Assembly (NCBI GenBank): GCA_017409875.1 | Contig: JAFQRW010000008.1 | Span: 181,390 to 245,389 of the forward strand | Origin: Clostridia bacterium | Lineage (GTDB): Bacteria > Bacillota > Clostridia > RGIG6154 | Direction: 5' to 3' | DNA length: 64,000 bases | In this document: positions 1 through 64,000 of the stretch, piece after piece | How the letters are laid out: every line of letters begins with the position of its first letter | Numbering within the stretch: position 1 is the stretch's first letter | Notes under the pieces: model-generated | Told to the model about the DNA's origin: nothing | The model's database searches: none | What the model saw: only the letters and a program-made list of their open reading frames with translations | Made by a program: the position numbers and the translations under genes

Positions 1-82
1 AATCAACGAACTTAAGGCGGGACTTAATGCTTCTGTTACAAAGTATCAGTCAGAGCTTGATAAACTTGTTAGCGATAAATAA
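1..82 (+). CDS. 3' end of an upstream CDS (partial, product unknown)
   Basis: Open frame from the window edge to TAA at 80-82. Encodes ...INELKAGLNASVTKYQSELDKLVSDK*. No recognisable domain. Confidence 0.3.
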   Translation, partial: INELKAGLNASVTKYQSELDKLVSDK

Positions 83-99
83 GAAAGGACTGCTTAAAA

Positions 100-576
100 A
101 TGTTGGAAATCTTAAGAATTATTGAAAAAGACGGTTTGGCAAGCGTAGATAAAATTGCTGAAATTACAGGCCGTGATGCAGATACTGTAAAAAAACAGCT
201 CTCAGAGCTTAAAGAAAGCGGAATTGTTGCAGGATACAAAGCAGTTGTAAATTGGGATAAATATGATTCAAATACAGTTATTGCGCTTATTGATGTAAAA
301 ATGTCACCCCAGCTTGGTAGCGGATATGACAGAGTAGCGGCAAAGATTTATAACTATCCATTTGTTAAGAGTGTATATCTTATGTCGGGAGGATATGATT
401 TATCAATTACTATTGAGGGTAAAAGTTTAAAAGAGATAGCAAATTTTGTATCTGAAAAACTTGCTCCTATGGAATGTATACTTTCAACAACTACGCACTT
501 TATATTAAGGAAATACAAAGAAGAAGGGTTTATTCTCGATAATCCTGAAGAAGACAGGAGAGTGGTGACCTTTTGA
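100..576 (+). CDS. Lrp/AsnC family transcriptional regulator
   Basis: 158 aa. N-terminal HTH (LASVDKIAEITGRDADTVKKQLSELKESGIV) then an AsnC-type C-terminal ligand domain. Overlaps the downstream aminotransferase by 4 nt, a typical regulator and target pairing. Confidence 0.8.
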   Translation: MLEILRIIEKDGLASVDKIAEITGRDADTVKKQLSELKESGIVAGYKAVVNWDKYDSNTVIALIDVKMSPQLGSGYDRVAAKIYNYPFVKSVYLMSGGYDLSITIEGKSLKEIANFVSEKLAPMECILSTTTHFILRKYKEEGFILDNPEEDRRVVTF

Positions 577-1745
577 TTAATTTCGACGAAATTTTTTCAT
601 CTGTTGCAAAAAACATAAAACCGTCGGGTATAAGGAAATTTTTTGATATAGCAGCTACAATGGAAGACGTTATATCATTAGGTGTTGGAGAACCTGACTT
701 TGTTACGCCGTGGCATATCAGAGATGCAGGCATAATGTCACTTGAACAGGGACATACACACTACACTTCAAATTCAGGTATTGCAGAGCTTCGCAATGAG
801 GTTTGTAATTATTTTGAAAGGCACTTTGAACTTTCATATAAAGAAGACCAAGTACTTATCACAGTGGGAGGAAGCGAGGCGATTGACCTGTGCTTTCGTG
901 CGCTTATTTCTCCGGGAGATGAAGTTATTATCCCCGAACCGAGCTTTGTTTGTTATACTCCATGTACACAGCTTGCAGGAGGCGTTCCTGTTGCTGTTGT
1001 TACTGAGGAAAAAGACGAATTTATACTAACCGCTGAAAATTTAAAGAAAGCAATTACATCCAAAACAAAAATTTTGGTGCTTCCGTATCCTAACAATCCT
1101 ACAGGCGCAATAATGACTAAACAGCAGCTTGAGGATATAGCAAAGGTTTTAGATGGTACAGATATAATTGTTTTGGCAGATGAAATATATGCTGAGCTTA
1201 CGTACGGCTGTAAGCATTTTTCTATTGCAAACATTCCTGAAATGAAAGAAAGAACCGTTATCGTTGGTGGATTTTCAAAATGCTATGCAATGACAGGATG
1301 GCGTCTTGGATTTGCAATAGGCGATGAAAGGATTATTTCTCTTATGAGAAAAATTCATCAGTTTGCAATAATGTCAGCACCGACAACAAGCCAGTATGCA
1401 GCAATAGAAGCACTTAAAAACGGAGACTGGGACATCGCACAAATGCGCGCACAGTATGACGAAAGACGTGTATACCTGATTGAAAGACTTAATAAAATGG
1501 GACTTAGTTGCTTTGAGGCTAAAGGTGCATTTTACGTGTTCCCATGCATAAAATCTACAGGACTTTCTTCAGATGAGTTTTGCAATCGCCTTTTACAAGA
1601 AAAGCATGTAGCGGTAATCCCGGGAAATGCTTTTGGCGATTCGGGAGAAGGGTTTATAAGAATTTCGTATGCTTATTCTCTTTCAAGAATTGAAAAAGCA
1701 CTTGACAGAATTGAAGAGTTCTTAAAGGAGCTTAAAAAATTATGA
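573..1745 (+). CDS. pyridoxal-phosphate-dependent aminotransferase, class I/II (aspartate/aromatic aminotransferase-like)
   Basis: 390 aa. Fold-type I aminotransferase signature including the PLP-lysine region GGFSKCYAMTGWRLGF and NPTG motif. Confidence 0.85.
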   Translation: MINFDEIFSSVAKNIKPSGIRKFFDIAATMEDVISLGVGEPDFVTPWHIRDAGIMSLEQGHTHYTSNSGIAELRNEVCNYFERHFELSYKEDQVLITVGGSEAIDLCFRALISPGDEVIIPEPSFVCYTPCTQLAGGVPVAVVTEEKDEFILTAENLKKAITSKTKILVLPYPNNPTGAIMTKQQLEDIAKVLDGTDIIVLADEIYAELTYGCKHFSIANIPEMKERTVIVGGFSKCYAMTGWRLGFAIGDERIISLMRKIHQFAIMSAPTTSQYAAIEALKNGDWDIAQMRAQYDERRVYLIERLNKMGLSCFEAKGAFYVFPCIKSTGLSSDEFCNRLLQEKHVAVIPGNAFGDSGEGFIRISYAYSLSRIEKALDRIEEFLKELKKL

Positions 1746-2629
1746 CAAAATGTGCAGTCATCGACCTTGGCTCAAATTCCATAAGAATGGGATTTTTTGA
1801 GAAAAAAAACGGCAACTTGGTTCAAACAGAAAGATTTCGTGAGCAGGTAAGAATTTCTGAAGGTTTAGCATCAGACAATCTTTTAAAAGATGAGCCTGTA
1901 AAAAGAACGCTTTCAGCAATAAAAAGATTTAAAGGAATAATTGACCAAAGGGATATTAAAAATGTTAAAATTGTTGCAACAGAAGCGTTAAGGCGTGCAA
2001 ACAACAGCGATGTTTTTACATCTTTGGTAAAAAAGGACTTTGGTATTGATGTTTTGATAATTGACGGTCTTAAAGAAGCTGAGTATGATGTGCTTGCGGC
2101 TAAAATGTCAGCTGAATACGAAAGCTTTTATATGATTGATACCGGTGGCGGAAGTGTTGAAATTGCCTTGGTTTGCGAAAATAAGATAAAAGAGGCGGTT
2201 TGTCTGCCACTCGGAAGCGTTGTTATGACAGAAAACTTTGGAACAGACCGGCAAAGTGCTGAAAATCTGGAAATTTTTATAGAATCAGAGCTCAAAAAAA
2301 CCGGTATTATTGTTAAAAACAGTTTTCCTGTTGTTGCACTTGGTGGGTCAAATAAAGAACTTGCAAAAATAGGCTTGTGCGATGAGTCTGAAACTAATAT
2401 TGACGGTTATAAAATGTCGGTGCAAAATGCAAAAGACATTTATAAGAAACTAAAGAGTATGACTTTTGAAGAAAGAAAGTCTGTTAAAGGTTTGGATGTA
2501 AAAAGGGCAGATACCATTGTAGCGGGACTTTGCCCCATAGTCACTTTGTTAAATCTTTCTGGAACAACTGAAATATGTTTTTGCACAGGCAGCGTAAGAG
2601 AGGGAGTAGCGGCTGGGCTTTTATTATGA
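1742..2629 (+). CDS. Ppx/GppA family phosphatase (exopolyphosphatase / guanosine pentaphosphate phosphohydrolase-like)
   Basis: 295 aa. N-terminal AVIDLGSNSIRMGFFE actin-like ATPase fold typical of the Ppx/GppA N-domain. Confidence 0.7.
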   Translation: MTKCAVIDLGSNSIRMGFFEKKNGNLVQTERFREQVRISEGLASDNLLKDEPVKRTLSAIKRFKGIIDQRDIKNVKIVATEALRRANNSDVFTSLVKKDFGIDVLIIDGLKEAEYDVLAAKMSAEYESFYMIDTGGGSVEIALVCENKIKEAVCLPLGSVVMTENFGTDRQSAENLEIFIESELKKTGIIVKNSFPVVALGGSNKELAKIGLCDESETNIDGYKMSVQNAKDIYKKLKSMTFEERKSVKGLDVKRADTIVAGLCPIVTLLNLSGTTEICFCTGSVREGVAAGLLL

Positions 2630-3570
2630 AAAGTGATTTTATATATTCTTTAGACAACAAGAGGTATCACACACTTAATTATCATATATTACAAAAATTT
2701 GGCAGCAGAGTATTTAAGGCGGTAATAGATGCAGGTTTTACCTGTCCTAATATTGACGGTACTTTAGGCTTTGGAGGCTGCACATATTGCACTTCAGGTG
2801 CTGCAGAGTTTACAAATCCATCAGATGTCAGCGTAAGTGCACAGATTGAACTTGAAAAACAAAGGATTTATAAAAAGTGGGGTAGGGTTCCCGTTATTGC
2901 ATATTTTCAGGCTCACACCAATACCTATGCCGATTTAAGCAAACTTAAAAGACTTTATGAAGAGGCTCTTTCTGTCCAAGGCGTTGTGGGGTTAAGCATC
3001 GCAACAAGACCTGATTGTTTAGATGATGAAAAAATCAGTTATTTAAAAGAGTTATCTCAAAAAACGTACCTAACTGTAGAACTCGGACTTCAAACTGCGT
3101 TTGACGAAACAGCAAAAAAAATAAACAGGGGTTACCTGTTTGATGCCTTTGAACACACCTTTAATAAATTGAAACAAAATGGCATAAGAGTTTGTGTTCA
3201 CCTTATCAATGGGCTGATTGATGAAACGCCTCAAATGATGATACAAACTGCAAAAACACTTGGGAAAATGAAACCAGATGCAGTAAAAATTCACCTTCTT
3301 CATATTATGAAGGGTACTGTGTGCCAAAAAGAGTATGAAGACTTAAAGCTAATCCCAATGACAATAGAAGATTATATAAAAACGGTCTGTGAACAATTAA
3401 GATATTTACCACCCGAGTGTGTAATTGAAAGAATTACAGGCGACGGTTCAAAAGAAAACCTAATTGCACCTCGCTGGAGTACAAACAAAATAGCTGTCCT
3501 TGGCGGGATAGACAAATTTATGGAAGAAAACAACATTTATCAGGGAGATAAATGCCATACGATTGACTAA
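2626..3570 (+). CDS. radical SAM protein, TIGR01212 (YhcC-like) family
   Basis: CPNIDGTLGFGGCTYC cluster motif. The ATG at 2626 overlaps the upstream stop as ATGA. The ORF-track start at 2575 is probably too far upstream. Confidence 0.7.
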   Translation: MKSDFIYSLDNKRYHTLNYHILQKFGSRVFKAVIDAGFTCPNIDGTLGFGGCTYCTSGAAEFTNPSDVSVSAQIELEKQRIYKKWGRVPVIAYFQAHTNTYADLSKLKRLYEEALSVQGVVGLSIATRPDCLDDEKISYLKELSQKTYLTVELGLQTAFDETAKKINRGYLFDAFEHTFNKLKQNGIRVCVHLINGLIDETPQMMIQTAKTLGKMKPDAVKIHLLHIMKGTVCQKEYEDLKLIPMTIEDYIKTVCEQLRYLPPECVIERITGDGSKENLIAPRWSTNKIAVLGGIDKFMEENNIYQGDKCHTID

Positions 3571-3583
3571 ATGGAGGAATTAA

Positions 3584-6157
3584 ATGATTAATATTGATAT
3601 TGCTGTTGTGACTTATAATTCTCAAAAATGGATTGATTCGTTCTTAAATGCAATCAGAAATTCTAAATATGATTTAAAACGATTGCACTTATACTTTAAA
3701 GATAATGGTTCTTCAGATAGAACGGTTGAATTGTTGGAGAAATATGAATATAAAGCAGATTTTGATGAATACAAGGTAGTTTCAGAAAATAGCAATATAG
3801 GATTTGGGGCAGGAAGCAATCGCGCTGCACAAATGGGTAAAAGTCCATATATCTTGTTTTTAAATGTTGATACGGAAATTGAGGAAGATGCGTTTAAGGA
3901 ACTCAACAAGAAAGTTCAAATTTCAGATGAAAGCGTTGCAGTGTGGGAAATGCGTCAATTTCCTTATGAGCATCCTAAAATATATAGTCCGGTGACATTG
4001 GAAACATCATGGGTAAGTGGAGCATGTTTTTTATTACGCAGAGATATCTTTGATATTACAGGCGGGTTTGACGAATCTATTTTTATGTATGGTGAAGATG
4101 TGGAACTGTCATGGAGAATACGCTCTATGGGATATAAACTTATGTATGTCCCAGATAGTTGTGTATATCATTATGCATATGCTTCAGCAAATGAGATTAA
4201 ACCGGTACAGTATTATGGCTCACTTGAAGCAAATATTATGCTTAGGTGGAGATATGGAAATATTACACAAATAATAGCAGGATATAAATTTTTGCTTAAA
4301 GCATATTTCAAACCTGCACATTTTGCAGATGCAAAGAAAAATATTTTCCATATTATTATAAAATCTTTTAAAATGGGAGTTTCATTTAGAAACAAGTATG
4401 GGAAATTAAAAAATAATGTAGCAAAATTTTTAAGATATGACTATGAATATGCCAGAAATGGTGCATTTTATGAAAATGAAAGATTTGATAAAAACAATAC
4501 GCCTCTGGTGTCCGTAATAGTAAGAACTTGTGGCAGACCTTATGTTTTGGAGGAATGTCTTAAATCTATACGTAATCAAACATACAAGAATATAGAGGTG
4601 TGTATTGCTGAAGACGGATTACCAGTTTCAGAAGGTTTCATAAAAGATAGATTTCCTGATATGAACATCAAGTATGTTGCAACGATTGAAAAAAAAGGTA
4701 GAAGCAATGCAGGAAACAGAGCATTGGAAATGGCAACGGGAAAATATTTGAATTTTCTTGATGATGATGATGTGTTTTATTGCGATCATATTGAAACTAT
4801 GGTTAATGCAGCGTTGAAAAATCCTGATGAAAAAATGTTCTATTCAAAGTCGTTTGAAACACCAATAACGATTAAAACAAGGGAGCCATACGTGTATCAG
4901 CTTAAAGAATATTATGAAGTAAAGCGTGCAGAATATTCGTCGGCTACATTGATAATGAGTAATTTATTCCCAATACAAACTGTATTTTTTAAGCGAGAAG
5001 TGTATGAACAAAAAGGCGGATTTAGCACAAATTACGAATATCTTGAGGATTGGGATTTGTGGCTCAAGTATTCAGAAATTGCAGACTATATACTTGTTAA
5101 TAAAACAACATCGGAATATCGCGTGCCTGCAGTAAATAACATTGCTAAGGAAAGGGTTGTTTTACTCAAACAAAATGAGGAAACAATACGAAACAAGTAT
5201 TTTAAATTGAGTAAAAAAGCAGTAGAGTGTAAAAGTAAGATATATTTGACAAAATCCTTGATATATACAATTGATAGCGTGCAGGTTTATTCCAAAAGCA
5301 GTTTACAAGTAGTTGGATGGGCGATTGCAAGCAAGGAACTTAAAAATGCCGATGTTTTGGTGTGCATAACAAACAAAGACGGAAGTAAATTATACTTTAA
5401 CACTCACAGGTATAAAAGGATTGATGTAAATGAGGAATACCCACAAATAGATTGTAAAGATTGCGGCGTTTCTGCTTGGATTCCACTTGGAAAACATGGT
5501 GTTGATTGTATAAGGACAATAGAGTTTGTTTGCAAAAAAAACGATAAGTTTTACATAAATAGAAATTTTGCAATTCGGTTTTATAAATTTGAAAAAGCGC
5601 GCAAACTCATAGTAAAATTAAATAGAATTAAAAATATGTTTTCGGCAAATGCAAATCGAATTAACAAAAGGGAAGTGTCGGCGGCAACTGTTTTTGATGA
5701 GAATTACAACAAGGTGAAAAAACTTTACTCTCAAAAAAGTATTTATTCTCGCAGGATGCGATGTAATATAGATAAAGCAAAGATATATTGTGGTAATGTT
5801 TTGGTAGTTGTAGGGTGGTGTCTTCTTGAGGGGATTAAAAGTGAAGCAGTTACACCGATACTGAGAATTACTGATAAGAGGAAAAAAGTTCATTTAATTT
5901 ATTGTGAGAAGGAAATAAGAAAAGATGTAGTCAAGATATTTTTGGATAATAAGTATCTTAATAGTGGTTTTGTTATGGATATTGATCTTGATTTATATCG
6001 AATTAACAAGATAAAAAAAATAGAACTTTTAGCTGAATATAAAAAGAAGCTTTATATATGCTCAAAAAGTGAATATTCTTTTAGGCAAAGAATGAAGAAT
6101 TTTGTGGTTTCGGTATTGTACCATATTAATATGTTGCTTAATAATATTACTGTTTAG
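3584..6157 (+). CDS. large multidomain glycosyltransferase with two tandem GT2 (GT-A) domains and a C-terminal duplicated module
   Basis: 857 aa. First GT2 domain at the N-terminus (IDIAVVTYNSQKWI...DxD-like). Second GT2 from about aa 305 (LVSVIVRTCGRPYVLEECLKSIRNQTYKNIEVCIAEDG ... LDDDD). The C-terminal 350 aa contains two VVGW-containing repeats. Confidence 0.75.
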   Translation: MINIDIAVVTYNSQKWIDSFLNAIRNSKYDLKRLHLYFKDNGSSDRTVELLEKYEYKADFDEYKVVSENSNIGFGAGSNRAAQMGKSPYILFLNVDTEIEEDAFKELNKKVQISDESVAVWEMRQFPYEHPKIYSPVTLETSWVSGACFLLRRDIFDITGGFDESIFMYGEDVELSWRIRSMGYKLMYVPDSCVYHYAYASANEIKPVQYYGSLEANIMLRWRYGNITQIIAGYKFLLKAYFKPAHFADAKKNIFHIIIKSFKMGVSFRNKYGKLKNNVAKFLRYDYEYARNGAFYENERFDKNNTPLVSVIVRTCGRPYVLEECLKSIRNQTYKNIEVCIAEDGLPVSEGFIKDRFPDMNIKYVATIEKKGRSNAGNRALEMATGKYLNFLDDDDVFYCDHIETMVNAALKNPDEKMFYSKSFETPITIKTREPYVYQLKEYYEVKRAEYSSATLIMSNLFPIQTVFFKREVYEQKGGFSTNYEYLEDWDLWLKYSEIADYILVNKTTSEYRVPAVNNIAKERVVLLKQNEETIRNKYFKLSKKAVECKSKIYLTKSLIYTIDSVQVYSKSSLQVVGWAIASKELKNADVLVCITNKDGSKLYFNTHRYKRIDVNEEYPQIDCKDCGVSAWIPLGKHGVDCIRTIEFVCKKNDKFYINRNFAIRFYKFEKARKLIVKLNRIKNMFSANANRINKREVSAATVFDENYNKVKKLYSQKSIYSRRMRCNIDKAKIYCGNVLVVVGWCLLEGIKSEAVTPILRITDKRKKVHLIYCEKEIRKDVVKIFLDNKYLNSGFVMDIDLDLYRINKIKKIELLAEYKKKLYICSKSEYSFRQRMKNFVVSVLYHINMLLNNITV

Positions 6158-6171
6158 AATAGAGGACACGA

Positions 6172-7308
6172 ATGATTAATGTTTTATTAACATACACTAC
6201 ACTAATACCTTCAGTAAGATTTTGTGCATTTCATCCGCTTAAATTTCTGTCTGAAAGCGAAGAAATAAATCTGGTATGCAAAATGAGCCATAAGGTCACG
6301 GCGTCAGATTTGAACTTTTGTGACGTGTTGGTTATGGTGCGATGTTGCGAGGATAGGGAACTTGAAATAGCACAGCAATGTAAAAAAGCAGGGATTAAAA
6401 TTGTCTATGTGATAGATGACGATCTGCTTAATGTTCCTGACAGTATAGAGGGGTATGAATACTTTGGACTGGAAAAGCATAAGAAAAACCTGATTGAAAT
6501 TATGAGTCTTTCAGATGTATTGTGGAGTCCAAATTGCAATTTGATAAAAAAATACGGACATTTTTTAAAAAAAAGTGTGCTGATTGACGAACCATTTATA
6601 GGGGATATAAATGCACATAAGTACGATAGTGGAAAAATCCGTATTGGTTTTGCCGGAACGGCAACCCACAGAACTTTTATAAATGATTTTTTAGGCGATG
6701 TGCTGAAAATAATTAAAAATACTTATAAAGACAAGGTCAGTATTGAATTTTTTGGGTTTAAGCCTGATTTTATAAAGGAAATCGGAGGACAATACATTCC
6801 ATACTGCGATGATTATGAGGCTTATTGTAAAATTATGCGTGAAAGAAATTGGGATATAGGACTTGCCCCATTAGAAGAAAACGAATTTACTTCATGCAAA
6901 TACTTTAACAAATATATTGAGTATTCTTCTTATGGCATAGTTGGTGTTTATTCTGCTGTTCAACCATATACATTTGGTATTAATAATGGTGTTAATGGCT
7001 TGTTGGCTGAAAATACTGTTGAAAGCTGGGTAAAGGCAATCAAAACGCTTGTAGAAGATAAAGAATTACTGAAGGAAATATCTCAGTTTGCCCAAGTTGA
7101 ACTTCAAACTAAGTTTAATGTTGAATCGGTTGCAGAGAAAATTTTTGATAAAGAAATTTTTATAAAATGTACTAAAAAATCTACCATAAAATACAGAAAA
7201 AAATCTTTTGTTGCAGGAAAATTTAAAATATATATGCAAATATACGGAATTTTTATGCCTATAATGGTTGTGAAAAAATGTGTTCAAAAAACTTTTCGGA
7301 ATTTTTAG
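6172..7308 (+). CDS. hypothetical protein, putative GT-B-fold glycosyltransferase
   Basis: 378 aa. The C-terminal segment EYSSYGIVGVYSAVQPYTFGINNGVNGLLAEN resembles the GT4-type E-x7-E region. Sits in the glycosylation locus. Confidence 0.4.
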   Translation: MINVLLTYTTLIPSVRFCAFHPLKFLSESEEINLVCKMSHKVTASDLNFCDVLVMVRCCEDRELEIAQQCKKAGIKIVYVIDDDLLNVPDSIEGYEYFGLEKHKKNLIEIMSLSDVLWSPNCNLIKKYGHFLKKSVLIDEPFIGDINAHKYDSGKIRIGFAGTATHRTFINDFLGDVLKIIKNTYKDKVSIEFFGFKPDFIKEIGGQYIPYCDDYEAYCKIMRERNWDIGLAPLEENEFTSCKYFNKYIEYSSYGIVGVYSAVQPYTFGINNGVNGLLAENTVESWVKAIKTLVEDKELLKEISQFAQVELQTKFNVESVAEKIFDKEIFIKCTKKSTIKYRKKSFVAGKFKIYMQIYGIFMPIMVVKKCVQKTFRNF

Positions 7309-7320
7309 AAAATAAAGAAA

Positions 7321-7356
7321 CTGTCTCACTAAAAAAGTGAGGCAGTTCTTTTGTCA
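7321..7356. terminator. bidirectional rho-independent terminator
   Basis: CTGTCTCAC-taaaaaa-GTGAGGCAG stem-loop with an A-run upstream and T-run downstream. Lies between convergent genes ending at 7308 (+) and 7412 (-). Confidence 0.75.
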
Positions 7357-7411
7357 TTTTAAATTTTTGATTTAGGTGTTCTAATATTTTCTGTTCAAAA
7401 TGTAATCTTAT

Positions 7412-7822
7412 CTACTTTTTAAATATTACAAATTTGGAAGCAAAATAGTTTAAGGTCATTACAATTACATTCGTAATAATTTTACACGCCATTGAATTAA
7501 ACTGCAGAAAATCAACTAATAATACCATTATTGCAGTATCAATCACACCTGAAAATACCCGGCAAGAAAAGAATGAAACTATTTCATAAATTAACTCTTT
7601 TGCACTTCGACCTTGGCTATTAAATACATATAACTTATTTGTTATAAATGCAAATAAAACTGACAACATCCAGGCAACAGAATTTGATATTAAAGTATTG
7701 CAATTTAAAACATGGGATGTAAAAAAATAGCTGATTATATTAACTAAGGTAGTTAACCCACCAAAAAACACATATAAAACTATGGGCTTATATTTTTTTA
7801 AAATCGTTCTTATATACATCAT
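7412..7822 (-). CDS. GtrA family membrane protein (polysaccharide synthesis / lipid-linked sugar flippase-like)
   Basis: 136 aa, four predicted TM helices, typical GtrA-like size and hydrophobic pattern. Overlaps the upstream GT2 stop by 4 nt. Confidence 0.7.
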   Translation of the reverse strand: MMYIRTILKKYKPIVLYVFFGGLTTLVNIISYFFTSHVLNCNTLISNSVAWMLSVLFAFITNKLYVFNSQGRSAKELIYEIVSFFSCRVFSGVIDTAIMVLLVDFLQFNSMACKIITNVIVMTLNYFASKFVIFKK

Positions 7823-8763
7823 TTAATTTTTATCACCTTATCATTATTTGATTCTGATATTATATAGTGCGGACGATTTTTAACCTCCAGATATATCTTT
7901 GCTATATATTGACCAATAATACCCAAACATAAGAGGATCATTCCGCCTATGAAAAGAAGAACACTCATGGTAGAAGCCCATCCTGTAACAGGATCCCCCC
8001 ATATAAGTTTACGAATAATAATAAATGCAACAAACAGAAACGATATCCCTGTTATACTTACACCAAGTAATGACGCAATACTTAAAGGCATTTGTGAAAA
8101 ATTAACAATTCCGTCAATAGAATATTTAAATAAATTCCAAAAATTCCATTTTGTTTGACCGGCGATACGTTCTATGTTTTCATACGGTAGCCAATATGTT
8201 TTGAAACCAATCCAACCAAATATGCCTTTAGAAAATCTATTATATTCACTCATTGCAACAATGGCATCCACCATTTTTCGTTTCATTAACCTAAAATCTG
8301 TTGCTCCACCAACAACGTCTGCATCAGATATTTTATTTATAATTTTGTAAAACAGCTTTGCAAATAAACTTCTTAATCGAGGTTCTCCTTCTCTGGTATT
8401 CCTTCGTGCTGCTACACTATCGTACTCTTTATTCTGCAAAATGCTTAACATTTTTGGAATAAGCGATGGTGGATGTTGCATATCTGCATCTATGACTGTA
8501 ACATAATCGCCGCTAACATTGCAAAAACCGGCATACATTGCTGCTTCTTTACCAAAATTACGAGCAAAAGATATATATGTAATATGATTGTCACACTTTG
8601 CAAAGTCCTTAAGTAAATTCAGCGTATTATCTTTTGAACCATCATTTATAAACAAAATTTCATAATCGCATGACAATGACTTCATAACCTTTGTAACTTC
8701 ATCAAAAAACAAAGGTAGGGCTTCTTGTTCGTTATAACATGGCACAATAAGTGATATTTTCAT
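7819..8763 (-). CDS. glycosyltransferase family 2, polyprenyl-phosphate sugar transferase (GtrB / DPM1-like)
   Basis: 314 aa. MKISLIVPCYNEQEALP ... INDGSKDNT ... VIDADMQHPP, plus two C-terminal TM helices. Classic GtrB-like architecture, co-transcribed with the GtrA gene. Confidence 0.85.
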   Translation of the reverse strand: MKISLIVPCYNEQEALPLFFDEVTKVMKSLSCDYEILFINDGSKDNTLNLLKDFAKCDNHITYISFARNFGKEAAMYAGFCNVSGDYVTVIDADMQHPPSLIPKMLSILQNKEYDSVAARRNTREGEPRLRSLFAKLFYKIINKISDADVVGGATDFRLMKRKMVDAIVAMSEYNRFSKGIFGWIGFKTYWLPYENIERIAGQTKWNFWNLFKYSIDGIVNFSQMPLSIASLLGVSITGISFLFVAFIIIRKLIWGDPVTGWASTMSVLLFIGGMILLCLGIIGQYIAKIYLEVKNRPHYIISESNNDKVIKIK

Positions 8764-8928
8764 TGGTTTCCCTCTTTTTTTGCATTTTTTTCATTATACT
8801 GCACATCATATGATTTGTCAATAATTTAAAGTTATGGCAAATAAGACTTGCTTCTGTTGACTTTTACATTTTTTTATGTTAAACTTATTCTGTTTAAATT
8901 GTCAAAAAACATTAGGAAGTGATTCAAT

Positions 8929-10230
8929 ATGACAAAAATCTGTTTTACTCCGCAAAAAAAAAATATTGCATATAAAATTGCAATATACATTTTTTTTGTC
9001 AGTATTATTTTTTTCATACGTTTACCATTTGGTTACATATCTGATGATGCCGTAGTTGCACCAACGGTAACTACTCAAACTATTTGGGAAAACTTTATGC
9101 AACGTTGGTTATACAATGGTCGCATATTTACTGATGTGTTAGCAAACATGTTTTATCGTATACCAATGATTTACTGGAAACTGTTTGATACACTTGTGTA
9201 TGTTATTATGGCAACATTAATTAGTAAAATATTTACTAAAAATACATGGTTTGACTTGCTGATGACATGTGGTTTGATTTTGCTATTCCCGATAAATTGC
9301 CTTAATAGTGCAGGATACATTGCAACTACAACTAATTATGTATACCCTGTATTATGCATGTTGTTTGTCGCATATCATTTAAATCTTTGTGTTAAAAAGA
9401 AACATATACCTATTGTTTTATACATTGTGACATTTGTTTCTATACTTTATGCCACTAACCATGATCAAGGTGCAGTATTTTTGATAGGAGCTCTTTTCCT
9501 GTTCTTGATTTATGCATTATGCACGCATATGAATCAAAAAGTTATATTTACTACTATAGTTTTGTTAGGATTTGCTTTTTGTTGCTATGTTTTTATGTTT
9601 ATGATGCCAGGTCATCTTTTCAGAATGACGAATACAGCAGAAATGTATCATTGGTTTCCACAGTATGCTGAATGGTCATTTGCAAAAAAAATCTATCATG
9701 GATTCTCTACAACCATTGCTAATTTGTTGTTTACAAATGTTAAACTGTTCTTTGTGTTGTGTGTTTTAATTTTTTTGCAGGCTATGTCACAGGATTCCGT
9801 TTACAAAAAAATTATAAGTGCAATTCCTCTTGCTGTGATTACATTTGCTAATTTTTTCGGAGAAAGTAAGTTTGTTGTGTATTACGACTATTCGTGTGGA
9901 ATGCCTGATTTGATTCCAATTTCTATTAGTATTTTACCACTGATATTGTCAGTTACAGCAGTGTGTAGCATTTTTTATACAGTGTGTAGTTGTGTCAAAC
10001 AAAAAGAAAGTAAATTTATGTTGTTGGGATTGCTAGTATTATCTGCAATTACCAGAGAATTGATGGGATTATCTGCGACTATATATGCATCATCTTTCCG
10101 CACATTCACTTTTTTTCTGTACGCAATAATCATTTGTTGTTTGATACTGATGAAAGACTTGTATGATAAAAACAATAAATCCAACTGGTGTGTTGGCATC
10201 GGTGCAATTTTTGCAATGTTTTTGTTGTAA
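8929..10230 (+). CDS. polytopic integral membrane protein (putative GtrC-like glycosyltransferase or polymerase), hypothetical
   Basis: 433 aa with about 12 predicted TM segments. Divergent from the GtrA/GtrB pair. No soluble catalytic domain recognisable. Confidence 0.4.
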   Translation: MTKICFTPQKKNIAYKIAIYIFFVSIIFFIRLPFGYISDDAVVAPTVTTQTIWENFMQRWLYNGRIFTDVLANMFYRIPMIYWKLFDTLVYVIMATLISKIFTKNTWFDLLMTCGLILLFPINCLNSAGYIATTTNYVYPVLCMLFVAYHLNLCVKKKHIPIVLYIVTFVSILYATNHDQGAVFLIGALFLFLIYALCTHMNQKVIFTTIVLLGFAFCCYVFMFMMPGHLFRMTNTAEMYHWFPQYAEWSFAKKIYHGFSTTIANLLFTNVKLFFVLCVLIFLQAMSQDSVYKKIISAIPLAVITFANFFGESKFVVYYDYSCGMPDLIPISISILPLILSVTAVCSIFYTVCSCVKQKESKFMLLGLLVLSAITRELMGLSATIYASSFRTFTFFLYAIIICCLILMKDLYDKNNKSNWCVGIGAIFAMFLL

Positions 10231-10270
10231 TCAAATTATAGTAATCATCATTCTATGAGATCTTTTATGA

Positions 10271-10298
10271 TAAATATCTTAACAAAAGGGACTGTTAA
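10271..10298. terminator. bidirectional terminator hairpin
   Basis: AAAAGGGACTG-ttaac-CAGCCCCTTTT between convergent genes ending at 10230 (+) and 10295 (-). Confidence 0.55.
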
Positions 10299-11218
10299 CC
10301 AGCCCCTTTTATTTTTAATATTGTCATTATTTGAAAAAGTTTTTTTATAAATGGTTGTTTGTATAGTTGATATTTTTGTAAAATTGTAAGTTTTTTAAAA
10401 ACAGAGCATTTGTGAATATTGGCATAACATTCAATCATTTTTAATTGATGTGGGGGTAGCAGCTTTTGATAACGTTTCAGAAATGAACAAGATTGATTAA
10501 TTGATGCTTTGACGGAATTTACCATTTGCGTGTTAGTTAATGGCGATATGGTTCTTGCACCTACCTGATTTTCTTCGTGCTGACGGTAGAGTATGGTGGG
10601 AGTGGTTACCACTTCAACTCTGCCGAAGGCTGATGCAATTAAAAACAGCCACCAGTCATGCATAATGATATCTTCAGAATTTGTTCCTTTTGCCAAATCA
10701 AGTAATGCTTTGTTAATCATCATGGTACAGCCTGTTACAATGTTTTGAACCAAAGCACGGTTTAAAGTGGTTTTGGTGATGTCAAATTTCTGCATTTTAA
10801 AGAATGATGGATTGATAGTGTTAAGGTTTTTGTCAACAACAGTTAAATCGGTATGGCAAAGAATGGGTACATCTTTGCCATAAGTGTTTTCTGTTGCCTG
10901 CATTTTTTTTAATGTTACTTCGATTTTGTTTTCAAACCAGATATCATCCTGATCGCAAAACATTATGTAGTCGGATTTTGCATAATTAATAAGCTCAAAA
11001 AAATTGTTTTTTGCGCTGCCGGACGGAACACCTTCAACAAATGTTACTTTTTCTGGATACAACTGGTTAAACTCTTTAATTATATACAAAGAGCTGTCAG
11101 TTGACCCGTCATCACGGATTATAATATTAAATTCTTTATAAGTCTGGTTTAAAATTGAGGTAAGCTGCTCTTTTAAATATTTTTCGCCGTTATAGACCGC
11201 AACAAGAATATCTATCAC
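10295..11218 (-). CDS. glycosyltransferase family 2 (rhamnosyltransferase-like)
   Basis: 307 aa. MIDILVAVYNGEKYLKEQLTSILNQTYKEFNIIIRDDGSTDSS, DQDD motif. Confidence 0.85.
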   Translation of the reverse strand: MIDILVAVYNGEKYLKEQLTSILNQTYKEFNIIIRDDGSTDSSLYIIKEFNQLYPEKVTFVEGVPSGSAKNNFFELINYAKSDYIMFCDQDDIWFENKIEVTLKKMQATENTYGKDVPILCHTDLTVVDKNLNTINPSFFKMQKFDITKTTLNRALVQNIVTGCTMMINKALLDLAKGTNSEDIIMHDWWLFLIASAFGRVEVVTTPTILYRQHEENQVGARTISPLTNTQMVNSVKASINQSCSFLKRYQKLLPPHQLKMIECYANIHKCSVFKKLTILQKYQLYKQPFIKKLFQIMTILKIKGAG

Positions 11219-11279
11219 ACAATCATCCTTTCAATAAATATTCTACCATGTATACCATTTAAAGTCAATCAGCGTGTTG

Positions 11280-11308
11280 TTGACAAATTTAAGCTTTTTT
11301 TGTATAAT
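11280..11308 (+). promoter_or_regulatory. sigma-70-type promoter for holB
   Basis: TTGACA, 17-nt spacer, TATAAT. About 30 nt upstream of the TTG start. Confidence 0.5.
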
Positions 11309-11341
11309 TAGATGTGTGATTTTTGAAAGGTTGAGTTTAAG

Positions 11342-12328
11342 TTGAAATTTGAAGCGGTAAAGTGGCAGGATGATATAATAAGCAGTATAAGATACAGTAT
11401 TTTAAACAACAGCTTAGGTCATGCTATGCTGCTTTGCGGCCAGAAAGATGAATGCTTTAAATTAGCAAATGCAGTTGCAGATGCTATATTGTGCGAGGGA
11501 AAGGATGCTTCTTTTTGCGGCTCATGCCCGTCGTGCGTTAAATTAAATGCTGGCTCGCATCCTGATAAAATCGTTGTTACACCTAAAAAGGCGAGTATGG
11601 GCGTTGAGGAAATAAGAGATTTTTCGGCAAATGTTTATATAAAACCATATTTTGGTGGCAGGAAAATTTATATTTTTAAAGACGCAGATAAACTTACCGT
11701 TGCTGCTCAAAATGCACTGTTAAAGCTATTGGAGGCACCGCCTTCGTATGTGCTTATCATTATGATAACACCAAAAGAAGAGGACTTGCTCCCAACAGTT
11801 TTGTCGAGGCTTATAAAATACACGCTTAAACTGCCGTCATGGCAGCAGGTTTTGCAGTATTTATCAGAAAAATATCCCGAAAAAAAAGAAATGGCAGCTT
11901 TTTGTGCCAGATTCTGCGACGGAAATCCAATTGGGGCAGAGCAGCTTTTAAAAGAGAACGGATTTTTTGATAAAAGAAAACGGCTTTTGATTTTTTTAGG
12001 AAAGCTTACTAAAAATGAAAAATCTGCAGTGTTTGATTTTGCAAATTATCTGACAGACGATAAAGATAATTTTGAAGAAAATCTGGGGTTTATATTTGCT
12101 ATCTTGCGTGACTGTGTTATGCTTAATGCAAACCTCGGAGAAAAAGCAGTAATAAACAGTGATTTGTGCAAAGAACTTACAGCACTTTCAAAAAGGGTTA
12201 CAAACACTAAAATTGATAGAGTAATTAAAGAGTTTTCTATGGCAAACGAAAATATAAAAAAGAATGCTTCGTTTGCGCTGACAGTTACAAATACGCTGCT
12301 TAGCGTTTGGGAGGAAATACATGACTGA
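11342..12328 (+). CDS. holB: DNA polymerase III subunit delta-prime
   Basis: 328 aa. AAA+ clamp-loader fold with degenerate P-loop, zinc module CGSCPSC, and LLKLLEAPP ... SRL (SRC-like) motif. TTG start. Confidence 0.8.
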   Translation: MKFEAVKWQDDIISSIRYSILNNSLGHAMLLCGQKDECFKLANAVADAILCEGKDASFCGSCPSCVKLNAGSHPDKIVVTPKKASMGVEEIRDFSANVYIKPYFGGRKIYIFKDADKLTVAAQNALLKLLEAPPSYVLIIMITPKEEDLLPTVLSRLIKYTLKLPSWQQVLQYLSEKYPEKKEMAAFCARFCDGNPIGAEQLLKENGFFDKRKRLLIFLGKLTKNEKSAVFDFANYLTDDKDNFEENLGFIFAILRDCVMLNANLGEKAVINSDLCKELTALSKRVTNTKIDRVIKEFSMANENIKKNASFALTVTNTLLSVWEEIHD

Positions 12329-13181
12329 AATAGTAGGAATCAGATTTAAAAATTCAGGCAAGGTTTACTATTTTGACCCTCAGGGCAAAAAGTACAACAA
12401 AGAACAAAATGTTATTGTTGAAACTGCAAGAGGAGTTGAAATGGGCGTTGTTGCGATAGCAAATAAAATGTCTGATGATAAAAATATAGTTTCACCGTTA
12501 AAGCCTGTTTTGCGCGGTGCAAGTGAAAAGGACTTAAAGCAGGCAAAAGAAAACGAAGAGAAAGAAAAAGAAGCCTATAAAATCTGTAATGAAAAGATTG
12601 AAAAGCATAATCTTGACATGAAATTGGTTGATGTTGAATATACATTTGACCAGAATAAGATTTTGTTTTACTTTACATCAGACGGACGAGTTGACTTCAG
12701 AGAACTTGTAAAAGACTTAGCCTCTGTATTCAAAACAAGGATAGAACTTCGCCAGATCGGTGTACGTGATGAGGCAAAAATTGTAGGCGGACTTGGTGTG
12801 TGCGGAAGAAAGCTTTGCTGTGCTTCACATTTAGGAGGATTTGAACCTGTGTCAATCAAAATGGCAAAGGAACAGAATTTGTCACTTAATCCAACAAAAA
12901 TTTCCGGCACATGCTCAAGACTCATGTGCTGTTTAAAATACGAGCAGGAGGCATACGAGGAACTTAATAAAATTACGCCGAATGTTGGCTCTGAGGTTGA
13001 AACGCTATCAGGCAGAGGTTTTGTTACCGACGTGAATCTTTTGAAGGGATTATTAAAGGTAAGCCTTGCTGAAAGTGACAACAATATTCAAACCTATCAT
13101 GTAAGTGAAATTAAAGTTATTAAATCAGCAAAAATCAGGGTTAGTGATGAGGACCTTAAGATGCTTAAAGATTTAGAGTAA
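12321..13181 (+). CDS. PSP1 domain protein (RicT/YaaT, stage 0 sporulation protein)
   Basis: 286 aa. PSP1 C-terminal domain with LCCASHLGGFEPVSIKMAKEQNLSLNPTKISGTCSRLMCCLKYE. Sits downstream of holB as in Bacillus yaaT. Confidence 0.8.
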   Translation: MTEIVGIRFKNSGKVYYFDPQGKKYNKEQNVIVETARGVEMGVVAIANKMSDDKNIVSPLKPVLRGASEKDLKQAKENEEKEKEAYKICNEKIEKHNLDMKLVDVEYTFDQNKILFYFTSDGRVDFRELVKDLASVFKTRIELRQIGVRDEAKIVGGLGVCGRKLCCASHLGGFEPVSIKMAKEQNLSLNPTKISGTCSRLMCCLKYEQEAYEELNKITPNVGSEVETLSGRGFVTDVNLLKGLLKVSLAESDNNIQTYHVSEIKVIKSAKIRVSDEDLKMLKDLE

Positions 13182-13209
13182 CTATTTGTAAAAAAATACT
13201 TGCAAAATT

Positions 13210-13238
13210 TAAATTTTATGATACAATGTATATAGTGT
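13210..13238 (+). promoter_or_regulatory. sigma-70-type promoter (extended -10) for the ferredoxin gene
   Basis: TTGCAA, 16-nt spacer, TGaTACAAT. Confidence 0.45.
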
Positions 13239-13256
13239 TTAAGGAGGTGTTCTACG

Positions 13257-13427
13257 ATGGCATATGTAATTAACGACGAATGCATCAGCTGTGGCGCTTG
13301 TGAAGGCGAATGCCCTGTATCTTGCATTGCTGCTGGCGATGGTAAGTACGAAATCAACGCAGACGAATGTATCGAATGCGGTTCATGCGCAAGTGTTTGC
13401 CCTGTTGGCGCTCCTGTTGCTGAATAA
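13257..13427 (+). CDS. 4Fe-4S ferredoxin (2x[4Fe-4S], clostridial type)
   Basis: 56 aa, absent from the ORF track because it is under 60 aa. MAYVINDECISCGACEGECPVSCI...CIECGSCASVCPVGAP. AAGGAGG RBS at 13241-13247. Confidence 0.85.
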   Translation: MAYVINDECISCGACEGECPVSCIAAGDGKYEINADECIECGSCASVCPVGAPVAE

Positions 13428-13442
13428 TATTACGCAAAAAAA

Positions 13443-13476
13443 GAGCGATGGCAGACAGTCATCGCTTTTTTTGTTT
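13443..13476 (+). terminator. rho-independent terminator after the ferredoxin gene
   Basis: GAGCGATG-gcagacagt-CATCGCT stem followed by TTTTTTTGTTTTGTT. Confidence 0.65.
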
Positions 13477-13493
13477 TGTTAGGAGTATTTGTT

Positions 13494-14240
13494 TTGAGTT
13501 TACGAATTGATGATTTGCAGATTAATAATTTAAAACTTATTCAGGATAAAAGTCTGTTTTGCTTTGGAACAGATGCTGTTTTGCTTGCAAATTTTGCAAA
13601 GCCCTTAATAAACGCAGAAATACTTGACATTGGAACAGGTAATGGAATAATCCCTGTTTTACTGTCTGCCAAGGTAAAAGCAAAACATATAACAGGTATA
13701 GAAATTCAACAAGAGAGCTTTTTGCTTGCACAAAAAAACATTGAACTCAACTCACTTGGCGGTCTTGTTTCTGTAGTTTTGGGAGATGTAAGACAAAAAG
13801 AGTGCCTTAATAAACAGTTTAACTACATAACCTGTAATCCACCATATAAAATGGCAGGAACGGGAATTGAAAATCCAAAATCACCGCTTGCAATAGCTCG
13901 CCATGAGCTTACACTGACATTGGATGATGTTTTTAGCAGGGCAGAAAAACTTTTGGTTTCAAAAGGCAAAATTGCAATGGTACATAAGCCTGAAAGACTT
14001 GCTGAAATTTTTTATACTATGAATAAATATAAAATTGAGCCTAAAAGACTGCAGCTTGTTTATTCAACTGCTAAGGCTGCCGAACCATCCTTGGTTTTGG
14101 TTGAAGGCGCAAAAGACGGCGGTAAGGGAATAAGATATGAAAAAAACCTGTATGTTTATGACGAAAATGGCAACTATACTGCAAACATCAATGATTTATA
14201 TAATAAGACCTTAAAGGAGGATGAAAATGAGCGAGCATAA
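13494..14240 (+). CDS. class I SAM-dependent methyltransferase (tRNA1(Val) m6A37 methyltransferase YfiC/TrmN6-like)
   Basis: DIGTGNG and CNPPY motifs. The start is uncertain. The open frame begins at 13476, and a TTG at 13494 follows an AGGAG RBS. Confidence 0.7.
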   Translation: MSLRIDDLQINNLKLIQDKSLFCFGTDAVLLANFAKPLINAEILDIGTGNGIIPVLLSAKVKAKHITGIEIQQESFLLAQKNIELNSLGGLVSVVLGDVRQKECLNKQFNYITCNPPYKMAGTGIENPKSPLAIARHELTLTLDDVFSRAEKLLVSKGKIAMVHKPERLAEIFYTMNKYKIEPKRLQLVYSTAKAAEPSLVLVEGAKDGGKGIRYEKNLYVYDENGNYTANINDLYNKTLKEDENERA

Positions 14241-15063
14241 ACTTTATTTGGTGGCAACGCCCATAGGTAATCTTTCTGATATGTCAAAAAGAGCGATAGA
14301 AGTGTTACAAAACGTAGATTTTATCGCAGCGGAAGATACAAGGAATACTTTAAAGCTTTTAAATAAGTTTGGAATTAAAAAACCTATGGTCAGCTATTTT
14401 GAGCATAATAAGAGACAGCGTGGGGAGTATATTGTTTCAAGAATAGAGAGCGGAGAAAATTGCGCTTTGGTTACCGATGCGGGAACTCCTGCAATTTCAG
14501 ACCCGGGCGAAGATATTGTAAAACTATGTGCCGAAAAAGATATTGATGTTGTGCCAATTCCGGGAGCTTGTGCGTTTGTTCAGGCACTTATTGTTTCGGG
14601 GTTAGATACGGGAAGATTTTCTTTTGAGGGTTTTTTATCGGTGAATAAACCACAGCGAAATAAACATTTGGAAGAAATAAAAATGCATACCCAGACACTT
14701 ATATTTTATGAGGCTCCGCACAAGTTAAGAAAGACGCTTTCAGATTTATATAGCCACTTGGGGGACAGAAAGATTGCCCTTTGCCGTGAGCTTACAAAAA
14801 TGTACGAACAAGTGATAAGGACAACAATTAAAGGCGCTATTGATTATTTTGAAGCCAAAGAGCCTAAGGGTGAATTTGTTTTAGTTGTTGAGGGTTTTAA
14901 AGGTGAGGAAGTCGGTCAAATGACCAACGAAGATATACTGCAAGAAGTAAATAACCTTTTAAATAGCGGAATGGATAAGAAAAGTGCAATAAAAGAAGCA
15001 GCAACAAAAGCAGGACTTCCAAAACGTGAGGTTTACCAAATGGTCTTACAAAGCGAGCAGTAA
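14227..15063 (+). CDS. rsmI: 16S rRNA (cytidine1402-2'-O)-methyltransferase
   Basis: LYLVATPIGNLSDMSKRAIEVLQNVDFIAAEDTR. Tetrapyrrole methylase fold typical of RsmI. ATG at 14227, 6 nt after AAGGAGG. Confidence 0.85.
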   Translation: MSEHKLYLVATPIGNLSDMSKRAIEVLQNVDFIAAEDTRNTLKLLNKFGIKKPMVSYFEHNKRQRGEYIVSRIESGENCALVTDAGTPAISDPGEDIVKLCAEKDIDVVPIPGACAFVQALIVSGLDTGRFSFEGFLSVNKPQRNKHLEEIKMHTQTLIFYEAPHKLRKTLSDLYSHLGDRKIALCRELTKMYEQVIRTTIKGAIDYFEAKEPKGEFVLVVEGFKGEEVGQMTNEDILQEVNNLLNSGMDKKSAIKEAATKAGLPKREVYQMVLQSEQ

Positions 15064-15104
15064 CAAATTTCAAGTTCCCTTAATATTATAAATTAAGGGA
15101 GTGA

Positions 15105-15407
15105 GTGCAAGTGCTTTTTGAAATATTATTTTGTTTTTTTACGGTTTTTGGTATAATGCAACTTATGGCGCTTTTGTGGGAAATGTTTTTTTCAAAAATC
15201 CCATCAGATGCAGCACTTATTGTAAAAGTGGATGAAAATACGGACTTTAAAGTGCTTTGCTCAGAGCTTAAAAACCAAAAGGCAAATGTTGTTTTTGTGT
15301 ATGATGACATTAACGAAAAAAAGCTTAAGATTTTAGAAAAAAATTTCGAGTTTGCGCGCTTTATTTCAAAAGACAGTTTAACAAACGAACTTTCAAGGAT
15401 AATATAA
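15105..15407 (+). CDS. hypothetical small membrane-anchored protein
   Basis: 100 aa with a GTG start and one N-terminal TM helix. The RBS lies in the 3' arm of a hairpin at 15077-15099. Confidence 0.4.
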   Translation: MQVLFEILFCFFTVFGIMQLMALLWEMFFSKIPSDAALIVKVDENTDFKVLCSELKNQKANVVFVYDDINEKKLKILEKNFEFARFISKDSLTNELSRII

Positions 15408-15419
15408 ACGGAGAAAAAT

Positions 15420-17618
15420 ATGGAGAAAATTACCGGTACAATAGAAGAAGTTATTTTTTACAATGAAGACAATGGGTATTGCGTTGCAGATATTGATTCA
15501 AACGGAGTACTTATAACTATTGTAGGAAATATTATGGGGATTTCTCCCGGTGAAAGCATAACGGTTGAGGGAGAATATAAAACGCACCCCGTGTACGGAC
15601 ATCAGTTTTCAGTTCGTGCTTTTTCTAAAACACCGCCTAATTCGATAGACAGCATTTATAAATATTTAAGTTCGGGGATGATTAAGGGCATAAGGTCTGC
15701 AACAGCTAAAAAGATTGTGGATGCGTTTGGTACTGATTCTTTGAATGTAATAGAAAATACCCCTGAAAAACTTGCTGATATTAAAGGGATAAGCATTAAA
15801 AAGGCTTATGAAATCGGCAATTCCTACATAACACAGTTTGGTGTGAGAAATATTGTTATGTTTTTACAGGAGTATGATATTTCAATAGGATTTTCAGGGA
15901 AAATATTTAAAAAATTCGGCTACAATGCCATAGAAAAAATAAGGGCAAACCCTTATATCTTATGCGAGCAAATTCACGGAATAGGGTTTAAAACAGCTGA
16001 TAAAATAGCATTAAAACTCGGTGGAAACATAAACAGTCAGGAAAGAGTAAAAGCGGGTGTTAAATATGTCTTGCAGGAGTTTTCTTCAAGCGGGCATACT
16101 TTTTGCCCTGAATATTTGCTTGTAAAAAAAGGCGCTGCGGTTTTACAGTGCGATGAAAGTGTTGTAGGTAACGCTATAACCGAGCTTTCGATAGAAAGAG
16201 GAATAATAATTGAGAAAAAGGAAGATTTTAATGCAGTATATCTTCCTTCGATGCACGTTGCAGAAAAAAATGTCGCATATATTTTAAAACAACTAAATGC
16301 TAAATATCCTGAAAAAGAAACACCTGAGCTTGTGAAAATCATAGAAAAAGTGGAAAAGCATACAAAAATCACACTTAATTCTGCTCAGAAAAAAGCGGTT
16401 ATAAATGCGCTTACAATGCCGGTTTTGGTAATTACCGGAGGCCCTGGCACAGGAAAAACTACGGTTATTAATACAATAATTAACGCAATGGAGCTTAGCG
16501 GAAAAACTGTAACCTTAGCAGCGCCTACAGGCAGGGCCGCAAAAAGAATTTCAGAACTTTCGGGCAGAGAAGCTAAGACCATTCACAGACTATTAGAGTC
16601 AAATTTTTCGTGTGATGAAGACAAAACTGTGTTTTCAAGAAACGAAACAAATCCGCTGGATGCAAAAGCTGTTATAATAGACGAGATGTCTATGGTGGAC
16701 CTTATGTTATTTAACAGCCTTTTAAAAGCAATCCCTGAAGGTACAACCTTAATAATGGTAGGAGATGCAGACCAGCTTCCGTCGGTAGGACCCGGAAATG
16801 TTTTGAGAGATATTATAAGAAGCGGCGGAATTGAAACTGTGCAGCTTACAGAAATTTTCAGACAAGCTCAGGAAAGTATGATTGTTGTAAATGCTCACAG
16901 AATCAATAGCGGACTTTTTCCTTATCTTAATGAACAAAACAAGGACTTCTTTTTTATTAAAAGGCAGTCGCCCGAACAGATAATTTCAACTATTGTTGAG
17001 CTTGTGAAAACAAGACTTCCCAAAACCTATGATTTAGACCCGTTTTGCGATATTCAGGTTTTAACACCAACCCGAAAAGGTGCTGTGGGTGTTAATTCTT
17101 TGAATAAAGCACTTCAAGAGGCGTTAAACCCACCTGAAAATCGGCTAAAAACCCAGCAGGAAATTGGTGGCATCTTGTTCCGTGAGCTTGACAAGGTTAT
17201 GCAGATTAAAAACAATTATGATATCGAATGGGAAAGTGCAAACCAAAAAGAGATTGGACTCGGACTTTTTAACGGCGATATCGGAATTGTAGAGAAAATT
17301 GACAAAGAATACGAGCTTATGAATATAACATTTGACGGAGAAAAAGAAGTTATATATCCTTTTTCTTATGCTTCGGATTTGGAACAGGCGTATGCAACTA
17401 CTATTCATAAAAGCCAGGGAAGCGAGTTCCCGGTAGTAATTATTCCTATGTTTCCGGCACCTATTTCGCTTATGAGCAGGAATTTACTTTATACTGCGGT
17501 AACCAGAGCAAAAAAACTTGTTGTTTTGGTTGGACAAGCAGGAGTGTTAGAGCAGATGGTTAAGAACAATTCTGAGGTTAACAGATTTTCAGGACTTAAA
17601 GAAAGGCTTATGTATTAA
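15420..17618 (+). CDS. recD2: ATP-dependent RecD-like DNA helicase (RecD2, SF1B)
   Basis: 732 aa. N-terminal HhH region, Walker A GGPGTGKTT, DEMSMVD, C-terminal SF1B motifs. Confidence 0.85.
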   Translation: MEKITGTIEEVIFYNEDNGYCVADIDSNGVLITIVGNIMGISPGESITVEGEYKTHPVYGHQFSVRAFSKTPPNSIDSIYKYLSSGMIKGIRSATAKKIVDAFGTDSLNVIENTPEKLADIKGISIKKAYEIGNSYITQFGVRNIVMFLQEYDISIGFSGKIFKKFGYNAIEKIRANPYILCEQIHGIGFKTADKIALKLGGNINSQERVKAGVKYVLQEFSSSGHTFCPEYLLVKKGAAVLQCDESVVGNAITELSIERGIIIEKKEDFNAVYLPSMHVAEKNVAYILKQLNAKYPEKETPELVKIIEKVEKHTKITLNSAQKKAVINALTMPVLVITGGPGTGKTTVINTIINAMELSGKTVTLAAPTGRAAKRISELSGREAKTIHRLLESNFSCDEDKTVFSRNETNPLDAKAVIIDEMSMVDLMLFNSLLKAIPEGTTLIMVGDADQLPSVGPGNVLRDIIRSGGIETVQLTEIFRQAQESMIVVNAHRINSGLFPYLNEQNKDFFFIKRQSPEQIISTIVELVKTRLPKTYDLDPFCDIQVLTPTRKGAVGVNSLNKALQEALNPPENRLKTQQEIGGILFRELDKVMQIKNNYDIEWESANQKEIGLGLFNGDIGIVEKIDKEYELMNITFDGEKEVIYPFSYASDLEQAYATTIHKSQGSEFPVVIIPMFPAPISLMSRNLLYTAVTRAKKLVVLVGQAGVLEQMVKNNSEVNRFSGLKERLMY

Positions 17619-18340
17619 TGATTAGCTTTGAAAGAATTTTAAGAGTATTTTTCCCGCCAAAGTGTATATGCTGTGATAACTTGGTTGACATAGATATGAG
17701 CTATCCTCATATATGTAAAGAATGCAAAGACAGAGTTAAAATAAGCCCTATAAGAATATGTCCCGTGTGCAGCAGACCTATGGATATTAATGCTTATGCG
17801 CCGTATTGTAAATACTGTGCAGGTGAAAAGGTAAAGTTTAAGTATTTGATTTCACCGCTTGTATATGATGAAACAGGTTCTGAGATAATTAAAAAGTATA
17901 AGTTTTTGTCAAGAACCGAGATGGCTAACAGCTTAGCGGTTTTGTTGTGGGAAAGAATAAAGCAGTATAATTTAGAAACTGAATTTGATGTAATTATTCC
18001 TGCACCATCAGGAAAAACAAAAGGACTTAATTTAAGAACTGAACACATGAAAGATTTGTGCAAAGTATTAAGCCGTCTTTCAGGCGTGCCTTACAAAGAG
18101 CTTTTATTTAAAAAGGATAAAACAGTATCACAAAACAGCCTTGGAGCAAAAGAAAGAAAAACAAATCTTAAGGGCAAAATTATATATAAGGGCGGAGAAT
18201 ATAACAAGGTTTTGCTTGTTGACGACGTTTATACAACAGGCGCAACCATTGATGAAAGCTGTCTTATGCTAAAAAAGGCAGGTTGCAAAGAAATTTATGT
18301 GGGAATTATTGCGGTGAACATAAATGAAGAATTTGAGTAA
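17618..18340 (+). CDS. comFC: ComF family protein (phosphoribosyltransferase domain, ComFC-like)
   Basis: N-terminal double zinc-ribbon (CxxC x4) then a PRTase domain (LLVDDVYTTGATI). Follows recD2 as in many Firmicutes. Confidence 0.75.
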   Translation: MISFERILRVFFPPKCICCDNLVDIDMSYPHICKECKDRVKISPIRICPVCSRPMDINAYAPYCKYCAGEKVKFKYLISPLVYDETGSEIIKKYKFLSRTEMANSLAVLLWERIKQYNLETEFDVIIPAPSGKTKGLNLRTEHMKDLCKVLSRLSGVPYKELLFKKDKTVSQNSLGAKERKTNLKGKIIYKGGEYNKVLLVDDVYTTGATIDESCLMLKKAGCKEIYVGIIAVNINEEFE

Positions 18341-19082
18341 TTTTATTTTAAACCTTGGTATTGATCGCTTTGGATTTTGCAAAGCGGGAGATTTTTATGC
18401 AGTTGTTATGCTTTTCCCATATTATTCAGGAAAAGTTGATGATTCTAATATTTCTGTCTATACTTATTCAGAGGATTATCACATTATTATAAAAAGATAT
18501 CTTGAAAAAGTGGCAGATTTTATTAAGTTGGCAGGAAAGTTTAATACTCAGATTTATGTTGATGTAAGTCCGTATAATGACATTGAGCTTGGATTTAAAG
18601 CAGGACTCGGCGTGATAGGAAAAAACGGACTTTTAATTAATGACAAATATGGAACTTTCCACTTTATAGGATATGTAGTAACAGATATGCCTTTAAGCGA
18701 GTCGGTGCCACTTAAAGGAGAATGCCTTAACTGCAATAAATGTATAAAAAATTGCCCGGCAGGTGCATTAAAAGATAAAGATTTTACCAAGTGTTTGTCA
18801 GAAGTTACTCAAAAAAAGGGCAAGCTTTCAGATGATGAAATAAAGCTTATTAAAGAAAACGGCAGTTCCTTTGGTTGCGATATATGCCAAAATGTTTGTC
18901 CTATGAACAAGTTTAATATAACACCTATAGAGGATTTTAAGGTAAATCTTGTAACAAAAATTAAAAGCAGTGATTTTGAGGGGCTTTCAAATAAAGAGTT
19001 TAAACAAAAATATCAAAACCGTGCTTTTTCGTGGAGAGGTAAAAATGTGCTTTTGAGAAATCTTGATATTTTAGACAGCTAA
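18324..19082 (+). CDS. epoxyqueuosine reductase QueG-like 4Fe-4S protein (short form)
   Basis: ECLNCNKCIKNCPAGAL and FGCDICQNVCPMN match the QueG ferredoxin/C-terminal motifs. At 252 aa it is shorter than canonical QueG (about 380 aa). Confidence 0.55.
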   Translation: MKNLSNFILNLGIDRFGFCKAGDFYAVVMLFPYYSGKVDDSNISVYTYSEDYHIIIKRYLEKVADFIKLAGKFNTQIYVDVSPYNDIELGFKAGLGVIGKNGLLINDKYGTFHFIGYVVTDMPLSESVPLKGECLNCNKCIKNCPAGALKDKDFTKCLSEVTQKKGKLSDDEIKLIKENGSSFGCDICQNVCPMNKFNITPIEDFKVNLVTKIKSSDFEGLSNKEFKQKYQNRAFSWRGKNVLLRNLDILDS

Positions 19083-19345
19083 GCACGCCTTAGAGAAGAT
19101 GTTTCTGATGGCAGAATGTAGTCTACAAGTATTATATCTTCTCCAACAGTCTTTATATTGTTCCATGGAATAACATAGTCGTCGGCAGTGCCGAAAAGAC
19201 CTAAAAATTTTGCACCGCCAGGGATTATTATGGCATTTAGTTTTCCGGTGGTTATGTCAATGTCAACATCGCATACATATCCAAGACGCTTTCCGTCATA
19301 AATGTTTATTACTTCTTTTTGCCTGAAATCAGATGTTTTGTTCAT
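19079..19345 (-). CDS. YlmC/YmxH family sporulation protein (PRC-barrel)
   Basis: MNKTSDFRQKEVINIYDGKRLGYVCDVDIDITTGKLNAIIIPGG. Start taken at the internal ATG preceded by a GGAGG-like RBS. The ORF track extends it 10 codons further. Confidence 0.75.
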   Translation of the reverse strand: MNKTSDFRQKEVINIYDGKRLGYVCDVDIDITTGKLNAIIIPGGAKFLGLFGTADDYVIPWNNIKTVGEDIILVDYILPSETSSLRRA

Positions 19346-19464
19346 AAAAAAATCCTCCTTTGCAGATTGGTACATTATATGATTTTAAATACCCATTTAT
19401 GTTTGACAAACTAATAGTGATATGATAAAATTTTAGAGATATAAAATAAAAAAGGCGGTATTTT

Positions 19465-20670
19465 ATGTTTAAACCGGAACTTATTACTTTAATACACAAT
19501 GCAGCAGTTATTCAAAGATGGAATGACCATATAAGACCTGGCACGGGATTTGTGGAAATGGATAAACAGGCACATAAAACCTTTTATGCATTTGTGCTGG
19601 CGAAGTGTCATGAAGATGCAGGCGGAGAAGTTGATTATGTCAAGCTTATAGATGGCATTATTTTTGAGTTTTTGCACAGAGTTATCTTAACCGATATCAA
19701 ACCTCCCATTTATCATAAACTAAAAAAAGAGATGGGAGATAAAATCGACGAGTATGTTGAGTGCGAATTAAAGGATTATTTAGAAGGAATAAAAGATTTT
19801 CCTGACAAAATGCACAAATACTTTACAGATTTAACATACAGCGCTACAGAACGTGATATAATAAGGTTTGCACATTACCTCGCAACAAAATGGGAATTTG
19901 ATATTATATACCCATTAAATATCGGAATGTATAATATTGAAAAAACAAAAGCAGAGGTTAATGAAAGCCTTGCAAAGTGTAACTGGTTTGACGGAAAACG
20001 TGTTTTTTATCAAAATCCTAAACTTACCGATTTTTTGAATTTAATAGGACAGCTTAGATTTCAGCAAAGATGGACAGCAACAGCAAGAATACCACAGACT
20101 TCAGTCATGGCACATACGTTTGTCGTTGCAGTGCTTTCATATTTTTGCACGGTTGAGACAGGTGGATGCAATCAAAGAATAGAGAACAACTTTTTTGGTG
20201 CACTTTTCCACGACTTGCCAGAAGTTTTAACCCGTGATATCATCTCTCCTGTTAAAAGAGGTGTAGAGGGGTTAGATGAGATTATTAAAAATATCGAAGA
20301 CAGTCAGATGAAGAGTGTTATCTATCCTCTAATCCCTGAAAAGTGGGTACAGCAGCTTGAGTTTTTTACTAATGACGAATTTTCTTCAAAAGTTGTAATA
20401 AACGGAGAAATAAAGACAGTTACTTCAGAAGAAATCAGCAAAAATTACAATGAAAAAATATTTAATCCGATAGACGGAAAAATCATAAGAGCGTGCGACC
20501 ATTTGTCTGCATATTTAGAAGCGTACCTGTCTATGAAAAACGGTATTGAGGCAGAACCTCTAAAAAGGGCATTGGTAACATTAAGAGACACATACAAAGA
20601 TCTTAAAGTTGCAGGAATTGATTTCGGTGCATATTTTGAGTATTTCTTTGAAGAGGCATATAACAAATAG
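19465..20670 (+). CDS. HD-domain phosphohydrolase with tandem YfbR-like (5'-deoxynucleotidase-like) halves
   Basis: 401 aa. Second half has QRW...MAHTF...LFHDLPEVLTRDIISPVK, similar to YfbR H..HD..D motifs. First half is a degenerate copy (IQRWNDHIRP...). Confidence 0.55.
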   Translation: MFKPELITLIHNAAVIQRWNDHIRPGTGFVEMDKQAHKTFYAFVLAKCHEDAGGEVDYVKLIDGIIFEFLHRVILTDIKPPIYHKLKKEMGDKIDEYVECELKDYLEGIKDFPDKMHKYFTDLTYSATERDIIRFAHYLATKWEFDIIYPLNIGMYNIEKTKAEVNESLAKCNWFDGKRVFYQNPKLTDFLNLIGQLRFQQRWTATARIPQTSVMAHTFVVAVLSYFCTVETGGCNQRIENNFFGALFHDLPEVLTRDIISPVKRGVEGLDEIIKNIEDSQMKSVIYPLIPEKWVQQLEFFTNDEFSSKVVINGEIKTVTSEEISKNYNEKIFNPIDGKIIRACDHLSAYLEAYLSMKNGIEAEPLKRALVTLRDTYKDLKVAGIDFGAYFEYFFEEAYNK

Positions 20671-20686
20671 GAAAGGACAGATAAAA

Positions 20687-21508
20687 ATGAGTGAATGTAC
20701 ACATGATTGCAGCACTTGCAGTTCAAATTGTCAAAGCAGGGAGCCTGTAAGTTTGCTTGAACCATTGAACGAAAAATCAAGTGTTAAGAAAGTTATTGGA
20801 GTAATCAGCGGCAAAGGCGGAGTTGGAAAATCTTTGGTAACATCTTTGCTTGCAGCTAAAATGAATAAAAAAGGCTTTGAAACAGCTATTTTAGATGCTG
20901 ATATTACCGGCCCGTCAATACCTAAAGCTTTTGGGATTAAAGAAAAAGCAACAGGTGATGATACAGGACTTATCCCTGTAGAAAGCAGTGGCGGGATTAA
21001 AATTATGTCAACTAATCTTTTGCTTCCCGAAGAAACAGATCCTGTTGTATGGAGAGGCCCGGTTATTGCAGGGGCAGTAAAGCAGTTCTGGACAGATGTT
21101 ATCTGGAATGATGTTGACTATATGTTTGTAGATATGCCTCCGGGAACAGGTGATGTTGCACTCACTGTGTTCCAGAGCCTGCCTTTAGATGGTATTGTTA
21201 TTGTAACATCACCGCAGGACTTGGTTTCAATGATTGTGGGAAAAGCCGTTAAAATGGCATATCTTATGAATATACCGGTTTTGGGACTTGTTGAAAACTA
21301 CAGCTATCTTGAGTGCCCCGATTGCGGCAAAAAGATAAATGTTTTTGGGCAAAGTAAAATAGAAGAAGTAGCAAAAGAATACAGTCTTAAAGTTTTAGCT
21401 AAGCTTCCAATAAATCCTGAATATGCAGCAAAATGCGATGCAGGAAAAGTTGAAGAAATTGAAACTGATTGGCTTGATGATGCAATTTCAGCAATAGAAA
21501 ATGCATAA
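20687..21508 (+). CDS. Mrp/NBP35 family iron-sulfur cluster carrier ATPase (ApbC-like)
   Basis: N-terminal Cys-rich segment, deviant Walker A GKGGVGKS, ParA/MinD fold, CPxC (CPDC) near the C-terminus. ATG at 20687 after a GGA-rich RBS. Confidence 0.85.
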   Translation: MSECTHDCSTCSSNCQSREPVSLLEPLNEKSSVKKVIGVISGKGGVGKSLVTSLLAAKMNKKGFETAILDADITGPSIPKAFGIKEKATGDDTGLIPVESSGGIKIMSTNLLLPEETDPVVWRGPVIAGAVKQFWTDVIWNDVDYMFVDMPPGTGDVALTVFQSLPLDGIVIVTSPQDLVSMIVGKAVKMAYLMNIPVLGLVENYSYLECPDCGKKINVFGQSKIEEVAKEYSLKVLAKLPINPEYAAKCDAGKVEEIETDWLDDAISAIENA

Positions 21509-21513
21509 AAATA

Positions 21514-21545
21514 AGCCACCTTTTAAGGTGGCTTTGATTTTTTAT
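21514..21545. terminator. bidirectional rho-independent terminator
   Basis: AGCCACCTT-ttaa-AAGGTGGCT then TTGATTTTTTA. Lies between convergent genes. Confidence 0.75.
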
Positions 21546-22150
21546 TATGCATCATACACTTCGAAAGAAGTATCGGTGTAATTTTCTTTGATACTATAGT
21601 AAAAATTAGCTTTTGTCGCTTCCATATACGGGAACACATAGATTCCTGCAATGCCGAAAGTAACGGAAACCAAAAGTCCCCAGCCTATGAAGGAAAGGTA
21701 GAGTATAAACAAATCTGCTTTGTGCCCGTTCATCATTTTCTTGCTGGCGTTTAATGCTTCCATTGCGGTAAATGACTTGTTTTCAGCAAGGATATATGGT
21801 GCCATTGAATATGAAAGAGACGCAATAATTCCGGGAATTACAAAAAGCAAAGACCACAAAAAAGTAAACAGTGGAATTAAAATATATAAAAGTATTGCGT
21901 GAGCCAAAACGTCAAAATGATTAAAAAGCTCTAATAGTTTAGGTGGCTCGCCGTTTCTTAATTTTAAGAAAATGGTTATAAGACCAATATCAAGCGGTGC
22001 CGAAATAACAATAGTTGCAATAGCACCAATACTTGGGATTGCAGAAACCGCACTGCTTATAACTATACAAATAAGCATGCACACAAATAAAGCACCAATG
22101 TTTCCGCTTATTTGTTGCTTTGCCATCGCTTTAAGTTCGATTCTGTTCAT
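21545..22150 (-). CDS. DUF975 family membrane protein
   Basis: 201 aa. Typical DUF975 N-terminus with multiple TM helices. AAGGAG RBS. Confidence 0.6.
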   Translation of the reverse strand: MNRIELKAMAKQQISGNIGALFVCMLICIVISSAVSAIPSIGAIATIVISAPLDIGLITIFLKLRNGEPPKLLELFNHFDVLAHAILLYILIPLFTFLWSLLFVIPGIIASLSYSMAPYILAENKSFTAMEALNASKKMMNGHKADLFILYLSFIGWGLLVSVTFGIAGIYVFPYMEATKANFYYSIKENYTDTSFEVYDA

Positions 22151-22396
22151 ATAAATACTCCTTTAATTATATCATCAAACTACAGAATTTAAGGCGGTCT
22201 TGAATTTTTGAAGTTTACTACATTAATTGTAACACATATACTGTTAAAAATCAATAAAAAAACAAATTGAATTATAACTAAGCAACATATAGCAACTAAT
22301 AAAAAAATTGACAATAAAACTAATATATTCTATCATAAATAAGTAGTATAAGTGAAAAATTGGCATATTGTTGCAAAAGCATATATAGGAGAAATC

Positions 22397-22657
22397 ATGG
22401 AAAACAACTTTTCATACTTTCAAAATTATAAATGCACATATTTTCCTTGCCATAAAAATGCGGGAGAGAATTTTAACTGTATGTTTTGCTATTGCCCGCT
22501 TTATGCATTAGGAGATAAGTGCGGAGGGAATTTCACCTACACGCAAGACGGCATTAAAGACTGTTCTGACTGCTTTATTCCACACAGTGAAAATGGATAT
22601 TCTTACGTAATTTCAAAGATTGATAAAATTAAAAAACTTGCTGAAAGAGAAGATTAG
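22397..22657 (+). CDS. cysteine-rich small domain protein
   Basis: CHKNAGENFNCMFCYCPLY...CGGNF...CSDCFIPH. Start taken at the ATG after AGGAG. The ORF track starts 15 codons earlier. Confidence 0.55.
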   Translation: MENNFSYFQNYKCTYFPCHKNAGENFNCMFCYCPLYALGDKCGGNFTYTQDGIKDCSDCFIPHSENGYSYVISKIDKIKKLAERED

Positions 22658-22719
22658 TTTGTCGATTTTTATTTTAACCAGATACGAGCATATAATAATT
22701 GAAAATATGAGGTGGTAAA

Positions 22720-23424
22720 GTGCTATTATATATAGTAAGACACGGAGATCCTATTTATGAGACAGATTCTTTAACAGACAGGGGAAAGTTGCAAGCGGAA
22801 GCCGTAGGAAAAAGAATGTTTGATGCAAAAATAGACAGAATTTTTTCTTCCCCTATGGGACGCGCAAAAGAAACTGCAGAACCTGCGTGCCGATTGCTTG
22901 GACTTGAAAAAAACATAGAAGAATGGACTCACGAGATAGGTGATGAAAGATTGACACCTTTTCCTGACGGAAAAATGAAATCAATCACATTAGTGCAGAA
23001 TACATATTATCGTGAAAATGGGAATATAGATTTGCCTTATGACAGAACTTATGAATGTAGTGGTATAAATCAATCCAATATGGAATCAGCGGTGAAATAC
23101 ATCGAGGAAAACGGAAAAGAATTTCTCGAAAGACTGGGTTATCGTGAAGAAAACGGCATTTATCGTATTTTAAGAAATAATGAAGAAAAGGTTGCACTCT
23201 TTTGCCATGCCGCTTTTTCACGGGCATGGCTTTCTGTTTTATTACACATACCTCTTCATATAATGTGGGCATCGTTTCAATATACACATACAGGAGTCAC
23301 AGTTGTTGAATTCCAGAATAACGCAAACGGAATCACTGCTCCACGATGTTTGTGTTTTTCGGACGTTTCACATCTGTATGCATCAGGTCTGGATTTGTTG
23401 CACGATAACAGAGTGGGAATATAG
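22720..23424 (+). CDS. histidine phosphatase family protein (phosphoglycerate mutase-like)
   Basis: LLYIVRHGDPIY (RHG catalytic motif) and a later histidine region. GTG start. Confidence 0.75.
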   Translation: MLLYIVRHGDPIYETDSLTDRGKLQAEAVGKRMFDAKIDRIFSSPMGRAKETAEPACRLLGLEKNIEEWTHEIGDERLTPFPDGKMKSITLVQNTYYRENGNIDLPYDRTYECSGINQSNMESAVKYIEENGKEFLERLGYREENGIYRILRNNEEKVALFCHAAFSRAWLSVLLHIPLHIMWASFQYTHTGVTVVEFQNNANGITAPRCLCFSDVSHLYASGLDLLHDNRVGI

Positions 23425-23464
23425 TTTATAATTCTTGCTTGACGGCTTAGGAGGTAATCATTTA

Positions 23465-24328
23465 GTGAAAAAAACATATTTTTATGCGGGAGTTTCTATC
23501 TTTTGTTGGTCAACAGTTGCGACAACTTGCAAAATCCTTCTTCGTGAGCTTAACAACATACAGCTTCTGTGGATGAATTCACTGATTGCAGGATTGTTTT
23601 TGCTTTTGTTAAATATTTGCCTCGGGAACTTTAAAAAATATAAAAATTATAAATTAAAAGACTATTTAATTATGGTTGCAATAGGAATTCCCAGCACAAT
23701 ATTTTATTATATGTTTTATTATGCAGGAACGGATATTTTACCTGCATCGCAGGCGTTTATCATTAATTATCTGTGGCCGATAATGAGTGTATTGTTTGCG
23801 TGTATTATTTTAAAAGAAAAATTTACAGCAAAAAAACTTGTTGCTATTTTTATTTCGTTTTTTGGTGTAATTGTTGTTATAGGCGGAGACATAGATGGCT
23901 TTAACGGTCAGATGCTCTTTGGAGCGCTTTATTGTATTCTTGGGGCTGTCTCATATGGTATATTTACAGCTCTTAATCAAAAAATGAATTACAATAAGAG
24001 TATGACACTTATGGTAAGCTATTTTGCTACTTTTATATTCACGCTATTGATTAATTTAATCAATGGAGATGTTTTTATACCCGACACTAATCAAATGCTT
24101 GGGTTTGTGTGGAATGGTGTTTTTACGGTGGCGATTGCAAATACCTTTTGGGTTATGGCGCTTGAAACCGGGAAAACAGAGAAGGTATCAAATCTTGCAT
24201 ACATAACACCGTTTTTATCGCTTGTATGGACATATTTATTCTTAAATGAAGCAATAAAACTAAGCTCGTTAGTAGGATTGATAATTATTATTTTTGGAAT
24301 ATTAATTCAGATGAAAGAAAAGAAGTAA
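23465..24328 (+). CDS. DMT superfamily transporter (EamA-like, 10 TM)
   Basis: Two EamA repeats. GTG start after AGGAGG. The ORF track begins 10 codons upstream at 23435. Confidence 0.7.
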   Translation: MKKTYFYAGVSIFCWSTVATTCKILLRELNNIQLLWMNSLIAGLFLLLLNICLGNFKKYKNYKLKDYLIMVAIGIPSTIFYYMFYYAGTDILPASQAFIINYLWPIMSVLFACIILKEKFTAKKLVAIFISFFGVIVVIGGDIDGFNGQMLFGALYCILGAVSYGIFTALNQKMNYNKSMTLMVSYFATFIFTLLINLINGDVFIPDTNQMLGFVWNGVFTVAIANTFWVMALETGKTEKVSNLAYITPFLSLVWTYLFLNEAIKLSSLVGLIIIIFGILIQMKEKK

Positions 24329-24443
24329 AAAATTTGTCCCCGACTTGGCACGAGTAATAATATGTAGAGTTTTGACGATAATATAAATAAGAATTTGACG
24401 GAGTTGTTCATTTAGAATCAACTACCGGAGAGGAATTGCCGAG

Positions 24444-25046
24444 ATGAAAAGATTTTTCATAAAGTATAATCTTGAAATACTGACAACATTGATGTTTACC
24501 TTCGTTACACTGGTTGCAATTTTTAATACAACACCATCAATTACGCAAAAAATGCTTGTAGCATATGTGTTTCTTTTTACACTTCATGAGTGGGAAGAAA
24601 ACAGATTTCCGGGCGGATTTGTAAACATCATGGAAGAAATGATAGGCAAGAAATTCAGCGAAGATGCAAAAGAACTATCGCATATTCCAGTGATAATTTT
24701 ACTTCTGCTTATTCATATCATTCCGTATCTTTTTGACTCCGTAGTTTTTTTGACTTTGATTCCTGTCTTTCTTGGCGTTTTTGAAGGATTCGTACATATT
24801 ATGGGTGTCAAATTGTCCAAAGCAAAAAAATTCTACACTCCGGGAATGGTTACGGCATATATGATGTTGGCTGTATCCATTTTCAATATTTACTATTTAA
24901 TAGCAAACAAAATGATAATAGGAAAAGACTGTTTGTTGGGTATTGCTTGTATGCTCGTGAGTTTTGCTATTATGCAAAACAGAGTGCTTGTGATAAACGG
25001 TATTTCTTATAAAGATATGCTCAATATAATAAAGAAAAAGAAGTAA
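24444..25046 (+). CDS. HXXEE domain-containing membrane protein
   Basis: 200 aa, about 6 TM helices, conserved LHEWEE (HxxEE) motif. Confidence 0.6.
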   Translation: MKRFFIKYNLEILTTLMFTFVTLVAIFNTTPSITQKMLVAYVFLFTLHEWEENRFPGGFVNIMEEMIGKKFSEDAKELSHIPVIILLLLIHIIPYLFDSVVFLTLIPVFLGVFEGFVHIMGVKLSKAKKFYTPGMVTAYMMLAVSIFNIYYLIANKMIIGKDCLLGIACMLVSFAIMQNRVLVINGISYKDMLNIIKKKK

Positions 25047-25347
25047 ATTCCAACGTATAAAACAGTTAGATAAATTTCAATTTGTCGAGTTGTTTTATAA
25101 AACTTAATACAATAGTTTGCCGATTTTGATATTTACATATCGGGCAGGAAAACCTATTATTCCTGCGGGTTCTAAAGAATTTTGTTCAAAGAAAACAGTT
25201 GAAAAAATAGTAGGTCCTATTATTCACTGTTCACCCGACTTGACACGAACTTTTACTAAAATATAATAACACTTGAAATATGTGTAAAATAGTGATATAC
25301 TTAAATAAACAGGTATTAAAATATAATATGAAAGAAGACATAGATAA

Positions 25348-27639
25348 GTGGCAATAACATACGAACGAAAAAAACAAAATAATATTTTATATACAATTGT
25401 TGCTACACTTTTAATATGTGCAGTTTTTTTTGCGATGGTTGTATCTTTCTTTATTAAGGCTGAGGGCGATGCTTATGAAATGCTTCATATTCAGACAAAA
25501 CAGATTAAAGACGATCTTACCTTGCAGTTAAAATCAGACAGAGAAAACCTTATTACTATGGCAAACTTTGCGTCAAAGCTCTATGCTGACGGAAAAGGCT
25601 ATGAGCGTATGTTTGATTCCTTTAAGCCTATCGGTTTGTTTTCAAGAATTGGTATACTTAATCCGGACTGCACCTTTATCACAAAGGACGGAGTTTATGA
25701 TTTAAAAGGACAAATTTCATTTGAAGAACAAGCCCTTTTAGGAGAACATGTTACCGGTAGAACTTATAGCTATTCAATGCCCGATGAGCAGGTAGTCCGC
25801 AGCTCTGTTCCGATTCAGGTAAACGGAGAAACTGTTGGCATTATGTATGGTATTATCAATATCGAAACTATCAACGAAAAATACAATAATATGGCAAAAG
25901 AGCTTGATGCTCAGCTTTTTGTTTATGATAAGGAAACAGGAAAATTTATTATAGATACAATAAATGAAAAACCATCTGAACTGTCAAACTTGAAAGACAG
26001 GGAGTATAATGACGGCTATTCATACGAATTGATGGTAAATTCCGACAAAGGTTATTCTTCTTTTAAGTCAATACGTACAGGGGAGAATCTTTATATTCAT
26101 TATTCTATCATTGAAGATTTTAACTGGGGTATTATGCTTGCCCGTTATGAAACTCAGGTGTTTGAGGAAACTCATAGAATATCTCAAAACTTATTTGTTA
26201 TCTTTGGTGTAATCATCTTGATTATGGCAGTTTATCTTGAGTTGATATTAAAAAACGAAAAAAACAGAGCAAAATTAAATTCAGAGTCTTCTGCTATCAG
26301 GCATCTTCTTCTGGAAATAAACAGGCAACATGAAAATATAAATACCGCTTTAAGAAGAATAAAAGAATTTTCAAGTGCCCGTTCCTGCTTCTTTGCAGAT
26401 ACCGACGGAGAAGATTATTACTACATAAAGCCTTCCTTAAAGGATAAATGCTTGTTGGGTGACGAAAGAAAATACTTTATCAGTGAGCTTTTCAGGTATG
26501 CCGCAAACATTCATTCGGATAATTCATCTACCGGATTTATGCAGATTATTCCCAACAGTCACCTTTTAAAAACCAATCCGGAATTGTATCACTTTTTATT
26601 AAATCAAGGCATCAAAGATGTTTCTTTTGCGATTATTGCAGACAAAAACAACCATGTTAGTATCTTAGGTGCGATTAATCCCAAAAAAAGTTATGAAATC
26701 AGAAAACTCGCCAGCGATGTTGTTATTTGCTTTTCTATTGCCATATATAACAAAAAGCATCTTAACAAAACTGAGCTTGCTGCAACAACGGATTCTCTTA
26801 CCGGAGCCTTAAACCGTGTTGCATATAAAAAAGACATTCTCGTTTTTGACGAAGAAAAACCGGAAGATTTTTCCTGCATTTATATTGATGTTAACGAGCT
26901 TCATATCAGGAACAATAAATACGGACACGCCGCAGGCGATGAAATGCTTATCTATATTGCAAACTCCTTAAAGGAAGTGTTCTTTGGCCAGTACATTTAT
27001 CGTATGGGTGGCGATGAATTTTTAGTGTTTGCGAAAAAGATTCCACAAGAAATTATTAAACAGAGCATAGAAACCTTTGTTCAGCAAATAAAAACAAAGG
27101 ACTACAACGTTGCTATTGGTATATCTCACAGAACTCGAAATACAAACAGTGAAGAAATGGTTCGTGAAGCTGAAATCAGAATGTATGAGGCAAAGGCTCA
27201 GTATTATCAGGAAAAAGAAATGAAAAACACCTCGCATATTGATGACAAAGGTTATGTTCATACAAAGACAGGCATACTCGAAATTGATACGATGATTTCT
27301 ATTCTGAAAGAAAATTATAATGGAATATATCGTGTAGACTTAGATACAGACAAAGCACATCGTATTTTGATGCCTGCATACCTTGGTTATAATGAAAATG
27401 AGGAACATTTTTCTAAGCTTTTGATTAAGTATATAGATGATTCTGTTGCACCTGAATTTCACAGAGCAACTATGAACTTTTTGAACTATGATGCTCTTAA
27501 AAGACAACTTTTGGAAGGTAATACTCCCAGAATTACATATAAAAAGACTAACGGAGAAACTGTAATCCTTAGTATTTATAGGTTAAGCAATGAAGAAAAT
27601 TCTGTAAATAATACGCTTTGGGTTTTTGCAAAAGATTAA
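25348..27639 (+). CDS. membrane sensor diguanylate cyclase (periplasmic Cache-like domain, GGDEF domain with intact GGDEF motif, C-terminal extra domain)
   Basis: 763 aa, two TM helices flanking a periplasmic domain of about 250 aa. GGDEF domain has TGALNR ... YRMGGDEFLVFA. GTG start. Confidence 0.8.
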   Translation: MAITYERKKQNNILYTIVATLLICAVFFAMVVSFFIKAEGDAYEMLHIQTKQIKDDLTLQLKSDRENLITMANFASKLYADGKGYERMFDSFKPIGLFSRIGILNPDCTFITKDGVYDLKGQISFEEQALLGEHVTGRTYSYSMPDEQVVRSSVPIQVNGETVGIMYGIINIETINEKYNNMAKELDAQLFVYDKETGKFIIDTINEKPSELSNLKDREYNDGYSYELMVNSDKGYSSFKSIRTGENLYIHYSIIEDFNWGIMLARYETQVFEETHRISQNLFVIFGVIILIMAVYLELILKNEKNRAKLNSESSAIRHLLLEINRQHENINTALRRIKEFSSARSCFFADTDGEDYYYIKPSLKDKCLLGDERKYFISELFRYAANIHSDNSSTGFMQIIPNSHLLKTNPELYHFLLNQGIKDVSFAIIADKNNHVSILGAINPKKSYEIRKLASDVVICFSIAIYNKKHLNKTELAATTDSLTGALNRVAYKKDILVFDEEKPEDFSCIYIDVNELHIRNNKYGHAAGDEMLIYIANSLKEVFFGQYIYRMGGDEFLVFAKKIPQEIIKQSIETFVQQIKTKDYNVAIGISHRTRNTNSEEMVREAEIRMYEAKAQYYQEKEMKNTSHIDDKGYVHTKTGILEIDTMISILKENYNGIYRVDLDTDKAHRILMPAYLGYNENEEHFSKLLIKYIDDSVAPEFHRATMNFLNYDALKRQLLEGNTPRITYKKTNGETVILSIYRLSNEENSVNNTLWVFAKD

Positions 27640-27645
27640 AATTTG

Positions 27646-27674
27646 TTGACAAAGACGGTTCATTGTGTTAAAAT
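27646..27674 (+). promoter_or_regulatory. sigma-70-type promoter driving the riboswitch-led operon
   Basis: TTGACA (27646-51), 17-nt spacer, TAAAAT (27669-74). Confidence 0.55.
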
Positions 27675-27689
27675 TAATAACAAATGAAT

Positions 27690-27806
27690 ATTTAGCAAAA
27701 TCGGCGAAAGCCGGTGACGCAAAGCAAAGAGGCTAAAGCTTATGCCACGCCAGTCCAGCTGCAATGATAAGAGTCTTTCATGGCTTTCTATTGTTGCAGT
27801 TTTTTG
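27690..27806 (+). promoter_or_regulatory. candidate c-di-GMP-I (GEMM) riboswitch with terminator expression platform
   Basis: AGCAAAAUCGGC-GAAA-GCCGGUGACGCAAAGC reproduces the GEMM-I core: GCAAA, a P2 hairpin with GNRA tetraloop, then the near-invariant GACGCAAAGC. A second hairpin region follows (GCUUAU ... AUAAG). Its 3' arm overlaps an intrinsic terminator. Confidence 0.55.
27759..27806 (+). terminator. intrinsic terminator (riboswitch expression platform)
   Basis: CUGCAAUGAUA ... UAUUGUUGCAG stem of 11 bp (two G-U pairs) followed by UUUUUUG. Confidence 0.6.
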
Positions 27807-27822
27807 TTTATAGGAGAATTGT

Positions 27823-28515
27823 ATGAATGTAGTTACAAGAGAAGAAAAGAAATTTTTAATAAGTCTTGAAGAATTTCGGAATAAGTCACATTACCTTGAT
27901 AATCTGCTCATTCAGGATGAACATAACGGCATTGATGGATATATAATTAGGTCGCTCTATTTTGACACAGTTTACGATGATGATTTTTTTGAAAAACTTG
28001 AAGGTACAGAAACAAGGCGGAAGATACGCCTTAGAATTTATGACCCAAAACACGATTTTGCAATGCTGGAAATGAAGCAAAAACAGGGTGCGGCACAGAA
28101 AAAACGTTCACTTAGAATGACGAAAGCCGATGCCGAGGATTTAATCAAAGGCAAATATGAAGTTTTACTGAAATATGAAGAAGATTTTGCAAAAGAGTGC
28201 TACGGACTTATGCATTATAAATGCTACCGACCGAAAACGATTGTTCAGTATAACAGAAAGGCATACATAGCAAAGGAAAATAAAATAAGAATTACCTTTG
28301 ACAATAATATCGTGGCAACAGAAACCAATTTTGATTTGTTTTGCGAAAACCTTGTTATGTATCCTGTTTTAGACAAATTCAATGTTGTTTTAGAAGTGAA
28401 ATTTAACGGATTTTTGCTTGATTATATCAGGCAGTTTATAAACAGCATCAATAAAAGCGAGCTTTCGGTAAGCAAATACGCCTTAGCGAGACAGCAAAGT
28501 TATGCGGAGGTTTAA
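27823..28515 (+). CDS. VTC domain-containing protein (polyphosphate polymerase-like / CYTH-like fold)
   Basis: 230 aa. The pattern YIIRSLYFDT ... RRKIRLRIYD ... LEMK is typical of the bacterial VTC domain that co-occurs with DUF4956 and CotH. Confidence 0.65.
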   Translation: MNVVTREEKKFLISLEEFRNKSHYLDNLLIQDEHNGIDGYIIRSLYFDTVYDDDFFEKLEGTETRRKIRLRIYDPKHDFAMLEMKQKQGAAQKKRSLRMTKADAEDLIKGKYEVLLKYEEDFAKECYGLMHYKCYRPKTIVQYNRKAYIAKENKIRITFDNNIVATETNFDLFCENLVMYPVLDKFNVVLEVKFNGFLLDYIRQFINSINKSELSVSKYALARQQSYAEV

Positions 28516-28521
28516 TAAATT

Positions 28522-30276
28522 ATGAAAAAATGTTTTTGTTTATTGCACACTTTGATAATGCTTGCAACAGCTTTTAGTGTCAGCGCAACTTCTCAAGGCA
28601 GAGCGATTTGGCAGGATCCGGAAAACGTTGTAGTTATCTGTGGCGAAGAAGATGCGGAGCACCAATTCTTCAGAGCCGATACTATAGACGGAGAATATGA
28701 ATATATTGGAAAATCATCTACAGGCACATTTCGTGATGACACGGCAAGCTATCCCGGTACATATTTTTATAAAATAAAAAAATATGATGCATCAGGTGAA
28801 AAAACTTACGAATCAGGTCCGATAAAGCCAGATATTTATCCGCAAGCGCTTTCAAAGGTCAGTGTGATAATGTATCATAATTTTGTGAGCGAGGAAGATG
28901 TTAAGGCGGGAGTGGAATTTGATGAGTATTCCATTAAACCGGAGGATTTTGAGGAAGATTTGCTCTGGCTTAAAAACAATGGATATGTAACAATAACCTC
29001 AGACGATTTGTTAAGGCATCTTGAAGGGAAAAAATCACTGCCGCAAAAGGCGGTTATAATTTCTATAGATGACGGCTCGTGGGGAGTATATACAAATGCA
29101 TATCCGCTTTTGAAAAAATATAATATGAAAGCTGATTTTAACATAATCGGTGCAAATATTGATAAAGCCTGGGAAAACTTAGATTCGGGAGGAACAAGAA
29201 GCGGTGAAAGTGCTCCGTATTGCACATGGGAAGAGCTTGCCCAAATGTTAGATAGCGGAAAAATCAATATATGTTCACATACATACGGACTTCATGTTTA
29301 TGATAAAGAAAAACGAATCGGAATGAGTATGATGGAAGGCGAGACTCCAGAAGATTTTGCAGATATTGTAAAAAAGGATTACAACCTTTCCGTTAGTTGT
29401 ATAGAAGGCTGGACGGGTAAAAAGCCGGAAACAGTAGCTTATCCATATTCAAAAAGAAGTGCCGAGAGCGACAAGCTCGTTCTTGAAAATACAGGATATA
29501 AGATTCTTATGGCAGGAGAAGGCGCAAGAGGTACTGCTGCAAATTATTTTGTTAAAGACTGCCACATCACAAACCAGCTTATGCTTTTAAGCAGACCTTG
29601 TAGAATGGAAGGAACTCCGATTGGAACCTATCTTGAAAGAATAGATAAAAAAGATGGTCAGAACGGAATAAACAAAAGTATAGATTTCATCAAGGTGCAA
29701 AATACCGATGAGATTGCATCGGATTATCAAATATTTGATGATGTTAAAACAAACGCATGGTTTTCGGGAAGTGTGTATTATTCGTATTTAAATAGTTTGA
29801 TGAAAGGCGTAGGCAACAAAGAGTTTGCTCCTGACGATTATATAAACAGAGCGATGGCTGCAACGCTACTTAACAGACTTTCAGGAAATGATGATGCTAA
29901 AACAAATATCATGTTTGGTGATGCAGAAGGCACAGAATGGTGGTATAATTCGGCAAAATGGGCAGCAGAAAACGGAATACTTAATGTCTTTGATGATAAA
30001 AGCTTTAAGCCTGAACAACCAATCAGCAGAGAAAACCTTGCACGGGCAATGTATAATTGCGGAAGGTATTTAAAACTTGATATGTCTGAAAAGGCAGATA
30101 TTACTAAATTTACCGATTATGCAAATATAACTCAGAAAAATAAAGATGCAGTTGCCTGGGCAGTAGCAAAGGGTATTTTTAAAGGTAACGCCGATGGAAC
30201 TTTTAATCCGTCTGGTAATGTAACAAGAGCGGAAATGTCTATGGTACTCAGAAATTGGCTCAGTAAAGGAGAGTAA
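28522..30276 (+). CDS. secreted polysaccharide deacetylase (NodB homology domain) with three C-terminal SLH domains
   Basis: Signal peptide. Deacetylase motifs (ISIDDGSWGVY, CSHTYGLH). C-terminal SLH repeats (e.g. FKGNADGTFNPSGNVTRAEMSMVL). Confidence 0.75.
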   Translation: MKKCFCLLHTLIMLATAFSVSATSQGRAIWQDPENVVVICGEEDAEHQFFRADTIDGEYEYIGKSSTGTFRDDTASYPGTYFYKIKKYDASGEKTYESGPIKPDIYPQALSKVSVIMYHNFVSEEDVKAGVEFDEYSIKPEDFEEDLLWLKNNGYVTITSDDLLRHLEGKKSLPQKAVIISIDDGSWGVYTNAYPLLKKYNMKADFNIIGANIDKAWENLDSGGTRSGESAPYCTWEELAQMLDSGKINICSHTYGLHVYDKEKRIGMSMMEGETPEDFADIVKKDYNLSVSCIEGWTGKKPETVAYPYSKRSAESDKLVLENTGYKILMAGEGARGTAANYFVKDCHITNQLMLLSRPCRMEGTPIGTYLERIDKKDGQNGINKSIDFIKVQNTDEIASDYQIFDDVKTNAWFSGSVYYSYLNSLMKGVGNKEFAPDDYINRAMAATLLNRLSGNDDAKTNIMFGDAEGTEWWYNSAKWAAENGILNVFDDKSFKPEQPISRENLARAMYNCGRYLKLDMSEKADITKFTDYANITQKNKDAVAWAVAKGIFKGNADGTFNPSGNVTRAEMSMVLRNWLSKGE

Positions 30277-30278
30277 AA

Positions 30279-30959
30279 ATGAGAAGTCAGATTTTTAATT
30301 TAATTAAAGACCAGTCAACACTTACGTGGGAGCAGATTGTTGCAAATATTATCGTTTCGGGAATTTTAGGATTATTGATTTTCATATCCTATATGATTTC
30401 ACACCGTGGAACGATTTACAGTAAAAAGTTTAATGTTTCACTCGTTGTGCTTACGGTTCTTACCTCAATGGTTATGACGGTTATTGGCAACAATGTTGCA
30501 CTGTCGCTTGGTATGGTAGGTGCACTTTCTATTGTTCGTTTCAGAACGGCCATTAAAGATTCAAGGGACACGGTTTACATATTCTGGACAATAATTGTAG
30601 GTATCTGCTGCGGTGTTGGTGACTTTATTGTTGCAGGTATTGGAAGCGGTTTTGTATTTATTCTTCTCCTCATCTTTGGAGCAATTAAAAATAACAATCG
30701 TATGCTTGTGATTATCCGGGGAGAAAGAACAAAGGAAGCACAGATTCAGGCAGTGATGTATAAATTTTTTGGTGCAAAAGCGGTTTTAAGAGTTAAAAAC
30801 TCAACAGATACATCTATTGAATTTATCTATGAAATTACACAGAAATTGCTTTTGCAGGCGGAAAGAAAAAACAATATTGCAATCAATGACGAAATTTATA
30901 AAATCGGCAATATTGACTACGTAAACGCAGTAATGCAAAACGATGAAATTTCCAACTGA
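30279..30959 (+). CDS. DUF4956 domain-containing membrane protein
   Basis: 226 aa. TM helices then SIVRFRTAIKDSRDTVYIFW, characteristic of DUF4956, the usual partner of VTC-domain proteins. Confidence 0.65.
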   Translation: MRSQIFNLIKDQSTLTWEQIVANIIVSGILGLLIFISYMISHRGTIYSKKFNVSLVVLTVLTSMVMTVIGNNVALSLGMVGALSIVRFRTAIKDSRDTVYIFWTIIVGICCGVGDFIVAGIGSGFVFILLLIFGAIKNNNRMLVIIRGERTKEAQIQAVMYKFFGAKAVLRVKNSTDTSIEFIYEITQKLLLQAERKNNIAINDEIYKIGNIDYVNAVMQNDEISN

Positions 30960-30978
30960 TTTTTAGGAGGTGTAAGGG

Positions 30979-32460
30979 TTGAAATATAAGTTAATAGGAT
31001 TATTATCAGTAGCCCTTACGCTGATTGCAATAATCTTTATAAGCCGGTCTATGCCTGAAGATAATGGCACAAGATACATAGAACATATTATGGCAGAAGA
31101 AAAAGAGGCTTGCAAGTTACACGAAAATGATACCATTTGCACGCATCTGCCTATTGTAAATATAAATACAAACGGGACAGAAATTCCCGGAAAACCTATA
31201 TATGACGAAGAGTTTAGAGTTATAGATTATACTTTGGCAACAGATGGCACAACTACAATAAAAGCATCTTTAGATGTGATAAACAATGAAAAAGCGTATA
31301 ATCATCTGACCGACCCGAAAACAGATATGGGCGAGGTAATGATAAGGGTAAGAGGCCATTCGTCAAGAAGATTTGAAAAGGCAAATTATTTTATTCGCTT
31401 TATAGATTCTGCAGGAGAAAATAACCTGCAGGAGTTTTTGGGAATGGATGCACACCACGAATGGGCGCTTCACGGGCCGTTCCTTGATAAAACGCTTATC
31501 CGTAATTATATGTGGTATAACATAGCAGGAGAAATGATGGAATACAGCCCCAATGTTAGATTTTGCGAGCTTCTTATTAACGGAGAATACAGAGGCCTTT
31601 ATCTTGCAACGGAGATGATTACAGCTGGGAAAGAAGGCGCAAGACTATCTCTTTCTGTAAACAAAAAAGATAACACTTTTTCGGGTTATGCTCTTCGCCT
31701 TGACTGGGGAGACACCGATGAGGCAAACAAGCTCTATCCTTTTACAAATTATACAACAAGAGCAAAAACACAACACGAGCTTGTATATCCCGGAACAAAA
31801 AATATGACACCGGAATTAAAAGAAGCTATAAAGAATGAGTTTTCATTATTTGAAAAAACGCTTTATTCTTATGACTACAACAATGAAAAATACGGATACA
31901 AAAATTATATAGATACCGATTCATTTGTAGATTATTTTCTGATAAACGAGTTGACTTGTAATTACGATGCAGGCTCACTTTCAACTTATATCTATAAAGA
32001 CACTCCGGGCAAATATAAAATGTGTGTGTGGGACTTTAACTCAGCCTGCGATTTGTATCAGGAAAGTGCTGTTGTCACAGAATCTTTTAATTTAAATTCC
32101 AGATTGTATTTTCAAATGCTTTTTATGGATGATGAATTTACCGACAAGGTAGTAAATAGATATCACGAACTTAGAAAAACTGTTTTCAGTGAAGAGTATT
32201 TAATGAACTTTATTGATGATACTGTAGAGTATTTAAAGCCTGCTATCAAAAGAAATTACGATAAATGGGGTTATACGTTTAGCCCAGAATATGACCTTTT
32301 GCATCCTTCCGGAAGAAACTTAAGGACATACGAAGAGTATTTGATGCAACTAAAAGATTTTATCAAAAAAAGGCTTGCATTTATGGACGAAAATATCGAG
32401 TCACTTAAACAAAACAGTACAGAATCAAAAACTAAAAAATATAATGAAGTTTCAGATTAA
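30979..32460 (+). CDS. cotH: CotH kinase family protein (spore coat protein H-like atypical protein kinase)
   Basis: 493 aa. N-terminal TM or signal anchor. CotH-family core (e.g. MIRVRGHSSRRFEKANYFIRF, WDFNSACD). TTG start after AGGAGG. Confidence 0.7.
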   Translation: MKYKLIGLLSVALTLIAIIFISRSMPEDNGTRYIEHIMAEEKEACKLHENDTICTHLPIVNINTNGTEIPGKPIYDEEFRVIDYTLATDGTTTIKASLDVINNEKAYNHLTDPKTDMGEVMIRVRGHSSRRFEKANYFIRFIDSAGENNLQEFLGMDAHHEWALHGPFLDKTLIRNYMWYNIAGEMMEYSPNVRFCELLINGEYRGLYLATEMITAGKEGARLSLSVNKKDNTFSGYALRLDWGDTDEANKLYPFTNYTTRAKTQHELVYPGTKNMTPELKEAIKNEFSLFEKTLYSYDYNNEKYGYKNYIDTDSFVDYFLINELTCNYDAGSLSTYIYKDTPGKYKMCVWDFNSACDLYQESAVVTESFNLNSRLYFQMLFMDDEFTDKVVNRYHELRKTVFSEEYLMNFIDDTVEYLKPAIKRNYDKWGYTFSPEYDLLHPSGRNLRTYEEYLMQLKDFIKKRLAFMDENIESLKQNSTESKTKKYNEVSD

Positions 32461-32480
32461 ATGAAAAGGAGGTACAGGTT

Positions 32481-34655
32481 TTGAAAAAGTTTATTATTAT
32501 AATATCGCTGATTATACTTGTACTTCTTGGTTTTGATTGGCTTTACTTTTACGAGGGCGTGTATTTTAATTCCGGAAAAGAAAAGCCTATAGAATATTTT
32601 ACGAAGGTGGACGGCGAAGAAATTTATATAAAAAAGGATGATTCCTTTGAATCTTATGAGATTCGAGGCGTCAATTTAGGTTCAGGGATTCCCGGTGAGT
32701 GGGCAACATCTTTTGCAATAGATGAAGAGACTTATCTGAGATGGTTTAAATATATTCAGGATATGGGTGCAAATACCATTCGCATTTACACCATTCAAAA
32801 CGACACTTTCTATAATGCCTTTTATCAATACAACAAAGATAACGAAAATCCGCTTTATCTTATCCACGGCGTATGGGTGAATGACTATGTTTTGAACTCT
32901 CACAGAGATGCATACAGTAAGGATTTTTATGATTTGTTTTTAGAACACAGCAAAGTAATGGTTGATGTTATTCATGGCAAAAGGAAATTGAATCTTGGCA
33001 GAGTTGCCAGCGCCGGTCACGGTACATACCAAAATGACATATCCGATTGGGTTATAGGCTATATTTTAGGTGTTGAGTGGGACGATTCAACCGTTGCTTA
33101 CACAGATGATTTGTATAAGGGAATAGAGGGTTATTCATCCTACAAAGGCGAGTATATGTATACATCCCCTGATGCCACTCCATTTGAAACGATGCTTACA
33201 ATGGTAGGGGACAAGGTTATTGAGTATGAAACAAAGCGCTATGGCGAGCAGAGGCTTGTTGCATTTTCAAACTGGCCCACAACAGACCCGTTTGAGTATC
33301 CGCAAATTATCAAGGAGTTCTTTATGAAATGTGCCCGTGTAGATACGGAGCATATTAAGACAACTGATGCGTTTATTCCCGGTCAGTTTGCTTCATACCA
33401 TGTTTATCCTTACTATCCTTATTATTTAAGCTTTGCAGAGGACTGGTCTGTATTTGGCATTGAGTCAAAGGATACTTTCCGTAATGAAGAGGGAAATGTC
33501 AATGCATACCGTGCATATCTTACAATGCTCAATAACCACCATACAATGCCTGTTGTAATATCCGAATTTGGTGTATCTACCGGAAGAGGCATGGCACAAG
33601 TCGATAAAGACACCGGCAGAAATCAGGGTAACACATCAGAACAAAAGCAAGGTCAGGCTCTTGTTGAGTGTTGGGAAGATATTAAAATCACAGGTTGTAA
33701 CGGCGGATGCGTGTTTACCTGGCAGGACGAATGGTTTAAGCGCACATGGAACACAATGCACGCAGTAAATCTTACAAGAACTGCTTATTGGTCTGACTAT
33801 CAGACAAACGAGCAGTATTTCGGGCTTTTGTCATTTGACCCCGGAAACGAAAAGAGCGTTTGCTATGTGGATGGCGATGTTTCAGAGTGGACTGATAGTG
33901 ATATAATTCAAAGCGGGAACACCGAACTTTCGGTTAAATATGACGAAAAGTTTATATATTTTCTTGTAAAAAAAGACGGGCTTGATTTTGAAAATGAGGT
34001 TTTATATATTCCTGTTGATGTAACCGAAAAAACAGGCAGTAATTACTGCAAAAACTTTGATGTGAAATTTGCAAGAGATGCGGATTTTGTTATTGTTTTA
34101 AACGGAAAAGATAACAGCCGTATTATGGTGCAGGAACGCTATGATGCCCTTCGTTCAACCTATTCGAAGGATATTCATAAATTCGATACATATCTTAAAG
34201 AGAATGTTCCCGATAAAAATTCTTCTTTATTTGTAAATGTTGAATTGATACTTCGTACCGCAATCGCACTTTCGCCCGAAACTAAGGAGACGGTTGCAGA
34301 GGCTTACGAAACAGGAAAACTTTTGTACGGTAATGCAAATCCCGAGAGCAGAGATTTTAATTCTCTTGCGGATTTTTGCGTGGGCGGGGATTATATTGAA
34401 ATCAAACTCCCTTGGCAGCTTTTAAACTTTGCAGACCCGTCTAAAATGCTTGTTCACGATGACTATTATGACGGAAATTACGGAATTGAATATATAAGCG
34501 TTGATAAGATATATGCAGGCGTTGGTACTGGAAATGACAGAATTTCACTTGATGAAATTAAACTTAAAGGCTGGGGTAACAAGGTAACCTATCACGAAAG
34601 ATTAAAAAGTTCATATTATATAATGCAGAATTTATGGAAGGAGGGCGCAGAATAA
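32481..34655 (+). CDS. hypothetical membrane-anchored protein, putative TIM-barrel glycoside hydrolase-like (clan GH-A-like)
   Basis: 724 aa. N-terminal TM. IRGVNLGSGIPGEWATSF...ANTIRIY resembles the start of a (beta/alpha)8 glycosidase. VVISEFGV resembles a GH-A nucleophile motif. C-terminal beta-rich region of about 300 aa. Confidence 0.4.
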   Translation: MKKFIIIISLIILVLLGFDWLYFYEGVYFNSGKEKPIEYFTKVDGEEIYIKKDDSFESYEIRGVNLGSGIPGEWATSFAIDEETYLRWFKYIQDMGANTIRIYTIQNDTFYNAFYQYNKDNENPLYLIHGVWVNDYVLNSHRDAYSKDFYDLFLEHSKVMVDVIHGKRKLNLGRVASAGHGTYQNDISDWVIGYILGVEWDDSTVAYTDDLYKGIEGYSSYKGEYMYTSPDATPFETMLTMVGDKVIEYETKRYGEQRLVAFSNWPTTDPFEYPQIIKEFFMKCARVDTEHIKTTDAFIPGQFASYHVYPYYPYYLSFAEDWSVFGIESKDTFRNEEGNVNAYRAYLTMLNNHHTMPVVISEFGVSTGRGMAQVDKDTGRNQGNTSEQKQGQALVECWEDIKITGCNGGCVFTWQDEWFKRTWNTMHAVNLTRTAYWSDYQTNEQYFGLLSFDPGNEKSVCYVDGDVSEWTDSDIIQSGNTELSVKYDEKFIYFLVKKDGLDFENEVLYIPVDVTEKTGSNYCKNFDVKFARDADFVIVLNGKDNSRIMVQERYDALRSTYSKDIHKFDTYLKENVPDKNSSLFVNVELILRTAIALSPETKETVAEAYETGKLLYGNANPESRDFNSLADFCVGGDYIEIKLPWQLLNFADPSKMLVHDDYYDGNYGIEYISVDKIYAGVGTGNDRISLDEIKLKGWGNKVTYHERLKSSYYIMQNLWKEGAE

Positions 34656-35761
34656 TGAAAATAGAAATTATGATTTATACTTATATTGCAATTTGCGTAA
34701 GTATGATTTTGTATAATATAATCTATATTTTCGTTTTAAAGCACAGACAGCGCGCCCTTGTTATTGATTCCGAAAAATTAAAGAAAATATTAACTGAACA
34801 AATAGACATACTCAAAAAAGGCGAAGAGATATCCGAAAAGCATAAAAAGTTTCTTTGCCGTGAACTTGATAAAACTGCGGGAATTACCGCTTTTGACAAA
34901 GCACTTGAAGTAGTGTTTGATAAAGAGGAAGAATTTACCGAAAAATACCTTGTGGATACTTTCTCTGTTTTTGAAATTCTCACTCATAGATACATAACCA
35001 AGGATACACTTAAAATTGCATACTTCCCATACATACTGCACAAGTACAATATTTTAAAACATCACGAAGGCGAAAGGCTTACATCAGCACTTTTTGACAT
35101 TTTGCGTTCTGTAAATGTATATTGCAGAGAAAACACGCTAAAAGCACTTTACAGTATGCAAAAACCTGATATTGTTGGGAGAGCACTTAAAGTTATCGAT
35201 ACAAATCTTTCATTTCATCATCCCAAGCTCATAAGTGATGGTCTTATGTTTTATAAGGGTGACAGGGAGGAGCTTAAAAACACACTTTTTAGATACTTTA
35301 AAGATTACTCTGTGCAGATGCGGGTTGATATCTTAAATTACTTCAGATTTGCAGGCGTAAGATGTGATGATGAAATGCTGGAGTTATTAAAAAACGAGAA
35401 GGAAAACAATGAAATCAGGTTTTCTGCTATTCGTTATTTTGAAAAATTTCCATTAAGCGATGCAGAACCTGTCATATTAAATTTAGCAGAGAATCTGGAA
35501 AATCGCACATGGGAATATCAGGCGATTGCAACCTCGGCACTAAAATCCTATCCGGGGGATACGACATTTAGAATTTTAGTAAAAAATCTTTCCAGCTCAA
35601 ACTGGCATATAAGACAAAACAGTGCCATTTCCTGCGAAAAGCTTGGTTATACATATCAGGACTTAATAAATGTGTTTGACGGAAATGACAGATATGCAAG
35701 AGAGATTATCAGGTATCGTCTTGACAGAAGAAATGCAGAGGAAGAGGCGGTGAAAGCATAA
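34655..35761 (+). CDS. HEAT-repeat (PBS lyase-like) membrane-anchored protein, hypothetical
   Basis: ATG at 34655 overlaps the upstream stop (TAATG). N-terminal TM. Repeated alpha-helical HEAT-like units (e.g. NWHIRQNSAISCEKLG). Confidence 0.45.
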   Translation: MKIEIMIYTYIAICVSMILYNIIYIFVLKHRQRALVIDSEKLKKILTEQIDILKKGEEISEKHKKFLCRELDKTAGITAFDKALEVVFDKEEEFTEKYLVDTFSVFEILTHRYITKDTLKIAYFPYILHKYNILKHHEGERLTSALFDILRSVNVYCRENTLKALYSMQKPDIVGRALKVIDTNLSFHHPKLISDGLMFYKGDREELKNTLFRYFKDYSVQMRVDILNYFRFAGVRCDDEMLELLKNEKENNEIRFSAIRYFEKFPLSDAEPVILNLAENLENRTWEYQAIATSALKSYPGDTTFRILVKNLSSSNWHIRQNSAISCEKLGYTYQDLINVFDGNDRYAREIIRYRLDRRNAEEEAVKA

Positions 35762-37164
35762 TGCAGATGGAATTAATTAAGCAAATTTTTGATGTTATCG
35801 GCGTTTGCTTCATCGTTTATTTAATTGGCTACTCCACATTTTTGTTTTTATCGGTGGTGGTTGGTGCAACCACTCTTTATAAAAGAAAAATGCAGGACAG
35901 ACTTATGAATAAGTTTGCCGAGAACTATTTTGTGCCAATAACAATAGTTACCCCTGCTTACAATGAAGAAGTTACCGTTGTGCAGACTGTAAAGTCGCTT
36001 TTAACCCTTGATTACAAGCTTTATGAAATTATTGTGGTGGATGACGGCTCAAAGGATAGCACATCACAGCAGTTAATTGATGCTTATAATATGCATCCTG
36101 TAAGAAGACCTCTTCACAGGTCTATTGACTGCCAGCCTGTAGAATTTATATATGAATCCCACGAACAAAAAGTACCGCTTACACTCATCCGTAAGAAAAA
36201 CGGCGGGAAAGCAGATGCACTTAATATGGGTATCAATGCTGCACAATATCCGTATTTTATATGTATGGATGCCGACTCGGTTTTGCAGTACGACTCACTA
36301 AAAAAACTGGTTGTACCTGTTTTGGAAGAAGAAAATGTGGTTGCAGTCGGCGGAACGGTAAGACCGTCTAACGATGTGGAACTTTATGAGGGCAGGGTTG
36401 TAAAATACAGACTCCCTAAAAACATATTGGCTTGTATGCAGCTTTTAGAATATGACCGCTCATTTTTAGCATCAAGAATACTGTTTGACAGATTCAACGG
36501 CTCTTTAATTATCTCAGGAGCATTTGGAATGTTCAAAAAAGAAACAGTTATTGCAGCGGGCGGATATGACCATGGCACAATGGGCGAGGATATGGAGCTT
36601 GTGGTAAAACTTCATTCCTACTGTCTTACAAATAAAATTCCTTATTCCATCAAATACGCAACCGATGCGGTTTGTTGGACGCAGGTGCCCGAAAAGCTCG
36701 GCGACCTTAAAAAACAAAGAAAACGTTGGCATTTGGGACTTTTTCAGACAATGTGGAAGCATAAAAAGATGATGGCTAATCCAAAATACGGAGCAGTTGG
36801 CTTTGTATCATATATGTATTTTCTTTTATATGAATTGCTTTCACCCTTTATTGAAGTTTTCGGAGTGTTTACAATGATTGCAGCATACCTAATTGACCTT
36901 TTGAACTTGCCGTTTATGCTACTATTTATGCTGATTTATGCTTCATATAACTCTATACTCACTTTGACGGCGTTCTTTTCAAGAATACAGACAATTGACT
37001 TAACGGTAAAACCAAGTGATTGTCTTAGAGCAATAATGCTTTGCTTTTTTGAGGTTACTACACTTAGGTTTATTATGGCGTTTGTTCGACTTACAGCATT
37101 TAAAGGGTACAAAAAGAAAAAGCTTGATTGGGGACGAATTGAGCGAAAGAAAATGAATATTTAA
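35761..37164 (+). CDS. processive membrane glycosyltransferase family 2 synthase (cellulose synthase / PgaC / YdaM-like)
   Basis: 467 aa. N-terminal TM. GT2 domain (VTPAYNEEVTVV...VVDDGSKDST, DAD). QxxRW motif (QRKRW). Four C-terminal TM helices. Confidence 0.8.
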   Translation: MQMELIKQIFDVIGVCFIVYLIGYSTFLFLSVVVGATTLYKRKMQDRLMNKFAENYFVPITIVTPAYNEEVTVVQTVKSLLTLDYKLYEIIVVDDGSKDSTSQQLIDAYNMHPVRRPLHRSIDCQPVEFIYESHEQKVPLTLIRKKNGGKADALNMGINAAQYPYFICMDADSVLQYDSLKKLVVPVLEEENVVAVGGTVRPSNDVELYEGRVVKYRLPKNILACMQLLEYDRSFLASRILFDRFNGSLIISGAFGMFKKETVIAAGGYDHGTMGEDMELVVKLHSYCLTNKIPYSIKYATDAVCWTQVPEKLGDLKKQRKRWHLGLFQTMWKHKKMMANPKYGAVGFVSYMYFLLYELLSPFIEVFGVFTMIAAYLIDLLNLPFMLLFMLIYASYNSILTLTAFFSRIQTIDLTVKPSDCLRAIMLCFFEVTTLRFIMAFVRLTAFKGYKKKKLDWGRIERKKMNI

Positions 37165-37182
37165 GGAGGCTCTGCAAGAAAA

Positions 37183-39063
37183 ATGAAAAAGTTTATATTG
37201 CTCTTACTAGCAGTGTTTGCATTTTTTGTGCAGCCAGTTTTTGCAGAGGTTATAACTACACACAGTACAGAGGGTTATGCAAGTTACCTTTATGTTGCAG
37301 GAAATCCGGATAATTACCCAATAGAATATTACGATGAAGATGAAAAAGCATATAAGGGTGTTATACCCGATTTGCTAAGTAAAATTTCTGAACATTCAGG
37401 ACTTGATTTTGTCTATATTAACGGAAATAAAAACGAAAGATATGAGATGGGCGAAAATCTTCAGGCGGATATCATTTCATCACTAGAGACAAATACTTCC
37501 TACGGCAAGGAGTATCTCGAACTGATTTCTTATGAAAATTACGGAAAAACCCAAAAAACAGGTCTTGTTTTTACAACACTTGCAGATGATAATATAATTA
37601 CCAAGATTAAAACTGCCTTAAACGAAATATCCCTTGATGAAAGAAATGGTATATACCTGTCCTATGCATCACAAACCTCAAAAACAAGCTATAAATGGAT
37701 AATAGGCACACTTTTGTTGTCCTTCATCCTTCTTGCTTTTGTTGTGTTTTTGTTTTTACATATCAAAAGAATGCGAAAAGAAAACGAAGTTGACAAAATG
37801 ACAGATGCAGAAACAGGAATGGGAAATCTGCAGTTTTTCAAATATCATTTCAGGCACACTATAGGGGACATTTCCAGAAATCTGTACCACATTGCATATA
37901 TTATCTTAGACAGTAGTTACCTCCGTTCCTATCATGGCGACAGTTCATTTGATGAGGTTTTAAAATACACAGCATCTGTTCTGTCAGAACACGCAGGTGA
38001 CAGAGAAATACCTGCGCGAATTACCGAAAACGGATTTGCCCTTGCGTATCAGTCTACAAATGACGAAGATGCAAAAAATAGACTCAAAGAAATTATGGAT
38101 AAACTTAACAGCTTTGAGGGCGTGAAGGATAAAAGCAACAAGCTTGTTTTCCACGCAGCAACCTATCATCTTGCACAGACAGACAGAAACTGTGAAATTT
38201 TGCTATTTAATCTGAGAAAGAACTGTAACGCTATTTTTGGAACCGATAACCAGATTATGTATTGTGACACCCATTCTATGAATTTGGTTCAGGAGGAAAA
38301 GAAAATTACAGAAAGCATTTTAAAGGGCTTTGAAAACAATGAATTTAAGATGTATATGCAGTTTATTGTTGATAACAAAACAAAAAACATTGTGTCAGCA
38401 GAAGCACTTTCAAGATGGGACAGTCATGAAAAAGGACTGATAGGTCCGGGTAAATATATAAAAAATATGGAAAATTCAGGGATGATTTCAAGACACGATT
38501 TTTATATGTTTGAGTGTGCTTGCCGCCAGCTTGAAAAATGGAAGGATACGAAATACGGCCACATCACGATTTCCTGCAACTTTACAAGAATAACTCTTTC
38601 TGAGGAAAACTTTATAGATAAGCTCAAGATGATTTCCGACGGATACAATTTTGATAAATCAAAAATAGCCATAGAAATTACTGAGGATGCTATCGAAAAG
38701 GACAGAGAAACTGCAACAAATAATGTTAGACTTTGTAAGGAGCTCGGCTTTAAAATTTACCTTGATGACTTGGGAAGTGGTTATACATCCCTTGCAAATT
38801 TATGTGATTATCCTATTGATGTAGTTAAGATTGACCGTGATATTCTGCTTAAAACCGAGTCAGAAAATGGCAAAAAATTATTTGCCGGAATCATAGCTCT
38901 TGCTCATAATATGGACATAAAAGTTATTTGCGAAGGCGTTGAAACAGAAATGCACAACGCACTTGTGTCGGAATCTGATTGCGATTTCGTTCAAGGATGG
39001 TATTACTCAAAAACACTTCCGTTGGAAGAATGTGAGTCGTTTATATCATCAAAATCTATTTAA
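37183..39063 (+). CDS. membrane c-di-GMP phosphodiesterase (periplasmic domain, TM, degenerate GGDEF, EAL)
   Basis: 626 aa. Signal peptide and TM at about aa 165-190. GGDEF-like domain lacking the GGDEF motif. EAL domain with EALSRW, DDLGSGYTS and EGVE motifs. Confidence 0.75.
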   Translation: MKKFILLLLAVFAFFVQPVFAEVITTHSTEGYASYLYVAGNPDNYPIEYYDEDEKAYKGVIPDLLSKISEHSGLDFVYINGNKNERYEMGENLQADIISSLETNTSYGKEYLELISYENYGKTQKTGLVFTTLADDNIITKIKTALNEISLDERNGIYLSYASQTSKTSYKWIIGTLLLSFILLAFVVFLFLHIKRMRKENEVDKMTDAETGMGNLQFFKYHFRHTIGDISRNLYHIAYIILDSSYLRSYHGDSSFDEVLKYTASVLSEHAGDREIPARITENGFALAYQSTNDEDAKNRLKEIMDKLNSFEGVKDKSNKLVFHAATYHLAQTDRNCEILLFNLRKNCNAIFGTDNQIMYCDTHSMNLVQEEKKITESILKGFENNEFKMYMQFIVDNKTKNIVSAEALSRWDSHEKGLIGPGKYIKNMENSGMISRHDFYMFECACRQLEKWKDTKYGHITISCNFTRITLSEENFIDKLKMISDGYNFDKSKIAIEITEDAIEKDRETATNNVRLCKELGFKIYLDDLGSGYTSLANLCDYPIDVVKIDRDILLKTESENGKKLFAGIIALAHNMDIKVICEGVETEMHNALVSESDCDFVQGWYYSKTLPLEECESFISSKSI

Positions 39064-39096
39064 CTTGCAGTTAAAAATTGTACTTATAAGAAAAAG

Positions 39097-39140
39097 GCAA
39101 TGAGCATAACCCGTGTGGGTTACGCTCATTGCTTTTTTGT
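39097..39140 (+). terminator. strong rho-independent terminator ending the operon
   Basis: GCAATGAGCATAACCC-gtgt-GGGTTACGCTCATTGC then TTTTTTG. Confidence 0.85.
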
Positions 39141-39167
39141 TTATGTCTTTGGTTTTTAAAGAACAGT

Positions 39168-39196
39168 TTGCAATTTTTGCATATTTATGATATAAT
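39168..39196 (+). promoter_or_regulatory. sigma-70-type promoter with about 210-nt leader before the HTH/sdaA gene
   Basis: TTGCAA, 17-nt spacer, TATAAT. Confidence 0.45.
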
Positions 39197-39404
39197 ATTT
39201 TGACGGGAAATCTAGTGTTCTCGCAGATTTTAAGGAAAAGTGTTAAAGGAAAACTATGTTCTCTTGATTTGACACCAGTAGAAAAATGATAGTCGCATCA
39301 ACCACAGATAGAGTTGATGTGGCGATAATATTTTAAAATGCCTTTATAGTTGGAAGTTTTTTAGTTATAATATTTAGTGAAATTTCTTATATGAGGTAGA
39401 GAAA

Positions 39405-40841
39405 ATGGATAGATTTAATTCGAATAAGCTTAAGCAGTTGAGAGAGGCAAATCGCATTACTCAAAAACAACTTGGAGATTTATTGGGAATAAGCGACAGA
39501 GCAGTTTCAAAATGGGAATCAGAATTGTCCAAACCCTCGGGGAAAAATCTTGTTTCTTTAGCAAAAATATTTAATGTGACAGTAGAAAGCTTTTTTGAAA
39601 ACTCAAGCATTATAAAAACTAAAAAAGAAAATACTATTGCTGGTATGGAATCGTTAACCGAACTGTATAAAATTGGAAGAGGACCGTCAAGCTCACATAC
39701 AATTGGTCCTGAAAAGGCGTGTTTGATTTTCAAAAGCAGAAATAAGGACGCAGATAGATTTAAGGCCATTTTATATGGTTCTCTTGCTAAAACAGGAAAA
39801 GGGCATTGTACAGATGAAGTAATACGGAAAACATTTTCTCCTTATGAATGCGAAGTCGAATTTAACTATATTTATGACGATATCCCACACCCGAATACAA
39901 TGGAACTTATTTCATATAAGAAAAATATCGAGCAAGATAGAATAAGAGTTTTTAGTATAGGCGGCGGTAGTATTGCATTTGAAAATGATGTTTATGAAAC
40001 TCCTGAAAGAATATATAAACTTGATAAATTTACTTCAATAGCAAGTTATTGTGAAGAAAAAAATATACGACTTTGGCAGTATGCTGTTGAAAATGAAGAC
40101 GAAGAATTTTCAGACTATATGCATAAAATATGGAATGCTATGAAAACGGCTATAAAAAGCGGATTAGTTGATACAGGAGAACTTCCAGGTGGATTAGGGA
40201 TTCAAAAGAAAGCAAAATCTCTATTTAATAATCAGCATGTTGACGAATCACCTGTTACAAAAGAAAATAGAATAGTTTGCTCCTATGCTTTCGCTGTCGG
40301 CGAACAAAATGCATCCGGAGAAAAAATTGTCACTGCTCCTACATGTGGTGCTGCAGGTATTGTGCCGGCGGTTTTATACTATCAGCAACAAAAGAATAAT
40401 TTTAGTGATGAAAGTATAGTTCGTTCGCTTATGACAGCAGGAATAATAGGGAATTTGATAAAGACTAACGCATCTATATCGGGAGCAGAATGTGGGTGTC
40501 AGGCGGAGGTTGGAAGTGCTTGCGCTATGGCTGCTGCTGCACTTGGAGAACTGTTTGAGCTTTCTATTGATAAGATTGAATATGCGGCAGAAATTGCTAT
40601 TGAGCATCATTTAGGTCTTACTTGTGATCCAATCTGCGGGTTGGTTCAAATTCCGTGTATTGAACGAAACGCTGTTGCTGCGATGAGAGCAATAAATGCT
40701 GTTAATTTAGCAAGCTTTTTATGGAATACAAGAAAAATTTCGTTAGATAAAGTTATTCAAACCATGAAAGAAACAGGTTATGATATGCATAAATCATATA
40801 AAGAAACTTCCGAGGCGGGGCTTGCTAAAATTCATATATGA
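39405..40841 (+). CDS. sdaA: XRE-family HTH domain fused in frame to Fe-S-dependent L-serine dehydratase (single-chain beta+alpha)
   Basis: Residues 1-70 form a Cro/C1 HTH (ITQKQLGDLLGISDRAVSKWE). From MESLTELYKIGRGPSSSHTIGPEKA onward it matches the L-serine dehydratase beta then alpha domains. No stop codon lies between them. Confidence 0.7.
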   Translation: MDRFNSNKLKQLREANRITQKQLGDLLGISDRAVSKWESELSKPSGKNLVSLAKIFNVTVESFFENSSIIKTKKENTIAGMESLTELYKIGRGPSSSHTIGPEKACLIFKSRNKDADRFKAILYGSLAKTGKGHCTDEVIRKTFSPYECEVEFNYIYDDIPHPNTMELISYKKNIEQDRIRVFSIGGGSIAFENDVYETPERIYKLDKFTSIASYCEEKNIRLWQYAVENEDEEFSDYMHKIWNAMKTAIKSGLVDTGELPGGLGIQKKAKSLFNNQHVDESPVTKENRIVCSYAFAVGEQNASGEKIVTAPTCGAAGIVPAVLYYQQQKNNFSDESIVRSLMTAGIIGNLIKTNASISGAECGCQAEVGSACAMAAAALGELFELSIDKIEYAAEIAIEHHLGLTCDPICGLVQIPCIERNAVAAMRAINAVNLASFLWNTRKISLDKVIQTMKETGYDMHKSYKETSEAGLAKIHI

Positions 40842-40922
40842 TAAAGAAAATAAAGTGGTTAGTGTTGTGTGCTAACTCGTGAGTAGTAAAAGTAAAAATC
40901 CTGACTTAAGGTGGAGATACAA

Positions 40923-42032
40923 ATGAAAGTATTAGTATTGACAATACCCACAGGCGGAGGACATTTGTCAACCGGTGTAGCAATAGAAAAATACATGAAA
41001 CAACGTGGCCATGAGGCAAAGCTGATTGATGTTTACAAGTATATCAGCAGACTTTTGGGAGGTAGCGTCCAAAAGGGATATTTGGCATCAACTAAATATG
41101 CCCCCAATATGTATGGCAAGTTTTACAGAATTGCAGAAAAAAGTGATTCTTATGATAAATTTCACATGCTAAAGGCAGCAAATAGTCTTATGACAATAAA
41201 ATTTGCAAAATACATGAAAGCGTATAAGCCGGATGTGGTTATTGCAACGCACGTTTTAGCGGCACATTTAATTAATGCTTTAGATGATGATATTTTATCG
41301 TCGGTTATTACTATGGGTATTGTTACTGATTATACAATCCATCCTTTTTGGGATGAAACCTGTCTTGATTACTATATAACAGCATCAGAACTTTTAAATT
41401 GTCAGGCAGCAAAGAAAAATCTGCCGCTTAAAAAGGTTAAACCTTTTGGTATACCAATCGACCAGAAATTTGCAGATAAAATTGAAAAAACAGAGGCAAG
41501 AAAGATAATTGGAATAGATAATAAGCCTACTGTTTTGGTAATGAGCGGCTCTATGGGATTTGGCAAAGTGTTAAAACACATAAAAGAACTTGATAAGCTT
41601 GAAATGGATTTTCAGATGATAGTGGTATGTGGCAATAACAAGACTTTAAAGAGAAAAGTAGATGAACTTGAAACTGTAAAAAAAGTATATAGTTTTGGTT
41701 TTGTAAACAATGTAGACGTTTTGATGGATGCGTCTGACTGCATAATCACAAAACCGGGCGGACTTACCGTTTCAGAAAGCCTGGCAAAAGGTATGCCAAT
41801 GATTCTCATAAATCCAATTCCGGGTCAGGAGGACAGAAATGTTGAGTTTTTGCTTAACAACGGTATGGCACAGCTTATAACTTCCACATATCCCGTAGAT
41901 GAGGCTATTTATCAGCTCTTTAAGAATGAATGGAAAATTGGAAATCTTTCTGAAGGTATAAAATATATCGGAAAACCTTATGCCACACGTGATTTGTGTG
42001 AGTTTATTATAAGTCTTGGAGAGAGGGAATAA
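40923..42032 (+). CDS. MGDG-synthase-family glycosyltransferase (diacylglycerol glycosyltransferase, UgtP/YpfP-like, GT28)
   Basis: MKVLVLTIPTGGGHLSTGVAIEKYMKQRGHE and a GT-B C-terminal half. ATG at 40923 after AAGGTGGAG. Confidence 0.75.
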   Translation: MKVLVLTIPTGGGHLSTGVAIEKYMKQRGHEAKLIDVYKYISRLLGGSVQKGYLASTKYAPNMYGKFYRIAEKSDSYDKFHMLKAANSLMTIKFAKYMKAYKPDVVIATHVLAAHLINALDDDILSSVITMGIVTDYTIHPFWDETCLDYYITASELLNCQAAKKNLPLKKVKPFGIPIDQKFADKIEKTEARKIIGIDNKPTVLVMSGSMGFGKVLKHIKELDKLEMDFQMIVVCGNNKTLKRKVDELETVKKVYSFGFVNNVDVLMDASDCIITKPGGLTVSESLAKGMPMILINPIPGQEDRNVEFLLNNGMAQLITSTYPVDEAIYQLFKNEWKIGNLSEGIKYIGKPYATRDLCEFIISLGERE

Positions 42033-42035
42033 GAA

Positions 42036-42731
42036 TTGTTTGAAAAGCATTTGTTTCGTAAAGCCAAGGGGCAGCTTATTAAAGGAAACGAACAAAAAGC
42101 ACTTGAAATTTTTGAAAAACTTATGAAAAAGAAAAAGCCTACTCTTGAAATGAAAGTTTTTTATGCTTTCTATTTAATGAAAAACGGTGATTTCATAAAG
42201 GCAAGACAAGTTTATGATAACCTCATTTTGCCATTTAAAGGTAAGACAAAAAAGTGTTCAAGAGATACAAAAGTGCAGATCGAGCAAAACTATGCCCTTT
42301 TGCTGTGGAAAGAAGGCAACTTAAAAGAGGCAGTTAAAATAACAGAAAATATTTTAAAGGGTTACAAAAACTCGGTGGTGTATGGAAATTTAGGGTATTT
42401 TTATATACTGCAGGGAGAAATTGAAAAAGCACTAGAACTTAACAAAGAAGCTTATGATTTTTCATCTGACGATGCGATTATTTTAGACAATCTTGCGTTT
42501 AGCTATTACCTTTCAGGTAATATTGATAAGGCTGAAGAGATTTACATAAAAATGCACGAGCAAAAAAAGCCTGCATTTCCTGAAGGCTACTACAACTACG
42601 GATTGGTAGCTTTAAAAAAGGGAGATAAAGAAAAAGCAAAAGAGCTTTTTGAAAAAGCACTTTTGCAGAAGTTTTCTTATTTGTCTGACCTTACCAGAGA
42701 AACTGTTGAAAATGCGTTAAAAAACCTTTAA
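42036..42731 (+). CDS. tetratricopeptide (TPR) repeat protein
   Basis: 231 aa of TPR-like repeats (e.g. LGYFYILQGEIEKALELNKEAYDF). TTG start. Confidence 0.6.
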   Translation: MFEKHLFRKAKGQLIKGNEQKALEIFEKLMKKKKPTLEMKVFYAFYLMKNGDFIKARQVYDNLILPFKGKTKKCSRDTKVQIEQNYALLLWKEGNLKEAVKITENILKGYKNSVVYGNLGYFYILQGEIEKALELNKEAYDFSSDDAIILDNLAFSYYLSGNIDKAEEIYIKMHEQKKPAFPEGYYNYGLVALKKGDKEKAKELFEKALLQKFSYLSDLTRETVENALKNL

Positions 42732-43675
42732 AAGTTTTGTGCAAAATCAACCTTTTCTACTGTGAATTCCTTTCCCTTTAAGTAATCAAGGGGAGAGGGA
42801 GAAGAAAAATTAAACTTAATCTTGTATGAGTACAGCGCCTGGTGTTTAAAGCCAAGGTGCTGATTTTGTTTGTTGGTACCATACTTGGTATCGCCTGCTA
42901 AAGGATGCCCTATGTAGGCAAAATGCGCCCTTATCTGGTGAGTTCTCCCTGTAAGAAGGTCAACTTCAACCAAAGATAATCCGTCTTTTTCTTTTAATAC
43001 CTTATATTTAGTTGAAATTTTTCTTGCACCTTCTTGCGGAGTATCAAATATAAATGCGCGGTTGAGCTTGCTGTTTTTTATATGATAAGCATTTAATGTA
43101 TCACTTTTTTTGTCAAGAGTGCCGTGAATGATGCAAAGATATTTTTTTAAAATTTCTCTGTTTTTAATTTTTTCATTGATAGTGCGCAGAGCAGTTGCGT
43201 TTTTTGCAGCAATTACAATTCCGCCCGTGTTTTTGTCAATCCTGTTGCAAAGCGAGGGGGTAAAAGAGCTTTTATCATCAGGGTTATATTCTCCTTTTAG
43301 ATAAAGGTATGCCTGAATTTGCGTAACAAGGTCGTCGCTTTTATCTTGTGTTAAATCAGAATGAACGCTTATACCGGGTTTTTTGTCAACTAAAATTATA
43401 TTTTCATCTTCATATAAAATGCTTAAAACAGGAACAACAGAGTAAACGTCAGGTTTACTCTGTTTTGTTTCTAAAAACTCATCTTTAATGTATAGCTCCA
43501 ATGTATCCCCCACAGAAAGTCTTGAAGAAATTTCGCATCTTTTTCCGTTAAGTTTAATATCCTTTTTACGAATGCTTTTATACATCATAGACTGCGGAAG
43601 ACAAGGAAACATTTTTGTTAAGAATTTGTCAAGTCTCTGGTTTGCGTCATTTTCGCCGATAATAAATTTTTGCAT
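42728..43675 (-). CDS. RluA family pseudouridine synthase (S4 domain + catalytic domain)
   Basis: N-terminal S4-like domain. Catalytic motif CNRIDKNTGGIVIAAK (HRLD-type). HQIRAHF. Confidence 0.8.
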   Translation of the reverse strand: MQKFIIGENDANQRLDKFLTKMFPCLPQSMMYKSIRKKDIKLNGKRCEISSRLSVGDTLELYIKDEFLETKQSKPDVYSVVPVLSILYEDENIILVDKKPGISVHSDLTQDKSDDLVTQIQAYLYLKGEYNPDDKSSFTPSLCNRIDKNTGGIVIAAKNATALRTINEKIKNREILKKYLCIIHGTLDKKSDTLNAYHIKNSKLNRAFIFDTPQEGARKISTKYKVLKEKDGLSLVEVDLLTGRTHQIRAHFAYIGHPLAGDTKYGTNKQNQHLGFKHQALYSYKIKFNFSSPSPLDYLKGKEFTVEKVDFAQNF

Positions 43676-43678
43676 TGT

Positions 43679-44599
43679 TTAGTCCAATATATAAATTTTT
43701 GCAGCTCTTCTGCCGAATTTTAAACATTCTGAGCGTGAGTTGAAGAAAAGGTCAACTTTGTTACCTTTGATTGCTCCGCCTGTATCGCCGGCAATAGCTT
43801 CACCGTATACCCAGCTACCGTCTGCAGCTTCAATATAAAGTCTTGTGCCAAGCGGAATAACTCTTGGGTCTACTGCAACAACACCATACTGAGCACGCAT
43901 GCCGGATGCAGTAATACCGTATCCTCTGTCGCCCGGGTTTTTACCGCAGCTTTCATAAGAAAGGTCATAGGCAGTAGCAGAAGCGGTAATTACATTGTTA
44001 AATGAAAGCTCTTTTCCACCTGATGTTACGAGTTTTGAACCTGTAACTGAAGAACCGGTTTTGTTATAAATAGTAACAACTTTTGTTCCTTGTTCAATAA
44101 TTTCGTCAACAGGTTTTTTGTCAATAATTTCTGATGTTAAAACTCTTGAAGTTTCTACACCGTTTTCATATCTTACTGTGTAGGTTGAGGTTTTTAAACC
44201 GTCATTACCTTCACGGATAAGCTTTGAAGTTCCTTTTTCCAAAGAGCTGTTATAAGTTGTGATAGAATCTTTTTTTATAACTTCAGTTTCTGTAACAGTA
44301 TCCGTGCTTACTCGTACAACCTCAAAAGTAAGTGTGTTTGTTTCACTGTTAAATACAGGCTTTATATAATCATCGCCTGAAATTGCATAACCGTTGTAGT
44401 TTAAAAAGTTTTTGTCAATATCTGAATATGGGTCGTTACCTTTATAGTTTAAGTCGATAAGTTTTCCACCGTCTAAAACGCATATTCTCATTTCAGATGC
44501 AGGATCTTTAGTATACGCTGAGACAATGGGAGCGATGATAGAAACCAAAACCAGTGAAATCAGAATTCTGGTCATCACCTTTTTAGATTTAAAAAACAT
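43679..44599 (-). CDS. 3D-domain protein with G5 domain (YabE/YuiC-like putative cell-wall-binding lytic transglycosylase-like protein)
   Basis: N-terminal TM or signal. G5-like middle region. C-terminal 3D domain (YGEAIAGDTGGAIKGNKVDLFF). Start at the ATG after GGAGG. Confidence 0.7.
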   Translation of the reverse strand: MFFKSKKVMTRILISLVLVSIIAPIVSAYTKDPASEMRICVLDGGKLIDLNYKGNDPYSDIDKNFLNYNGYAISGDDYIKPVFNSETNTLTFEVVRVSTDTVTETEVIKKDSITTYNSSLEKGTSKLIREGNDGLKTSTYTVRYENGVETSRVLTSEIIDKKPVDEIIEQGTKVVTIYNKTGSSVTGSKLVTSGGKELSFNNVITASATAYDLSYESCGKNPGDRGYGITASGMRAQYGVVAVDPRVIPLGTRLYIEAADGSWVYGEAIAGDTGGAIKGNKVDLFFNSRSECLKFGRRAAKIYILD

Positions 44600-44829
44600 A
44601 AGTACCTCCAAATCGTTTATGGCAATTACTCTGTATTAAAATGACAAAAATCGCCATTTTGAGCCATTTGCCGTATCGTATTTCTTTGGACTTGATAGAT
44701 TGTAACACTTTTTTAACAATTTGTCAAGTTTTTTTAATAAAAATTCGATATCTGTTACAAATTATATACAGATTTTGGATAAAATATGCACTTATTATTC
44801 GCATTAGGGTATCCAAAACCCGTCAAAAC

Positions 44830-44858
44830 TTGACTTTTTTATAGCATAATGCTATAAT
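44830..44858 (+). promoter_or_regulatory. sigma-70-type promoter for the t6A gene cluster
   Basis: TTGACT, 17-nt spacer, TATAAT. Confidence 0.5.
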
Positions 44859-44891
44859 CAAGTGAAAATATACTTATTAAAAGGACAGATT

Positions 44892-45302
44892 ATGGAAATG
44901 TTGTGCAAAAGCGCTGAAGATACAGTTTTAAGTGGCTTTGAATTTGGTAAAAAACTAAAAAAAGGTGATGTTGTGTGCTTAATCGGTGATTTGGGTGCGG
45001 GAAAGACAACCTTTACAAAGGGCATAGCAAAAGCACTTAATACAAAGTATGAGCCTGTAAGCCCCACATTTTCAATTGTGCATGATTATGGCGGAGATAT
45101 TCCGCTATATCATTTTGATTTGTATAGACTTACGAATGAAAATGATTTAATGAGTATTGATTTTGACAGCTATATTTTTTCTGACGGCATTTGCGTGATA
45201 GAGTGGCCTGACCTGGCACTGGATTTGCTTGAGAATTACTATACAGTTGAAATTAAATATAGTGGCAATATGCGTACCATAAATATAAAGGAGAGTGAAT
45301 AA
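44892..45302 (+). CDS. tsaE: tRNA threonylcarbamoyladenosine biosynthesis ATPase
   Basis: Walker A GDLGAGKTTFTKG. About 137 aa, typical TsaE. Confidence 0.8.
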   Translation: MEMLCKSAEDTVLSGFEFGKKLKKGDVVCLIGDLGAGKTTFTKGIAKALNTKYEPVSPTFSIVHDYGGDIPLYHFDLYRLTNENDLMSIDFDSYIFSDGICVIEWPDLALDLLENYYTVEIKYSGNMRTINIKESE

Positions 45303-45975
45303 ATTGAAAACTCTTGCTCTTGATACCGCAACTGCAGCCGCATCTGTTGCAGTTGTTGAGGACGGCAAAATGCTCGGAGTTATGACACTTAACTTAAAAA
45401 AACCTCATTCGCAGAAAATTATGGTAGCAGCACAAAAACTTTTAGAACAGTTAGAGCTTAAAGTAAGTGATATTGATTTGTTTGCTGCTGCTCACGGCCC
45501 TGGATCATTTACCGGATTGCGTGTGGGCATTGCTGCTGTAAAAGGTTTTGCAGACTCATTAAATAAGCCGGCTATAGGTGTTTCAACTTTAGAGGCAATG
45601 GCTTACCCTTATTTAATGTATAAAGACTTAGTATGTCCCTTGATTGATGCAAGACGAGATCAAGCATATTATGCAGTATATAAAAAAGGAACTCAAACAG
45701 AGGAAATTTTTAAGGCTGATTGTCAGAATATAAAAAATATTATCTGTCAGCTTGCAGTTTTAAACAAAAAAGTGATTTTTACAGGTGACTGTGTTTATAC
45801 TCATAAGGATTACATTGTTTCACAGCTTGGTGAAAATGCTGTGTTTGCAGATGAACTTTACTGCGTAAACAGTGCTGTGGCAGTAGGATATATTGCAGAA
45901 AAAAGATATTTATATAAAAAAGAAAGCGGGATTAGCCCCGATTACGTGTTAAAAGCATATACGGGAAATGATTGA
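45295..45975 (+). CDS. tsaB: tRNA threonylcarbamoyladenosine biosynthesis protein TsaB
   Basis: LALDTATAAASVAVVE ... GPGSFTGLRVGIA (Kae1/YeaZ fold without metal site). The start is either GTG at 45295 or TTG at 45304. Confidence 0.8.
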   Translation: MNKLKTLALDTATAAASVAVVEDGKMLGVMTLNLKKPHSQKIMVAAQKLLEQLELKVSDIDLFAAAHGPGSFTGLRVGIAAVKGFADSLNKPAIGVSTLEAMAYPYLMYKDLVCPLIDARRDQAYYAVYKKGTQTEEIFKADCQNIKNIICQLAVLNKKVIFTGDCVYTHKDYIVSQLGENAVFADELYCVNSAVAVGYIAEKRYLYKKESGISPDYVLKAYTGND

Positions 45976-45985
45976 GGTGAATGAT

Positions 45986-46474
45986 ATGGAAAGAAGAGAT
46001 AAGGTTAATTACTATCTTGATATCGCAGAAACTGTGTTAGAACGCGGAACTTGTTTAAGACGAAACTTTGGTGCTATTATTGTAAAAAACGATGAAATTG
46101 TGTCAACAGGCTATGTGGGTGCTCCCAGAAACAGACAGAATTGTATTGATATGGGAGAGTGCATAAGGCAAAAGCTTAATGTACCAAGAGGTACAAGATA
46201 TGAGCTTTGCCGCTCAGTTCACGCTGAGGCAAATGCAATAATCAGTGCATCAAGAAGTGAGATGATTGGTTCGGCTCTTTATCTCGTGGGTAAGGAAAAA
46301 TCAGACGGAACACTGGTAAAAAATGCAATGCCTTGTTCAATGTGTAAGAGAATGATAATAAATGCGGGCATAGAGAAAGTTTACATAAGAGATGATAAAG
46401 AAAATTATAGAGTATATAATGTGGTAGAGTGGGTTCATGATGACGATTCACTCGAAATGAAGGACAACTATTAA
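45986..46474 (+). CDS. deoxycytidylate (dCMP) deaminase family protein (ComEB-like)
   Basis: Zinc-binding HAE(ANAI) and PCSMC motifs. ATG at 45986 after GAGGTG. Confidence 0.75.
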   Translation: MERRDKVNYYLDIAETVLERGTCLRRNFGAIIVKNDEIVSTGYVGAPRNRQNCIDMGECIRQKLNVPRGTRYELCRSVHAEANAIISASRSEMIGSALYLVGKEKSDGTLVKNAMPCSMCKRMIINAGIEKVYIRDDKENYRVYNVVEWVHDDDSLEMKDNY

Positions 46475-46488
46475 AAGAGGACAGCTTA

Positions 46489-47502
46489 ATGGTAACGCAG
46501 TTTTTAAAGGTAGAAAAGGGCAAATATGAAAACTTAGAAAAAGCCGCCGCTATTATAAATAGAGGCGGACTTGTTGCATTCCCTACAGAAACAGTTTATG
46601 GTCTTGGAGCAGACGGACTTAATGAAACGGCTGTTAAAAAAATATACGTTGCAAAGGGAAGACCGGCAGATAATCCGCTTATTTTGCATATTTCTGACAA
46701 AAAGGATTTGCTTTCTTTGGTAACTGAAATTACTCCTGTTGCCCAAAAGCTTATGGAAAAATTCTGGCCAGGACCTATGACCCTTGTACTGAAAAAACAA
46801 AAAGTTGTTTCTGATACAGTTTCGGGGGGATTAGATACTGTTGCTGTAAGGCTTCCTGAAAATGAAATTGCAAGAAAACTTATTTCGCTTGCAAAAACAC
46901 CAATAGCAGCGCCATCTGCAAATTCTTCGGGAAGACCAAGTCCTACCAGGGCAAAGCACGTTTTAGAAGATTTAGACGGAAAAATTGATATGATTTTAGA
47001 TGGCGGTAGTTGTGATGTAGGCCTTGAGTCAACAGTTATTGATGTAACAGGACTTGAAGCGGTTATTTTAAGACCGGGCGGAGTTACCTATGACGATATT
47101 AAAGAACTTGGCATAAAGGTAAGCTACGATAAGCATCTTATAGATAAAAGCGCAGTTGAAAAACCTAAAAGCCCCGGCATGAAGTATAAGCATTATGCAC
47201 CAAAGGGAAATCTTGTTGTACTTGAAGGGGAGTATGAAAAAATCAAAGATTATATCAAAAAATTCCCGGATGCAGGTGTTCTTACTTTTGATGAATATCC
47301 TATAGGAAATAAAATTGAGTTTTCTTTGGGAAGTATTAATAAATCGGTACAGGGAAGCAAGCTGTTGTTTGATATTTTAAGAAAATTTGATAGTCTTGAC
47401 GTTAAAACAATGTTTGCAGTAAGACCTAAAGAAGACGGTATTGGTTTTGCACTTTGCAACCGTTTGTTTAAAGCGGCAGGCGGGCAGATTCTGGAGGTTT
47501 AA
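46489..47502 (+). CDS. tsaC: L-threonylcarbamoyladenylate synthase (TsaC/Sua5 with Sua5 C-terminal domain, YwlC-like)
   Basis: YrdC domain (AFPTETVYGLGAD ... KGRP) plus a C-terminal Sua5 domain. 337 aa. Confidence 0.8.
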   Translation: MVTQFLKVEKGKYENLEKAAAIINRGGLVAFPTETVYGLGADGLNETAVKKIYVAKGRPADNPLILHISDKKDLLSLVTEITPVAQKLMEKFWPGPMTLVLKKQKVVSDTVSGGLDTVAVRLPENEIARKLISLAKTPIAAPSANSSGRPSPTRAKHVLEDLDGKIDMILDGGSCDVGLESTVIDVTGLEAVILRPGGVTYDDIKELGIKVSYDKHLIDKSAVEKPKSPGMKYKHYAPKGNLVVLEGEYEKIKDYIKKFPDAGVLTFDEYPIGNKIEFSLGSINKSVQGSKLLFDILRKFDSLDVKTMFAVRPKEDGIGFALCNRLFKAAGGQILEV

Positions 47503-47503
47503 A

Positions 47504-47953
47504 ATGGAGTATAAAATAGTGCCTTTGACAGAAGAACACGTCAGTGGCATTAAATTGATAGATGATTTGTGCTTTGAGTCGCCATGGTCGCTAAAATCTT
47601 TTAAAAGTGAACTTTCAAATCCGCTCGCTGTGTATTTTGTTGCACTTATGGGCGAGCAGGTAATCGGCTACTGTGGTTATTGGTGGGTTTTTGATGAAGG
47701 TCAGATTACAAATATAGCAGTGCATCCCGATTACAGAAAAATGGGGATTGCATCTAAACTAATGGATGAAATGGTTAAAAAATGCTCTGTTACAGATGTG
47801 TATTCACTTACATTAGAGGTAAGAGTAAGCAATAAACCTGCAATTTTACTGTATGAAAAGTACGGATTTAAAAAAGTAGGGCTCAGACCTAAATATTACG
47901 ACAATAAAGAAGATGCACTGCTTATGACAAAGGAGATAGAACAAGTTGGCTAA
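47504..47953 (+). CDS. rimI: ribosomal-protein-alanine N-acetyltransferase (GNAT)
   Basis: GNAT motifs. ATG at 47504 after GGAGG. Between tsaC and tsaD, the usual position in Firmicutes. Confidence 0.75.
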
Positions 47954-48947
47954 AATTCTTGCAATAGAAAGCTCATGCGATGAAACTGCTGCCGCAGTAG
48001 TTGAAGACGGTACAAAAGTTTTGTCAAACATAATAAATTCTCAGGCTAAGCTTCATAAAAAGTATGGAGGAGTAGTGCCTGAGGTTGCATCACGCCTTCA
48101 TGCAGAGGTTATAGACAGTGTTGTAAAAGAGGCGCTTAAAACAGCTAATTGCACTCTTGATGAAATAGATGCCGTTGCAGTAACTTATGCTCCCGGTTTA
48201 ATTGGATCGCTTTTGGTAGGACTTTCTTATGCAAAGGCTTTGGCTCATGGAGCAAACAAACCTTTAATTGCGGTACATCATATTGAAGGGCACATTTGTG
48301 CTAATTATTTGTCGGGGCTGACACCGCCGTTCGTGTCACTTGTAGCATCAGGCGGACATAGCCATATTATATATGTCCCTGATTATCGCAAGTATAAAGT
48401 TTTAGGAAAAACCAGAGACGATGCAGCAGGTGAGGCTTTTGATAAGGTTGCCAGAGTGTTAGGACTTGGCTATCCTGGTGGGCCAAGCATAGATAAAGCC
48501 GCAAAGATGGGCAAAAACAGAATTCCGATAACCAAGCCGAAATTTCACGAAGAAACGCTTGATTTTTCATTTAGCGGAATAAAAACTGCCATTATAAACT
48601 ATTGCCATAATGCTGAACAAAAAGGCGAAGAAATTAATGTTTCAGATGTTGCGATGAGTTTTCAGGATACTGTTGTGGAAATTTTAACTGATAACACATT
48701 TAAGGGTGTAAAGCAAGCAGGTGTTAAAAAAGTGTGCCTGGCAGGCGGAGTTGCTTCAAACTCAAAACTTCGCGAAAGCTTTAAACAAAGGGCGCAAGAA
48801 GAAGGTGTTGAGTTTTTCTGCCCCGAACTGATATTTTGTACAGACAATGCTGTAATGATAGGGGCAGCAGCTTACCACTATTATTTAAGAAAAGAGTTTT
48901 CAGGACTTGATTTAAATGCTATGGCGTTTGTGCCTATTGAAGATTAA
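47946..48947 (+). CDS. tsaD: tRNA N6-adenosine threonylcarbamoyltransferase
   Basis: [14 protein letters not shown] ... HHIEGHI (metal-binding His pair) ... Kae1/TsaD fold. Confidence 0.85.
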
Positions 48948-48952
48948 AAAAA

Positions 48953-48981
48953 GCGGTGTGAATTTCACACCGTCTTTTTTT
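48953..48981. terminator. bidirectional rho-independent terminator
   Basis: GCGGTGTGAA-t-TTCACACCGTC with an A-run before and a T-run after. Sits between tsaD (+) and apt (-). Confidence 0.8.
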
Positions 48982-49501
48982 AGTCTTCTCTTAATTTTAA
49001 TATTGAATTTATTTCGTAGCCTGCAAGCTTTTCCCTGCCATCTAAACCTTCAATTTCAATAAAGAATGAAAGTGCAGTAACTTTTCCGCCGAGCTTTTCA
49101 ACAAGCTTTATTGCAGCGTCAACCGTTCCGCCGGTAGCCAAAAGGTCGTCAATTACAACTACATTCTGTCCCGGAGCAATAGCATCTTCGTGCATTTCAA
49201 CGGTATCTGTGCCATATTCTAAGCTGTAAGACTCAGATACTGTCTTATAAGGCAATTTGCCGGGCTTTCTTACTAAAGCATGGCTTTTGCCAAGCTTATA
49301 AGCTATAGCCGATGCAAACAAAAATCCTCTAGATTCTAGGCTTACAATCACATCGCAGGGAACACTTCCGATGTAATCTGCCATGGTGTCTACAACATAT
49401 TTAAAAGCTTCGGGATTCTGCAAAATTGTTGTTATGTCAAAAAACTGAATACCCTTTTTAGGGAAATCGGGAACAACTCTTAAATGCTTTTTTAAATCCA
49501 T
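48980..49501 (-). CDS. apt: adenine phosphoribosyltransferase
   Basis: 173 aa. MDLKKHLRVVPDFPKKGIQFFDITT ... VIDDLLATGGT PRPP-binding motif. Confidence 0.9.
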   Translation of the reverse strand: MDLKKHLRVVPDFPKKGIQFFDITTILQNPEAFKYVVDTMADYIGSVPCDVIVSLESRGFLFASAIAYKLGKSHALVRKPGKLPYKTVSESYSLEYGTDTVEMHEDAIAPGQNVVVIDDLLATGGTVDAAIKLVEKLGGKVTALSFFIEIEGLDGREKLAGYEINSILKLRED

Positions 49502-49516
49502 AATAATAACTCTTTC

Positions 49517-50683
49517 TTATTTGATAATTCTTACACGGATTACGCCATCAATAGAAGAAATGCTATCTGCTGCTTCTTCGTGTTCTTCTGATAAATCAAG
49601 AATTGTGTACGCATAGTCACCTTTGCTTTTATTAATCATATTGTCAACATTAACTGCCGATACAGCGTTTGTAATCTGGCTGATCATTGTTGGAACATTT
49701 TTGTGCATAACACAAATTCTCATCACACCTTCTCTCGGAGCACTGCAGTTAGGGAAGTTTACAGAGTTAGAAATGTTACCGTTTTCAAGGTAATCTCTGA
49801 TTTCTCTTGCAGCCATAACTGCGCAGTTATCTTCTGATTCTTCTGTTGAAGCGCCAAGGTGGGGGATGCAAACAATGTTTTTAACATCGATTAAGTCAGC
49901 ACTTGGGAAGTCTGTTACATATCTTGCTACTTTACCGCTTTCAAGACCTGCAATTAAAGCTTCGTTATTAACAAGCTCGTTTCTTGAGAAGTTAAGAATT
50001 CTTACGCCGTCTTTGCAAAGTGCAAGAGTTTCGTTATTGATTGTATATTTTGTGCTTGGATTAAGCGGCACATGGATTGTAATATAATCGCACTGAGCGA
50101 AAATATCATTGATGTTATTAACATGAATAATTGAACGTGATAATCCCCATGCAGCATCAACTGAAATATACGGGTCATAACCAAAAACCTGCATACCGAG
50201 ACTGTGAGCAGCGTTGGCAACCATAACACCTATAGCACCAAGACCGATAACACCGATTTTTTTGCCTGCAATTTCATGACCTGCAAACTGACCTTTTCCT
50301 TTTTCTACAAGTTTAGCGGCAGCATCGCCTTCGTTTTTTAAAGTTGAAGTCCATTTTACGCCTTCTGTAATATCTCTTGATGCAAGGAAAAGACCGCATA
50401 TAACAAGCTCTTTAACAGCATTTGCATTAGCGCCCGGAGTGTTGAATACAACAATGCCTTCTTCGGCACATCTTTCAACAGGGATGTTGTTGGTTCCTGC
50501 ACCTGCTCTTGCGATTGCTTTTAAATTATCACCAAACTGCATATCGTGCATTGCAGCGCTTCTTACTAAAATACCGTCGGGATTTTGAACATTGTCAGAA
50601 ACATTGTAATTTGTGCCAAGCTTGTCAAGCCCGATTTTTGCAATTTTATTTAAAGTTAAAATATCATACATTTTCAAATTCAC
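49517..50683 (-). CDS. serA: D-3-phosphoglycerate dehydrogenase (2-hydroxyacid dehydrogenase with C-terminal ACT domain)
   Basis: NAD-binding GLGAIG, catalytic R/E/H pattern, C-terminal ACT. Adjacent to serC. Confidence 0.8.
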   Translation of the reverse strand: MNLKMYDILTLNKIAKIGLDKLGTNYNVSDNVQNPDGILVRSAAMHDMQFGDNLKAIARAGAGTNNIPVERCAEEGIVVFNTPGANANAVKELVICGLFLASRDITEGVKWTSTLKNEGDAAAKLVEKGKGQFAGHEIAGKKIGVIGLGAIGVMVANAAHSLGMQVFGYDPYISVDAAWGLSRSIIHVNNINDIFAQCDYITIHVPLNPSTKYTINNETLALCKDGVRILNFSRNELVNNEALIAGLESGKVARYVTDFPSADLIDVKNIVCIPHLGASTEESEDNCAVMAAREIRDYLENGNISNSVNFPNCSAPREGVMRICVMHKNVPTMISQITNAVSAVNVDNMINKSKGDYAYTILDLSEEHEEAADSISSIDGVIRVRIIK

Positions 50684-50689
50684 CTCAAA

Positions 50690-51772
50690 TTATTTGTTGT
50701 CAGCTTCAAACTTCTTCATAAAGTCAACAAGAGCAACAACGCCTTCTGTTGGCATTGCGTTATAAATGCTTGCTCTCATACCGCCTACACTTCTGTGACC
50801 TTTAAGGTTTACAAAGCCGTTAGCTGTTGCTTCTTTGATAAATTTAGCGTTAAGCTCATCATCACCTGTTATGAAAGGAACGTTCATAAGTGAACGGTCT
50901 TCTTTTACAACAGTTCCTTTAAACATTGAAGACTCATCTAAAAAGTCATAAAGAATTTTAGCTTTTTCAATGTTAATCTGTTCCATCTTTTCAAGACCGC
51001 CAAGCTCTTTTAAGTATTTGAACACAAGACCGCAAACATAAATGCCATAGCAAGGAGGTGTGTTGTAAAGAGAATCGTTGTCGGCGTGGATTTGATACTT
51101 AAGCATTGTAGGAGTAATATCCATAGCATTGCCAATTAAATCGTCTCTGATGATAGCGATAGTAACGCCTGCAGGACCTACGTTTTTCTGAGCACCTGCA
51201 TAAATAAGACCGTATTTTTTAACATCAACAGGTTCAGATAAAATGCAAGATGACATATCTGTTACCAATGGAACATTTCCTGTGTCGGGAACTGTATGAT
51301 ATTTGGTGCCATAGATAGTGTTGTTTGTAGTTGTATGAACATAGTCAGCTTCGGGGTCAAACATACTCTTGTCAAGTTTTGGTATATAGTTAAATATTTT
51401 ATCTTCGCTTGAAGCAACTTTTCTTGCCTGACCGTAAAGGTTAGCTTCTGAAAAAGCTTTTTTTGACCACTGACCTGTGATTACATAGTCAGCCTTTTTG
51501 TTTTTTGTCATAAGGTTTAAAGGTACCATTGCAAACTGTGTTGAGGCACCGCCCTGTAAAAACAACACTTTGTAGTTATCAGGAATATTCATTAAGTCTC
51601 TTAAATCCTGTTCAGCAGTTTTTATGATTTCGTCATAAACTTTGGATCGATGACTCATTTCCATAACGCTCTGACCGGAGTCCTCATAATTGAGCATTTG
51701 CTCTGCGGCGATTTTTAATACTTTTTCAGGCAACATTGAGGGGCCTGCTGAAAAATTGTACACTCTTTCCAT
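50690..51772 (-). CDS. serC: 3-phosphoserine / phosphohydroxythreonine aminotransferase
   Basis: MERVYNFSAGPSMLPEKVL N-terminus diagnostic of SerC. 360 aa. Confidence 0.9.
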   Translation of the reverse strand: MERVYNFSAGPSMLPEKVLKIAAEQMLNYEDSGQSVMEMSHRSKVYDEIIKTAEQDLRDLMNIPDNYKVLFLQGGASTQFAMVPLNLMTKNKKADYVITGQWSKKAFSEANLYGQARKVASSEDKIFNYIPKLDKSMFDPEADYVHTTTNNTIYGTKYHTVPDTGNVPLVTDMSSCILSEPVDVKKYGLIYAGAQKNVGPAGVTIAIIRDDLIGNAMDITPTMLKYQIHADNDSLYNTPPCYGIYVCGLVFKYLKELGGLEKMEQINIEKAKILYDFLDESSMFKGTVVKEDRSLMNVPFITGDDELNAKFIKEATANGFVNLKGHRSVGGMRASIYNAMPTEGVVALVDFMKKFEADNK

Positions 51773-51828
51773 AGTTTTTTACTTCCTTTCAAAATGTGTT
51801 ATATTAGTATATTATAAACTATTATACT

Positions 51829-51857
51829 ATTATACACCCGATTTCTCGACAAGTCAA
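51829..51857 (-). promoter_or_regulatory. sigma-70-type promoter for serC-serA-apt
   Basis: Minus strand reads TTGACT, 17-nt spacer, TATAAT. About 55 nt upstream of the serC start. Confidence 0.5.
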
Positions 51858-51906
51858 CCATCGGTAGAAATTAAATTTTATTTAATAACTCTACTGCCGG
51901 TAGAGT

Positions 51907-52725
51907 TTAGATTTTATTTATTCTTGCATAATTAAAAAGATATTGCTGAGCATAACCTGCCAGATTACCGAATTTTTCCTGTACAAAGCGATTAATCTCG
52001 TTTGGAGTTAGAGTTTTAAATCCGTAAAGAGCAGTTAAAACTTTTTTCATCCATACGTCGGTCGGGAACACTTCAGTACGCGTAGCACCAAACAAAAGTA
52101 TGCAATCGGCAACCTTAGGTCCCACTCCCTTGATTTTTGAAATTTCTGCTCTGGCTTGGTCAATGGGTGCGTTTTTAATAACATCAATATCAAGCTGATT
52201 TAAGTAAATCTTTTGTGAGGCGTCAATTATATAGCTGTCACGGTAACCTGCTTTTAAAAAGCCAAGGTCTGATGGATTAAGACACGCCAATGTTTTTGCA
52301 TCAGGAAAAGAAAAATATCCATCGCCTAAATTTTCACCAAACTGCCTGCATAAGCTTTCTATAATGGCTTTTATTCTTGGAATATTGTTGTTTTGTGAAA
52401 TTATAAATGATATAACGGTCTCAAAAAAATCCTGTTTTAAAATTCTTATACCGCACGAACTTGAAATTGCCTCTTTTATTATGCTGTCAACATTTAAAGA
52501 ACGCATTATTTCGTTGTAGTCGGTTAAACAGTCAAAATAATCTTCCCAAACAGGGCTTTCGTCAGACAAAACAAAACCGTGGTCTTCTTTTTTAATATTA
52601 AGAACTTTCCCAAAAGCAACGCCGTTATAGCTGCCATCTTGATTTTTGTTCCACCTGAAGCATTGACCGCATTCAAATGTGTCTGTCAAATCAAACGGCG
52701 AGACATTTAAAACCAAAATTATCAC
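51907..52725 (-). CDS. HhH-GPD superfamily DNA glycosylase (8-oxoguanine glycosylase / AlkA-like N-glycosylase)
   Basis: OGG-like N-terminal domain (FDLTDTFECGQCFRW) and HhH-GPD motif (IKGVGPKVADCILLFG ... D). Confidence 0.7.
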   Translation of the reverse strand: MIILVLNVSPFDLTDTFECGQCFRWNKNQDGSYNGVAFGKVLNIKKEDHGFVLSDESPVWEDYFDCLTDYNEIMRSLNVDSIIKEAISSSCGIRILKQDFFETVISFIISQNNNIPRIKAIIESLCRQFGENLGDGYFSFPDAKTLACLNPSDLGFLKAGYRDSYIIDASQKIYLNQLDIDVIKNAPIDQARAEISKIKGVGPKVADCILLFGATRTEVFPTDVWMKKVLTALYGFKTLTPNEINRFVQEKFGNLAGYAQQYLFNYARINKI

Positions 52726-52824
52726 CTCATACTGATTTTACAACAAAATTCCCCTAAAATCAACACATAAGTTTGACAAAAAAGGCATAAATGACTATAA
52801 TTAGTGATTGAAAGGAAGGTTAAG

Positions 52825-53967
52825 ATGAGAATCAAAGAAACAGTAATATCACTTACAATGATTGTTATATGTGTCTGCCTTATTTTTGGTGCATTCAAGC
52901 TTGAAAGTATGTTTGAAGTTCCTGACACCAAAATATTAGAAGCTGATTTTGAAAGCGGTCTTAAAAACAAAGTTGACAGCGGTGTTAGCATATTAGAGTT
53001 TGGAAATATGGCACTTGAAAATAAAAGTATAGCAGGAAAAGGTGTAAAACTGAGCGGAGGACATCTTTCGCTTAACGGTTCAGGGCACACAAAACTCCGT
53101 GATGAGCTTACGTTTTCAATATGGTTTAACATATCCGATACAACACCTACTGACCCGATGCTTCTTTCAAGAGAGTCAACTTCAGGCGATGTAACTCAAG
53201 GACCGATTTCAATACATTTTTCTGATAATTATACTTATTTCAGAAGCGACATAACATTTAAACTTCAAAATTCTGAATACGGAAGCTATTCTTTTAAATC
53301 AAAAGAGCTTTTTAATCATGATACAATAAAAAATGAATGGCATAATCTTACTGTTGTTTTCGAAAAAAACATCTTGTATTATTATTACGATGGTGTACTT
53401 TCAAGTGCGGAAGTGCTGCCGGTTGAGCTTTTTGATTATATTACCATTGCAAACAACAATAAAACCTTTGAAATAGGCAAGGGAGCATGGGGTAACCTTT
53501 TAGGAATGATTGATGAGGTTGCATTTTATGATTATGCCGTTTCAAAAGATGAGGCACTTAAATTTTATAACAAGGGTGTTGAAAAATATAAAAACAAACT
53601 TGTTATGAAACTAAATAGCGATACTGCAGATTTAAACGGAGAAATTATTGAGGCACCCGGTCTGGTTGAAGAAAATGAGACAATTATGATTTCTGCGGAT
53701 TTTATAGTAAATCAAATGGGCGGAAAAATTGCTCATGACGAAACAGACGGTTACGGCAGAGCAGACATAACATTAGGAAGCGATAAAATTTCAATCTGGG
53801 TAATGGATACAAATGCAGTTATAAATAATAAATTTTCAAAACTCAGCGTATATCCGATTGTGAAAGACGAAATGGTTTATGTGCCTGTAAGATTTGTTGC
53901 CGAAGGATTAGGTGCTATGGTTTCGTGGAATGAAGAAATTGGCGAGGTAACAATTTACTTTAAATAA
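52825..53967 (+). CDS. secreted LamG/concanavalin-A-like lectin domain protein with C-terminal copper-amine-oxidase N-terminal-like domain
   Basis: Signal anchor. LTFSIWFN...LLSRES (LamG-like). The C-terminal 100 aa has VYVPVRFVAEGLGAMVSWNEEIGEVTIY, typical of the Cu_amine_oxidN1 stalk domain. ATG at 52825 after AAGGAAGG. Confidence 0.55.
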   Translation: MRIKETVISLTMIVICVCLIFGAFKLESMFEVPDTKILEADFESGLKNKVDSGVSILEFGNMALENKSIAGKGVKLSGGHLSLNGSGHTKLRDELTFSIWFNISDTTPTDPMLLSRESTSGDVTQGPISIHFSDNYTYFRSDITFKLQNSEYGSYSFKSKELFNHDTIKNEWHNLTVVFEKNILYYYYDGVLSSAEVLPVELFDYITIANNNKTFEIGKGAWGNLLGMIDEVAFYDYAVSKDEALKFYNKGVEKYKNKLVMKLNSDTADLNGEIIEAPGLVEENETIMISADFIVNQMGGKIAHDETDGYGRADITLGSDKISIWVMDTNAVINNKFSKLSVYPIVKDEMVYVPVRFVAEGLGAMVSWNEEIGEVTIYFK

Positions 53968-53998
53968 TTTCCCGGGAAATATAAAGTGGAGGACATTT

Positions 53999-54904
53999 AT
54001 GATACTCTCAACAACAACAAGACAACTTTTTTCAGAATTCGGATATCAAAAAGGAATTGAAGTTGCAAAAGAATGTGGCTTTGATGCTATAGATATCGGC
54101 TTTATGCGTGATATAATTGAAAATGAAGAGTTTTCAGAACAAAATTACGAAAAAACTTGTGACATGCTTTTAAAAGAGGTAAAAAACAGCGGTCTTTATT
54201 TTAATCAGGCTCATGCCCCGTATCCGAGTATGCGCTTTCGTAACACTCACGAAACAGCGGAAGAATATAACAAAAGAATAAAACCACATATTGTTCGTTC
54301 AATAAAAATGGCAGGTATTTTAGGTGCAAAGCAAATTGTAGTGCATCCGATAGATGCAACCTCAAGACCGGATATAAACCAAAAAGAGTTAAATTTGGAA
54401 TTTTTCAATTCTTTAGTGCCGCTGTGCAGAGAGTTTAATATAAAAATAGCTATTGAAAATATGTGGAAATACTCAAGTGAGTTTGGCAGAATTGTTGCAA
54501 ACGTATGTAGCTTTGGAAGAGAACTGGCCGACTATTTTGATGCTTTGGACGAAAGATATTTTACAGTTTGCCTTGATGTTGGACATTCAAGTCTGGTAGG
54601 TCAGCACGCACACGAGGCAATTTATGAGCTTGGAAATAAAAGACTTACTGCCCTTCATATTCATGATAATGACTTAAATAATGATTTACATACAATTCCA
54701 TATTTTGGGAAAATGGACTGGAGTGCAATAATGAAAGCGCTCGCAGACATTGCTTACAAGGGCGACTTTACCTTTGAGGTTTTGACAGACAGCTTTAAAA
54801 TAGGAAGAGGAAATAAAGAATTAACTAAAAAATATTACGAACTTTTGGCTTTAACAGGTAAAGAGCTTATAAAACAATTTGAGGAATATAAAAATGAGAT
54901 GTGA
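53999..54904 (+). CDS. sugar phosphate isomerase/epimerase (xylose isomerase-like TIM barrel)
   Basis: 301 aa. AP-endonuclease-2/XylA-like TIM-barrel pattern (VVHP ... IAIEN ... LDVGH ... HIHDN). Confidence 0.7.
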   Translation: MILSTTTRQLFSEFGYQKGIEVAKECGFDAIDIGFMRDIIENEEFSEQNYEKTCDMLLKEVKNSGLYFNQAHAPYPSMRFRNTHETAEEYNKRIKPHIVRSIKMAGILGAKQIVVHPIDATSRPDINQKELNLEFFNSLVPLCREFNIKIAIENMWKYSSEFGRIVANVCSFGRELADYFDALDERYFTVCLDVGHSSLVGQHAHEAIYELGNKRLTALHIHDNDLNNDLHTIPYFGKMDWSAIMKALADIAYKGDFTFEVLTDSFKIGRGNKELTKKYYELLALTGKELIKQFEEYKNEM

Positions 54905-54925
54905 AGTTCACATCTCATTTTTCTT
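54891..54925. terminator. bidirectional terminator (near-perfect palindrome)
   Basis: AAAAATGAGATGTGAA-g-TTCACATCTCATTTTT. Overlaps the stop codon of the + gene and follows the - gene. Confidence 0.7.
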
Positions 54926-55112
54926 CTATATTGCAATTTTTTATTGCATATTCCAAAAATGTACCTATTAACTCATTTCGGGAACGGTTTGTAATGTCAG
55001 CAATATGATCAATGCTTTCCACTATTTCGTTCTTTATACGAATAGAAAATGTTTTGTAACCATCATCGCCCTTTAAAGGTTTTTTGGTTATTTTTAAAAT
55101 ATCTTTTTTCAT
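54915..55112 (-). CDS. ribbon-helix-helix (CopG-like) small DNA-binding protein, paralog 1
   Basis: KTFSIRIKNEIVESIDHIADITNRSRNELIGTFLEYAI fits the RHH beta-strand plus two helices with an RSRNELI core. 65 aa from the internal ATG. Confidence 0.5.
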   Translation of the reverse strand: MKKDILKITKKPLKGDDGYKTFSIRIKNEIVESIDHIADITNRSRNELIGTFLEYAIKNCNIEEK

Positions 55113-55129
55113 AATAATTATCCAACATA

Positions 55130-55312
55130 TCAATTTATTTCAACATTATCAACAGAATTTTCAAGAATAATGTTGATTAATTCGTTTCTCGAACGATTGC
55201 TTTTTGAAGATAAATTGTCTATTTTTTTGAGTGTACCATCTTTAATACGAACAGATATAATTTTATATCCGTCTTCGCCCTTTTTGTTTATTTTTATAAT
55301 AGGTTTGTCCAT
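55130..55312 (-). CDS. ribbon-helix-helix (CopG-like) small DNA-binding protein, paralog 2
   Basis: KIISVRIKDGTLKKIDNLSSKSNRSRNELINIILENSV is paralogous to the downstream gene. ATG at 55312 after GAGGTG. Confidence 0.5.
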   Translation of the reverse strand: MDKPIIKINKKGEDGYKIISVRIKDGTLKKIDNLSSKSNRSRNELINIILENSVDNVEIN

Positions 55313-55429
55313 GAATATCACCTCATAGTTTAATTATAGTTTGGTTGTATTCAAAAATAAATATCATAAAAATATTCAAAATATATTCAATTTATATTGA
55401 CAGGTGTATGTGTAAATGTTATACTCAGT

Positions 55430-56056
55430 TTACGGATTGCACTTCTGACAAGGTGTTTTCCCACTGTCATACGCCTCGCTTCGTGGAACAGGGGAGGCGT
55501 TTTTGGCATACGAGCAGTTTTCTTTATGAAATTTATTGCCCGATTTGGTTATGTACACAGTATCGGAGGCATTATCTTCGGTAAGAGGCGGGGGAGTAAA
55601 TTTTTCAGGGAGTTCATATATCCTTGTTTCTGTAATCTGTGATGCTTTTTGTGGCGTTACTTCAGTTTCCACCAATTCATCATCTTTTTGGTCTTCAGAT
55701 AAAAGAATTATTTTAGCTGCAACTTCAAAAATATCATTGCTTACAATAATCTTTATCTTGTTACTTGTGACATCGCCGTTTTTTGAAGTGGCATAAACAT
55801 AAGTTTCGCCTTCGTTAATCGCACAAACATTATTCCCCTCGCAAACAGCTACAAATTCATTTTCACTTATGAGATTATAGTCAGAAAGTGTTGCAGTTTC
55901 GGGCTTGGTGCTTACACTTAAGTTTTTTGACATATCACTTTCAAGTCTTACGGTTTGTGAGTTTATATGAAGTGCTGTAACCGGTTTGTGTGGGGTACAT
56001 GAGACAACCTGCAGCAAAAAAGCGGCAATCAGGCATATAAATATTGCTTTTTTCAT
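55430..56056 (-). CDS. lipoprotein with bacterial Ig-like (Big_2-like) domain and C-terminal Cys/His-rich module
   Basis: Signal peptide with lipobox LLQVVSC. Ig-like segment. C-terminal ...TKSGNKFHKENCSYAKN...GKTPCQKCNP (putative Zn ribbon). Confidence 0.5.
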   Translation of the reverse strand: MKKAIFICLIAAFLLQVVSCTPHKPVTALHINSQTVRLESDMSKNLSVSTKPETATLSDYNLISENEFVAVCEGNNVCAINEGETYVYATSKNGDVTSNKIKIIVSNDIFEVAAKIILLSEDQKDDELVETEVTPQKASQITETRIYELPEKFTPPPLTEDNASDTVYITKSGNKFHKENCSYAKNASPVPRSEAYDSGKTPCQKCNP

Positions 56057-56058
56057 CA

Positions 56059-56087
56059 AAAATTTCCTTTCTTTTACAAAAAACAAG
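56059..56087 (+). promoter_or_regulatory. sigma-70-type promoter for ppdK
   Basis: TTTACA, 17-nt spacer, TATAAT. An AGGAGGG RBS precedes the ATG at 56218. Confidence 0.5.
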
Positions 56088-56217
56088 CCTCATTATATAT
56101 TTTTACATTTGAAAAGTCAATGCTTTTTTAAAGCAAAAAAGATTTTTAAAAGTTTTTCTTTACAAATTGGGGAAAAAAGAGTATAATAGGTCTGATAAAA
56201 TATTAGGAGGGTAACTA

Positions 56218-58848
56218 ATGAGTAAAAAATTCGTTTACTTATTCTCAGAAGGAGACGCATCAATGCGTGAACTCCTTGGTGGTAAAGGCGCAAACCTTGC
56301 TGAGATGACAAAGATCGGTCTTCCTGTTCCTCAGGGCTTTACTGTTTCAACAGAAGCTTGTACACAGTATTATGAAGATGGCCGTAAAATCAACGCTGAA
56401 ATTCAGGCAGAAATTATGGAAAATATCATAAAGATGGAAGCTATCTGCGGCAAAAAATTTGGCGACAAAGAAAATCCACTTTTGGTATCAGTTCGTTCAG
56501 GTGCAAGAGCATCAATGCCAGGTATGATGGATACAATCTTAAACCTTGGTCTTAATGAAGACGTTGTTGAAACAATGGCTGCTAAAACAGGTAATGCTCG
56601 TTGGGCATGGGACTGCTACAGAAGATTTATTCAGATGTATTCAGACGTTGTTATGGAAGTTGGTAAGAAATACTTTGAACAGCTTATCGACGAAATGAAA
56701 GAAGCTAAAGGCGTTACTCAGGATATCGAACTTGATGCTAACGATTTAAAAGAACTTGCTGCACAGTTTAAAGCAGAATATAAAAACAAAATCGGTAAAG
56801 ACTTCCCGGCTGATCCTAAAGAACAGCTTATGGGTGCTGTTGAAGCCGTTTTCCGTTCATGGGACAACCCAAGAGCAAACGTATACAGAAGAGATAACGA
56901 TATCCCTTATTCATGGGGTACAGCTGTTAACGTACAGATGATGGCATTCGGTAACATGGGTGACGATTGCGGTACAGGTGTTGCGTTTACTCGTGACCCT
57001 GCTACAGGTGAACCCGGTCTTATGGGTGAATTCCTTGTAAACGCACAGGGTGAAGACGTTGTTGCCGGTGTTCGTACTCCTATGCCAATCGCTCAGATGG
57101 CTGAAAAATTCCCAGAAGCATTCGAAGAGTTCAACAAGGTTTGCAAAATCCTTGAAGACCACTACAGAGATATGCAGGATATGGAATTTACAATCGAAAA
57201 CAAAAAGCTTTATATGCTCCAGACAAGAAACGGTAAGAGAACTGCAAAAGCTGCTCTTAAGATTGCTTGTGACTTGGTTGACGAGGGCATGATTGATAAG
57301 AAAAAAGCTGTTGCTATGATCGATCCAAGAAACCTCGATACACTTTTACATCCTCAGTTTGATGCTAAAGCATTAAAAGCTGCTACTCCTATGGGCAGAG
57401 GTCTTGGAGCTTCTCCAGGTGCAGCATGCGGTAAAATTGTATTTACAGCAGAAGATGCTGAAAGCTGGAACGCTAAGGGCGAAAAAGTTATTCTTGTTCG
57501 TTTAGAAACTTCACCTGAAGATATTACAGGTATGAAAGCTTCTCAGGGAATCTTAACCGTTCGTGGTGGTATGACTTCACACGCAGCCGTTGTTGCTCGT
57601 GGTATGGGTACTTGCTGCGTATCAGGTTGTGGCGATATCAATATGGATGAAGAAAATAAGAGATTTACATTAGCAGGCAAAACTTTTGTTGAAGGCGATG
57701 CTATTTCAATCGATGGTTCAACAGGTAACATCTACGATGGTATCATTCCTACAGTTGATGCTGAAATCGCAGGCGAATTCGGCAGAATTATGCAGTGGGC
57801 TGATGAATTCAGAACACTTCAGGTTAGAACAAATGCTGATACTCCTGCTGATGCTAAAAAAGCTCGTGAACTCGGAGCTGAAGGTATCGGTCTTTGCCGT
57901 ACAGAACATATGTTCTTTGAAGCAGACAGAATTGCTGCATTCAGAGAAATGATTTGCTCAGATACAGTTGAAGAAAGAGAAGCAGCGCTCGAAAAAATTC
58001 TTCCATATCAGCAGGGCGACTTTGAAAAACTTTATGAAGCTTTAGAAGGTAATCCTGTTACAATCAGATTCTTAGATCCTCCGCTTCATGAGTTCGTTCC
58101 TACAGAAGAAGCTGATATTGCAGCTCTTGCTAAAGCTCAGGATAAGGCAGTTGAAGATATTAAAGCTATTATTTCTTCACTCCACGAATTTAACCCAATG
58201 ATGGGTCACCGTGGCTGCCGTCTTGCAGTAACATATCCTGAAATTGCAAAAATGCAGACAAGAGCAGTTATCCGTGCTGCTATCAATGTTAAAAAAGCTC
58301 ACGCTGACTGGAATTTAGTTCCTGAAATTATGATTCCTTTAGTTGGCGATATTAAAGAACTTAAGTATGTTAAGGAAGTTGTTGTTGCTACAGCTGATGA
58401 AGAAATCGCTAAAGCAGGCGCAGACCTTAAATACGAAGTTGGTACAATGATCGAAATCCCAAGAGCGTGCCTCACTGCTGATGACATCGCTAAAGAAGCT
58501 GAATTCTTCTGCTTTGGTACAAACGACCTTACTCAGATGACATACGGTTTCTCAAGAGACGATGCTGGTAAGTTCTTAGATGCTTACTATGATGCAAAAA
58601 TCTTTGAAAATGATCCGTTTGCTAAGCTCGACCAGACAGGTGTTGGTAAGCTTATGGAAATGGCTGTTACAATGGGTAAGAAAGTTCGTCCTGAAATGCA
58701 CTGCGGTATCTGCGGTGAACACGGTGGCGACCCTGTTTCAGTTGAGTTCTGCCACAAGATTGGCTTAACTTACGTATCATGCTCACCGTTCAGAGTTCCG
58801 ATTGCTCGCCTTGCTGCTGCTCAGGCTGCAATCAACGACAAAAAATAA
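56218..58848 (+). CDS. ppdK: pyruvate, phosphate dikinase
   Basis: 876 aa, colinear PPDK signature: N-terminal ATP-grasp, central phosphohistidine domain (GGMTSHAAVVARGMG), C-terminal PEP-utilising TIM barrel. Confidence 0.95.
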   Translation: MSKKFVYLFSEGDASMRELLGGKGANLAEMTKIGLPVPQGFTVSTEACTQYYEDGRKINAEIQAEIMENIIKMEAICGKKFGDKENPLLVSVRSGARASMPGMMDTILNLGLNEDVVETMAAKTGNARWAWDCYRRFIQMYSDVVMEVGKKYFEQLIDEMKEAKGVTQDIELDANDLKELAAQFKAEYKNKIGKDFPADPKEQLMGAVEAVFRSWDNPRANVYRRDNDIPYSWGTAVNVQMMAFGNMGDDCGTGVAFTRDPATGEPGLMGEFLVNAQGEDVVAGVRTPMPIAQMAEKFPEAFEEFNKVCKILEDHYRDMQDMEFTIENKKLYMLQTRNGKRTAKAALKIACDLVDEGMIDKKKAVAMIDPRNLDTLLHPQFDAKALKAATPMGRGLGASPGAACGKIVFTAEDAESWNAKGEKVILVRLETSPEDITGMKASQGILTVRGGMTSHAAVVARGMGTCCVSGCGDINMDEENKRFTLAGKTFVEGDAISIDGSTGNIYDGIIPTVDAEIAGEFGRIMQWADEFRTLQVRTNADTPADAKKARELGAEGIGLCRTEHMFFEADRIAAFREMICSDTVEEREAALEKILPYQQGDFEKLYEALEGNPVTIRFLDPPLHEFVPTEEADIAALAKAQDKAVEDIKAIISSLHEFNPMMGHRGCRLAVTYPEIAKMQTRAVIRAAINVKKAHADWNLVPEIMIPLVGDIKELKYVKEVVVATADEEIAKAGADLKYEVGTMIEIPRACLTADDIAKEAEFFCFGTNDLTQMTYGFSRDDAGKFLDAYYDAKIFENDPFAKLDQTGVGKLMEMAVTMGKKVRPEMHCGICGEHGGDPVSVEFCHKIGLTYVSCSPFRVPIARLAAAQAAINDKK

Positions 58849-58864
58849 TAATAACGGTTATTTA

Positions 58865-58897
58865 AAGCGGAAAGCTATTTGGCTTTCCGCTTTTTAT
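58865..58897 (+). terminator. rho-independent terminator after ppdK
   Basis: AAAGCGGAAAGC-tatttg-GCTTTCCGCTTT then TTAT. Confidence 0.8.
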
Positions 58898-58977
58898 ATG
58901 TAAAAAAATGGAATTTGACAAAGATTATTTTAAGTGGTAGAATAAATGTGAGTTATGTAGGAAAAGAAGGGTGAATA

Positions 58978-59295
58978 TTGAGTATTGAATTATCAATGAA
59001 CGACAACAGAAAAAAGCTGGTTGATTGTATGATAAAAGATTTGCCTGCAATCAGAAAACAGCTTAAGTTGTCGCAAACTCAGCTTGGTGAAAGACTTGGA
59101 AAAAAAAGACAGACTATTTCTTCTATTGAGCGTCACTTAATGCCTCTAAAATGGGATACTTTTTTAGCAATTATGATGCTTGTAGAACAAAATCACGATA
59201 TAATAAAGTGCAAGAATCTTGAAATGTATGAAAGCGGTGTAAAGCAGGAAATGTACGTAGAGCTTTACAGAGGAAAAAAACTTGCAAAACTATAA
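58978..59295 (+). CDS. XRE family HTH transcriptional regulator
   Basis: LSQTQLGERLGKKRQTISSIE helix-turn-helix. The start is ambiguous, either TTG at 58978 or ATG at 58996. Confidence 0.55.
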   Translation: MSIELSMNDNRKKLVDCMIKDLPAIRKQLKLSQTQLGERLGKKRQTISSIERHLMPLKWDTFLAIMMLVEQNHDIIKCKNLEMYESGVKQEMYVELYRGKKLAKL

Positions 59296-59882
59296 AGTTG
59301 TTTTAGAATATATTGGAGCTAAGTATAACGGCTGGCAAAAACAGGGAAATAACAAAAACACAATTCAGGGAAAGCTTGAGAATATTTTAGCTGAGCTTTC
59401 AGGTGAACAAGTTGAGATTTATGGCTCGGGCAGAACAGATAAAGGAGTTCATGCTAAATGCCAGGTGGCAAGCTTTAAGCTTGATAAAGAGATGTATTGT
59501 GAGTTTTTAAGAAATTATTTAAACAAATATTTGCTGCTGACATAAAAGTAAATTTGGTCCAAAAAGTCCACCAAAGATTTCATGCAAGACTTAATGCGAA
59601 ATCAAAAACTTATGAATACAAAATTGCAAATGTGGAAAAGCCCTCAGTTTTTGAATGTAAGTATTGCGCTTTTATTGAAGAAAACTCGATTTGTAGCAAA
59701 TGATAAAAGCATCTGAGTATTTTTTGGGCAGACACGATTTTAAAGCATTTTGCTCTAATAAAATATATAAAAAATCAACAGAAAGAGAAATTTTTGACAT
59801 TACTATTTCAAAAAATGATATGGACTTATTTTACTTAACGTTGAATATTAAAAAACGAGACCTTAACGGTCTCGTTTTTTAG
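59282..59882 (+). pseudogene. truA: tRNA pseudouridine38-40 synthase TruA, disrupted (frameshifts + in-frame stop + 3' truncation)
   Basis: TruA-like sequence is spread over three reading frames. The catalytic-region motif GSGRTDKGVHA is intact in the first piece. The second piece has DIKVNLVQKVHQRFHARLNAKSKTYEYKI. An in-frame TAG precedes MIKASEYFLGRHDF. The homology stops about 60 codons short at the spo0A terminator. Confidence 0.65.
59850..59880. terminator. bidirectional terminator (3' end of spo0A)
   Basis: AAAAAACGAGACC-ttaac-GGTCTCGTTTTTT. Confidence 0.75.
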
Positions 59883-60634
59883 CTTGCTTTAAGCTGAAGT
59901 CTTAAACGGTCTGCAATCATTGCGATAAATTCCGAGTTAGTCGGCTTGCCTTTTCCGCTTGCAATAGTGTAGCCGAAAATTCCGTTCAAAACGTCTGTGT
60001 CGCCTCTGTCCCAGGCAACTTCTATTGCGTGTCTTATTGCTCGCTCAACGCGTGAGGCTGTTGTTCCATACTTTTTAGCAACAGTAGGGTATAAGAGCTT
60101 GGTAATAGAGTTTATAACATCCATATTGTCAATAGTCATCATAATAGCTTCTCTTAAATACTGATATCCTTTAATGTGTGCAGGCACGCCTACTTCGTGA
60201 ATTACAGCAGTAACTTTTGTTTCAATATCAGCAAGACCCGATTTTGCAGGAAAACTATCGGAATTTTTGGACTTTTTAAAAATACCTCTGATTCTGTCAA
60301 CAATAATGTCATGTTCTACAGGCTTTAGCATATAGTAGCTTGCACCCGCATCAATAGCTTTTGCAATAATCTTGTCCTGAGCAGCGGCTGAAATTACGAT
60401 GTACTCAGGATTCTTTGGATATTTCTTCTCCATAACTCCAATTCCGTCAAGTTTTGGCATAACAAGGTCCAAAACTACAACATCAGGACTTGTGTTTTTG
60501 ATATATTCCACTGCCTCAAGTCCGTCTGCTGCCACACCAACAACTTTGATATCCTCAAACTTGTCGAAATGTGCTTTTAAAGTTAAAGCGTACTCCTTGT
60601 TATCTTCTGCAATTAATACTCGTATTTTTGACAT
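59879..60634 (-). CDS. spo0A: sporulation transcription factor Spo0A
   Basis: Receiver domain (VLIAEDNKE ... DLVMPKLDG). C-terminal Spo0A-specific DNA-binding domain with the hallmark [15 protein letters not shown]. Confidence 0.9.
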
Positions 60635-60676
60635 TTTTTAACCCCATCCTTTATTGGTAATTTTTGGTATATCCAA

Positions 60677-60705
60677 ATTATACCAAAAATTGGTAAAAAA
60701 TTCAA
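60677..60705 (-). promoter_or_regulatory. sigma-A-type promoter (extended -10) upstream of spo0A
   Basis: Minus strand reads TTGAAT, 17-nt spacer, TGgTATAAT. An 8-bp inverted repeat TTGGTATA/TATACCAA overlaps the -10 and TSS region. Confidence 0.5.
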
Positions 60706-60779
60706 GTGTTTTCTTAAAATTTTTTCAAAATATTTTTTATAGTAGTTTTTAGTGACATAAAAATGCCTATAAATACAGC

Positions 60780-60806
60780 AAACGCACCCTTGTAAAGGTG
60801 CGTTTT
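60780..60806. terminator. terminator hairpin after the PfkB kinase gene
   Basis: AAACGCACCCTT-gtaa-AGGTGCGTTT flanked by T/A-rich runs. Confidence 0.65.
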
Positions 60807-60810
60807 AAAA

Positions 60811-61686
60811 TTAAATATTTTTTAAAAAATCAAGCATATCGGACGGGACTGCATCTTTTTTAGAAACAACATACGAGCTTATTTTCGAGGAAAGTTCAAG
60901 AGAAGTTTGAATATCGGAGCCATTAAAAAAGCTTGTTAGAAATGTTGAACCAAAGCTGTCACCTGCACCAACTGTGGAAACTACGTTGCAGGGCACAGCG
61001 TCTGCATAATAAAACTGATTTTTTGAGCAATCTAACGCAAGGCTTCCGTCTTTGCCAAGAGTTAAAATAATAATTTTAACTTGCTTATACTCACTTGCCA
61101 ACTTTTGCAAAGCTTCTTTGTTATCTATTGTTGTATTAAAAAGCTCATCAGTTACAACCGGTAATTCTTCATCGCTGATTTTTACAATAGTTGCATTTTT
61201 CAAGCAAAACTCAATGCTTGCTTTTGAGTAAAACGGTGGCCTGATATTAAGGTCGGTATATATTTCTTTAAAATTGTTTTGCAAAATTAGTTGTTTTAAA
61301 ACATTTATGTTGTGCTCAGACCTTAATGCAAGAGTTCCAAAAGCCAACACATCAAATTCTTCTTCAAATTTATCAGGGAGTTTTATATAATCATACGATA
61401 CATCTTTTAAAAGATTATAACTTGGCAATGCATTTTCATCTAAAGTAACAAGACATTTACCTGTTTGTTTTTGTAAAATTTTAGATATATATTTTGTGCT
61501 GACTCCAAGAGAGTTAACCTCATTAATTAAATCATTTCCATAACTGTCACGGCCAACTGCAGAAAGCATAAAGGCTTCAGCACCTTGCAAAGATGCATGA
61601 GCTGCTAAATTAAGTGGCGCACCCCCTAGATATTTTGCATCAGGGTAAACATCCCAGAGAATTTCGCCAAACGATAGCATTTTCAC
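60811..61686 (-). CDS. PfkB family carbohydrate kinase (fructokinase-like)
   Basis: GEILWDV ... GGAPLN N-terminus. C-terminal GAGDSF ... ATP-binding motif of ribokinase/PfkB family. Confidence 0.75.
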   Translation of the reverse strand: MKMLSFGEILWDVYPDAKYLGGAPLNLAAHASLQGAEAFMLSAVGRDSYGNDLINEVNSLGVSTKYISKILQKQTGKCLVTLDENALPSYNLLKDVSYDYIKLPDKFEEEFDVLAFGTLALRSEHNINVLKQLILQNNFKEIYTDLNIRPPFYSKASIEFCLKNATIVKISDEELPVVTDELFNTTIDNKEALQKLASEYKQVKIIILTLGKDGSLALDCSKNQFYYADAVPCNVVSTVGAGDSFGSTFLTSFFNGSDIQTSLELSSKISSYVVSKKDAVPSDMLDFLKNI

Positions 61687-61763
61687 AACAAATCACCTCT
61701 TGTTTAATAATAGCACACAAAATAGTAATTATCAAGCATAAGATGCTTTATATTAGTTAAATT

Positions 61764-62597
61764 TTATATTTCACTAAGATCAATTTTAAACAACAATGCG
61801 CCTCTGTTGCCGCCTGCGTAATTTTGTGTTGCAATTATGTAAAGATGATTGTCGTATTCACAAGCAGCAGGATAATGACAACCACTGTGGAAATCTTTAT
61901 CAGTATCAAAAAGCACAATTTGTTTAGTGAAATTTTTACTATTATCATCAGTAAGGTATAATGACACTTTTGTACGATTGATTTTATCGGTATTACAAAC
62001 CAGATAATGTCTGCCGTCAGATAAATCCCCACAATAGAGCTTGCTGGAAATGATTGGAATATCATGAGAGCAAATATCACTCCAGGTTTCTCCATAATCT
62101 TTGGAAATGTAGACTAGCGGAACGTGTGCTTTATCATTTCTGCAAAACATATATAACACGTTTTCTGCACATATTACAGAAATTTCGGGGTGTATTAGTT
62201 CTTTACCGTTTGGTAAATCTCCGTTTTCTGCAATTTTCACAAGATGCCAGTCTGCATCTATTTTTCCACTGTCAGAAATGAGTGCAGCGGGTGTGTTTGG
62301 AAATCCATCCAACTCACCAATTCTTCCGGGAAGCAAAAGTTTTCTGTTTGGCAGGCTTACAACATTTGTATTAAGCTTAAACGGAACGGGCTTTGACCAT
62401 AAAAACTCAAATTTATCAGTCTTTTCATTAAGCACATAAAGGTCTAATGAATGAATGTGATCAGGTGCAACCATTTGATTTACAAACATATAAAGCTTAT
62501 CATCACAGATTCCGTAAACCGGTGGGCAATATAATATTTTTCCGCTTTTGTCATCGCATATTATTTCAAGGTCTGTCCATGTTTTTGCCTTTGTCAT
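61764..62597 (-). CDS. BNR/Asp-box repeat protein, sialidase-like beta-propeller (hypothetical glycosidase)
   Basis: Asp-box-like SKDYGETW. Several beta-rich repeats and no signal peptide. Start taken at the first ATG after the AraC stop. The ORF-track start at 62954 overlaps the AraC gene in another frame. Confidence 0.4.
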   Translation of the reverse strand: MTKAKTWTDLEIICDDKSGKILYCPPVYGICDDKLYMFVNQMVAPDHIHSLDLYVLNEKTDKFEFLWSKPVPFKLNTNVVSLPNRKLLLPGRIGELDGFPNTPAALISDSGKIDADWHLVKIAENGDLPNGKELIHPEISVICAENVLYMFCRNDKAHVPLVYISKDYGETWSDICSHDIPIISSKLYCGDLSDGRHYLVCNTDKINRTKVSLYLTDDNSKNFTKQIVLFDTDKDFHSGCHYPAACEYDNHLYIIATQNYAGGNRGALLFKIDLSEI

Positions 62598-62655
62598 AAG
62601 AACGTCTTGCGCATATAGGAGTGTAACCCTGCAATTCTTTTTCCGGACAGTTATA

Positions 62656-63435
62656 TCACGAAGCGTACAAGCATCCCTTATACTCAATAATTGCAGCTTC
62701 GTGCAAAAACTTAAATGTATCATCGGGTACATGTATGGAAACATATTTATAATATGATGGTATTTGAGTAACTCCATTTTCGGTAAAACGAACACAACCA
62801 AGCTTTGTTGCCATAATAAAATCATCATAGTTATATGAATCATGAATATATATATCAGGGTATTTTGTTCTGAACAACGAGGGAGATATTCCAACATTTT
62901 TTGTAAAAATTTCAGTAAAATAACTTGTGTTATTAAAACCGCACAAGGATGCAATATCAGAAATTTTTTTGTCTGTTTGCAAAAGCAGTCTCATTGACTT
63001 TTCAAGCCTTTTTTTGGTTTTGAATGTATTAATTGAAATATTATATCTGTCTTTAAATATATGACACATATAGTAATAGCTTATATTCAGGTCGGTTGCA
63101 ATTTGCTCAATACTAAAATCTTCAGTAAGGTTATCATCAATGTATGAAACAATTGATTTTATTAAATCATTTTCTTTGTTTTTTATATTTTCTCGTCCTG
63201 TTTTTAAGCAATCAATTATTGATTCAAGAATTTTAATGTCACATTGCTCGTATTTGTAGAATTGTCTTATTAAATTATCCAGATGCGAAGGATTGTAGTG
63301 ACATCTTTCTATACAATCAATTTTGAAGTATTCAAAAAGCTCGGAAATTATATTTTCTTTTTCAATATTTTCTGCAAAAAAGACTGCCAGAGAATGAGTT
63401 TCTTTAAATTTAATATTTATAAATAAAAACCTCCA
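62656..63435 (-). CDS. AraC family transcriptional regulator (start codon unresolved)
   Basis: Dual HTH of the AraC type (EQIATDLNISYYYMCHIFKDRYNISINTFKTKKRLEKSMRLLLQTDKKISDIASLCGFNNTSYFTEIFTKNVGISP). The open frame runs about 115 codons upstream of the first ATG with no ATG/GTG/TTG. A C-terminal extension of about 70 aa follows the HTH. Confidence 0.5.
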   Translation of the reverse strand, partial: WRFLFINIKFKETHSLAVFFAENIEKENIISELFEYFKIDCIERCHYNPSHLDNLIRQFYKYEQCDIKILESIIDCLKTGRENIKNKENDLIKSIVSYIDDNLTEDFSIEQIATDLNISYYYMCHIFKDRYNISINTFKTKKRLEKSMRLLLQTDKKISDIASLCGFNNTSYFTEIFTKNVGISPSLFRTKYPDIYIHDSYNYDDFIMATKLGCVRFTENGVTQIPSYYKYVSIHVPDDTFKFLHEAAIIEYKGCLYAS

Positions 63436-63642
63436 TTACAATAAAATTATATCACAATGGAGGCTTTATATCTATAACATTTTTGCTTGATTTTTATCTT
63501 GATGTTTAATTGGAATCTGTCAACATAAGTTGTCAACGTTGAATCAATTTTAATTTAAATAATTATTTTATTACTTGTTGTGCTTGTGTCAGTGATTTTT
63601 GTGCCTAAAAAATCCTTCTATAAATACAACTGTGCAGAAAAA

Positions 63643-63672
63643 AAGATGATGACATAATCATTATCTTTTTTT
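63643..63672. terminator. terminator hairpin after the partial AraC gene
   Basis: AAGATGATGA-cataa-TCATTATCTT flanked by an A-run and a T-run. Confidence 0.55.
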
Positions 63673-64000
63673 CATTTTTCTATATACAAGGGGTGAACAG
63701 AATTTGTTTTGTTTAAAAGTTTCAGTGAAATACGAGGGGGAAGAAAACCCGGTTTGTGCAGAAATCTCAGAAATGGTTTTATCTGTTTCCAAAAGCAACT
63801 TTTCCGCCTTGCATATTCTAACGAAGTTTAAGTATTTAATAAATGAGGTGTTCATTGCTTCTTTGAAAATTCTGCAGAAATGAGCATTATCTATGTGCAA
63901 AATACTGCTCACATCAGAAAGCGAGAGTTTTTCGCAGCAATGAACATTTATGTACTCTATAACAGGGAGAAACCGTATAAGTTGTTTGTTTTGCAAAAAT
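63661..64000 (-). CDS. AraC family transcriptional regulator, C-terminal HTH domain (5' part beyond window)
   Basis: C-terminal AraC dual-HTH (LSDVSSILHIDNAHFCRIFKEAMNTSFIKYLNFVRICKAEKLLLETDKTISEISAQTGFSSPSYFTETFK). The ORF continues past the window edge. Confidence 0.6.
   Translation of the reverse strand, partial: FLQNKQLIRFLPVIEYINVHCCEKLSLSDVSSILHIDNAHFCRIFKEAMNTSFIKYLNFVRICKAEKLLLETDKTISEISAQTGFSSPSYFTETFKQNKFCSPLVYRKMKKR

Follow-up and report, generated by a model that had tools for sequence, protein, structure and literature searches.

A recently inactivated truA gene, probably an accessory copy, behind an XRE regulator gene in a Clostridia metagenome-assembled genome

Is the broken truA gene that adjoins spo0A in this Clostridia genome a true ruin or an accident of assembly and, if it is a true ruin, was it the gene on which the cell relied for pseudouridine at tRNA positions 38–40, or a spare? 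The DNA analysed here, a stretch of 64 kb that we call the window, belongs to a 248,541-bp contig of a metagenome-assembled genome (MAG) deposited at NCBI under the label ‘Clostridia bacterium’; the names of samples and scaffolds indicate that the metagenomes came from ruminant guts. It is densely coding (92%). Between the gene for pyruvate phosphate dikinase (PPDK) and spo0A lie a small XRE-family regulator gene and some 570 bp of TruA homology scattered among reading frames, in and near which neither Rfam nor tRNA scans found a match. A preliminary description of the window, made from its letters alone, had called this homology a decayed truA, and that name has held: PF01416 matches both of its open fragments, and alignment with intact orthologues reveals four lesions. 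In GenBank each fragment stands as a hypothetical protein of its own, IJE46_03000 (MBQ2897273) and IJE46_03005 (MBQ2897274). The parts of the locus are collected in the table below. The convergent neighbour, spo0A, is in good order; its product matches Pfam Spo0A_C (E 3.6e-46) and Response_reg (E 4.3e-20), and is 92% identical to the corresponding protein of a sister species (locus L001).

Table. The XRE–truA–spo0A region of the window, with the segments and lesions of the truA remnant
Feature	Position	Strand	Evidence and remarks
PPDK gene	56218–58848		upstream of the XRE gene and the truA remnant
PPDK terminator	58864–58893
Promoter-like site, sigma-70 type, TTGACA-17-TAGAAT with extended TG	58915–58943	+	consensus scan, 11/12 matches
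XRE-family HTH gene, intact, 105 aa	58978–59295	+	Pfam HTH_3, E 1.3e-7; NCBI MBQ2897272.1
truA remnant, whole	59282–59851	+	segments A to D
Segment A, codons 1–84, catalytic motif GRTDKGVHA	59282–59533	+	PF01416, TIGR00071, codon alignment with L001 and L013; corresponds to IJE46_03000
Lesion 1, 1-bp deletion in conserved Pro codon of motif YLP(A/F)DI	59534–59535	+	codon alignment
Segment B, 49 codons (ADIKV...CAFIEE), one base shifted relative to segment A	59536–59682	+	tblastn of repaired protein, 96% identity; codon alignment
Lesion 2, 1-bp deletion in Lys/Asn codon after GAA GAA	59683–59684	+	codon alignment
Segment C, 45 codons (LDL*QMIKASEYFLGRHDF...ISKND), third frame	59685–59819	+	PF01416, codon alignment
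Lesion 3, in-frame TAG nonsense codon	59694–59696	+	L001 has TTA (Leu), L013 AAC (Asn)
Lesion 4, internal deletion junction	59820–59821	+	protein and codon alignments with L001 and L013
Segment D, native last nine codons GLILLNVEY and native stop TAA, further frame	59822–59851	+	matches GLTLLNVEY* (L013) and GLTLLNVTY* (L001)
Intrinsic terminator hairpin, bidirectional, common to truA remnant and spo0A	59848–59882		terminator scan, RNA fold
spo0A, intact, 251 aa	59879–60634	−	convergent neighbour, outside the pseudogene; NCBI MBQ2897275.1

The lesions were called by codon alignment with the two closest intact orthologues, that of the sister species (locus L001, protein P0001) and that of a second relative (locus L013, protein P0002). 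The preliminary description had split the homology over several reading frames, with frameshifts near 59540 and 59680 and an in-frame TAG at about 59692, and in all of this it came close. When the protein is conceptually repaired and searched against the window by tblastn, it is recovered in three consecutive frames at 96–99% identity. The first frameshift is the single-base deletion of lesion 1, and it leads to a stop at 59543–59545, such that the ORF containing segment A spans 87 codons (59282–59545; PF01416, E 8e-9). Here the window reads TTG C-T GCT GAC, where L013 has CTT CCT GCC GAT and L001 has CTT CCG TTT GAT. The second frameshift is the single-base deletion of lesion 2, where a run of four A ends (GAA GAA AA- CTC GAT, against GAA GAA AAG CTT GAC in L001). 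The TAG lies two bases from where it had been placed, at a codon that specifies Leu or Asn in the intact orthologues. Just beyond it, an ATG at 59700 opens a frame of 60 codons that ends at 59882; this is IJE46_03005 (PF01416, E 1e-6), and it runs out of frame across the last truA codons and the terminator.

Lesion 4 had been read differently, as homology that gives out about 60 codons before a normal C-terminus, at the spo0A terminator. The gene is in fact not truncated, but hollowed: the loss is internal, and the native end survives beyond it, as GGA CTT ATT TTA CTT AAC GTT GAA TAT TAA, placing the end of the remnant at 59851 and not at 59882. Two nucleotides stand in place of 56 orthologue codons (168 nt), which leaves the gene 166 bp shorter on balance and shifts its frame. 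No microhomology was evident when the junction was searched by eye. With the missing block went the motif GxGFLxxMVR, including the residue that aligns with Arg205 of E. coli TruA, a correspondence made by way of the alignment of P0001 to the E. coli enzyme (2NQP/1DJ0). In the E. coli enzyme this arginine has a catalytic role.

P0001 and E. coli TruA can be aligned over their full lengths (E 1e-37; PDB 2NQP, 1DJ0), and through this alignment the catalytic Asp motif retained in segment A, GSGRTDKGVHA, lines up with that of E. coli. Against TIGR00071, for which the cut-off is 142.85 bits, intact P0001 scores 202 bits, and the two ORFs of the window fall below the line, the one of 87 aa at 76.8 bits and the one of 60 aa at 24.6. 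Repairing the sequence on paper raises the score to 151.5 bits, over profile positions 4–175 of 228 only. Where a TruA ORF of some 245 codons would be expected, the longest in the window has 87. Among 5.8 billion proteins, P0001 is the intact homologue that comes closest to the repaired protein, at 78% identity (its called length is 254 aa), and P0002 is next (73%); nothing in that collection exceeds 78%, and neither an intact nor a half-broken allele was seen in it. The locus of P0001 keeps the gene order of the window, PPDK–XRE–truA–spo0A. At that of P0002 only the XRE–truA pair is visible, the contig of 2 kb being too short to display more. The window thus shares the XRE–truA pairing with both intact loci, and carries its lesions in a gene that both have kept whole. 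The remnant is, to judge by these alignments, a non-functional pseudogene with four disabling lesions, each independent of the others. At most an 87-residue N-terminal fragment could be made from it, for which the two-domain TruA fold would be out of reach, and we conclude that this copy, as predicted, cannot be an active enzyme.

One might ask, even so, whether the gene works in spite of its lesions, by programmed frameshifting, by read-through of the stop, or as a split enzyme put together from the 87-aa and 60-aa fragments. It retains its promoter-like site and ribosome-binding site, its start codon and terminator, and the catalytic Asp motif. But to read it to the end, a ribosome would have to shift frame by +1 twice, pass the TAG and change frame once more, and even then 56 residues, the GFLxxMVR core among them, would be missing from the product. 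TGA, TAG and TAA all act as stops in the long ORFs of the window, and no relative has any such arrangement. We regard a working gene as scarcely credible. An alternative genetic code, with TGA or TAG as sense, was considered separately and ruled out, all three stops being used to end long ORFs in the window.

Assembly errors were another matter, and the preliminary description had raised them as an alternative. The source is a metagenome-assembled genome, and lesion 2 sits at the end of a short A-run, as might be expected if the real gene were intact and the lesions were artefacts of sequencing or assembly. Lesion 1 (CC to C) lies outside any homopolymer run, however, and neither a TAG substitution nor a deletion of 166 bp is a homopolymer error, a read error of the indel type or the kind of error that short-read assembly makes. 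The damage also recurs. The exact 87-residue product is also encoded in the ENA assemblies ERZ27256764, ERZ27256804, ERZ28019354, ERZ28653927 and ERZ28653896, and in the Logan assembly SRR12529394. Six contigs from several samples, ENA and Logan assemblies in addition to the NCBI MAG, match the window and have every lesion. One of them (L007) agrees with the window without mismatch across 10,719 bp, and four (L009–L012) do so over their whole lengths. Contig names imply more than one assembler (MEGAHIT-style k141 names, scaffold names of another project, and Logan), although some of these assemblies may share a sequencing project or reads with the MAG, and the independent data sets are fewer than the contigs. 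Four lesions repeated at zero mismatches in different samples and by different assemblers, together with a protein collection in which no intact allele occurs, make an artefact very improbable, and at the level of assemblies refute it. Inactivation of this truA appears, from the contigs at hand, to be fixed in the species.

The sixth contig, L008, is the same as the window across the whole remnant and as far as 59968, and diverges beyond that point, inside spo0A. Contig L010 stops at the very same position. The pattern suggests either a strain-level variant or a fork in the assembly graph within spo0A; L008 may represent a different strain background.

How long ago did the gene die? Pseudogenes that have drifted for long periods should display it, and this one does not. 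On the branch leading to the window dN/dS is 0.09, against 0.06–0.13 in the intact lineages, rough ratios all, since dS is saturated (1.5–1.8, three species). At 37 columns that are conserved in at least 97% of 119 intact homologues and are present in the remnant, the window has changed at one (T24N); intact orthologues have changed at none or one of the same columns. Old decay is rejected on both counts, neither a raised dN/dS nor a loss of conserved residues having been found. Because the remnant is otherwise barely degraded, the inactivation is best placed late: the gene was constrained for nearly the whole of its history, and was inactivated recently.

The company that truA keeps bears on what kind of truA it was. 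The XRE gene ends 14 bp inside truA—the last 14 bp of the one overlap the start of the other—and the start codon of truA is a TTG, which follows a GAGG ribosome-binding site at a distance of eight bases. The same 14-bp overlap is found in L013, and in L001 as well if its truA starts at the equivalent TTG. At two further loci, L095 and L096, the XRE/truA junction is alike nearly base for base, the TruA proteins being 71–72% identical to that of the window, and the XRE proteins 70–73% (88% for the sister species at L001). The flanks of these two loci are different: an acetyltransferase gene lies upstream in L095 and a GH3 glycosidase gene downstream in both, and neither has PPDK or spo0A at hand. 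A conserved pair in changing surroundings implies a two-gene unit that moves between contexts. In the window, the strong promoter-like site that follows directly upon the PPDK terminator, upstream of the XRE gene, is likely to be the promoter of the XRE–truA transcript, and the hairpin at the other end has 15 pairs with flanking A and T runs (–19.2 kcal/mol, z = –7.2). In this species the XRE half of the unit is, as its ORF predicts, intact, and the truA half dead. The XRE protein has weak matches, below cut-off, to HTH families of the antitoxin type (MqsA, HipB). The coupling of a tRNA pseudouridine synthase to an XRE regulator, in an overlapping unit as well conserved as this, deserves notice.

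Was this the housekeeping truA? The preliminary description assumed so, noting that a free-living Firmicute normally keeps the gene intact; the premise is probably wrong, given the conserved XRE–truA unit and a clade that never occupies the position ecfT–truA–rplM–rpsI. When the repaired protein was scanned against one genome per GTDB species, 80 loci were returned, the best of them matching at 73%. The species of the window is absent from that set, and each match comes from a different genome, so the scan yields no pair of paralogues from one genome. Of the loci with at least 44% identity, 59 in number, none has rplM or rpsI near truA in the flanks that were fetched; their neighbours form many unrelated clusters (FHA–FtsW–PBP2, DapF–FbpA, LuxS and an aminopeptidase, for example). 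At ten loci with identities of 43% or less, truA lies directly upstream of rplM–rpsI (L072, L073, L076–L078, L080, L082, L084, L087 and L090). These include Clostridium nitritogenes (L072) and a Clostridia MAG (L076), as well as several labelled Bacilli or Erysipelotrichaceae.

Species of Clostridium occur on both sides of this divide, that is, with truA in the ribosomal cluster and with truA elsewhere, in what we call orphan context. One orphan-context copy lies in the complete genome of Clostridium sp. FAM 1755 (NZ_CP175919.1, L054). Another, that of C. sporogenes, shares 39% identity with the C. nitritogenes copy from the ribosomal cluster, and 50–53% with orphan-context copies from Lachnospiraceae. 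In a neighbour-joining tree, which carries no support values, the orphan-context copies all fall into one clade and the rplM-adjacent copies all fall outside it; identities are 36–47% between the clades and 42–56% within the orphan clade, which is not far above. Because the clade is never found beside rplM–rpsI, because its context varies, and because C. difficile provides the precedent of a truA2, the window gene was probably an accessory paralogue and not the housekeeping truA. A housekeeping truA would then be present elsewhere in the genome, which we consider highly probable. Of the explanations first offered, a second copy elsewhere seems more likely than tolerance of the loss.

Accessory need not mean idle. 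At the other genome loci of the orphan clade that could be judged, the gene matches in one unbroken stretch; the exceptions are a copy that stops where its contig does and another that lacks some 30 residues. A search among these loci for other broken copies found no recurrent decay. Such genes would seem normally to be under selection and not generally disposable, and may do something that the housekeeping copy does not.

The contrary reading is that the window gene was the only truA, and that the tRNAs of the species now go without pseudouridine at positions 38–40, a lack that it tolerates. The repaired protein finds no second truA by tblastn anywhere in the 64-kb window, nor is there another in the window and fetched flanks together (about 84 kb in all), and the left flank, some 6 kb beyond the window, has no ribosomal genes. 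Sister species keep the gene intact under purifying selection. A search of the protein collection with the ribosomal-cluster TruA of C. nitritogenes (L072) favours neither reading: the 120 matches listed all belong to Clostridium sensu stricto (among them baratii, thermobutyricum and paraputrificum), and no species of the orphan-context set is among them. Loss can, moreover, be survived: E. coli truA is dispensable, the Keio deletion being viable (bioRxiv 10.1101/2024.11.12.622971), and some Mollicutes, namely the Hominis sub-group and the hemoplasmas, have lost truA in nature (PMC4014445). Each of these last two points cuts both ways. Among tRNA modification genes, it is truA whose deletion in E. 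coli has the most negative genetic interactions (same source), and natural loss is documented only in parasites with reduced genomes (PMC4014445). A clade that moves between contexts, and is never found in the ribosomal-cluster position, is also a poor candidate for an only copy; ribosomal-cluster copies do occur in Clostridia (L072, L076), and C. difficile has its extra truA2 (PMC9210968). We consider it unlikely that the window gene stood alone. The fullest form of that idea, in which the XRE–truA pair was the sole source of pseudouridine 38–40 in the lineage, and the species is now a natural truA-null of normal genome size with unmodified anticodon stems, is a shade less likely again. In a weaker variant, a translationally coupled XRE–TruA would have had some specialised role, beyond that of the housekeeping enzyme, which has here been given up.

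Other parts of the window have their own irregularities. Two genes beyond spo0A, a BNR_2 (sialidase-like) gene on the minus strand (61764–62811) also looks broken. It has lesions at 62656–62658 and near 62600, and the frame of ORF 62656–63069 contains its first 52 codons. A TGA takes the place of an expected Trp (CLYAS*YNCPEKE), and an extra A in an A-run splits the Asp-box S-Y-D-K-G-K-T-W. With both lesions repaired, the Pfam match covers profile positions 3–272 instead of 28–272, and scores 82.9 bits instead of 78.8. The independent contig L007 has the identical broken sequence. Next to it, at about 62860–63430 on the minus strand, is the remnant of an AraC-type regulator gene: stops interrupt the N-terminal sensor domain, and HTH_18 is complete only if an in-frame stretch without a start, upstream of the ATG at 63069, is included. 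The AraC and truA remnants are the only two non-coding gaps in the window that exceed 550 bp. Synteny with the sister species (L001 6806–12765 compared with window 59879–64000) stops immediately after spo0A. There, the order is spo0A–spoIVB–hpf–RNase R–secG; here, it is spo0A–pfkB–BNR_2 remnant–araC remnant–araC, followed on contig L007 by GH20. Homologues of spoIVB, hpf, rnr and secG were found nowhere in the window.

Further upstream, a c-di-GMP-I riboswitch (27684–27766, plus strand; Rfam RF01051, 57.7 bits, E 1e-8) follows closely on a gene for a GGDEF diguanylate cyclase (25348–27639), and directly precedes a VTC-domain ORF (27823–28515) and an SLH/polysaccharide-deacetylase ORF (28522–30276). 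Two tandem ORFs of about 60 codons (54927–55312, minus strand) are paralogues of one another without a match in Pfam; they are 90% and 50% identical to a single 60-aa ORF of the sister species (L001 1421–1603).

Taken as a whole, the explanation that we find probable is of a recent, non-functional remnant of an accessory truA, with a housekeeping copy located elsewhere in the genome. The ancestral gene would have been the second cistron of an XRE–truA operon, as it is in related species. Two single-base deletions, a nonsense substitution and a deletion of 166 bp would have killed it, leaving XRE, promoter-like site and terminator intact. The housekeeping truA would lie at some distance, typically in the arrangement ecfT–truA–rplM–rpsI, and if it is indeed present, positions 38–40 would still be modified and the loss would cost little. 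The whole would then be ordinary gene decay, most likely of a spare copy. Its lesson is that Clostridia, which usually keep this TruA clade of copies outside the ribosomal cluster whole, can part with it although nothing in the neighbourhood visibly makes good the loss. The main practical value is in annotation: IJE46_03000 and IJE46_03005 should be annotated as one truA pseudogene. Should the genome turn out to have no other truA, the case would be of moderate interest for tRNA-modification biology, and would resemble the truA deletion of E. coli and the natural loss in Mollicutes.

Known systems offer four comparisons. E. coli TruA (HisT), the tRNA pseudouridine(38–40) synthase, has the catalytic GRTD–GVHA motif, and so does the remnant; the window copy differs from it in lacking the MVR (Arg205) region, in having four lesions, and in being reduced to ORFs below the TIGR00071 cut-off. 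The Mollicutes supply a precedent for the loss of TruA in a lineage derived from Firmicutes, but they lost their sole copy entirely, as parasites with strongly reduced genomes, whereas the window, at its coding density of 92%, has probably lost an accessory copy. The truA copies of the ribosomal cluster belong to the same enzyme family; unlike them, the window gene and its 59 closer homologues are not beside rplM or rpsI, and are only 36–43% identical to them. The fourth is truA2 (cd630_17840) of C. difficile, the last gene of the walA–walR–walK–truA2 operon, described by its authors as the gene of a non-essential tRNA modification enzyme (PMC9210968). There, as in the window, truA lies outside the ribosomal cluster and closes an operon whose first member or members are regulator genes. 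The likeness is one of context, and the differences are plain: truA2 is intact, and its partners are WalRK, where that of the window gene is XRE.
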